36,799 bases of DNA from an uncultured Oscillospiraceae bacterium (GCA_964649485.1 CAZYRV010000006.1:6731-43529); one strand, 5' to 3'. Shown: positions 1 through 36,799, numbered from the stretch's first letter. The notes: generated by a model from the letters alone, not told the origin. Made by a program: numbers and translations.

Positions 1-48
1 GTTTGCGGCTTTTGGCATACAGTCAAACGGTTTTTTTCTAGGAGAAAT

Positions 49-717
49 ATGAGAAAGCTTAAGGCGGCGCTTGCCGTTTTTGCCGTGTCGGCTTTTGCCG
101 GCTGCAGCCATATAGATTTTGACGGCTATGCCGAGGTCAAGCGTGGTATAACCGCATTTTCAGAGCTTGAGGCGGGGCATATAACCGTTACGGATATGGA
201 AAGCGGCACAGTCGTAAACGATATGGTTTTTAAGGTTGACGACAGGGATTATCTGCTTTACAATCTTACGACAACGCTTGACGGCAAGACATACTTTGAA
301 TATCACAACGGGCGTGAGCTTTTTTACACCGGCGAAAACGGCGAGTGGAAGCTTAAAACGGTTGACGAGGGCTATGCCGGCTATACCCGAAAAAGCCGTC
401 CCCGTCTTGCCTCCGAACAGCTTTTTTACCTGAACGAGGGGGCGATCGCTTCCTCAGAGGTAAGCGGCGGCGACGGGATTACCGTTGTTAAATTCAACTA
501 TGACGTGAAAAAAATCAATGCGGAGGCAAGCGATGAGGCAAGCGCCTTTATCTCCCTTGTCACCGAATACACACTTGACGAAAACGGCGAAATCATAAGC
601 CACCGCCAGACAGCGGAGCTTGAGGACGGCGACGGCGAATACGGCTATGACTATCTTGCCGAGATAGAGCCGCTTTCCGCAGATGAGGTTGTGATTGAAT
701 CGCCGCTTTCTCAATAA
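49..717 (+). CDS. hypothetical lipoprotein
   Basis: ATG at 49 follows a GGAG. The N-terminus MRKLKAALAVFAVSAFAGC is a signal peptide with a lipobox Cys. No family recognised. Confidence 0.7.
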   Translation: MRKLKAALAVFAVSAFAGCSHIDFDGYAEVKRGITAFSELEAGHITVTDMESGTVVNDMVFKVDDRDYLLYNLTTTLDGKTYFEYHNGRELFYTGENGEWKLKTVDEGYAGYTRKSRPRLASEQLFYLNEGAIASSEVSGGDGITVVKFNYDVKKINAEASDEASAFISLVTEYTLDENGEIISHRQTAELEDGDGEYGYDYLAEIEPLSADEVVIESPLSQ

Positions 718-747
718 CGCTTGCGTTTTCGCTGTAAATATCTCTGC

Positions 748-1398
748 TTAAATCAGCTCTTTTTTAAGCTCTGACAAAATCTTTTTTTCCCGCCGTGAAA
801 CCTGAACCTGTGTCATTCCAAGCATTTGCGCAATTTCACTTTGCGTTTTCTCCCCCCAATATCGCAGGATAATAAGCTGTCTGTCGTGCGGCTCAAGCCG
901 TTCGAGCGACTGCTTAAGCGAAAGCAAATCTGTTATTTTTGCTTCGGGTGCGTCAACGGGCAGGTCATATTCGCTTCCGCTTTCATCGTCAACAGTAAGC
1001 GAAAGCGGCGGCAGGCTTACGCCAAGCGCCTCGGAAACCTCCGCCGCACTTATGCCAAGCTCGTCCGCTATTTGTGAAATATGCGGTTCTTCTCCGTTTT
1101 GCTTCATCATCTCATCACGGATTTTCCCAACCTTAAGAGAAAGCTCTTTAAGCGTTCGGCTGACTTTGACTGTTCCGCCGTCACGGAAAAGCCGCCGCAT
1201 TTCCCCCATGATAACCGGAACGGCATAGGTCGAAAACTGAAAGCCCCTGCTTTTGTCAAAATTTCTTGCCGCTTTTATAAGCCCGATACAGCCTGCGCTG
1301 TAAAGCTCTTCATATTCGATTCCACGGCCACGAAAACGGTTCGCAAGCGAATGGACAAGCCCAAGATTGCTTTCGACAAATTCATCAAAATTTTCCAT
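748..1398 (-). CDS. sigF: sporulation sigma factor SigF
   Basis: Third gene of a spoIIAA-spoIIAB-sigF arrangement. Has sigma-70 region 2 (FSTYAVPVIMGEMRR) and a region 4 HTH (SQSEIAQMLGMTQVQVSRREKK). Its start overlaps the spoIIAB stop. Confidence 0.9.
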   Translation of the reverse strand: MENFDEFVESNLGLVHSLANRFRGRGIEYEELYSAGCIGLIKAARNFDKSRGFQFSTYAVPVIMGEMRRLFRDGGTVKVSRTLKELSLKVGKIRDEMMKQNGEEPHISQIADELGISAAEVSEALGVSLPPLSLTVDDESGSEYDLPVDAPEAKITDLLSLKQSLERLEPHDRQLIILRYWGEKTQSEIAQMLGMTQVQVSRREKKILSELKKELI

Positions 1399-1829
1399 TA
1401 TCTCGTTTGGAGAACCTTGACCATTGTGACGGTTGTGCCTTTTCCAACCCTGCTTGTTACACGCAGAGAATCCATAAAGCTTTCCATCACGCTAAAGCCA
1501 AGTCCCGCGCGCTCCTCCTCAGGCGACGTCGTGAACAAGGGCTGGAGTGCCTGCTTGATATCTTCGATTCCGACACCCTTGTCCTTTATTCTTATGTAAA
1601 GCCGCCCTTTTGAGAGAATTTTTGCCGTTATTTCAATTTCGCCGACTGTGCTCGGATATGCGTGGACAATACAGTTCGTAACCGCCTCCGAAACGGCGGT
1701 TTTTATATCGCTTATTTCCTCGATTGTCGGGTCAAGCTGCGCCGCAAAAGCCGCAACAGACACCCTCGCAAAGCTTTCATTTTGCGAGCGGCTTGGCAAT
1801 GCAAGCCGCATTTGGTTTAAAACCTCCAT
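1398..1829 (-). CDS. spoIIAB: anti-sigma F factor / serine kinase SpoIIAB
   Basis: GHKL kinase motifs are present (EAVTNCIVHAY, IKDKGVGI, GLGF). The chosen start is ATG 1829 (MEVLNQ...), which has AGGAGG just upstream. The ORF-track start at 1904 has no SD. Confidence 0.9.
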   Translation of the reverse strand: MEVLNQMRLALPSRSQNESFARVSVAAFAAQLDPTIEEISDIKTAVSEAVTNCIVHAYPSTVGEIEITAKILSKGRLYIRIKDKGVGIEDIKQALQPLFTTSPEEERAGLGFSVMESFMDSLRVTSRVGKGTTVTMVKVLQTR

Positions 1830-1915
1830 TTGTTTCCTCCTGTATTTTATGTGTACCCGCCCTCGAACAGGCTTGTACGCTTTAATGCAATAACAGCGCA
1901 GCAAACAAGCGCTTG

Positions 1916-2227
1916 CTATGCCTGCGAAATAAGCTTTGATATTCCCGCAAGCTCCAGTATCTTTTTAATGTTGCTTTTTGCATTTTTAACTAAAATCCGC
2001 CCGCCGTAAGCGCTTACCGCACGATAGCGCCCCAGAATCAGGCCTATGCCGCTGCTGTCCATAAAGCTTACCCCGCCGAAATCAAGAATAAGCAAATCGG
2101 GACGGCTTTCGGCGATAAGCGTGTCAAGCTCTTCCCGAATCAAAGAGGCTCGGTGATGGTCGATTTCGCCCTTGATTCTGGCGCAGATGCTTTCGCCCTC
2201 ATTCACAATTTCAATTCCCGTGTTCAT
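1916..2227 (-). CDS. spoIIAA: anti-sigma F factor antagonist SpoIIAA (STAS domain)
   Basis: STAS motif DFGGVSFMDSSGIGLILG. The chosen start is ATG 2227 (MNTGIEIV...), preceded by GGAGG. The longer ORF-track start at 2260 was not used. Confidence 0.9.
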   Translation of the reverse strand: MNTGIEIVNEGESICARIKGEIDHHRASLIREELDTLIAESRPDLLILDFGGVSFMDSSGIGLILGRYRAVSAYGGRILVKNAKSNIKKILELAGISKLISQA

Positions 2228-2236
2228 TTTTACCTC

Positions 2237-2274
2237 CAAAAAAATAAAACCTGCTTTCATAATGATAGCAGGTT
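2237..2274 (-). terminator. rho-independent terminator downstream of the 2385-3827 gene, abutting the spoIIAA SD
   Basis: On the minus strand the stem is AACCTGCT/AGCAGGTT (2248-2255 with 2267-2274) with an 11-nt loop. It is followed by TTTTATTTTTTT. Confidence 0.55.
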
Positions 2275-2384
2275 ATATTTGAAATTTATGTCATATTGTG
2301 TTGGCGCTGAAAATTTATTTGCTTGCGCAATGATTAGGCTTCATCGCCAAAGAAATTTCTGGTATTTGTGCGGTGATGCCATTA

Positions 2385-3827
2385 TTATTTCACCCCGAAA
2401 AGCCCGTTTAGCGCATCGACGAATCTTCCCAGCTCTGCAAAGGAAAAGGTCAGGCTTCCGTCAACCTTGCTTTCATCGGGAAGCGAAAACATCTCGCCGT
2501 CCTCTGAATAAATCAGAATTTCAGCGGTTGCATAAGGGCTTGTAAGGCTTATCGCCTGCCTGTTTTCGTTGTTTGAGAGGACAAAAACCGCCTCGTCGTC
2601 AAAGCTGTTTTTTAATGTATCGGTGTATTCGGTTTTGCGGTCAAGGTCAAGCGTTCCCGCAAAAATTCCCGCCTCGTCAGCAGATAAATCGGTGTAATTT
2701 AAAGCATAGGTGCTTGTTTGGCTTTCATCGGAAACCAAAACCGTGCAAGTGCCTGTGTTTTTCCCGTCAACGGCGGTGTTTTCAAGAGTAACAGAGGTTG
2801 TTGCGCCGTCGGCTGTATAAGAAAAATCAAGCTTAATGCTGTTTTCGCCCGAAAGCTCAAAGCCCGCCAGAGCGCTTTCGCCGCCGTCACGGGAAAGCGA
2901 AAAAGTCCTGTTTGTAATAATCCCCTTGTTATAATATGTCGTCATGCTGAGCCTTGCGGGCTTGTCGGCAAGCTCTGACTTAAGCTCGGCGATAAAATCA
3001 TTCATTTCCGCCGCCTTTATGCCTAAAAGCGCAACGGCGCTGTCACTGCTTCCGACGGCGCTTAAAACCGTATCCAAAAACGCAACGGTTTTTTCCTCGT
3101 CAAGCTCCATCTCGACAATGTTTCTGATTTCATCGCCGTCCTTGCCGCTTACTTTTTTATTTTTGGTAAGGCTTATATCTTCGGCATATTCGGCAAATGA
3201 CGCCGTCCATATCTCGATAATAGCATCATAACCCGCCTCTGCCTCCTCCTCGGAAACAAAGCTTGGCTTAAACGACGGAAAAGAAATTCCGCTTCCCGTG
3301 GCAAGCACGTATTTGTCAATTATATCGTTAAAATTTATGTACAAGGCGGAATTTTTGCCGTCGGGCGCAATGAAAAATTCAGCCGCAAGCTTTCCCGTCG
3401 CAGACGAAAGGTTTACGTCGCTTTTAAGAATGTCGTTTTGCGTGGCTGATTTAACGTTTATCTTATAATCAGTCGTTTTTATCTTTGATTTTGTGGAATT
3501 AATAATAGATAAAAGCTCTGATTTAAGCAAAACATCAGCATCAAAAACAGCATATTTTATCTTGCCCTCTTCTGTTTCCACGGCGGTAAGGCTTTCCGAA
3601 ACAGACTTATATTTCCCGAGAAAAACCGTTTTGAAAGCGGAAGCGTTTTTCTCCTCGGTTTTCGCCAGATATTCAGCGGGAGAAAGACTGTTTATGAGAT
3701 AATCATCGCTTTGAGAATGCGCAAGCCAAAGGATTATTCCTATGACGGCGGCGACTCCCAAAACCGCAATTGCTATTAAAAGACCGCCCGCCTTGTGCTT
3801 TGCGGGGCTTATTTGTCCTTTTGCCAT
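2385..3827 (-). CDS. hypothetical membrane-anchored protein (480 aa)
   Basis: Start ATG 3827 (MAKGQISPAKHK...) follows GGAGGG. One N-terminal TM helix (GLLIAIAVLGVAAVIGIILWL) precedes a large Ser/Thr/Asp-rich domain. No family recognised. The ORF-track N-terminal extension to 3977 covers the promoter, so I rejected it. Confidence 0.7.
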   Translation of the reverse strand: MAKGQISPAKHKAGGLLIAIAVLGVAAVIGIILWLAHSQSDDYLINSLSPAEYLAKTEEKNASAFKTVFLGKYKSVSESLTAVETEEGKIKYAVFDADVLLKSELLSIINSTKSKIKTTDYKINVKSATQNDILKSDVNLSSATGKLAAEFFIAPDGKNSALYINFNDIIDKYVLATGSGISFPSFKPSFVSEEEAEAGYDAIIEIWTASFAEYAEDISLTKNKKVSGKDGDEIRNIVEMELDEEKTVAFLDTVLSAVGSSDSAVALLGIKAAEMNDFIAELKSELADKPARLSMTTYYNKGIITNRTFSLSRDGGESALAGFELSGENSIKLDFSYTADGATTSVTLENTAVDGKNTGTCTVLVSDESQTSTYALNYTDLSADEAGIFAGTLDLDRKTEYTDTLKNSFDDEAVFVLSNNENRQAISLTSPYATAEILIYSEDGEMFSLPDESKVDGSLTFSFAELGRFVDALNGLFGVK

Positions 3828-3915
3828 TTTGCCCTCCGTGAAAATAAAATTTTGTTTTGACGGATAACCGATAATGCGGCAAAACCCGCTTTTGCCGTGG
3901 ATTTTCACGATTGTA

Positions 3916-3944
3916 ATTATAGCATTAATTCCTTCTCTTGTCAA
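3916..3944 (-). promoter_or_regulatory. sigma-A-type promoter for the 2385-3827 gene
   Basis: Minus strand reads TTGACA (3944-3939), a 17-nt spacer, then TGcTATAAT (-10 at 3921-3916). Confidence 0.55.
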
Positions 3945-4135
3945 TCGGAAACCCGCTGCCTTGAGGATATTCCACACTTCACGAGCTTTTTTATGAAAAT
4001 TTCGCTAAACACTAGAAATTGCAATGTTTTTGTGCTATAATAATCATAAGTGTTTCATGCGCATGGTTATTCAACGCAGACAAAAGCCGCTTTTAAAACG
4101 CAAAACGGCTTATCACGACAAACGGAGGAACAGAC

Positions 4136-5803
4136 TTGCTCACTGATATAGAAATTGCACAGCAGACGAAAATGAAAAAAATCGGCGAAATTGCCGCCGG
4201 ACTTGGAATCCGAGAGGACGAAACAGAGCCTTACGGGCATTATAAGGCAAAGCTTAACCAGAAATTATTCGACAGGCTTGCGGATAAAAATGACGGCAGG
4301 CTTGTTCTTGTGACGGCGATAAATCCGACACCCGCAGGCGAGGGAAAAACCACGACAAGCGCAGGGCTTGCACAGGCTATGCACAAAATAGGGAAAAACG
4401 CTGTTTTGGCGCTTAGAGAGCCGTCGCTTGGCCCTGTATTCGGGATTAAAGGCGGTGCGGCGGGCGGCGGCTATGCACAAGTCGTGCCTATGGAGGACAT
4501 AAACCTGCATTTCACAGGCGATATGCACGCAATCACCTCCGCAAACAACCTCCTTTCCGCAATCATCGACAACCATATCCATCAAGGCAACAGCCTGAAT
4601 ATAGACGTTCGGCGGATATTGTTCAAGCGCTGTCTTGACATGAACGACCGTGCGCTTAGAAACGTCGTCATAGGGCTTGGCGCAAAGGTTGACGGCGTGC
4701 CGAGAGAGGACCATTTTCAGATTACAGTCGCAAGCGAAATCATGGCGACCTTATGCCTTTCCGACGACCTTGACGACCTTAAAAAGCGGCTTGGAAGAAT
4801 CCTTGTCGCCTATACAAACGACGGCGAGCCTGTTTTTGCAAAGCAACTCGGCGCTGTGGGGGCAATGACGGCGCTTCTGCGTGACGCAATCAATCCGAAT
4901 CTTGTCCAAACCCTCGAAAACACCCCCGCAATAATCCACGGCGGCCCTTTCGCAAACATTGCCCACGGCTGTAACAGTGTGCGTGCGACAAAGCTTGCGC
5001 TGAAGCTTGGCGATTATGCGATAACGGAAGCGGGCTTTGGCTCTGACCTTGGTGCGGAGAAGTTTTTCGATATAAAATGCCGCTATGCGGGGCTTAAGCC
5101 GTCCTGCGTTGTTCTGGTGGCAACCGTCCGTGCGCTTAAATACAACGGCGGAGTCGCCAAAGCCGACCTCGGCAGGGAAAATATTTTGGCGCTTGAATCG
5201 GGGCTTTCAAACCTTGAGGCGCATATCGAAAGCATGGCGAAATACGGTGCGCCTGTTGTTGTGGCGATAAACCGTTTTGCCGCCGACACCGACGCAGAGC
5301 TTGGAATGATTGAGGATAAATGCACGGCTTTAGGCGCTGATTTTGCGCTTTCAGAGGTTTTCGCAAAGGGCGGAAACGGCGGAATCGAGCTTGCGGAAAA
5401 GGTTGTCGCCGCTTGCGAAAGGCCGTCCGAATTTAAGCTTCTTTATGACGAAAACGCAACAATTCCCGAAAAGATAAACACTATTGTAAGGGAAATATAC
5501 GGCGGCGACGGAGCGGAATTTTCCGCAAAAGCGAAAAAATCCATTGCCGAAATTGAAAAGCTCGGGCTTGACAAGCTTCCTGTCTGCATGGCGAAAACAC
5601 AATACAGCCTTTCCGACAACCCTGCGCTTTTAGGCAGACCAAAGGGCTTTAAAATATCCGTAAGCGACGTCGCCCTATCAAACGGCGCAGGCTTTGCGGT
5701 GGTTTACACAGGCGACATAATGACCTTGCCGGGGCTTCCGAAAAAGCCGTCGGCAGAGCTTATTGACGTTGACGAAAACGGGAATATTACGGGACTTTTC
5801 TGA
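4136..5803 (+). CDS. fhs: formate--tetrahydrofolate ligase
   Basis: Full-length match to the FTHFS pattern (TDIEIAQ..., [28 protein letters not shown]). TTG start at 4136 lies 7 nt after GGAGG (4124-4128). Confidence 0.95.
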
Positions 5804-6222
5804 TGATATACAAAACAAATTCGGTTGATGAAACAGCGGAAATTGCGGCAAGGCTTGCGCCGCTTCTCAAGGACGGCGACGGAATCCTTTTTACAGGCGA
5901 AATGGGGGCGGGCAAAACCGCCTTTGTGCGGGGGCTTGCGGCGGCAATGGGCATAACAGACCATGTGTCAAGCCCGACCTTTGCACTTGTAAACGAATAT
6001 GGCGGGCGGCTTTTCCACTTTGACCTTTTCAGAATTAATAATGCCGACGATTTATACGCAATCGGCTTTTACGACTATCTTGACAGAGGCGGGATTTTCG
6101 CCGTCGAATGGAGCGAAAACGCTCCTGAAATTGCAGAAGAATTTGCCCGCACAATCAGAATTGACATTGAAAAAACAGGCGATTCACGCATAATCAGCAT
6201 AAGCGGATTGGAGGGAATATAA
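5803..6222 (+). CDS. tsaE: tRNA t6A biosynthesis ATPase TsaE
   Basis: 139 aa with P-loop GEMGAGKT and the SPTFALVNEY motif. The start overlaps the fhs stop (TGATG). Confidence 0.85.
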   Translation: MIYKTNSVDETAEIAARLAPLLKDGDGILFTGEMGAGKTAFVRGLAAAMGITDHVSSPTFALVNEYGGRLFHFDLFRINNADDLYAIGFYDYLDRGGIFAVEWSENAPEIAEEFARTIRIDIEKTGDSRIISISGLEGI

Positions 6223-6932
6223 TGCTTGTTTTAGGGATAGAAAGCTCGGCGGTCGCCGCCTCCTGCGCCGTCTGCGACATGGGAGAAAGCTTTAAAATAA
6301 TTGCGCAGAGCACGATAAACACAAGCCATACCCACTCGCAGACGCTTTTGTCTATGATTGAGAATATGCTCGAGGTTGCGGGCTTGGGCTTTGACGATAT
6401 TGACAGGCTTGCGGTTGCAAACGGGCCGGGAAGCTTCACAGGGATAAGAATAGGCGTTTCCACAGTAAAAGGGCTTGCCTATGCGCAAAACAAGCCTTGT
6501 GTCGGCGTTTCGGCGCTTGAGGCGCTTGCAATGAATCTGCTTGGCTTTGACGGAATTGTCTGCCCTGTGATGGACGCAAGGCGAAATCAGGTCTATAATG
6601 CGCTTTTTTCCGCTGAAAACGGCGCTGTTACACGGCTTTGCGGCGACAGGGCAATAAGCGTTGACGAGCTTGGAAGCGAGCTTTCCGCTTATAATAAAAA
6701 AATATGGCTTTGCGGCGACGGCGCAATAATGACAAAGGCAAGGCTTAAAAATGACAATGCTTTTGCCGCCCCGCCGTTATTATTGATTCAATCGGCGGTT
6801 TCGGTCTGCCTTGCGGCAATGGGCAAGCAGGCTGTTTCGGCAAGAGAACTTATGCCGCTTTATCTGCGGCTTTCACAGGCGGAAAGAGAGAGAATTGAAA
6901 GGCAGGAAAAACATGATAGCAATAGGATCTGA
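6222..6932 (+). CDS. tsaB: tRNA t6A biosynthesis protein TsaB
   Basis: YeaZ/TsaB-like N-terminus (MLVLGIESS...) with GPGSFTGIRIG. The start overlaps the tsaE stop (TAATG). Confidence 0.85.
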   Translation: MLVLGIESSAVAASCAVCDMGESFKIIAQSTINTSHTHSQTLLSMIENMLEVAGLGFDDIDRLAVANGPGSFTGIRIGVSTVKGLAYAQNKPCVGVSALEALAMNLLGFDGIVCPVMDARRNQVYNALFSAENGAVTRLCGDRAISVDELGSELSAYNKKIWLCGDGAIMTKARLKNDNAFAAPPLLLIQSAVSVCLAAMGKQAVSARELMPLYLRLSQAERERIERQEKHDSNRI

Positions 6933-7353
6933 CCACGCAAGCGTTTTGCTTCGTGACGAAATCAAAAAGCACCTCGACGAAATCGGCGTTGAATATGTTG
7001 ATTTAAGCGACAAGGGCGACGGAACGGACTATCCCGACATTGCAAAGGTTGTATGCAAGAGGGTTTTGGACGGCGGCGCAAAATACGGAATTCTTCTTTG
7101 CGGCACGGGAATAGGCATTTCTATTTCCGCAAACAAAATCAAAGGAATCCGTGCGGCGCTTTGCGGAGATTATTATTCCGCAAAATATACACGGCTTCAC
7201 AATGACGCAAACGTCCTCTGCATGGGCGGCAGAGTCACGGGAGTCGGCCCGGCGATTGAAATGGTTGACGTTTTTCTGAATACTGAATTTGAGGGCGGAC
7301 GTCATGCAAACAGAATAAATAAAATCAAACTTTTGGAGGACGAAAATGGCTAA
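6913..7353 (+). CDS. rpiB: ribose-5-phosphate isomerase B
   Basis: [10 protein letters not shown]..., [25 protein letters not shown] 6913 was chosen. The ORF-track start at 6811 lies inside tsaB. Confidence 0.9.
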
Positions 7354-7987
7354 TACAAACAAGCTTCACCTTTGCGAGCACCCGCTCGTCCAGCACAAAA
7401 TCTCACTTTTAAGGGATAAAAACACAGGCTCTAAGGAGTTTAGAGAGCTTGTCGGCGAGGTCGCAATGCTTATGTGCTATGAGGCGACACGTGACTGGAC
7501 GACAAAAGAGGTCACAATCGAAACGCCCCTTGCTTTGGCGAAAACAAAGGTTTTGTCGGGAAGAAAGCTTGCTTTTGTGCCGATTCTGCGTGCAGGGCTT
7601 GGCATGGTTGACGGTGCGGTTGCGCTTGTTCCCGCCGCAAAAATCGGCCATATCGGAATATACCGTGACAAGGAAAACGGCGTCCACGCAAATGAATATT
7701 ATTCAAAGCTTCCCCACGACATCGCCGACAGAGAGGTCATTATTCTCGACCCGATGCTTGCGACTGCGGTTACGGCAATCAAGGCGGTTCAGCTTATCAA
7801 GGAAAGCGGCGCAAAATCAATCAAGTTTATGTGCATTCTTTCCTGCCCCGAGGGAATCAAGGCGCTTACCGATGCGCACCCCGACATCGACATCTATTGC
7901 GGAGCAATGGACGACGGCTTAAACGAGGATTTCTATATTATTCCCGGATTCGGCGATGCGGGCTACAGGATTTTCGGCACGAAATAA
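7346..7987 (+). CDS. upp: uracil phosphoribosyltransferase
   Basis: Typical Upp sequence ([42 protein letters not shown]). Confidence 0.95.
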
Positions 7988-8062
7988 CGTCTTTTAGTCA
8001 CAACCGCAAGCTTTGTGCGGTGACGCATTTAATAAAATCAAAAAACAGCTAGGAGGTTTACA

Positions 8063-8917
8063 GTGGACGGAGGAAACAAAAGAGGTTTTAATTTCTCGCC
8101 GGCGTCAATCGCCGTGAATATCACAACTGCGCTGGTTATAATAATCGTGTGCGCCCTTGCCTTTGATTTTGCCGCAAGGAACGCTCCTTCCGCAGAAAGC
8201 ACCTCGGCGCCTGTCAAAGTAACATCGGACAAGGAAAAAAACACCAAAAAAACAAAAGAAGAGCCAAGCTCTCCCGCCGAAAAAACCACCGAAGCGGAAA
8301 CCACAATAAACGCAGTGGAAATTCCGCTTGACTTCCCCGAATATTCGGAGGATTTCTTCAGCAGCGATTTGTTCACAGGCGATGCAATTATTTCAGGCTT
8401 CGAAGCCTATGCAAAGCTTCCTTCTGAAAATATTTTCGCCGACGCCTATTACAATCACGGAAATGTTTTGACGTCAACCGTTGACGATACCGGAAAATAT
8501 CTTTGGGATTATGCCGCAGAGAAAAAGCCCGCTATTATTTACTTCATGCTCGGGCTTAATTCTGTTTCCACAATGTCAAACGAGGAGATGACGGCGGCGG
8601 CAAGCGAGGTTGTTGATAAATTCCGTGAGTCAAGCCCCGAAAGCAAGGTTGTGCTTTTGTCAATGACGCCTATTTCCGAAAGCAACACGCTTGTTGACGC
8701 AGGCGTTGACAACAAGCGGATTCAAAGCTATAACAAGGACTTGCAGGCGCTTGCAAAGGAAAAGGGCTGTTCGTATCTCGATTTATACCCGCTTTTGGCG
8801 GAAAACGGCACTCTTAAGGACGACTATGATGCGGGAACGGGATACAGCATTTCGGGCAAGGGTTACAGCGACATTCTCGGCTATATCCAAGCCGCCGTCA
8901 AGGCGGGCGCAATCTGA
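8063..8917 (+). CDS. membrane-anchored SGNH/GDSL-like protein that appears catalytically degenerate
   Basis: GTG start lies 6 nt after AGGAGG. An N-terminal TM helix and a Lys/Glu/Thr linker precede a domain alignable to the next gene. Block I reads GDA (8378-8386) instead of GDS, and the block V DxxH is absent. Confidence 0.65.
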   Translation: MDGGNKRGFNFSPASIAVNITTALVIIIVCALAFDFAARNAPSAESTSAPVKVTSDKEKNTKKTKEEPSSPAEKTTEAETTINAVEIPLDFPEYSEDFFSSDLFTGDAIISGFEAYAKLPSENIFADAYYNHGNVLTSTVDDTGKYLWDYAAEKKPAIIYFMLGLNSVSTMSNEEMTAAASEVVDKFRESSPESKVVLLSMTPISESNTLVDAGVDNKRIQSYNKDLQALAKEKGCSYLDLYPLLAENGTLKDDYDAGTGYSISGKGYSDILGYIQAAVKAGAI

Positions 8918-8974
8918 TCAATACGAATGAAAAGGGTCAAGCTTGATTGCTTTTCCCATTATAGAAGGTAGAAT

Positions 8975-9799
8975 ATGAAGAAGGAAAAACGGCTTTTTGC
9001 GTTTATTCTTGCGGCGGCAATGGTTTTTTCCGCCTGTGACGATAAAAGCACAAGCAGCACCCCCGAAAGCGTTTTCACTACGACAATTTCGGAAACGGTT
9101 TCGACAGAGGGAAAATCAAAGCCAAGCAGCATGACAAAGGTCAAGACAACACCGCCGGAAATTGACGTTCCCGACGAAACAAGCACTCAAACAGCGGAGG
9201 AAACTGATTCGTCAAGCATAACCGTCCCCGACTATAATAAAAGCGATTTTGCCGACGATCTTTTTATCGGCGACAGCATTTCTACGGGGCTTTCGCTTTA
9301 CGGCTTGCTCGACAGCGATAATGTTTTTGCAAAGCAGGGCTTAAACCCTGATTCGATTCATGACACTGCGGTCGAAACGTCACTCGGCGAGCTTACGGCG
9401 GCACAGTATGCCAAAGAGCGCCAGCCAGAGCGGATTTTTATCATGCTTGGCTCGAACGGGATTGCTTTCATGAGCGACAGCGGAATGATTGACGGCATAG
9501 ACACGCTTGTAAAGGATTTACAGAAGAATACGACGGCGAAAATTTTCCTTATTTCTATAACGCCGGTCGGAAAAGATGCGGCGGTTATTGAGGACGGACT
9601 CACAAACGACCGTGTAAATGCCTATAACAAAGAGCTTAAGACTTATGCCGAGGAAAACGGCTTGACTTATGTCGATTTAAACAGCAGACTTTTGGATTCT
9701 GACGGCAATTTTGACGCCGAGCTTGCTGAAAACGACGGGCTTCACTTTAAGCTTGACTCGTATAAAATCATGCTTGGCTTACTTGAGGAGGTTGGATAA
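8975..9799 (+). CDS. SGNH/GDSL hydrolase-family lipoprotein
   Basis: Lipobox MVFSAC. Block I is GDSISTG (GDS at 9269-9277), block III is GSNG, and block V is DGLH (9734-9745). Confidence 0.75.
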   Translation: MKKEKRLFAFILAAAMVFSACDDKSTSSTPESVFTTTISETVSTEGKSKPSSMTKVKTTPPEIDVPDETSTQTAEETDSSSITVPDYNKSDFADDLFIGDSISTGLSLYGLLDSDNVFAKQGLNPDSIHDTAVETSLGELTAAQYAKERQPERIFIMLGSNGIAFMSDSGMIDGIDTLVKDLQKNTTAKIFLISITPVGKDAAVIEDGLTNDRVNAYNKELKTYAEENGLTYVDLNSRLLDSDGNFDAELAENDGLHFKLDSYKIMLGLLEEVG

Positions 9800-9801
9800 A
9801 A

Positions 9802-10269
9802 ATGAAGAAAAAAATAATTGCGGCGGCGGCAGCTCTTGCGGCTGTTATGGGCTTTTCCGCCTGCAGCGATAAAGAGGCTACACCCGAAATTTCCGCTGAT
9901 GATTTAAGCGCAAAAATAATGGAAGCAGTCGAATTTCCCGATATGGCGGAAATAGAAAGCGACAGGCTTGACGATTTCTACGATATAGATTCGGAAAATA
10001 TCGAGGAAATGTCGTTTTACATCTGCGGCTCCGGCGCTTATCCCGACGAGCTTACTGTTTTCAAAATGAAAACAGAAGAAGAAGCAAAAACGGTTGCAGA
10101 GCTTTTTAAGGCACGCAAGGAAAAGCAGACCGAAGCCTTCAAGGACTATACCCCGAAGGAAATGTACAAATTTGACGATGCGCTTATTGGCAATAAGGGG
10201 CGGCTTGTTTATTATGTCGTAAGCGCCGACAATGCCGAAGCGAAAAAGATTATAAACGACAGTAAATAA
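9802..10269 (+). CDS. small lipoprotein, DUF4358-like
   Basis: Lipobox MGFSAC. Size and composition resemble the DUF4358 lipoproteins of Firmicutes. That assignment is from memory and unverified. Confidence 0.6.
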   Translation: MKKKIIAAAAALAAVMGFSACSDKEATPEISADDLSAKIMEAVEFPDMAEIESDRLDDFYDIDSENIEEMSFYICGSGAYPDELTVFKMKTEEEAKTVAELFKARKEKQTEAFKDYTPKEMYKFDDALIGNKGRLVYYVVSADNAEAKKIINDSK

Positions 10270-10280
10270 CGGAGAAAAAT

Positions 10281-10631
10281 ATGATTGTACAGTGTGCCGT
10301 GATTATACTGCTTTTGCTTGTAATGACTTTTATTTTCGTGCGGGCAAAGCGCAAAGACTGGGCGCTTTCCGTCCTGCCGCTTATTATGGTTCCGGCGGGC
10401 AACATTTTTGTGCATTTTCTTTTCCGTTTTATCATAAAACAGCCGCTTAATATCGAGGCTGTTTCGGTTGCGAATGTGATTGCGGTGCTTGTTTCGGGGG
10501 TTTGGGTCGGAATAATGTCAAATAATTACGAAACAAAATCGAAAAAGCTTCCGTACATCTGCGTTTCCATGCTTTTCAACATTTTGCTTGCATGGATTCT
10601 GATAAGCAACTTTTTGGAGGGAATTCAATGA
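10281..10631 (+). CDS. small integral membrane protein
   Basis: ATG follows GGAG. It has 3-4 hydrophobic helices. Its stop overlaps the coaX start, which suggests translational coupling. Confidence 0.55.
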   Translation: MIVQCAVIILLLLVMTFIFVRAKRKDWALSVLPLIMVPAGNIFVHFLFRFIIKQPLNIEAVSVANVIAVLVSGVWVGIMSNNYETKSKKLPYICVSMLFNILLAWILISNFLEGIQ

Positions 10632-11401
10632 TTTTCGCCATTGACGCAGGCAACACGAACATTGTTCTCGGGCTTTTCGACGAGGACGAAAAGCTTGCCT
10701 TCACCGCAAGGCTTAATACCCACGCATATCAGACCGAGGACGAGCTTGCGGTTGTGTTTATGGATATTTTCAGGCTTTATGGTGTTGACTCAAAGGACGT
10801 CAAGGGCGCGGTGGTATCAAGCGTTGTGCCTATGCTTACCGCACCGATTTGCCGTGCGACGGAAAAGCTTTGCTCGTGCAAGGCTGTCCTTGTTGCGGCT
10901 GGTGTCAAGACCGAGCTTTTGATTAAAATTGACGACCCGAAAAGCATCGGCTCTGACTTGATTTGCGGGGTTGTCGCCGCAAAGGAAAAATACCCGCTTC
11001 CCTGCATTGTGATTGATTTAGGCACGGCGACGAAAATTATGCTTATCGACAAAAGCGGCGCAATGGCGGGCGGGGTGATTATCCCCGGCGTGAAAATTTC
11101 GCTTGATGCGCTTTCGGCAAGAACGGCGGCGCTTCCGCAGATAAGCGCAGAGGGCATAAGCAGGGTTATCGGCACAAACACGGTGGACTCTATGCGCTCG
11201 GGCATTCTAAACGGCACGGCGGCAATGCTTGACGGCATGGCAGAACGCTTTGAGCAAGAGCTTGGCGAGGGCGAATGCTCTGTCGTTATGACAGGAGGCT
11301 ATGCCGGACTTATCATGCCGTATTGCAGGCGAAAAGCAGAATTTGATGAGAATCTGCTTTTAAAGGGCTTGCTTAAAATTTACAGGCTCAATCAGAAATG
11401 A
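10628..11401 (+). CDS. coaX: type III pantothenate kinase
   Basis: MIFAIDAGNTN..., IDLGTATK. ATG 10628 follows GGAGGG. The ORF-track start at 10592 was not used. Confidence 0.9.
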   Translation: MIFAIDAGNTNIVLGLFDEDEKLAFTARLNTHAYQTEDELAVVFMDIFRLYGVDSKDVKGAVVSSVVPMLTAPICRATEKLCSCKAVLVAAGVKTELLIKIDDPKSIGSDLICGVVAAKEKYPLPCIVIDLGTATKIMLIDKSGAMAGGVIIPGVKISLDALSARTAALPQISAEGISRVIGTNTVDSMRSGILNGTAAMLDGMAERFEQELGEGECSVVMTGGYAGLIMPYCRRKAEFDENLLLKGLLKIYRLNQK

Positions 11402-11552
11402 CGGTATAGGCGGCGATAATGACACATCAGCTTTACAAAGCGGATTATTGTTTTATGCAATAGCTTGCCTCTTTGTTTTTGTCTGTGCAAATTGTTATTA
11501 AAATAATTTTGTGATTTTTCACAAAAAAAAATAAAAAATTTAGTGAAAAGAC

Positions 11553-11581
11553 TTGAATTTTCACAGATGATATGCTATAAT
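11553..11581 (+). promoter_or_regulatory. sigma-A-type promoter for the cmk-plsC-ispH/rpsA operon
   Basis: TTGAAT (11553-11558), a 17-nt spacer, then TGcTATAAT (-10 at 11576-11581). Confidence 0.55.
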
Positions 11582-11666
11582 GAAATTTATAGTGTATAAG
11601 TTTTGCCATAAAAGATTTAGGCGAAGCTTTTGTATCACCGCAAAATTACGCTTCTAAGGAGTGGCT

Positions 11667-12338
11667 ATGGCTCTTTCGATTGCAATTGACGGCCCAGTCG
11701 GTGCGGGAAAAAGCACGCTTGCTCGGCTTTGCGCCGAAAAGCTTGGGTTTATTTATGTCGATACGGGTGCGTTTTATAGGGCGATTGCCTTGTTTTTCAT
11801 TGAAAACAGCGTTGATACTGAAAATTCTGACTCGGTTAAAACGGCTTTATCCCGGATAAAGCTTTCGATAAAGCGGGAAAACGGCGTTCAATCCGTGTTT
11901 GTAAACGGCGAGGACGTAAGCGGGAAAATCCGCCTGCCCGAAATTTCACAGGCGGCGTCAAAAGCTTCTGCTTTGCCCGCTGTGAGAGAGTTTCTTCTTG
12001 ATTTTCAGCGTGATTTTGCAAAAACGGAAAATATAATCATGGACGGACGCGACATAGGCACGGTTGTTTTGCCGAACGCTGATTTAAAGCTTTTTATAAG
12101 CGCCGACCCTGCCGAGCGTGCAAAGCGCCGCTTTGACGAGCTTGCGGCAAAAGGTCTGGACATAAGCTTTAACGATGTTCTGCGTGATTTAAACGAACGT
12201 GACGAGCGTGACCGAAACCGTCCGATTGCTCCGCTTAAAATGGCGGAGGACGCAGTTTTGATTGACACGACGGGCATGGATCTGGCACAATCGCTTGAAT
12301 TTGTGCTTGACTTTATAAAAGGGAAGCTGGGGCTATGA
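11667..12338 (+). CDS. cmk: cytidylate kinase
   Basis: IAIDGPVGAGKST P-loop with a Cmk-like sequence throughout. ATG 11667 lies 5 nt after AAGGAG. GTG 11661 is an alternative start. Confidence 0.9.
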   Translation: MALSIAIDGPVGAGKSTLARLCAEKLGFIYVDTGAFYRAIALFFIENSVDTENSDSVKTALSRIKLSIKRENGVQSVFVNGEDVSGKIRLPEISQAASKASALPAVREFLLDFQRDFAKTENIIMDGRDIGTVVLPNADLKLFISADPAERAKRRFDELAAKGLDISFNDVLRDLNERDERDRNRPIAPLKMAEDAVLIDTTGMDLAQSLEFVLDFIKGKLGL

Positions 12339-12937
12339 TTTACGAGTGTGTGCGGAGGCTTTTATGTTTTTATTACAAAATAAGGTGTAAGATTACTTAT
12401 ACCGGATTAGAAAATATCCCGCAAAAGGGCGGATTTATCGCCGCCTGCAATCACCAGTCATATTCAGACCCGCCGCTTTTGGCGACGGCGATTAAAGGCA
12501 GAAAATTTTCCTTTATGGCAAAGTCAGAGCTGTTTCAGAAAAACAAGCTTTTTAAGTGGCTTATCACCGCCTTGGGCGCATTCCCCGTCGAACGGGGCGC
12601 AGGCGACACAGGCGCAATCGACCGTGCAATAAGCGACCTTGAAAAAGGCAAGGTTTTCGTGATTTTTCCGGAGGGGACACGCTCTAAGGACGGAACAATC
12701 GGCAGGGCAAAATCAGGGGTGACCTTGATTGCTTCTAAAGCAAATGCGGCCGTTGTGCCGTTCTGCATAAAATACGGCGAGAAAAAAGGCAGACAGCACA
12801 TAACCATAAGTGCGGGAAAGCTTATCCCCGCCGAGAAAATGCACATTCCCGAGGGCGACCGCAAGGCGCTTAAGGAAACAAGCGCTTTGATAATGGATAA
12901 CATAAAAACGCTTATGGGCGAAATTGATGAAGCTTGA
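12335..12937 (+). CDS. plsC: 1-acyl-sn-glycerol-3-phosphate acyltransferase
   Basis: The HX4D motif (NHQSYSDP) and FPEGTRS motif are present. The start overlaps the cmk stop (ATGA). Confidence 0.85.
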   Translation: MIYECVRRLLCFYYKIRCKITYTGLENIPQKGGFIAACNHQSYSDPPLLATAIKGRKFSFMAKSELFQKNKLFKWLITALGAFPVERGAGDTGAIDRAISDLEKGKVFVIFPEGTRSKDGTIGRAKSGVTLIASKANAAVVPFCIKYGEKKGRQHITISAGKLIPAEKMHIPEGDRKALKETSALIMDNIKTLMGEIDEA

Positions 12938-14900
12938 AATCGCAAAAAGCGCAGGCTTCTGCTTTGGGGTAGAGCGTGCGGTTGACAAGGCGGTTGAGCT
13001 TGCGGCAAGGCACGGCGGTGTTGACGCTTACGGCGCACTTATCCATAACCGAGATATGATGAGCCGTCTTGAAAAAAGCGGAGTTCGCACAATTGAAAGC
13101 CTTGACGATGCGCAAAGCCACGTCATTATACGGGCGCATGGCGTTCCGCCGTCGGTTATTGATTATCTTGAGGGAAAAGGGCTTTCCTACACCGATGCGA
13201 CCTGTCCGTTCGTCACGAAAATTCACAGAATCGTAGAGGAATATACCGCACAGGGCTTTAACCTTCTTGTGGCAGGCGACAAGAGTCACCCCGAAATCAT
13301 CGGCATTGTCGGACATTGCAAAACGACGGCTTTTACGGCAAATTCCCCCTTTGAAATGGAAAATCTGCTTGTAAGGGAAAATATTCTTCGTGAAAATGCA
13401 CTAATCTGCATTGCCCAGACAACGTTCAATAGTGAAAAGTGGATAGAAAGCAAAAAAATTATCAAAAAACTATGTACAAACGCTAAAATTTTTGATACAA
13501 TATGTAATGCAACCATAAGCCGACAAAGCGAAACGCAGAAGCTTGCACAGCGGTGCGACCTGATGATAGTTGTGGGCGGGCGTGAAAGCTCGAACACGAA
13601 AAAGCTTGCCGAAATTTGCGAAAAATATTGCCGGACAAAATCCGTCGAAAACAAAACGCAGATTGGTCCGGACATTCTTGAGGGGCTTCCTTTGAACGGG
13701 CAAATTGGTATTACTGCCGGCGCTTCTACTCCGGCTTATATAATAAAGGAGGTTCATGAAAGAATGGACGAAATCATTAAAACTGCCGATACTGCAGAAG
13801 AAAGTTTTGAGGAGCTGTTTAACCAGTCTAACGACAAAATACGAGTATATATAGGAAACAGAGTTAAGGCAACTGTTATTTCTGTAAATAAAACAGAGGT
13901 TGTCGTTGATTTGGGAACAAAGCACTCGGGCTATATCCCTGCGGACGAGCTTAGCAACAACCCGAACGTTGATCCCGCTGAAATCGTTAAGAAGGGCGAC
14001 GTAATCGACGTAATCGTCACGCAGATAAACGACGCTGACGGTGTCGTCATGCTTTCCAAGAAAAAGGTTGACGCAGCAATCGGAATCGAAAAGATTGCCA
14101 AGGCAAACGAAGAAGGAACAACCCTTGAGGGCGTTGTCACAAACGTCGTAAAGGGCGGTCTTATCGTATCCGCTCTCGGCGCAAGGGTATTTATTCCCGC
14201 ATCGCAAAGCGGTGTTCCCCGTGACGGAAAGCTTGAAACGCTTCTCAAGAAAACCGTACAGTTCAAGGTTATTGAAATCAACGAGGCAAGAGGCAGAGTC
14301 GTTGGCTCTATCAAGCTTGCAAACAAGGAAAAGGACGACGCACTCAAGGCGAAATTCTGGGAAAGCATTGCCGTCGGACAGAAGTTCACAGGCGAAATCA
14401 AGTCAATTGAAAGCTATGGCGTGTTTGTTGACTTGGGCGGCGTGGACGGCATGGTTCACACTTCAGAGCTTACATGGGAGCGCATCAGACACCCCCGTGA
14501 CATTGTAAGCGTCGGCGACAAAATCGACGTCTATGTCAAGAGCTTTGATATCGAGCGCAAGCGTGTTTCTCTCGGCGCAAAAGACCCCGCAGACAATCCT
14601 TGGACAAAATTTGTCGAAGAATACAATGTCGGCGACGTTGTTGAGGCAAAGGTTGTAAGCATTACGCCTTTCGGCGCTTTTGCGCAGATTATCCCTGGCG
14701 TTGACGGACTTATCCACATTTCGCAGATTGCACGTGAAAAGGTCACGAATGTAGGTCAGGTTCTCACTGTCGGCGACGAGGTTAAGGCGAAAATCACCGA
14801 AATCGACACCGAAAAGGTTCGTGTAAGCCTTTCTATTAAGGCGCTTTTGGGCGACGAGGAAGAAGCTTCTGATGAAGAAGCGGCTTCGGAAGAAGAATAA
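12924..14900 (+). CDS. ispH: bifunctional 4-hydroxy-3-methylbut-2-enyl diphosphate reductase / ribosomal protein S1
   Basis: The N-terminal ~280 aa are IspH/LytB (AGFCFGVERAV, ATCPFVTK, SSNTKKL). They are followed by four S1 domains (e.g. GEIKSIESYGVFVDLGGVDGMVHTSEL) and an acidic tail. This fusion is known in Clostridia. Confidence 0.9.
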   Translation: MMKLEIAKSAGFCFGVERAVDKAVELAARHGGVDAYGALIHNRDMMSRLEKSGVRTIESLDDAQSHVIIRAHGVPPSVIDYLEGKGLSYTDATCPFVTKIHRIVEEYTAQGFNLLVAGDKSHPEIIGIVGHCKTTAFTANSPFEMENLLVRENILRENALICIAQTTFNSEKWIESKKIIKKLCTNAKIFDTICNATISRQSETQKLAQRCDLMIVVGGRESSNTKKLAEICEKYCRTKSVENKTQIGPDILEGLPLNGQIGITAGASTPAYIIKEVHERMDEIIKTADTAEESFEELFNQSNDKIRVYIGNRVKATVISVNKTEVVVDLGTKHSGYIPADELSNNPNVDPAEIVKKGDVIDVIVTQINDADGVVMLSKKKVDAAIGIEKIAKANEEGTTLEGVVTNVVKGGLIVSALGARVFIPASQSGVPRDGKLETLLKKTVQFKVIEINEARGRVVGSIKLANKEKDDALKAKFWESIAVGQKFTGEIKSIESYGVFVDLGGVDGMVHTSELTWERIRHPRDIVSVGDKIDVYVKSFDIERKRVSLGAKDPADNPWTKFVEEYNVGDVVEAKVVSITPFGAFAQIIPGVDGLIHISQIAREKVTNVGQVLTVGDEVKAKITEIDTEKVRVSLSIKALLGDEEEASDEEAASEEE

Positions 14901-14917
14901 TTTTAATTTAACTTATA

Positions 14918-14950
14918 AAGCTGCCGTTTTTCGGCGGCTTTTTTGTTTTT
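14918..14950 (+). terminator. rho-independent terminator of the cmk operon
   Basis: Stem AAGCTGCCG/CGGCGGCTT with a TTTTT loop, followed by TTTTGTTTTT. Confidence 0.8.
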
Positions 14951-15013
14951 GCGAAACGATTGGTTCGGTTGATAAATACGGCGGCAAGCTTTCGTGGAAA
15001 TGAGGGGGATTTT

Positions 15014-15079
15014 CCCGTTTTGCGCAAAACACCGCCGAAAATTTATTCCGCCCTGCCCCGCTTTGCGCAAAACACCGCC
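15014..15079. repeat. two 23-nt direct repeats containing a GTTTTGCGCAAAAC palindrome
   Basis: CCCGYTTTGCGCAAAACACCGCC occurs at 15014-15036 and 15057-15079, matching at 22 of 23 positions. Copy 1 contains a perfect 14-bp palindrome at 15017-15030. Confidence 0.6.
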
Positions 15080-15103
15080 TGTGACTCCGGCTTTTCTGCC
15101 CCT

Positions 15104-15214
15104 CCGCCGCTTCGGTGCGCCGCCGAGCCTTGCTCTGCAAGGCTTACCGAAGCAAAGCTTCGGCACCGCTGAAAAGCTTTGCTTTTCATCGGCGGCGGCG
15201 CACCGTGGCGGCGG
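15104..15214. other. nested inverted-repeat element that folds as a four-way junction
   Basis: The closing helix pairs 15104-15110 with 15208-15214 (7 bp) and 15113-15125 with 15193-15205 (13 bp), separated by a 2x2 internal loop. It encloses three 7-bp triloop hairpins at 15127-15143, 15147-15163 and 15171-15187. Confidence 0.5.
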
Positions 15215-15303
15215 AAAAGCTGTGTACTGATAACTGCTGCCGATTTAAAACCCGACTTATCAGCACAGGCTTTGCACGCAATAGTCACTTCGCATAAAAA
15301 CGC

Positions 15304-15332
15304 TTGACATTTCGCCGAAACTGTGATATAAT
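15304..15332 (+). promoter_or_regulatory. sigma-A-type promoter for tRNA-Pro
   Basis: TTGACA (15304-15309), a 17-nt spacer, then TGaTATAAT (-10 at 15327-15332). It lies 12 nt upstream of the tRNA 5' end. Confidence 0.65.
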
Positions 15333-15344
15333 CATAGTGCTTTT

Positions 15345-15421
15345 CGGGGCGTAGCTCAGCTTGGTAGAGTGCATGGTTTGGGACCATGATGCCGCAGGTT
15401 CGAATCCTGTCGCCCCGACCA
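15345..15421 (+). tRNA. tRNA-Pro (anticodon UGG)
   Basis: Cloverleaf folded by hand. Acceptor stem is CGGGGCG/CGCCCCG, anticodon stem is CATGG/CCATG with loop TTTGGGA, the T-loop is TTCGAAT, and CCA is encoded. It is near-identical in layout to Bacillus tRNA-Pro. Confidence 0.95.
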
Positions 15422-15427
15422 AATACC

Positions 15428-15462
15428 ATTCAGCCCGCAATATAAGCGGGTTGAATTTTTTA
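15428..15462 (+). terminator. rho-independent terminator after tRNA-Pro
   Basis: 11-bp stem ATTCAGCCCGC/GCGGGTTGAAT with loop AATATAA, then TTTTTT. Confidence 0.75.
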
Positions 15463-15577
15463 TTGTTTTCGCCTGAAAAACCGTTCAGGCAATAACCAGC
15501 ACAGCGGTTTTCCCGAGAATAAAGCCGATTTGGAAAAAAATAATTTTCGCAAAAACGTAAAAAATTAAAAACAGGGC

Positions 15578-15606
15578 TTTACAACGGCTTTATACTGTGC
15601 TATAAT
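15578..15606 (+). promoter_or_regulatory. sigma-A-type promoter for rpsO
   Basis: TTTACA (15578-15583), a 17-nt spacer, then TGcTATAAT (-10 at 15601-15606). Confidence 0.6.
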
Positions 15607-15729
15607 AAAAATGCTGTTCGTGAATAGCGAAAACAGCCGCCATTTCAAGGCTTTGCGGATTTTGCTCGAAAGAGAAACACCTTTCCCGTTGCTTTGATTT
15701 CGGATTTATAAAATGAAAGGGGTGTAATT

Positions 15730-15996
15730 ATGCTTCTCAAAGAGGAAAAACAGGCGGTTATTGCAGAAAACCGCAACCATGAGAACGACACAGGCTCTCC
15801 CGAGGTTCAGATTGCAATTCTCACAAAGAGAATCAACGATCTTACCGAGCACTTGAAAGAGCACAAGAAGGACCACCACTCACGTCGCGGTCTTTTCAAA
15901 ATGGTCGGTCACAGAAGAAACCTTCTGAACTATCTCATGAAAAAGGATGTCGAGCGCTATCGTGCGGTTATCGCAAAGCTTGGAATCCGTAAGTAA
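15730..15996 (+). CDS. rpsO: 30S ribosomal protein S15
   Basis: 88 aa with the typical S15 sequence ([34 protein letters not shown]). Confidence 0.95.
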
Positions 15997-16006
15997 AAGC
16001 ATAAAC

Positions 16007-16030
16007 GGGCGGGGGAAACTCTGCCCTTTT
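16007..16030 (+). terminator. rpsO terminator/attenuator hairpin
   Basis: GGGCGGGG-GAAA-CTCTGCCC (8 bp including G-U pairs, GAAA tetraloop) followed by TTTT. A second weak hairpin, TCCGC-AAAA-GCGGA plus TTTT, lies at 16047-16064. Confidence 0.6.
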
Positions 16031-16092
16031 AAGCAATTTAAAGCCGTCCGCAAAAGCGGATTTTAAACCAAAACCAAGGAGGCGGAACGATA

Positions 16093-16143
16093 ATTTAGCA
16101 TTAAATTGAGCAGTCAGGCTGTCTGTTGAATTTATTGCTAAAT
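16093..16143 (+). promoter_or_regulatory. long imperfect hairpin in the pnp leader
   Basis: Two 21-nt arms (16093-16113 and 16123-16143) pair at about 18 of 21 positions. The hairpin ends 26 nt before the pnp ATG. Confidence 0.45.
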
Positions 16144-16169
16144 CTTCCCCTCCGGATACAGGAGGAACT

Positions 16170-18284
16170 ATGTTCGAAAATCACAGAATATTTACGACGA
16201 CCTTCGCAGGACGAGAGCTTAAAGTCGAAACAGGCAAAACCTGCGGCTTGTCAAACGGCTCGTGCTGGGTTTATTACGGCGAAAGCGTCGTAATGGTAAA
16301 CGTTACGGCAAGCGCAAAGCCCCGTGACGGAATTGACTTTTTCCCGCTTGCGGTTGATTATGAGGAAAGGCTTTATTCCGTCGGAAAAATCCCCGGAAGC
16401 TTTCTCAAAAGAGAGGGCAGACCCTCTGAAAAGGCAATTCTCAACTCCCGCCTTGTCGACCGCCCTATGCGCCCGCTTTTCCCTAAGGATATGCGCAATG
16501 ACGTCACAATCGTTATGACGGTTCTGGCGGCAGACCCCGACACAACCCCCGAAATCCTCGGAATGATCGGCGCTTCTATTGCCGTTTCTATTTCCGATAT
16601 TCCGTGGAACGGCCCTATCGGCGGCATTAACGTCGGCTTGGTTGACGGCGAAATCGTCCTCATGCCGAACCTCGAACAGCGCAATAAATCCGACCTTTCG
16701 CTTACTGTTTCGTCAAGCGCCGAAAAGGTTGTAATGATTGAAGCAGGGGCAAACCAAGTCCCCGACGACCTTATGTTCGACGCAATCATGGCGGGACACA
16801 AGGAAATCCAAACAGCAATCATTCCTTTCATCAAGCAGATTCAGAAGGAAATCGGCAAGCCTAAATTCAGCTTTGAGTCCATGGAGGTTGATCACGACCT
16901 TTTTGATAAGATTGCTGAAATGGCGACCGACAAGGTTAAATTTGCGCTTGATACCGACGATAAAAATATTCGTGAAGAGCGCCTGAACCCCGTCAAGGAC
17001 GAAATTCACGCCAAATTCGACCCCGAATATCCCGAGCAGGGCGCAATGATTGACGAGTGCATTTACAAGCTTCAAAAGCAGATTGTCCGCCGCTGGCTTC
17101 TCGACGACGGCAAGCGTGTTGACGGCAGAACCCTCGACCAGATTCGTCCTCTTGACGCTGAAGTCGGGCTTCTTCCCCGTGTCCACGGCTCAGGAATGTT
17201 CACCCGTGGTCAGACACAGGTTCTGACAGTCGCAACCCTCGGCCCTATAAGCGATTCGCAGAAAATCGACGGCATTGACGAGGACGACAGCAAGCGCTAT
17301 ATGCACCACTATAACTTCCCGTCCTATTCCGTGGGCGAAACCCGCACAAGCCGCGGCCCCGGCAGACGTGAAATCGGCCACGGCGCTCTTGCAGAACGTG
17401 CGCTTGAGCCTGTTATTCCCTCCGTTGAGGAATTTCCGTACGCAATCCGCCTTGTTTCCGAGGTGCTTTCGTCAAACGGCTCGACCTCACAAGGCTCTAT
17501 CTGCGGCTCTACCCTTGCGCTTATGGACGCTGGCGTTCCGATTAAAGCTCCTGTTGCGGGCATTTCCGTCGGCTTAATCACAGAGGGCGACCGCTGGATG
17601 ACAATGCTTGATATTCAAGGGCTTGAGGACTTTTTCGGCGATATGGACTTTAAAGTCGGCGGAACGCACAACGGCATAACCGCAATTCAGATGGACCTTA
17701 AAATCGACGGCTTAACGCCCGAAATCATCAAGGACGCTTTTGAAAAAACCCGCAAGGCAAGAATCCACATTCTCGACGACGTAATGCTTAAAGCAATCCC
17801 CGAATATCGCTCTGAAGTCAACAAATATGCGCCTAAAATGTCAAACACAAAAATCCCTGTTGACAAAATCCGTGAGGTTATCGGCTCGGGCGGAAAGGTT
17901 ATTCAAAAGCTTTGCGCTGATTTTGATGTCAAAATCGATCTTGACGACGGAAACGTGTTCGTCTGCGGTGTCGACTCTCAAAAGGTCAAGGATTGCATTC
18001 AGGTTATTCACTCGATTGCACTTCCTCCCGAAATTGGTTCGCTTTACAAGGGCAAGGTCGTCCGTATCATGACTTTCGGCGCATTCGTTGAGATTGCTCC
18101 GGGCAAGGACGGCTTGGTTCATATTTCAAAGCTTGACAACAAGCGTGTCGCAAAGGTTGAGGACGTCGTCAATATCGGCGATGAAATCATTGTCAAGGTC
18201 ATGGAAATCGACGACCAAGGCAGAATAAACCTTTCCCGCAAGGACGCTTTGGCGGACATTGAGGCAAAGAAAAAGCAGGATTAA
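16170..18284 (+). CDS. pnp: polyribonucleotide nucleotidyltransferase (PNPase)
   Basis: 704 aa with two RNase PH domains, a KH domain (IGSGGKVIQKL) and an S1 domain (GKVVRIMTFGAFVEI). AGGAGG precedes the ATG. Confidence 0.95.
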   Translation: MFENHRIFTTTFAGRELKVETGKTCGLSNGSCWVYYGESVVMVNVTASAKPRDGIDFFPLAVDYEERLYSVGKIPGSFLKREGRPSEKAILNSRLVDRPMRPLFPKDMRNDVTIVMTVLAADPDTTPEILGMIGASIAVSISDIPWNGPIGGINVGLVDGEIVLMPNLEQRNKSDLSLTVSSSAEKVVMIEAGANQVPDDLMFDAIMAGHKEIQTAIIPFIKQIQKEIGKPKFSFESMEVDHDLFDKIAEMATDKVKFALDTDDKNIREERLNPVKDEIHAKFDPEYPEQGAMIDECIYKLQKQIVRRWLLDDGKRVDGRTLDQIRPLDAEVGLLPRVHGSGMFTRGQTQVLTVATLGPISDSQKIDGIDEDDSKRYMHHYNFPSYSVGETRTSRGPGRREIGHGALAERALEPVIPSVEEFPYAIRLVSEVLSSNGSTSQGSICGSTLALMDAGVPIKAPVAGISVGLITEGDRWMTMLDIQGLEDFFGDMDFKVGGTHNGITAIQMDLKIDGLTPEIIKDAFEKTRKARIHILDDVMLKAIPEYRSEVNKYAPKMSNTKIPVDKIREVIGSGGKVIQKLCADFDVKIDLDDGNVFVCGVDSQKVKDCIQVIHSIALPPEIGSLYKGKVVRIMTFGAFVEIAPGKDGLVHISKLDNKRVAKVEDVVNIGDEIIVKVMEIDDQGRINLSRKDALADIEAKKKQD

Positions 18285-18298
18285 TAATTATTTAAACC

Positions 18299-18333
18299 AA
18301 GCGCTCTTCCGTTTAATCGGAGGGGCGCTTTTT
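18299..18333 (+). terminator. rho-independent terminator of rpsO-pnp
   Basis: 13-bp stem AAGCGCTCTTCCG/CGGAGGGGCGCTT with loop TTTAAT, then TTT. Confidence 0.75.
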
Positions 18334-18411
18334 ATAACCGGTGATTTTAAGGCGGCATATAATTTTTCATCAATTATACCGTCGCTATACATTTAAACAT
18401 ATGCAAAAAAC

Positions 18412-18440
18412 TTGCTTTTTTCTGCATAAAGTGATATAAT
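18412..18440 (+). promoter_or_regulatory. sigma-A-type promoter for recJ-relA
   Basis: TTGCTT (18412-18417), a 17-nt spacer, then TGaTATAAT (-10 at 18435-18440). Confidence 0.55.
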
Positions 18441-18486
18441 AAATGCTAATCTACAATCAAAATCAATTCTACGAAAAGAGGACTTC

Positions 18487-20523
18487 ATGTATAAATGGCA
18501 GGTGCGAAAAGAGGATAAAACAGCTTCGGAGGCGCTTAGGCGGGCTTCGGGGCTTTCTGCGCTTGTCTGCGACGTGCTTTGCGCAAGAGGAATAAAAACA
18601 GTCGCCCAAGCAAACGATTTTTACGGCGGCGGCGGGCTTTCCGACCCGTTTTTAATCAAGGACATGGACAAGGCGGCGGAAATTATCCACGAGGCGCTTG
18701 CAAACGGCGACAAAATCACGGTTTACGGCGATTATGACTGTGACGGAGTGACCTCAACCGTGATTTTGTACAGCTATCTTGATGCCGTAGGCGGTGAAGT
18801 CGAATGGTTTATACCCTCCCGTGAGGAGGGCTATGGGCTTAATATCCCCGCAATCGAACGGATTATTTCGGGCGGAACAAAGCTTATTATCACCGTGGAC
18901 AACGGTGTTTCGGCACGTGCGGAGGCTGATTATATCCGTGAAAACGGCGTTTCTCTCGTGATAACCGACCACCACCACGTTCCCGAAATTCTGCCTGTAG
19001 CCGATGCCGTCGTAAACCCGCACCGTCCCGACGACACCTCGCCCTATAAGGATTTGGCGGGAGTCGGCGTCACGCTTAAGCTTATTTCGGCGCTTGAAAA
19101 CGGCGACACAGCTTCGGTTTTAGAGCAGTATGCAGACTTTGCCGCAATCGGCACTGTTGCGGACATTGTGCCGCTTACTGGCGAAAACCGCCTCATCGTT
19201 TCCCGTGGTGTTGACGGCATTTTAAACAGCGAAAACGCAGGCTTAAACGCTCTGCTCAGGATTTCGGGAATTGACGAAAACAGACTTTCCGCCTCGGCGC
19301 TTGCCTTTACGGTTTGCCCGAGAATAAATGCTGCGGGGCGCTATAAAAGCGCTTCGGCGGCGGTTGATTTGTTTTTGTGCGAGGAATATGCCGTCGCTTC
19401 GGCAAAGGCGGAAGAGCTTGATTTGCTCAATAAACAGCGCCGTGACACAGAAGGCGCAATCATGACGGAAATTGAAAAGCTTTTGGACGAAACCCCCTCC
19501 CTGCTCAACGAAAGGGTGCTTGTTTTTGTCGGCGACGGCTGGCATCACGGAGTAATCGGAATCGTTGCGGCAAGGGTTTTAGACCGCTTTGGAAAACCAG
19601 CGATTATCATAGGCAAGGAAAACGGTGTCGGACGTGCCTCGGCAAGAGGCGTACCCGGATTTTCGCTTTATAATCTGCTTGAAAATTCGGCTGATTTGCT
19701 TATAAAGTTCGGCGGGCACGAGCGTGCGGCTGGCTTTTCCATAAATGAGGAAAACATTCCCCCCTTTCTCGAACGCGTAAGCCGTTTTGCAGAGCTTAAT
19801 TTCCCCGAAATGCCCGCAATGCCGCTTGTCGCCGACAAAGAGCTTTCGGCGGAGGAAATAACCGTCGAAAGCATAGAAACGCTTTCCTCTCTTGAGCCGT
19901 ATGGTGAAGCCAACGACGAGCCGTTGTTCAAGCTTTCGGGCTGTCGGATATTGTCAAAAAGGGCGCTTAAAAACGGCAGATTCACAAGCTTTAACTTTGA
20001 CTTTCAAGGAAAACAGCTCAAGGCGCTTTGCTTTGGAATAGAATTCAAGGATTTTTGGCATAATATAGGGGATTTAGTTGACCTTGTCGCCGTTTTAAAT
20101 ATAAATGAATATAATGGAAGCACCGACGTAGTCGCAAAAATTAAGGACATACGCTCGGCGGGCTTTAATCAGGACAGATTTTTTGCCGCAAAGGCCACCT
20201 ATGAGGGCATAATGCGGGGCGAAAATTTCGACCCTCGGCTTATTGTGAGAATTGTTCCTGATAGGGAGAATCTCAAGAAAATATACGATTTAATCCGGAA
20301 ATGCGGCGGCTCTTTCAAGGTGCTTGAGGACATGGCGGGCGCTGAAAACATTAATTATTGTATGCTTAGAATGGGCGCTGATGCGCTTTGCGAGCTTGGG
20401 CTTGTCCGTCAGAATTATCCAAAAGGGATAATCGAGCTTAATCCGAACGCAAAAAAGGTTGATTTAGGGACATCTAAAATATTGGCAAGCCTTGCCGAAA
20501 AAGCAAAGGGGGGAAACCGATGA
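18487..20523 (+). CDS. recJ: single-stranded-DNA-specific exonuclease RecJ
   Basis: DHH family motifs (GDYDCDGVTS, ITVDNG, ITDHHH) and the DHHA1 GGHERAAG motif. Confidence 0.9.
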   Translation: MYKWQVRKEDKTASEALRRASGLSALVCDVLCARGIKTVAQANDFYGGGGLSDPFLIKDMDKAAEIIHEALANGDKITVYGDYDCDGVTSTVILYSYLDAVGGEVEWFIPSREEGYGLNIPAIERIISGGTKLIITVDNGVSARAEADYIRENGVSLVITDHHHVPEILPVADAVVNPHRPDDTSPYKDLAGVGVTLKLISALENGDTASVLEQYADFAAIGTVADIVPLTGENRLIVSRGVDGILNSENAGLNALLRISGIDENRLSASALAFTVCPRINAAGRYKSASAAVDLFLCEEYAVASAKAEELDLLNKQRRDTEGAIMTEIEKLLDETPSLLNERVLVFVGDGWHHGVIGIVAARVLDRFGKPAIIIGKENGVGRASARGVPGFSLYNLLENSADLLIKFGGHERAAGFSINEENIPPFLERVSRFAELNFPEMPAMPLVADKELSAEEITVESIETLSSLEPYGEANDEPLFKLSGCRILSKRALKNGRFTSFNFDFQGKQLKALCFGIEFKDFWHNIGDLVDLVAVLNINEYNGSTDVVAKIKDIRSAGFNQDRFFAAKATYEGIMRGENFDPRLIVRIVPDRENLKKIYDLIRKCGGSFKVLEDMAGAENINYCMLRMGADALCELGLVRQNYPKGIIELNPNAKKVDLGTSKILASLAEKAKGGNR

Positions 20524-22688
20524 TTTGCACGTTTAATATGCTTATGGAGCGCATCGCCGCAAGCGAAAAGCCCTATGACATTGAAAAAATAACCGCCGCC
20601 TATAAGGTTGCGGAGGAGGCACACAGGGGGCAGGTGCGTTCGTCGGGAGAGCCGTACATCACTCACCCCATTGCGGTTGCTTATATTCTGCTTGACTTAT
20701 ATATGGACACCGACACGATTGTGGCGGCGCTTTTGCACGACGTTGTTGAGGACACAGGCGTAACCCTTGAAATGCTTACGAAAAAGTTCGGCGAGGACGT
20801 GGCGAACCTCGTTGACGGAGTAACCAAAATCGGTCTTGTTCCGCTTAACACAAAGGAAGAACAGCAGGCGGAAAATATCCGTAAAATCCTTATGGCAATG
20901 TCAAAGGATATCCGTGTCATCATCATAAAGCTTGCCGACAGGCTTCACAATATGCGCACGCTTGCCGCACGTCCGCCCGAAAAACAGCGCAAAACCTCCG
21001 TTGAAACCATGAGCTTTTATGCTCCGATTGCGCACAGACTCGGTATGAGCTATGTCAAGGAGGAAATGGAAGACTTGGCTCTGCGCTATCTCGATCCTTA
21101 CGGCTTTAAGGAAATTGAGGAGTTTTTAAACCGAAACAAAGACCAGCGCAATACCTTTATTGATAAAATCAAGGACAAAATCGGCGAACGCATAAGCGAT
21201 ATTATTCCGCCGCCTGTGATTGAGGGGCGGGTAAAATCAATTTACAGCATTTACAAAAAGGTTTACGTCAAGGGCAAGAACTTTGACGAGATTTATGACG
21301 TTTATGCCGTGCGTGTAATCGTGACGACGACGGCTGACTGCTATAACGTTCTGGGAATAATCCACGATATGTACCGCCCCATTCCATACCGCTTTAAGGA
21401 TTATATCGCAACGCCGAAGCCGAACCGCTATCAATCGCTTCACACAACCGTTATCGGGCGTGAGGGGATTCCCTTTGAGGTGCAGATTCGGACGGTTGAG
21501 ATGCACAATACGGCGCAGTATGGTGTCGCCGCCCACTGGAAATATAAAGCAGGAATAGCGGGCAAGGTCATCGGCGAAAAGCGCTTTGACTGGATTCGCC
21601 AAATCCTCGAGCAACAGCAGGAAGCCGACGATATAGAGCAAATTGCCGAAACAATCAAGGTTGACCTTGCGCCCGACGACGTGTACGTTTTCACCCCAAA
21701 GGGCGACGTAATCACGCTTGCGCAGGGGGCGACGGTGATCGATTTCGCTTATGCAATCCATACACAGGTCGGGCATAAAATGATTGGCGCAAAGGTCGGC
21801 GGAAGAATGTCAAGCTTTGACACCGTGCTTAAAACAGGCGATATTGTCGAGGTTTTGACGTCGTCGTCGCCGAACGCCGGCCCGAAGCGAAATTGGCTTG
21901 AAATTGCCAAAACAAACGAGGCAAAGGCAAAGATTCGCTCTTGGTTCAAGCGTGAGCGCCGTGACGAAAACATTGCCGAGGGCAAGCTTTATATAGAGCG
22001 TGAATTTAAGCGGAATTTCATCGCCCTGAACGACGACTTTATCGACGAAATCGCAAAGCGCCATCACTTTGCCGATGCAGAGGATTTTTATGCGGCAATC
22101 GGCTATGGCGGGGTTTCGCTTTCGAAAATAATGCCGAGAATCAAGGACGAATACCAGCGCACCGTAAAGCCCGCCGAAACGGTTATAGAGCCGCTTGAGG
22201 TTGTCGAGCAGGCACAAAAGCGTGTCCAGCAAAACGGAATAATCGTCGAGGGAATAGACAACTGCTTAATCAAGCACGCACAGTGCTGTAACCCGCTTCC
22301 CGGCGACGATATTGTCGGATTTATCACCAGAGGCTTTGGAATTTCCGTCCACAAAAAGGACTGTATAAACTATATAAACAGCATAAAGGACGAGGAAAAC
22401 CGCCCCCGCTGGGTCAAGGTCGCATGGGCGAACACAAGCCACGCAATTTATCGTGCGACCCTTGACGTAATCGCCGAGGACAGGACGGCGCTTATTGCCG
22501 ACGTGGCGACGACCGTTGCGGGAAGCCGCATTCCCGTTTACGAAATCAATGCCCACACGCTTAAAAACGGCAATGCAAACATTGTTATGTCCGTGGGAAT
22601 TGCGGGAGTCGAACAGCTTGACAGCATAATCGCAAGAATCAAAAAGGTTCAGGGCGTTATTTCAGTCGAACGAACAGGAAAGGCATAA
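20520..22688 (+). CDS. relA: bifunctional (p)ppGpp synthetase/hydrolase (RelA/SpoT family)
   Basis: HD hydrolase domain (HPIAVAYIL, LHDVVEDT), a synthetase domain (YRPIPYRFKDYIATPKPNRYQSLHTTV), and TGS and ACT regions. The start overlaps the recJ stop (ATGA). Confidence 0.92.
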   Translation: MICTFNMLMERIAASEKPYDIEKITAAYKVAEEAHRGQVRSSGEPYITHPIAVAYILLDLYMDTDTIVAALLHDVVEDTGVTLEMLTKKFGEDVANLVDGVTKIGLVPLNTKEEQQAENIRKILMAMSKDIRVIIIKLADRLHNMRTLAARPPEKQRKTSVETMSFYAPIAHRLGMSYVKEEMEDLALRYLDPYGFKEIEEFLNRNKDQRNTFIDKIKDKIGERISDIIPPPVIEGRVKSIYSIYKKVYVKGKNFDEIYDVYAVRVIVTTTADCYNVLGIIHDMYRPIPYRFKDYIATPKPNRYQSLHTTVIGREGIPFEVQIRTVEMHNTAQYGVAAHWKYKAGIAGKVIGEKRFDWIRQILEQQQEADDIEQIAETIKVDLAPDDVYVFTPKGDVITLAQGATVIDFAYAIHTQVGHKMIGAKVGGRMSSFDTVLKTGDIVEVLTSSSPNAGPKRNWLEIAKTNEAKAKIRSWFKRERRDENIAEGKLYIEREFKRNFIALNDDFIDEIAKRHHFADAEDFYAAIGYGGVSLSKIMPRIKDEYQRTVKPAETVIEPLEVVEQAQKRVQQNGIIVEGIDNCLIKHAQCCNPLPGDDIVGFITRGFGISVHKKDCINYINSIKDEENRPRWVKVAWANTSHAIYRATLDVIAEDRTALIADVATTVAGSRIPVYEINAHTLKNGNANIVMSVGIAGVEQLDSIIARIKKVQGVISVERTGKA

Positions 22689-22689
22689 T

Positions 22690-23322
22690 ATGAAAATTTT
22701 CCCACTTACCTTGGGCGAGCTTGACACGAACTGCTTTATAATTGCGACCGAACACAACAAGGCGGTTGTGATTGACCCTGCGGCGGAGGCGGATAAAATT
22801 CTCGCCGTTCTAGACGAGAATAAGCTTTCGGCAGAATGGATTTTGCTTACGCACGGGCATTTTGACCATACGGCGGCGGCATTTTCGCTTATTGAAAAAA
22901 CGGGTGCAAAGCTTTATATTCACAAGGACGATGATGAGCTTTTGTCAGACCCCGTAAAATCCGTGGCAAATTTTATCCGAAACGAAACGTTTCACGTTTT
23001 AAAGCCCGATTTTTATCTTGAGGACGGAGCAGAGCTTGACTTGGACGGCGCAAAATTCCGCATAATGCACACGCCGGGGCATACAAGAGGGAGCGTTATG
23101 CTTTTTTGCGGCGATATTATTTTTGCGGGCGACACAATTTTCGCAGGCTCTGTCGGACGGACGGATTTATACGGCGGAAACTATTTCGACCAGCGCAAAA
23201 GCCTTGATAAAATCAGGGAAATCGGCGGGAACTATCAAATTTTCTGCGGACACGGCGCCGAAACAACCCTCCTTGCCGAAAAACACAGCAACCCATATCT
23301 GCGCACGGGAAATTTTGTTTGA
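22690..23322 (+). CDS. MBL-fold metallo-hydrolase
   Basis: HGHFDH motif and HTPGHTRGS. At 210 aa it is typical of the glyoxalase II-like subgroup. Confidence 0.8.
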   Translation: MKIFPLTLGELDTNCFIIATEHNKAVVIDPAAEADKILAVLDENKLSAEWILLTHGHFDHTAAAFSLIEKTGAKLYIHKDDDELLSDPVKSVANFIRNETFHVLKPDFYLEDGAELDLDGAKFRIMHTPGHTRGSVMLFCGDIIFAGDTIFAGSVGRTDLYGGNYFDQRKSLDKIREIGGNYQIFCGHGAETTLLAEKHSNPYLRTGNFV

Positions 23323-23347
23323 CACAAGAGATGAGTCATGCTATAAT
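23319..23347 (+). promoter_or_regulatory. sigma-A-type promoter overlapping the MBL hydrolase stop codon
   Basis: TTGACA (23319-23324), a 17-nt spacer, then TGcTATAAT (-10 at 23342-23347). Confidence 0.6.
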
Positions 23348-23379
23348 AACACAAAAGCGGGCAGTAAAATGCCTTTCTC

Positions 23380-23976
23380 ATGATTTCCACAAAAGCGGGG
23401 TGTAAATTGAACAAAAGCAAAATTGCACGGGCGAAATCGCCCTATACCGCACGGCAAATCCGTGAATATGTCGATTTTTATTTCAAGGTTCGGCTTGATT
23501 TCATAGTAAATTCCTTCAGAATTGCCGCCGTTGCGCTTTTTTTGATAAGCATTGCGGCTTTCGTCACGAGGGAATATGTGATATTTTCCGGTCTTGTTCT
23601 GGGCGCAATTGTCTGCGGGTTCATGCCTCTGATTATGAAGTCGGTTTTTTTCGCAATCGTAAAAAACAACGGCTTTTTCCCGCTTGGCGGCGATGTTGAT
23701 TTCACCTTTTTCGAGGACGGAATTTCCGCTTTAAGCGGAGGAAAAAGCATTGATATTGCCGTGGACGAGGTTTTTCTTGTATACGAATCTGTCCACAGCC
23801 TTTATTTTTATTGCAGAAAAAAAGACGAAAACGGCGCTGTCGGAAAAGCTTTCGTTTTCATGACGACGAAAAACTCATTCGTCACAGGCTCTCATCTCGA
23901 TGTCCAAAAGCTTTATTCAACACGGCTCAAGAGAAAATATAAAATCCGAGTCAAGCAAAAATACAGGACGGCATAA
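23380..23976 (+). CDS. hypothetical membrane protein
   Basis: Two adjacent TM helices (IAAVALFLISIAAFV, FSGLVLGAIVCGFMPLIM) precede a soluble C-terminal part. An in-frame TTG at 23407 is an alternative start. No family assigned. Confidence 0.6.
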   Translation: MISTKAGCKLNKSKIARAKSPYTARQIREYVDFYFKVRLDFIVNSFRIAAVALFLISIAAFVTREYVIFSGLVLGAIVCGFMPLIMKSVFFAIVKNNGFFPLGGDVDFTFFEDGISALSGGKSIDIAVDEVFLVYESVHSLYFYCRKKDENGAVGKAFVFMTTKNSFVTGSHLDVQKLYSTRLKRKYKIRVKQKYRTA

Positions 23977-23990
23977 ACGGAGGTGTTTTT

Positions 23991-25334
23991 ATCAAGCTTA
24001 ACTGGAACAAGCGTTATCTCACGATTGCCGCCTATGCGGTCGGCGTAATCGTCATAAGCGCAGTGATTATCTCCATTATCCTCAATATTCCCGACGTAAT
24101 CGGTGCGGCAAACGGCATCTGGAATCTTTTGCTTCCGTTTATTGCGGGGCTTGCCATCGCCTATTTGCTTAACCCGCTTATGATGTTCATCGAAAACAGG
24201 ATTTTTGCAAAGCTGATAAAACCCACTGTCAAAAAACGAGGAAAAAAGCTTCGGACGCTTTCGCTTGTTGTGACGGTTTTGCTTACTGTCGCCGTTTTCG
24301 TCGGCATTATTTTCTCGATTATAAAGCTTGCGGAAAACATTCTGACGATTTTCAAGGTTTTCCCCTCTTATATAAAAGGGCTTGAGGATTTCGTCGTCAA
24401 AACCTTTTCCACCAACCCCGAGCTTCAAGAGTTCTGGGGAGACCCGATTAAACGGCTCGAGGAAAACTATGGTAAGATATGGGAAATGATTAACCCTTCA
24501 TTAAACGGCTTTGTGCAAAACATAAGTGCGGGTGTTTGGGCGCTTATCGATGCGCTTAAAAACGTCATAATCGGCTTTATAATAAGCATTTACTTCCTTT
24601 TCAGCAAAGAGCTTTTTATCGGTCAGTCGAAGAAAATCATGTTTGCAATTTTCAAGAACAACACCTGCCAGAAAATTTTCTCCATGTACCGCAAATGCAA
24701 CAAAATTTTCATGGACAGCATAATCGCCAAGGCATTAGATGCGCTTATCGTCGGCTTGCTTTATTTTGCGGGCTGTTCGATTCTTCAGATTCAGTATGCT
24801 TTTTTGATAAGCGTAATCATGACGCTTTTCAACTTAATCCCTTATATCGGTGCGCTTTTAGGGGCAATCCCTTGTGCGCTTTTGCTTGCACTTTCGGAAA
24901 ATCCCGTACAGGCACTTTGGTTTATCATTTTCAGCCTCGTGCTTCAAAATATTGACGGCAATATAATAAACCCGAAAATTATGGGCGGCAGGACGGGGCT
25001 TCCGTCGGTCTGGGTGCTTGTTTCTATCATAATCGGCGGCGGGCTTTTTCAGATTGTGGGAATGCTTCTTGCTGTTCCTGTCTGCGCCGTGCTTTATATG
25101 ATTATCAAAACCATGGTCGAAAACAAGCTCGAGCGCAAGGGCTTGCCTGTTGACACGGAAATGTACAGCGGAAGTGTCGAACATATGACGGCGGATTATG
25201 TTTATACCGAGGAGGAAAAGGCGGTTGACGAAATCCGCCATAATGAAGAGCTTGAAGAACAGCAGGCTGAAAAACAAAGCTTTTTCCAAAAGCTTAAAAA
25301 CAAAATAACAAGCAAACGCAAGGATAATAAATAA
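23991..25334 (+). CDS. AI-2E family transporter (PerM/YtvI-like permease)
   Basis: Multi-TM protein with the AI-2E pattern ([16 protein letters not shown]..., [14 protein letters not shown]). The first canonical start, GTG 24063, would cut TM1. I propose ATC 23991, 7 nt after GGAGG (23979-23983). The gene call is solid and the start is tentative. Confidence 0.8.
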
Positions 25335-25792
25335 TGGATATTGTTGAGCTTTTTTCAGACGGAGCGTGCAGCGGAAACCCCGGGCCGGGCGGCTTTGGCA
25401 CTATTTTGCGCTGTCGTGGCAAGGAAACAGAGCTTTCGGGCGGTGCGCCCGACACCACAAACAACCGTATGGAGCTTTTGGGGCTTATCACGGGGCTTGA
25501 GGCGCTTAAGCGGCCGTGCAAGGTGATTGCGACGACGGACAGCCGCTATGTCGTGGACGGAATTGTAAAGGGCTGGGCGAAAGGCTGGCGGCGAAACAAC
25601 TGGATTAAAAGCGACAAAAAGCCTGCGTTAAACGCCGACCTGTGGGAACGGCTGTTGAATCTGGTTGAAATTCACGAGGTCGAGCTTAAATGGATCAAGG
25701 GACACGCAGGACACGCAGAAAACGAGCGCTGTGACAGGCTCGCCGTCGAACAAAGGGATAAATTTTCACAAATAATATCGAATCACGATTAG
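25334..25792 (+). CDS. rnhA: ribonuclease HI
   Basis: [41 protein letters not shown]. Confidence 0.9.
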
Positions 25793-25859
25793 AAGCGCTT
25801 TAAAATCGGTAAAAACTTGGATTTATGGCTTTTAAGGTTTCAATCAGATCTGATATAAG

Positions 25860-25900
25860 GCGCTGAATTTCCAAAGGCTTTCGGAAATCCAGCGCTTTTT
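25860..25900 (+). terminator. rho-independent terminator after rnhA
   Basis: Stem GCGCTGAATTTCC/GGAAATCCAGCGC with one mismatch, followed by TTTTT. Confidence 0.7.
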
Positions 25901-25961
25901 ACGGATATTTTATCGGCAAGGTTTGTTTTTTTACTGTTTACGATAATTTTCGTGAAAAATC

Positions 25962-25990
25962 TTGACATTTTACATGAAATATTGTACAAT
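25962..25990 (+). promoter_or_regulatory. sigma-A-type promoter for the chemoreceptor gene
   Basis: TTGACA (25962-25967), a 17-nt spacer, then TGtTACAAT (-10 at 25985-25990). Confidence 0.6.
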
Positions 25991-26045
25991 TTATATACCA
26001 CATTATTCTTCAAATTCTTACAATATTACCAAAAGGGAGCCTGCT

Positions 26046-27395
26046 ATGATAAAACTTAAATCAAAAAAGCTTTCAAGGGAAAAGGTCAGCGCTTACCTTG
26101 ACAAAGCGCTTGAAAACAACCTGTCCGAGCCGATTCAAACAACGGACGACATGAAATTCATCGGCGAAGCATTGGTAAAAGCAAAAGAGCATAACTGCTC
26201 GGTGCATCGCACCATAACCCTCGAGCTTAACACGCTTATGCAGTCGATTATGGAAATGGATTTCGTAAAGCAGATGCTTCTTGAGGTTCAAGAGCAAAAG
26301 CAGATGGTCCAGACAATATCCGCCGCAAGCGAGGAAAGCGCCGCCGCAATCGAGCAGATTTCCGCCCTTGTGCAGGAATCGGTTCAGTTTACGGTAGAAA
26401 CGACTAAGGTCGCCGACGGAGGAAAGACGCTTTCAAAGGAAACTCTTGAGAAAATCCATTCCGCATACGAAAACATAAGCAAGGCGCACAAAATGATTAT
26501 GGAGCTTAATGACGAGGCGAAGGACATAGACTCGCTTATCGCCATAATAAGCTCTGTCGCCGACCAGACGAATATTCTTGCGATAAACGCATCAATTGAG
26601 GCGGCGAGGTCGGGTGCGGCGGGAAGCGGCTTTGCGGTGGTTGCGTCGGAGATAAAAAAGCTTGCGCAAAGCTCTGCCGAATCGGTTAAATACATAGGCG
26701 AAAAGCTTAATGCTATGCAAAGCGGCATTGCCGGCTCGTCGGATTTTATGAAGATTATTTCCGAAAGCTTTGTGATTTGCCGCACGGATATTGACGAGCT
26801 TTTTACAAGCGTTGATAAAATCGACGGCTCTGTCGTCAAAATAAATGAAAATATGCAGCAGATTATGTCAAGCGTGGAGGAGCAAACAGCGGCGGTTGAG
26901 GAAATTTCAAGCTCTCTTGAAAAAATAACCGAAAATGCCGAAAGCCTTCACGAGCATTGCCTGCGCACGGGAAAGGGCTTTTACGATATTTCAGAGGAAA
27001 TAAACCGCTATCGGGCAAGGAATATCGACATGAGCGACTGTGAAAGGGCGGCGGACACAATCAATTATTGCATAACCGACCATCTTCACTGGAAATGGCG
27101 GATTTATAACCTTTTGCTTGGCTATGAAAAGCTTAATGCCGAAGATGTGGGAAATCATCACACCTGCCGCCTCGGAAAATGGATTGAAGCGAACAAAAGC
27201 GTTTATCCAAAGCTTGAGGGGCTTATCCGTGACATGGAAAAGCCGCATTCAGAGCTTCATAAGCTTGCGGGTGAGGCGATTAAGCTTTACAATCAAGGCA
27301 AAAAGCATCAGGCTGATGAAATGCTTGTAAATATTGATATGGCTTCCGCAGAGGTTGTTGTTATTTTAAAGAAAATGCTTGAAATTGTCGGGTAG
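26046..27395 (+). CDS. soluble methyl-accepting chemotaxis protein with a C-terminal CZB (chemoreceptor zinc-binding) domain
   Basis: ATG 26046 follows AAAGGGAG. No TM helix is present. The MCP signalling hairpin core is ADQTNILAINASIEAARSGAAGSGFAVVASEIKKLA. The C-terminus fits the CZB pattern exactly: H346-x2-W, 24 residues, C374-R-L-G-K-W, 21 residues, H401-x3-H405. Confidence 0.85.
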   Translation: MIKLKSKKLSREKVSAYLDKALENNLSEPIQTTDDMKFIGEALVKAKEHNCSVHRTITLELNTLMQSIMEMDFVKQMLLEVQEQKQMVQTISAASEESAAAIEQISALVQESVQFTVETTKVADGGKTLSKETLEKIHSAYENISKAHKMIMELNDEAKDIDSLIAIISSVADQTNILAINASIEAARSGAAGSGFAVVASEIKKLAQSSAESVKYIGEKLNAMQSGIAGSSDFMKIISESFVICRTDIDELFTSVDKIDGSVVKINENMQQIMSSVEEQTAAVEEISSSLEKITENAESLHEHCLRTGKGFYDISEEINRYRARNIDMSDCERAADTINYCITDHLHWKWRIYNLLLGYEKLNAEDVGNHHTCRLGKWIEANKSVYPKLEGLIRDMEKPHSELHKLAGEAIKLYNQGKKHQADEMLVNIDMASAEVVVILKKMLEIVG

Positions 27396-27431
27396 GCTTG
27401 GTTTTCGGCGGCGACGCTTGTTTGAATATAG

Positions 27432-27463
27432 AATTCTCCGCAAGGTTTTGCGGAGAATTTTTT
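27432..27463 (+). terminator. rho-independent terminator after the chemoreceptor gene
   Basis: 12-bp perfect stem AATTCTCCGCAA/TTGCGGAGAATT with loop GGTT, followed by a T-run. Confidence 0.8.
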
Positions 27464-27515
27464 GTTTATACTATTTAAAACGAATTAGTTTTTATGTAAC
27501 ATTCTCACAAAAGGC

Positions 27516-27544
27516 TTGACAAAACAACACCTAAGGGGTATACT
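27516..27544 (+). promoter_or_regulatory. sigma-A-type promoter for copA with a possible CsoR-like box in the spacer
   Basis: TTGACA (27516-27521), a 17-nt spacer, then TATACT (27539-27544). The spacer and -10 contain ACACCTAAGGGGTAT, which resembles the B. subtilis copZA operator ATACCCTACGGGGGTAT. Confidence 0.55.
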
Positions 27545-27593
27545 TTTAATTATAAAGAACATTATGTGGTTTCGGCAAATTCGGAGGTATCAC

Positions 27594-30179
27594 ATGAAGC
27601 AAAAATTTGAAATATCAGGCATGACCTGTTCGGCTTGCTCTGCGGCTGTCGAACGTGCCGTGAAAAAGCTTGACGGTGTTGACGACATAAACGTAAACCT
27701 GCTTGCGAACACAATGACGGCGGATTTAAACGACCCTGCGAAAATTGCTGAGGTTATCGCCGCAATCGAGGGTGCAGGCTATGGCGCTGATGCGGCGGGC
27801 GCAAAAACAGCGCCTAAGCAGGAGGCGGAATCAAGAAAAAGTCACGTTCTGGAAGAGCTTAAGGCGATGAAGGTGAGATTTTTCGTGTCGCTTGTTTTCC
27901 TTGTGCCGCTTATGTATATTTCAATGGGAAGCATGATGGGGCTTCCGCTTCCGGCATTTTTATCGGGACACGCAAACGCCGTTTCCTTCGGCTTTACACA
28001 GCTTTTGCTTACCCTGCCGATTATGTATCTGAACAGGAAATATTATATTGTCGGCTTTAAAACCCTGTTTAAAGGCTCGCCGAATATGGACAGCCTTATC
28101 GCAATCGGCTCCGGTGCGGCGGTTGTGTACGGAATTTACGCAATTTACGGCATGAGCTATGCCTTGGGAATCCACGATATGGAGCTTGTAGGCCAGTATC
28201 ATATGGATTTATATTTTGAGTCGGCGGGAACAATCCTCACGCTTATCACCCTCGGAAAATATCTCGAGGCACGCTCTAAGGCGAAAACCTCCGACGCAAT
28301 AAACCGCCTTATGGAGCTTGCGCCGAAAACCGCAACCGTTATCCGAAACGGCAAAGAGGTTGAGATTCCCGCAGACGAGCTTGTCGTCGGCGACACGGTT
28401 GTCGTGCGGCCGGGGCAGAGCATTCCTTGCGACGGAACAATTCTTGAGGGAACAAGCACGATTGATCAGGCGGCGGTTACGGGGGAAAGCATTCCTGTTG
28501 AAAAGCAGGTCGGCGACCGTGTTATTGCCGCAACCATAAACAAAACAGGCTTTTTGAAATTTAACGCAGAGCGTGTCGGCGAGAACACAACTCTTGCCCA
28601 GATTATACGGCTTGTTGAGGACGCAAATAGTACAAAAGCGCCGATTGCAAGGCTTGCTGACAAAATAAGCGGTGTTTTTGTGCCAGTGGTTATTACAATT
28701 GCCGTTCTTGCGACAATCGTATGGCTTATCGTCGGAAAACCGTTTGATTTTGCGCTTTCAATCGGAATTGCCGTGCTTGTTATTTCCTGCCCTTGCGCTT
28801 TGGGCTTGGCTACACCTGTCGCAATCATGGTCGGCACAGGAAAAGGCGCCGAAAACGGCATACTGATTAAGTCGGGGCAGGCGCTCGAAACCGCCCATAA
28901 AATCAAGGCGATTGTCTTTGACAAAACAGGAACTCTCACAGAGGGAAAGCCTGTCGTAACCGATATTATAACAGCGGGCATCGATGAAAACGGGCTTTTA
29001 GGGCTTGCCTATGCCTTGGAGAAAAAGTCAGAGCACCCGCTTGCGCAGGCAATTTGCGAAAAGGCGGAGGAAAGAGGAATCGCCGAAAGCACTGCCGATG
29101 AATTTACCGCAATTTTCGGTCGGGGAATCAAAGGTACGATAAACGGCAAGCTTTATTTCGGCGGAAACCCCGCTTTGCTTTCCGAAAACGGAATCAGCAC
29201 CGACAATATTGTCCAAAAAGGCGAAAGCCTTGCCGCAGAGGGAAAAACCCCGCTTTATTTTGCTGATGAAAGCAAGGTTTTGGGCATAATCGCCGTCGCA
29301 GATATGCCAAAGCCGACAAGCAGGGCGGCTGTGGAGGAGTTTAAAAGGCTTGGAATCAAGACGATTATGCTTACGGGCGACAACAAAAAAACCGCCGAGG
29401 CAATCCGTGCACGGCTTGGAGTTGATGAGGTCCGTGCAGAGCTTATGCCCGAGGATAAGGAAAAGGAAATCCGTGCCTTACAGGAGGGCGGAAACGCTGT
29501 TGCTATGGTTGGCGACGGCATAAACGACGCACCCGCACTTGCACGTGCCGACGTGGGAATCGCAATCGGCGCAGGCACGGACATTGCCATAGAATCCGCC
29601 GACATCGTGCTTATCAAAAGCGACTTGCTTGACGCTGTGACAGCCGTAAAGCTGAGCCGAGCCGTCATTCGCAACATAAAGCAAAACCTTTTTTGGGCAT
29701 TTTTCTACAATACGCTTGGCATACCGATTGCGGCGGGCGTATTTTATGCCGCATTCAGCCTCAAGCTTGACCCAATGTTTGCGGCGGCGGCAATGAGCTT
29801 AAGCTCTGTTTTCGTTGTCACGAACGCACTTCGGCTTAGATTTTTCAAGACGGAAAAGCCTGCTCTAAATACAGAGCAAGCCGACAATAGCACGGTAAAA
29901 ACTGTTTCAAATGCGGAGCAAGCCGCTTTTATAAAAACCGAAGCTGTAAATATTAAGGAGGAAAATATTATGACAAAAACAATGATGATTGAGGGAATGA
30001 GCTGTGGGCATTGCTCGGCTCGGGTTGAGAAGGCGCTTTCGGCGCTTGACGGAGTAAGCTCTGCCGCCGTAAACCTTGAAGGAAAATCCGCAAAAATAAG
30101 CCTTTCCAAGGACGTAGCCGACGACGTGCTTACAAAAGCGGTTGTTGATGCGGGATATGAGGTTGTTTCGGTCAAGTGA
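27594..30179 (+). CDS. copA: copper-translocating P1B-type ATPase with N- and C-terminal HMA domains
   Basis: ATG 27594 follows GGAGG. Motifs are N-terminal GMTCSACS, TM CPC (SCPCALGLATP), FDKTGTLT and GDGINDAP. A second HMA domain (GMSCGHCS) forms the last ~70 aa. Confidence 0.93.
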   Translation: MKQKFEISGMTCSACSAAVERAVKKLDGVDDINVNLLANTMTADLNDPAKIAEVIAAIEGAGYGADAAGAKTAPKQEAESRKSHVLEELKAMKVRFFVSLVFLVPLMYISMGSMMGLPLPAFLSGHANAVSFGFTQLLLTLPIMYLNRKYYIVGFKTLFKGSPNMDSLIAIGSGAAVVYGIYAIYGMSYALGIHDMELVGQYHMDLYFESAGTILTLITLGKYLEARSKAKTSDAINRLMELAPKTATVIRNGKEVEIPADELVVGDTVVVRPGQSIPCDGTILEGTSTIDQAAVTGESIPVEKQVGDRVIAATINKTGFLKFNAERVGENTTLAQIIRLVEDANSTKAPIARLADKISGVFVPVVITIAVLATIVWLIVGKPFDFALSIGIAVLVISCPCALGLATPVAIMVGTGKGAENGILIKSGQALETAHKIKAIVFDKTGTLTEGKPVVTDIITAGIDENGLLGLAYALEKKSEHPLAQAICEKAEERGIAESTADEFTAIFGRGIKGTINGKLYFGGNPALLSENGISTDNIVQKGESLAAEGKTPLYFADESKVLGIIAVADMPKPTSRAAVEEFKRLGIKTIMLTGDNKKTAEAIRARLGVDEVRAELMPEDKEKEIRALQEGGNAVAMVGDGINDAPALARADVGIAIGAGTDIAIESADIVLIKSDLLDAVTAVKLSRAVIRNIKQNLFWAFFYNTLGIPIAAGVFYAAFSLKLDPMFAAAAMSLSSVFVVTNALRLRFFKTEKPALNTEQADNSTVKTVSNAEQAAFIKTEAVNIKEENIMTKTMMIEGMSCGHCSARVEKALSALDGVSSAAVNLEGKSAKISLSKDVADDVLTKAVVDAGYEVVSVK

Positions 30180-30186
30180 TTTCATC

Positions 30187-30220
30187 AAAAAAGAGAGGGC
30201 TTTTGCTCTCTCTTTTTTTT
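30187..30220. terminator. bidirectional rho-independent terminator between the convergent copA and 30224-30694 genes
   Basis: AAAAAAGAGAGGGC-TTTT-GCTCTCTCTTTTTTTT. An A-run and a T-run flank the stem, so it can terminate in both directions. Confidence 0.75.
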
Positions 30221-30223
30221 ATT

Positions 30224-30694
30224 TTATTGGGAAATAAGCCTTGGCAGGTTTTCGTTGCTTACATTCTTGACATCAAAAACAAAGGTTTTGTCAAGCGAAA
30301 CAGGCTCGCCCTTTCCCTCGTCGGGATAACCAAAGCCCGTAAACGCAATCGAAAGCGTGTCGCCCTCATGCTTTACTGTATAGTCAAGCTTGGCATAGTT
30401 GCTATACTCGGTTGCGACGTCGGTTGCGTATTGCCACACAACATCTGAAAGAGCCGAATAAACAGGCTGTCTATCAAATGTTAAATCGGTCTGGCTTTCA
30501 AAAAAGGGGTAATTTACCGCATATCCGCCCTGGTCAAGCTTTTGGGTATCGGCATTTTCAGTATCCACAAGTATAGCCATATTGTTATACACAAACTTTT
30601 CGGTGTAGATGTGAATAAAAAATAGAGCTGAAGCAATAGCAATTAGAAAAAGTGGTATGCCAATGTATATCAAAAGCTTTTTTGATTTTTTCAC
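30224..30694 (-). CDS. hypothetical membrane-anchored protein
   Basis: GTG start at 30694 lies 6 nt after AGGAGG. It has one N-terminal TM helix (LLIYIGIPLFLIAIASALFFI). No family recognised. Confidence 0.6.
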   Translation of the reverse strand: MKKSKKLLIYIGIPLFLIAIASALFFIHIYTEKFVYNNMAILVDTENADTQKLDQGGYAVNYPFFESQTDLTFDRQPVYSALSDVVWQYATDVATEYSNYAKLDYTVKHEGDTLSIAFTGFGYPDEGKGEPVSLDKTFVFDVKNVSNENLPRLISQ

Positions 30695-30796
30695 GGTTTA
30701 CCTCCTTTATAATTTGACGAAAATTCTGGGGAAATATCTTAAAAATGCTTTTACGCAAGCTGAAAAAGCGTTTTTCACGATATATTCCATGTATAT

Positions 30797-30825
30797 ATTA
30801 TATCCCTTTTGTTGATATATGTTAA
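30797..30825 (-). promoter_or_regulatory. possible promoter for the 30224-30694 gene
   Basis: Minus strand reads TTAACA (30825-30820), a 17-nt spacer, then TATAAT (30802-30797). Confidence 0.4.
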
Positions 30826-30920
30826 CTCATATGCGGAATAAAAGCTGTACAAATTTTCCTTTTTGATTTGTTGATGTTTAACAATATAAGCTTCCCACGC
30901 TTTTATGAATTCTTTATAAC

Positions 30921-30953
30921 AAAAAACCGCCTCGATTATCGCTCGGGGCGGTT
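30921..30953 (-). terminator. rho-independent terminator of the SPFH operon
   Basis: On the minus strand the stem is AACCGCCCCGAG/CTCGAGGCGGTT-like (30925-30934 with 30944-30953), followed by TTTTTT (complement of 30921-30926). Confidence 0.75.
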
Positions 30954-31017
30954 TGGTACTAATCCGTAATTGAAATCCCTGCTGGAAATTTTCTTAAAAT
31001 CAAGATCTAGCATAATG

Positions 31018-32340
31018 TTAAATCTTGTCTTCCTCATTAAACTTATCGCCGCATTCTGGGCAGAATTTAGGAGGATTTGCAGGGTCCGGAGGATTCCAGC
31101 CGCATTTGTTGCAGGAATATTTGCTTGCTGATGGGCGCTGTGCGCCGCATTCCGCACAGAATTTACCGCTGTTTTGCGCACCGCATTTTTCACACTTCCA
31201 GCCGCCGTCAGCAGGTGAGGCATCGGGCTTTGGCTTGCCGCATTCGTGGCAAAAACGGCCTGTGTTGTCCGCACCGCATTCGCATTTCCATGTGTTTTCA
31301 GCGGGCGCTTGCGGCTGAACAGGCTGTGGCGACTGCGGCTGTGTCGGGCCGAATGAGTTCAATATATTTCCGCCCGCCTGATTCGCCATGTCAAAGCCGG
31401 CAAAGCCAACCATTGCGCCGCCGGGGTTTCCGCCTGCTTTTTCAATACCGCTTCCGACCTTGCCCGCCATAAACGCTTTAAGCGTTTTGTCGTCGGACAT
31501 TGTGTCCGCCCAAAGCCTGTCCTTGAGAAGCTCTTGGCTTTTTGCGGAAAGTGTCGGCGGATTTATGCCAATGTTTGAAATTGTGAATCCTCTTGGCTCC
31601 CAGAGAGGTGAAGCGGAGGATTTAACGTTTTCGAGAAGCTGTATTCCTTGGCTTGCAATCATGTTGTAGGACACGCCCTGCCCCGCAAGCATATTAAGCG
31701 CTTGGTTTATCACCGTCATAAACTCGGTTTTGTACTGCTCGTTTCCGAAAATATCAACAACATCAATATCGTCAGAGCTTGTCCCCTTGCCCGCAACCTC
31801 CTTATAAAACTGGACGGCATGAAGCGCATCGGGAATCTTAATTGCAAAGGTGCCGTAAAATCCGATTTCAACCGTTGTATTATATCTCGGGTCGGGGTAA
31901 GGCACGGGCTTGCTTGTGCCGTATTTAATCCCCGGAAGCTCTTGGAGGTTGATATAAACAACCTGCTGTTCGAATGCGGGAGTTCCGCCGAAGGTGAAAC
32001 GTGAAAGCGCATCTTTGAGCGAATCCATAATCTGCCCCGCAAAAATGGACGGTGCGGACGAGCTGTCGTAGGTGTATTGACCCGGCTCTGTGACTATATT
32101 CGTGATTTTGCCGTTGTCAACCGTAAGCATACAGACGTTTTCGGGAACGTTTATTTTCGAGCCGTTGCTGATTACGTTGTCCGTGCCTTTGGTGTTCGAC
32201 GTGCGGCTTGAACCGCTGCTTATTTTCGTGCCTTTTCTCAAAATAACCGTATTATCAATCTCGGGACAGTGGATACCCTCTTTCCACGAATCGCCGAGAG
32301 TTCCGCCGACTGCGGAGGTGAAAGCTTTGATAAGACCCAT
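31018..32340 (-). CDS. SPFH/Band-7 family protein (YdjI/COG4260-like) with three C-terminal zinc ribbons
   Basis: The N-terminus MGLIKAFTSAVGGTLGDSWKE...NTKGTDNVISNGSKI...FTFGG matches the Band_7_1 ('virion core protein-like') family as I remember it. A Gly/Pro/Gln linker follows. It then carries WKCECGADNTGRFCHECG, WKCEKCGAQNSGKFCAECG and YSCNKCG...FCPECG. Confidence 0.8.
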   Translation of the reverse strand: MGLIKAFTSAVGGTLGDSWKEGIHCPEIDNTVILRKGTKISSGSSRTSNTKGTDNVISNGSKINVPENVCMLTVDNGKITNIVTEPGQYTYDSSSAPSIFAGQIMDSLKDALSRFTFGGTPAFEQQVVYINLQELPGIKYGTSKPVPYPDPRYNTTVEIGFYGTFAIKIPDALHAVQFYKEVAGKGTSSDDIDVVDIFGNEQYKTEFMTVINQALNMLAGQGVSYNMIASQGIQLLENVKSSASPLWEPRGFTISNIGINPPTLSAKSQELLKDRLWADTMSDDKTLKAFMAGKVGSGIEKAGGNPGGAMVGFAGFDMANQAGGNILNSFGPTQPQSPQPVQPQAPAENTWKCECGADNTGRFCHECGKPKPDASPADGGWKCEKCGAQNSGKFCAECGAQRPSASKYSCNKCGWNPPDPANPPKFCPECGDKFNEEDKI

Positions 32341-32355
32341 GATGAACCCCTTTCG

Positions 32356-33093
32356 TTATTTCTGCTTGACTGGCAAGACCTCGCTTACCTGCCAAATTCT
32401 TGATGAAATTGCGGTTATACCGCTTCCGCAGTATTCGCAGAATATATTGTCGCCGACAGCGGACACAGGTGCGCCGCAGTTCGGACAATTGCTTGCGTAG
32501 ACGGACTGGTTTCCGTCGAGATAATCGTCCTGATTATAGGCGAGAGCAACAGCATAAACCGCTTGAACAAGCCGTTTATCAGCCTTTTTTCCGTCCTTCG
32601 AATAATACTGAACAGAAATTTCAAACCTTGCCGTTGCGGTTTTCGCCGTCGTGTTAAAGCTTGAGATGACACATTTATGAATGCTTACGTCCTCGAAATC
32701 AAGCCGCCGTCCGTTCTGGCGGTTGACCTCGATTTGCGCCGCAAGCTTTGGCTTGTACATTGCGCAATTTATTGTGAGAAAATCCGTGCTTTCCTTTTCA
32801 AGGCATTCAAACGTCTGAAGCAGGGCGGTTTTTGCCATTGAAAGCATTTCGTCAAAGCCCATTTCGGGGAATTTTTTCTCGATTTCAAGCTTGTAAAGGG
32901 CGCTCATATCGTGGACGGGAAGCGCCTTTGTGTTGGCGATATCCTTTTTAAACTCATTTCCCAACCATTCAAGCGAAATGCCCATATTGCTTTTGAGAAA
33001 GCGGTCCGCCCTGTGCTTTAAAACTACTATGACGATTAAAAGCCCGACGACAACTGCGATAATTACGCCGAAAAAAATCAGAATCCCGCCCAT
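32356..33093 (-). CDS. single-pass membrane protein with a Tim44-like domain and a zinc ribbon (paralog of the upstream gene)
   Basis: Start ATG 33093 (MGGILIFFGVIIAVVVGLLIVIVVL...) lies 1 nt after the upstream stop (TGAtATG). The C-terminal ribbon is CPNCGAPVSAVGDNIFCEYCGS. The ORF-track start at 33261 would overlap the upstream gene by 166 nt in a low-complexity frame. Confidence 0.7.
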   Translation of the reverse strand: MGGILIFFGVIIAVVVGLLIVIVVLKHRADRFLKSNMGISLEWLGNEFKKDIANTKALPVHDMSALYKLEIEKKFPEMGFDEMLSMAKTALLQTFECLEKESTDFLTINCAMYKPKLAAQIEVNRQNGRRLDFEDVSIHKCVISSFNTTAKTATARFEISVQYYSKDGKKADKRLVQAVYAVALAYNQDDYLDGNQSVYASNCPNCGAPVSAVGDNIFCEYCGSGITAISSRIWQVSEVLPVKQK

Positions 33094-33094
33094 A

Positions 33095-34189
33095 TCAGTT
33101 ACCGTTTGGCTTATCGTCGGTATTTCCTGTTTCGCCGCTTGAATCGCCGCCGCTTGTGCCGCCGCCGACATAGCCCATGCCGCCGCCGTTGTTATTATTT
33201 CCGCCGTTGTTGTCGTAGAGGTCGGCGCCTGAAATTCCCTCGTCGGGTGTGTTTTGGTCAAAAACGCCGAAGTCGCTTAAAACCCAGCTGTACTGTCCGG
33301 TTGTGACGACAGAGCCGCAATATTCACACTTTCCGCTTGAGCTTATTTCAAGGGGAGCGCCGCAGTTCGGGCAGTTATGGCCCTTTTCCTCGCCTGTGGC
33401 GGTGTTCGTTTTCACGTCAACAGAGCGCATAAACTTCATACGATAGTGCATAGGCCAGCGTGTGGTTTTATCGCCCCTGACAACCGCCCCCGTGTCCTCG
33501 TTTATGTGATATTCTACAAATTTAGAAAAAAGATAAACGGTTATGTATTCGTATTGCGCATCACGGCTGTAGCTTGTCATGTAAGCGCTGTTTACGGCAA
33601 TGTTTTCAAGCACGGTTTTAATTTTATTCTTGATTTTTGCCTCAATCTGCTTTTGGCTCATATTATAAAGATTTTCGTGGAAAACAGGGCGGACAACGCT
33701 TAAATCACGGTCGCACCAAGCCTGCTGGATATCCATATAAACCGATTTAGTAAAGCTTATAAAGTCGTCCGCCGAAAAATTCGGGTCGTGCCGCTTGATT
33801 ATGCCTTCAATCTGAACAGTTCGGTCGGGGATTGCCCTGTTGTTCAGGTTTGAGGGCAAGGGCTTATTATTTGAAAGCTTTCCTGATTTGGAAAGAATGA
33901 CAAGCACGATAATAACAACAATAACAATGACGGAAATTCCCGATGAAAAGCCGCCTCCGCTTCCTCCGTTGTAATCGTCGTCATCGTCGTCCCATGCGAC
34001 AAAGCCGCCTCCGCCGCCGTCCCAGTCGCCTCCGCCGCCCCAATCTCCGCCGCCTCCGCCAAAGTCGTTATGGTCGCCGAAAAGCGGCTTTGCTCCGTCG
34101 GAAAAAGATGAAGAAATCGCCGAAACCGAAAGCGCCGCAAGGGAAAATGCCAGAATTGCTGTGATTATAAAGCTGATAAGCTTTTTCAT
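33095..34189 (-). CDS. membrane protein with a Gly/Asp/Trp-rich ectoloop, a Tim44-like domain, a zinc ribbon and a Gly/Asn tail
   Basis: AAGGAGGG precedes ATG 34189. It has a signal/TM helix, a GGGGGDWGGGGDWDGGGGGFVAWDDDDDDY loop and a second TM helix. The Tim44-like pattern is FSADDFISFTKSVYMDIQQAWCDRDL...YITVYL...EDTGAVVRGD. It ends with CPNCGAPLEISSSGKCEYCGS. Confidence 0.75.
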   Translation of the reverse strand: MKKLISFIITAILAFSLAALSVSAISSSFSDGAKPLFGDHNDFGGGGGDWGGGGDWDGGGGGFVAWDDDDDDYNGGSGGGFSSGISVIVIVVIIVLVILSKSGKLSNNKPLPSNLNNRAIPDRTVQIEGIIKRHDPNFSADDFISFTKSVYMDIQQAWCDRDLSVVRPVFHENLYNMSQKQIEAKIKNKIKTVLENIAVNSAYMTSYSRDAQYEYITVYLFSKFVEYHINEDTGAVVRGDKTTRWPMHYRMKFMRSVDVKTNTATGEEKGHNCPNCGAPLEISSSGKCEYCGSVVTTGQYSWVLSDFGVFDQNTPDEGISGADLYDNNGGNNNNGGGMGYVGGGTSGGDSSGETGNTDDKPNGN

Positions 34190-34284
34190 ACACCCTCCTT
34201 TAAGGCTTTAGAAAGCCGCCGCAAGCGTTTTGTTTAAGAGAAAATCAATTTGGAGATTTATTTATATAGAGTTATTTACGTATA

Positions 34285-34313
34285 ATTATACTATTAAAGA
34301 GATTTAAAGTCAA
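34285..34313 (-). promoter_or_regulatory. sigma-A-type promoter for the SPFH operon
   Basis: Minus strand reads TTGACT (34313-34308), a 17-nt spacer, then TATAAT (34290-34285). Confidence 0.6.
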
Positions 34314-34355
34314 GCGCTTTAAGCAACTTTGGCGGTGATGCCTTAGCCTAAATCA

Positions 34356-36026
34356 TTATGTTTTTCCCTCGTCCGTAATCAGAGAAATCTCGTCACGAAC
34401 CCGTGTTTCAGCGGAAAGGTCGCACATACACACAAGATAGTCGCCCGCCATAAGCTTTGTAGAGCCGTTCGGGATAATTTCGCCTTCTCCTCGCTTGACT
34501 GCGATAAGCAGGCAGCCCTTGGGAAAAACAAGCTCTTTAATAAGCCGCTTGTCCGCCTTAGAGCCGATTTGCACAATGCGCTCGAGAGTGATTTTTTCTT
34601 CTGATACTCCGTGAGCAAGCCCTTTTCCCCGCCCCTCAAGCATATTTTCGAGAAGCGAGTCGTAAATCGGCTTGCTTTTTGCGAGGTCGGCGGAAACGTA
34701 TGCCGCAAGCGAAACCACAGTAAGCGGGAGAAGCTGTTCGAAAGAACCGGTCATTTCTACGAGAAGTATGATTCCTGTGATGGGCGCACGGACAATTGCG
34801 GTGAAAAAGCCCGCCATTGATACGACAATAACGCTGTAATAAAGCGACTCGCTCATTCCTGTAAATATGAAAAAGCTTTTTGCAAAAACAGCGCCGAATG
34901 CCGCTCCGATTGTTAAAAGCGGGAAGAAAATTCCGCCCGGTGCGCCTGACGAAAAGCTTATTACCGAAAACAAAAGCTTGACGGCAAAAACGGCAAAAAG
35001 CAGAACAATCATAGAAATCTGCCCATTGGCGCTGAATGCGCCGACTGTAAGCGTTCCGCCTGCGGAAACGGCGGAGGGGCTTTCCAAAAGCTCTATTATG
35101 CTGTGACCGCCGCCAAGCACAGCAGGGAAAATCAAGCCAAGTCCGCCCGCAAGCAAAAGCGGAATTATTATCCTGAGCCTGCCGCCGAGGGCGGTTATTT
35201 TTTTGGAAACAGCCTGTGCTTTGATTGTTAAAAAATTGTAGAGAGCGCCGAAAAGCCCAAGCATAATCCCAAGGATAATAAGCGCCCAGTATTTATCAAG
35301 CGGTATTTTTTCGGTTATATTAAAGCTGAACACGGATTGATTTCCGAAAATAAGCCTTGAAATAAAGTCGGAGGCAACAGCCGAAATCATTGTCGAAAGC
35401 AGAATAATCGGTGAAAAATATTTATAAATTTCCTCAAGGCAAAAGACGACTCCCGCCAGAGGCGCATTAAAGGCGGCGGCAAGACCTGCGCTTGCTCCGC
35501 TTGCGATATAGATCCGGCGCTCGTTTCGGCTTTGACCAAGCTTACAGCCTATGGCCTGCCCGATTCCCGCACCAAGCTGAATTGACGGACCTTCTCTGCC
35601 GAGAGAAAGCCCGCCGAATACGGCAAGAACCCCTCCGCAGAATTTCGCCAGAACCGTCGAAAGCCAGCTGTCACGGAAATATCCCATGATGATTCCCTTG
35701 ACCTGAGGAATGCCGCTTCCGCCAATCATTTTGAATTTAGCGGTAAGCGTCCCCACAATGACGCCGATAAGCGCCAGCCCTATGAATAAAATCGGAATAA
35801 AATAAAGATTTTCTCCTGCAAAGCTGTATAATTTAAAGGAATATTCCTCCGCATAGGTAAGCAAAAACCGATAAAAAACGGTTACTATTCCCGCACCTAT
35901 GCCCACAAGGGCGCTTATGCCCAAAATTTTAAGACTTTTTCGCGTGTCGTTTACCGCCGCACCATAGTTATTTACGAGCTGTGCCTTTCTCAGACGGACG
36001 GCTCTCTGCCGAACGGATTTCCCCAT
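34356..36026 (-). CDS. ClC family chloride/proton exchange transporter with a C-terminal TrkA-C (RCK_C) domain
   Basis: Selectivity and gating motifs are GGSGIPQ, GREGPSIQLG and GGIFFP. The C-terminal ~80 aa (ITLERIVQIGS...LIAVKRGEGEIIPNGSTKLMAGDYLV) look like TrkA-C. ATG 36026 is preferred over TTG 36038. Confidence 0.9.
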   Translation of the reverse strand: MGKSVRQRAVRLRKAQLVNNYGAAVNDTRKSLKILGISALVGIGAGIVTVFYRFLLTYAEEYSFKLYSFAGENLYFIPILFIGLALIGVIVGTLTAKFKMIGGSGIPQVKGIIMGYFRDSWLSTVLAKFCGGVLAVFGGLSLGREGPSIQLGAGIGQAIGCKLGQSRNERRIYIASGASAGLAAAFNAPLAGVVFCLEEIYKYFSPIILLSTMISAVASDFISRLIFGNQSVFSFNITEKIPLDKYWALIILGIMLGLFGALYNFLTIKAQAVSKKITALGGRLRIIIPLLLAGGLGLIFPAVLGGGHSIIELLESPSAVSAGGTLTVGAFSANGQISMIVLLFAVFAVKLLFSVISFSSGAPGGIFFPLLTIGAAFGAVFAKSFFIFTGMSESLYYSVIVVSMAGFFTAIVRAPITGIILLVEMTGSFEQLLPLTVVSLAAYVSADLAKSKPIYDSLLENMLEGRGKGLAHGVSEEKITLERIVQIGSKADKRLIKELVFPKGCLLIAVKRGEGEIIPNGSTKLMAGDYLVCMCDLSAETRVRDEISLITDEGKT

Positions 36027-36062
36027 GTTAATCCCCAATCATTTCAAAATTTTCACTCATTT

Positions 36063-36091
36063 ATTATAGCACTATAAAGCTGTGCCGTCAA
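36063..36091 (-). promoter_or_regulatory. sigma-A-type promoter for the ClC gene
   Basis: Minus strand reads TTGACG (36091-36086), a 17-nt spacer, then TGcTATAAT (-10 at 36068-36063). Confidence 0.55.
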
Positions 36092-36150
36092 CGCTGTTTC
36101 TGATGGAACGAGGAAAATTCATGCGCCTTAAGGCAGGCTTACGGTTTTGC

Positions 36151-36179
36151 TTGACAAAAAAGCGTTTTTGTTGTATAAT
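36151..36179 (+). promoter_or_regulatory. sigma-A-type promoter for tRNA-Arg
   Basis: TTGACA (36151-36156), a 17-nt spacer, then TGtTATAAT (-10 at 36174-36179). It lies 14 nt upstream of the tRNA. Confidence 0.65.
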
Positions 36180-36193
36180 ATCATAGTAGTTAT

Positions 36194-36268
36194 GCGTCTG
36201 TAGCTCAGTGGATAGAGCAATGGCCTCCGACGCCATGTGCGCAGGTTCGACTCCTGTCAGGCGTACCA
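36194..36268 (+). tRNA. tRNA-Arg (anticodon CCG)
   Basis: Cloverleaf folded by hand. The acceptor stem GCGTCTG/CAGGCGT has two G-U pairs. The anticodon stem is ATGGC/GCCAT with loop CTCCGAC, the T-loop is TTCGACT, and CCA is encoded. Confidence 0.93.
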
Positions 36269-36278
36269 AAAAGTAAAG

Positions 36279-36310
36279 CCCACGGCCCGTATGCTGTGGG
36301 TTTTTCTTTT
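36279..36310 (+). terminator. rho-independent terminator after tRNA-Arg
   Basis: Stem CCCACGG/CTGTGGG with an 8-nt loop, followed by TTTTTCTTTTT. Confidence 0.65.
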
Positions 36311-36487
36311 TGGCTTAAAGTGATTCAATATTAAATTCAGAAAAATGAATACAATTTCATAAAAAGCTTTACATTTTATAAATAAAGTAGTAATATTTAA
36401 ATATATGAAAAAGGGTTGCTTTCAATTAACAATTTTATTTTTAGTTTGATTAAGAATAGATTAACACGCTGTAAAAGGAGAGTTAAC

Positions 36488-36799
36488 GTGAAATTTTCAA
36501 AAATATTGTCCTGTTTTTTATCATTGGCCTTGCTTGCGTCTTGCAATAATATCAGTGAGGGTTCTGAATCGGAGGTCAATACAAGCTTAACTGCCGAACA
36601 GAAAACGCAGGTTCAAACGCTTCTTTTAGATTTCAAAGATTTTTCTATGGATTATGTCGAATGTAAAAAAATCAAAAACTATATCAATAAAAAAGATTTT
36701 ATAATAACCCACGAAACAACTGATGAATCTAAAACAGACTCTAATATGATTGAAAAAAAGTGGTTCAAAATAAATGATGCTGACTTTAAATCAATTTAT
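36488..36799 (+). CDS. hypothetical lipoprotein, 5' part only (runs off the window)
   Basis: Not in the ORF track because it has no stop. GTG 36488 follows AAAGGAG. I read 104 codons with no stop. The N-terminus VKFSKILSCFLSLALLASC has a lipobox. The sequence is very AT-rich compared with the rest of the window. Confidence 0.6.
   Translation, partial: MKFSKILSCFLSLALLASCNNISEGSESEVNTSLTAEQKTQVQTLLLDFKDFSMDYVECKKIKNYINKKDFIITHETTDESKTDSNMIEKKWFKINDADFKSIY

Follow-up and report, generated by a model that had tools for sequence, protein, structure and literature searches.

The window analysed here is a stretch of 36,799 nucleotides from an uncultured Oscillospiraceae bacterium, in which we found three tightly spaced minus-strand genes (34189-31018) flanked by a promoter and a terminator (Table 1). 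A single nucleotide separates the TGA of gene 1 from the gene 2 ATG (33093), and the 15-nt gap between gene 2 and gene 3 (ATG at 32340) includes the motif AAAGGGG. The promoter is located ~95 nt 5' of the gene 1 ATG, and no Rfam family was matched by the leader of this gene. Downstream of gene 3, a hairpin (30954-30924) with a U-run reaching 30921 folds at -16.8 kcal/mol (z = -2.81 against shuffles, an equally good fold appearing in 1 of 200); a simple terminator scanner overlooked it because of one internal mismatch in the stem. A single promoter and terminator, together with intergenic gaps of 1 and 15 nt, define the three genes as one operon. A preliminary description of this DNA had proposed these genes and gaps, the TTGACT-17-TATAAT promoter, the hairpin/T-run terminator, and a gene order of membrane protein, membrane protein, and SPFH protein. 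The genes and signals are present as described, and the order is borne out by the domain assignments given below. The neighborhood in the window corresponds to housekeeping or core chromosome (spoIIAA/AB-sigF, FTHFS, tsaE/B, upp, recJ, relA, copA, and ClC).

Table 1. Features of the three-gene operon and the evidence for each, in window coordinates.
Feature	Position	Strand	Basis
Promoter, sigma-70-type, near-consensus TTGACT-17-TATAAT	34285..34313	-	11/12 consensus matches
Ribosome-binding site of gene 1, AAGGAGGG	34193..34200	-	Direct sequence reading
Gene 1 (364 aa)	33095..34189	-	ORF, Pfam, model
Tim44-like (NTF2-fold) domain of gene 1 (aa 131-258)	33416..33799	-	Pfam PF04280, E = 5e-21
Zinc ribbon of gene 1, CPNCGAP...CEYC (aa 273-291)	33317..33373	-	4 Cys invariant in 51 homologs
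Gene 2 (245 aa)	32356..33093	-	ORF, family profiles
Gene 3 (440 aa)	31018..32340	-	ORF, Pfam, family profile
Three four-Cys zinc ribbons of gene 3 (aa 353-369, 383-400, 410-431)	31048..31284	-	Cys pattern
Intrinsic terminator (11-bp interrupted stem, 7-nt loop, U-run)	30921..30954	-	RNA fold

The product of gene 1 starts with a signal peptide or first transmembrane (TM) helix (TM1, aa 1-23), followed by an acidic ectoloop (aa 24-80), a TM helix (aa 81-99), a Tim44-like domain, a zinc ribbon, and a low-complexity, Gly/Asn-rich tail; its hydrophobic helices span residues 4-22 and 81-99. The ectoloop is rich in Gly, Asp, and Trp (21 Gly and 12 Asp between the helices), and in the family consensus N41-D42 is invariant and the DWG repeats are retained. 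The Tim44 match in Pfam scored 75.7 bits (cutoff, 29.6). AlphaFold modeled the core (residues 120-260) at pLDDT >90, and the best Foldseek matches of this core in the PDB were the C-domain of human Tim44 (2cw9, E = 1.3e-6), yeast Tim44 (3qk9 and 2fxt), and mL45. The domain order that had previously been read from the sequence of this gene is confirmed, with the Tim44-like domain recognized by both profile and fold.

Gene 2 codes for a protein with a single N-terminal TM helix (aa 6-24), a diverged Tim44-like domain (about aa 70-195), and a zinc ribbon of the same type as that of gene 1 (aa 203-222). Against Pfam only the ribbon was matched, with Tim44 not called on the single sequence, and a BLASTP alignment with gene 1 was limited to the ribbon. 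When family profiles were compared (443 clusters at 50% identity for the gene 2 family), hhalign aligned both families over 179 columns comprising the Tim44-like domain and the ribbon (probability 99.7%, E = 4.9e-26), and 33 of the 86 gene 2 family members matched Pfam Tim44 directly. The Tim44-like assignment of gene 2 comes entirely from these family profiles, because Pfam sees only its ribbon. A longer ORF starting at a TTG was considered for this gene and rejected in favor of the ATG at 33093, since members of the family are 230 to 260 aa long and M1 is nearly invariant. The profile alignment establishes genes 1 and 2 as true, though diverged, paralogs, and both the paralogy and the Tim44-like nature of the two proteins had been anticipated in the preliminary description.

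Gene 3 matched the Pfam family Band_7_1 (PF13421) at aa 54-261 (E = 8.6e-13, 48.8 bits, cutoff 24). No hydrophobic segment was found in the protein, which is predicted to be soluble. The SPFH domain is followed by a low-complexity linker rich in Gly, Pro, and Gln and by three zinc ribbons, whose pattern, W-x-C-x(1,2)-C-G-x2-N-x-G-[KR]-F-C-x2-C-G, is kept in homologs. The search against the PDB returned no close relative, only marginal matches to stomatin (E about 0.3), and neither a flotillin nor a coiled-coil lid region was recognized by Pfam. The family profile aligned with Bacillus subtilis YdjI over 281 columns (probability 99.0%, E = 6.3e-18); in pairwise comparison, gene 3 itself is only 18% identical to YdjI. 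The SPFH-linker-ribbon arrangement first read in this gene is therefore sustained, and by profile comparison gene 3 is a distant homolog of YdjI/SamI. In the products of genes 1 and 2, Lys/Arg residues come right after the TM helices, which would place their C termini in the cytoplasm. By this positive-inside topology, the five ribbons of the module (one, one, and three, as originally counted) are predicted to be cytoplasmic.

The operon is conserved in gut and rumen Clostridia. The preliminary description had staked its proposal on the co-conservation of the trio, and among species-representative Oscillospiraceae-type genomes, 61 of 72 untruncated loci keep genes 1, 2, and 3 in the same order on one strand. 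The trio also recurs in L001 and, in a far more divergent lineage, around a gene 2 homolog of only 21% identity (L104-L106). Genes 1 and 2 occur without a nearby gene 3 in four loci, genes 1 and 3 without gene 2 in another four, and a distant gene 2 homolog stands alone in one (L091). The partnership is strong, not obligate. Homologs of the ClC, CopA, and 156-aa ORF of the window were found in none of the 80 related loci; the flanks vary between genomes, and therefore the trio persists as a unit. Many gut and rumen Oscillospiraceae known only from metagenome-assembled genomes carry the trio.

The closest known system is SamGHI (formerly YdjGHI), which in B. subtilis forms the module PspA-SamGHI (pspA-ydjGHI). 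YdjI is soluble, its membrane foci depend on YdjG and YdjH, and it is bound by YdjH (PMC8581546). SamI restrains signaling by SamGH, a phenotype for which PspA is dispensable, and PspA-independent roles of SamGHI have been reported (bioRxiv 10.64898/2026.02.06.704340, a 2026 preprint). Like gene 3, SamI combines a Band_7_1 SPFH domain with a low-complexity linker and C-terminal ribbon(s) in a soluble protein, and each shares its operon with two membrane proteins, of which one or both have cytoplasmic ribbons of a similar sequence type. However, gene 3 has three ribbons versus one in SamI; the promoter here resembles sigma-70 promoters, whereas sigma-W drives the B. subtilis operon, which is headed by pspA, a gene that the present operon does not contain; and the membrane partners differ. 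Here they are two Tim44-like/ribbon paralogs with the ribbon after the globular domain. YdjG has two N-terminal ribbons before a core unrelated to genes 1 and 2 and a C-terminal TM helix, and YdjH is a TPM-domain protein, with that domain extracytoplasmic. Neither the YdjG-family HMM (searched against ORFs of the window and of L008-L087) nor phmmer with YdjH (window and 80 related loci) gave any match, and TPM_phosphatase (Pfam) did not match genes 1 to 3. In hhalign comparisons of the YdjG family with the gene 1 and gene 2 families, the ribbon alone aligned, resembling the second ribbon of SamG (E = 1e-9 to 3e-8); the YdjG core by itself gave probabilities of 0.1 to 0.5%. We therefore rejected genes 1 and 2 as SamG/SamH homologs, there being no detectable homology beyond the ribbon, so that the functional analogy is one of context only.

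As had been noted, no pspA was detected in the operon or the window: the best phmmer match of B. subtilis PspA among all six-frame ORFs was an antisense ORF (E = 0.43), in a single-sequence search that a very divergent PspA could escape. Searched in the same way, the 80 related loci contained no pspA up to about 6 kb away. This absence had been counted among the signs of a distinct surveillance or remodeling module, a view that we do not maintain. SPFH proteins 35 to 38% identical to gene 3 adjoin true SamG and SamH (TPM) homologs in four loci (L002, L099, L100, and L102), and none of these has an adjacent pspA. A missing pspA is thus not distinctive, because bona fide SamI-SamG-SamH sets of other Firmicutes have none next to them either, in line with the published PspA-independent roles. 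Closely related SPFH proteins are surrounded by a Tim44-like pair, by SamG/SamH, by DUF5684 with a gene 2-like protein, by DUF4428 with an unknown protein, or by a hybrid set, as in L101, where a gene 2-like gene, SPFH, SamG, and SamH lie in a row. A cytoplasmic zinc ribbon is the sole feature common to all partner sets with scanned proteins. The trio fits best as one partner set among several that can replace each other around a single SPFH subfamily, a SamGHI-type variant and not a separate kind. As for the statement that the architecture was without functional description, we likewise found none for an SPFH protein with a Tim44-like/ribbon pair in the literature searched.

By analogy with SamGHI, we consider it somewhat probable that the trio forms an SPFH scaffold complex docked at the membrane, similar in function but with different membrane partners. 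The products of genes 1 and 2 would be single-pass membrane paralogs, probably associated as a hetero-oligomer, holding their Tim44-like domains and ribbons in the cytoplasm against the inner leaflet. Gene 3, with no anchor of its own, would most likely be recruited by this pair and then assemble into an SPFH oligomer; the ribbons on all three proteins are likely docking elements, although this is a guess. The acidic Gly/Trp loop of gene 1 (~57 residues) would be the only extracellular part and is a candidate envelope-facing sensor. Such a complex may monitor or stabilize the cytoplasmic membrane, and its SPFH subunit could restrain signaling by the membrane partners, as SamI does. It would work without an operon-encoded PspA, and PspA from elsewhere may or may not be used.

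Other roles can be envisaged for the same proteins. The literature describes SPFH proteins generally as forming ring or cage oligomers that enclose clients, and gene 3 without its own anchor might, like HflK/C-FtsH or stomatin-NfeD, form a cage that regulates a membrane client (a protease or transporter) encoded elsewhere, genes 1 and 2 serving only for assembly or anchoring. As in those systems, in QmcA-NfeD, and in flotillins, the SPFH protein is expected to oligomerize at the membrane and to organize or restrain partners. A difference from these systems is that gene 3 is not itself membrane-anchored and is paired with neither a protease nor NfeD. We consider a cage around an outside client unlikely, as no gene for a protease, NfeD, or a conserved transporter was linked to the trio in any of about 90 loci, and every conserved partner is a ribbon-bearing membrane protein. 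The preliminary description had raised another option, a membrane effector triggered by phage infection, acting in defense or abortive infection. The trio behaves as an autonomous cassette with nonconserved flanks, gene 3 homologs (28 to 37% identity) appear in nine GenBank "phage" records, and the name "phage shock" ties the wider system to phage stress. But the three records that were looked at are UNVERIFIED or UNVERIFIED_ORG and unannotated, and searches with all three proteins gave zero matches in PADLOC-DB 2.0 (E up to 0.1) and in PHROGs. Among the viral contigs of IMG/VR, gene 3 had no relative, and the matches to gene 1 were no longer than the ribbon. The surroundings in the window are those of a core chromosome, and no partner in the trio is a nuclease, NTPase, protease, or pore former; the trio is kept in most sampled species of one family, unlike patchy defense islands. 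A role against phages thus appears very improbable.

The Tim44-like domains suggest still another reading. In mitochondria, Tim44 is the tether between mtHsp70 and TIM23, and mL45 holds the mitoribosome at the inner membrane. The Tim44-like NTF2-fold domain is common to genes 1 and 2, Tim44, mL45, and TimA; in genes 1 and 2, as in mitochondria, it is membrane-anchored and would face the protein-making compartment. The best superpositions of the gene 1 core were Tim44 C-domains and mL45. Their products might accordingly tether translation or secretion machinery, with the SPFH protein gating or organizing the tether, so that membrane state would be coupled to synthesis or export and not to repair. 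In 7 of 80 related loci, the gene 1 ortholog carries a C-terminal L7/L12 C-terminal domain (PF00542, E = 1.2e-15), a domain that in the ribosome binds translational GTPases. In B. subtilis, loss of SamI leads to reduced translation and a starvation-like state (bioRxiv 10.64898/2026.02.06.704340). On the other hand, gene 1 of the window ends in a Gly/Asn tail with no L12 domain, gene 3 is missing nearby in four of the six untruncated L12-fused loci (the fusion may belong to a branch that has diverged in function), and the trio shows no linkage to ribosomal, Sec, or chaperone genes. In contrast to Tim44 and TimA, the genes here add a signal peptide and ectoloop (gene 1), a C-terminal ribbon, and the linkage to SPFH, and neither an Hsp70 nor a translocase partner is evident. 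They are also not TimA orthologs, since the scores of gene 1 against the NCBIfam models NF033778 and NF033779 (TimA, Tim44-TimA) were far under the cut-offs (37.2 bits versus 80 and 16.6 bits versus 200) and gene 2 matched neither. We regard a translation or secretion tether as quite unlikely. Its fullest form, a PspA-independent complex linking membrane state to translation or secretion as an SPFH-ring-gated bacterial counterpart of the Tim44 and mL45 tethers, with the ectoloop as sensor and the L7/L12 fusions as a handle for translational GTPases, would be a long shot.

SPFH proteins and systems of the PspA type have a central place in membrane homeostasis, and the locus bears on how soluble SPFH proteins of the SamI/YdjI type are recruited and on what their membrane partners sense. 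The SamGHI-type SPFH membrane-stress module is of a known kind; for the Tim44-like/zinc-ribbon paralog pair as its partners, we found no description in the literature searched. Together with the alternative partner sets around related SPFH proteins, this locus provides a natural partner-swap series, and since the ribbon is common to all the scanned sets, ribbon-mediated docking becomes a concrete, testable hypothesis. We found no functional description of the Tim44-like proteins of Firmicutes in the literature searched; they now gain a context and hence a testable role.

The trio forms an operon whose coordinates and gap sizes we found to be exactly those of the preliminary description. The ORF finder also offered a 301-aa version of gene 2 with a TTG start, which was rejected as the true start because members of this family are mostly 225 to 265 aa long (150 representatives) and their first Met is almost invariant. 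A search of Rfam found no riboswitch or other element in the leader of ~95 nt or near the operon. A second promoter-like site inside gene 3 is probably due to chance, since the region holds 11 promoter-like sites against 4.7 expected.

Features of the trio operon and of other segments of the window
Feature	Position	Strand	Description
Promoter TTGACT-17-TATAAT	34313-34285	minus	Sigma-70-like, 11 of 12 consensus positions matched
Operon, three ORFs	34189-31018	minus	
Gene 1	34189-33095	minus	364-aa ORF, AAGGAGGG 5' of the start
Gene-1 ectoloop	33950-34120		aa 24-80
Gene 2	33093-32356	minus	245 aa, ATG one base past the gene-1 TGA stop
Gene 3	32340-31018	minus	440 aa, 15-nt spacer with AAAGGGG 5' of the start
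Promoter-like site TTGACA-16-TATAGT	32093-32120	minus	Inside gene 3 coding region, 11 of 12 positions matched
Gene-3 ribbon block	31048-31284		aa 353-431
Terminator hairpin	30954-30924, U-run to 30921	minus	-16.8 kcal/mol, z = -2.8
Promoter-like site TTAACA-17-TATAAT	30825-30797		Belongs to the 156-aa ORF
156-aa ORF	30224-30694	minus	Directly past the terminator; N-terminal hydrophobic helix, no Pfam match
ORF, 198 aa	23380-23976	plus	No Pfam match (E up to 1e-4)
ORF, 530 aa	2385-3977	minus	No Pfam match (E up to 1e-4)
spoIIAA (STAS), spoIIAB (HATPase_c_2), sigma-F-like sigma factor	748-2260	minus	Operon
ORF, 222 aa	49-717	plus	No Pfam match (E up to 1e-4)

The product of gene 1 matches Pfam Tim44 over residues 131 to 258 (E = 5e-21), carries a single CPNCGAP...CEYCG zinc ribbon and is Gly/Asn-rich in its last 60 residues. 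Its hydropathy profile contains two helices (residues 4 to 22 and 81 to 99), the first of which appears signal-peptide-like, given its KK n-region and SVSA motif. The loop between them includes 21 Gly, 12 Asp and 3 Trp, and its pattern of F-D-x-N-D-Y followed by G-G-x-D-W-G repeats is conserved among 51 homologs, with N41 and D42 invariant; this putative ectoloop resembles a motif for the binding of cations or of the wall, and known domains gave no match to it. In an AlphaFold model based on the alignment of 51 homologs, residues 120 to 260 reached a pLDDT of >90, and the best superpositions were with the C-domain of human Tim44 (2cw9, E = 1.3e-6), yeast Tim44 (3qk9, 2fxt) and the mitoribosomal protein mL45. 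Tim44 C-domains bind membranes and are NTF2-like modules that contain a hydrophobic pocket. Judging from its scores against the NCBIfam TimA models, which are far under the cut-offs, gene 1 is not a TimA ortholog.

Gene 2 codes for a protein with one N-terminal helix (residues 6 to 24) followed by KHRADR and with the same ribbon as gene 1, the only element that Pfam and pairwise BLAST detect in it. Nevertheless, a profile-profile comparison of the gene-2 family (86 sequences) with the gene-1 family (51) aligned 179 columns that span both the Tim44-like domain and the ribbon (probability 99.7%, E = 4.9e-26), and 33 of the 86 gene-2 family members match Pfam Tim44 directly. At the level of these profiles, therefore, gene 2 is genuinely paralogous to gene 1, though diverged, as had been proposed from the sequence. 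The third protein exceeds the Pfam cut-off for Band_7_1 and has a linker rich in Gly, Pro and Gln and three ribbons of four Cys each, but no hydrophobic segment; its nearest homolog is 56% identical. The first two ribbons share the pattern W-x-C-x(1,2)-C-G-x2-N-x-G-[KR]-F-C-x2-C-G, which resembles RanBP2/NZF-type fingers, and one gene-3 homolog (P0084) has a precomputed zf-RanBP match (PF00641). No solved structure related to gene 3 or to the gene-2 family came up in sequence searches of the PDB.

Since the gene-2 family alignment has no conserved stretch of 7 to 10 columns and was unsuitable as an anchor, relatives were located by scanning a single genome of each species with the gene-1 family; this gave 141 species genomes, a lower bound, as the scan was limited by pattern. 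Co-occurrence was then tallied with three family HMMs around gene 1 in the best 80 of these 141 pattern-selected genomes, nearly all labelled as Ruminiclostridium, Oscillospiraceae, Ruminococcaceae or Clostridia MAGs from gut or rumen. The three genes occur in the same order and strand in 57 of the 80 loci, and four more have the full trio with additional tandem copies of gene 1. Gene 1 is accompanied only by gene 3 in four loci and only by gene 2 in another four (gene 3 being absent within at least 1.4 kb), and stands alone in three, while eight are interrupted by a contig end. Hence, the full trio is present in 61 of the 72 uninterrupted loci, and the co-conservation expected in the preliminary description is borne out. 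In two cases of a solo gene 1 (one at a contig end), the MAG has a full trio on another contig (L084/L057 and L080/L072). The trio is also found in locus L001 and, around a gene-2 homolog of only 21% identity, in L104 to L106. None of the 80 loci has homologs of the genes flanking the trio in the window (ClC channel, CopA and the 156-aa ORF, which is on these grounds placed outside the module). The trio thus moves as a unit amid changing surroundings.

Some of these relatives depart from the basic arrangement. A Ruminiclostridium MAG (L085:4688-12388) has six tandem gene-1-family ORFs, some of them short and possibly fragments, followed by genes 2 and 3, and two gene-1 copies are found in L033, L069 and L070. 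In seven of the 80 loci (L016, L021, L023, L035, L048, L027 and L043), the gene-1 ortholog ends in a ribosomal L7/L12 C-terminal domain (PF00542; E = 1.2e-15 in L021, 5451-6767), and in four of the seven gene 2 is present with no gene 3 nearby. These fusions hint at a possible link of Tim44-like membrane proteins to translational GTPases.

The closest described system is the PspA-SamGHI (formerly YdjGHI) operon of B. subtilis. YdjI is soluble and depends on YdjG and YdjH for its foci at the membrane, and YdjH binds both YdjI and PspA (PMC8581546); SamI restrains SamG/SamH signaling, in a phenotype for which PspA is dispensable (bioRxiv 10.64898/2026.02.06.704340). In a B. subtilis-type pspA-ydjGHI locus retrieved via a published primer sequence (L006), YdjI has Band_7_1 and one ribbon, YdjH is a TPM-domain protein and Pfam detects only the N-terminal ribbons of YdjG. 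A matching layout has been described by Ravi et al. 2024 (PMC11237479), in which YdjG combines two ribbons and a TM segment with an NTF2-like core that is related to YpeB. Gene 3 is only 18% identical to YdjI, but the profile of its family aligns with YdjI over 281 columns (probability 99.0%, E = 6.3e-18). The alignment of the YdjG family with genes 1 and 2 is limited to one ribbon (E = 1e-9 to 3e-8), and the YdjG core (residues 90 to 310, diversified alignment) matched them with a probability of 0.1 to 0.5%, so that homology past the ribbon was rejected by sequence profiles. The AlphaFold model of YdjG (18-sequence alignment, mean pLDDT of 47) was too poor for a structure search. These comparisons indicate that the SPFH component is common to both systems and that the membrane partners differ. 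The trio resembles SamGHI in this component and in its overall logic; however, it lacks SamG, SamH and pspA, three of the four features that define the SamGHI/PspA operon, and should therefore not be classed as a member.

SPFH proteins 35 to 38% identical to gene 3 adjoin other types of partner. They are next to SamG-like and TPM/SamH-like proteins in L002, L099, L100 and L102, to a DUF4428 protein and an unknown protein in L098, and to a gene-2-like protein in L089, where the upstream place of gene 1 is occupied by a 519-aa protein (4429-5988) that has a DUF5684 membrane region at its N-terminus and, at its C-terminus, a weak match of ribbon-like type. A hybrid operon in L101 (1071-5072) encodes a gene-2-like Tim44/ribbon protein, the SPFH protein, a SamG-like and a SamH-like protein in a row on one strand, so the Tim44-like partner type can coexist with SamG and SamH. 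On this comparative evidence, the SPFH subfamily has several interchangeable sets of membrane partners with ribbons, of which the Tim44-like pair is one. The preliminary description had taken the lack of PspA as one mark of a distinct module. The operon indeed has no pspA, but a single-sequence query matched PspA only in Bacillus loci and not within the fetched flanks of these partner variants, SamG/SamH-type loci included; outside Bacillus, loci of this sort often have no pspA beside them, which makes its lack no special trait of the trio locus.

Two other contexts were considered. The window contains, besides spoIIAA-spoIIAB-sigF, genes for formate-tetrahydrofolate ligase, TsaE/TsaB, Upp, RecJ, RelA/SpoT, an MCP, CopA, a ClC channel and two tRNAs; it is ordinary chromosome. 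The spoIIA-type operon, judging from its gene content, identifies the source as a Firmicute that forms endospores and raised the idea of a sporulation-specific role, but the sporulation genes lie ~29 kb off in an unrelated stretch and the promoter of the trio is sigma-70-like. A phage-triggered effector had also been suggested, and tblastn against the GenBank phage collection did find nine records with gene-3 homologs. However, these are given no weight for a phage origin: the records are unannotated, and the three that were inspected (OR846590.1, L100; OR846934.1, L102; MT837562.1, L101) carry an UNVERIFIED or UNVERIFIED_ORG flag. These three, filed as phages in the INPHARED-derived collection, have SPFH-SamG-SamH-type operons, and their phage assignment looks doubtful. 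Considering also that PADLOC and PHROGs gave zero matches to the three proteins, and that IMG/VR contained no gene-3 relative and only matches of ribbon length for gene 1, phage and defense readings were rejected; a defense effector is unsupported.

The domain identities, the operon, the co-conservation and the swapping of partners are established by the comparisons above. As to topology, interactions and function, we lean, by analogy with SamGHI and with slightly better than even confidence, towards a membrane anchor and sensor pair that docks an SPFH scaffold by means of ribbons. Genes 1 and 2 would provide the anchor and sensor, with their Tim44-like domains on the cytoplasmic face, and the acidic ND-Y...DWG-repeat ectoloop of gene 1, conserved and predicted to be the sole extracytoplasmic part, would be the candidate input site. 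Docking would proceed via the ribbons of genes 1 and 2 and the three of gene 3, which would then oligomerize into a scaffold stabilizing the membrane and/or restraining the sensor. A full-text literature search retrieved no paper tying Tim44-like proteins to SPFH, Band-7 or zinc ribbons in bacteria, in agreement with the earlier statement that no functional description of this architecture was known. Mechanistically, nothing in the trio is unprecedented. As a natural and well-conserved experiment in the replacement of partners, it could reveal how soluble SPFH proteins get recruited, and it supplies a functional context for the Tim44-like proteins of Firmicutes.
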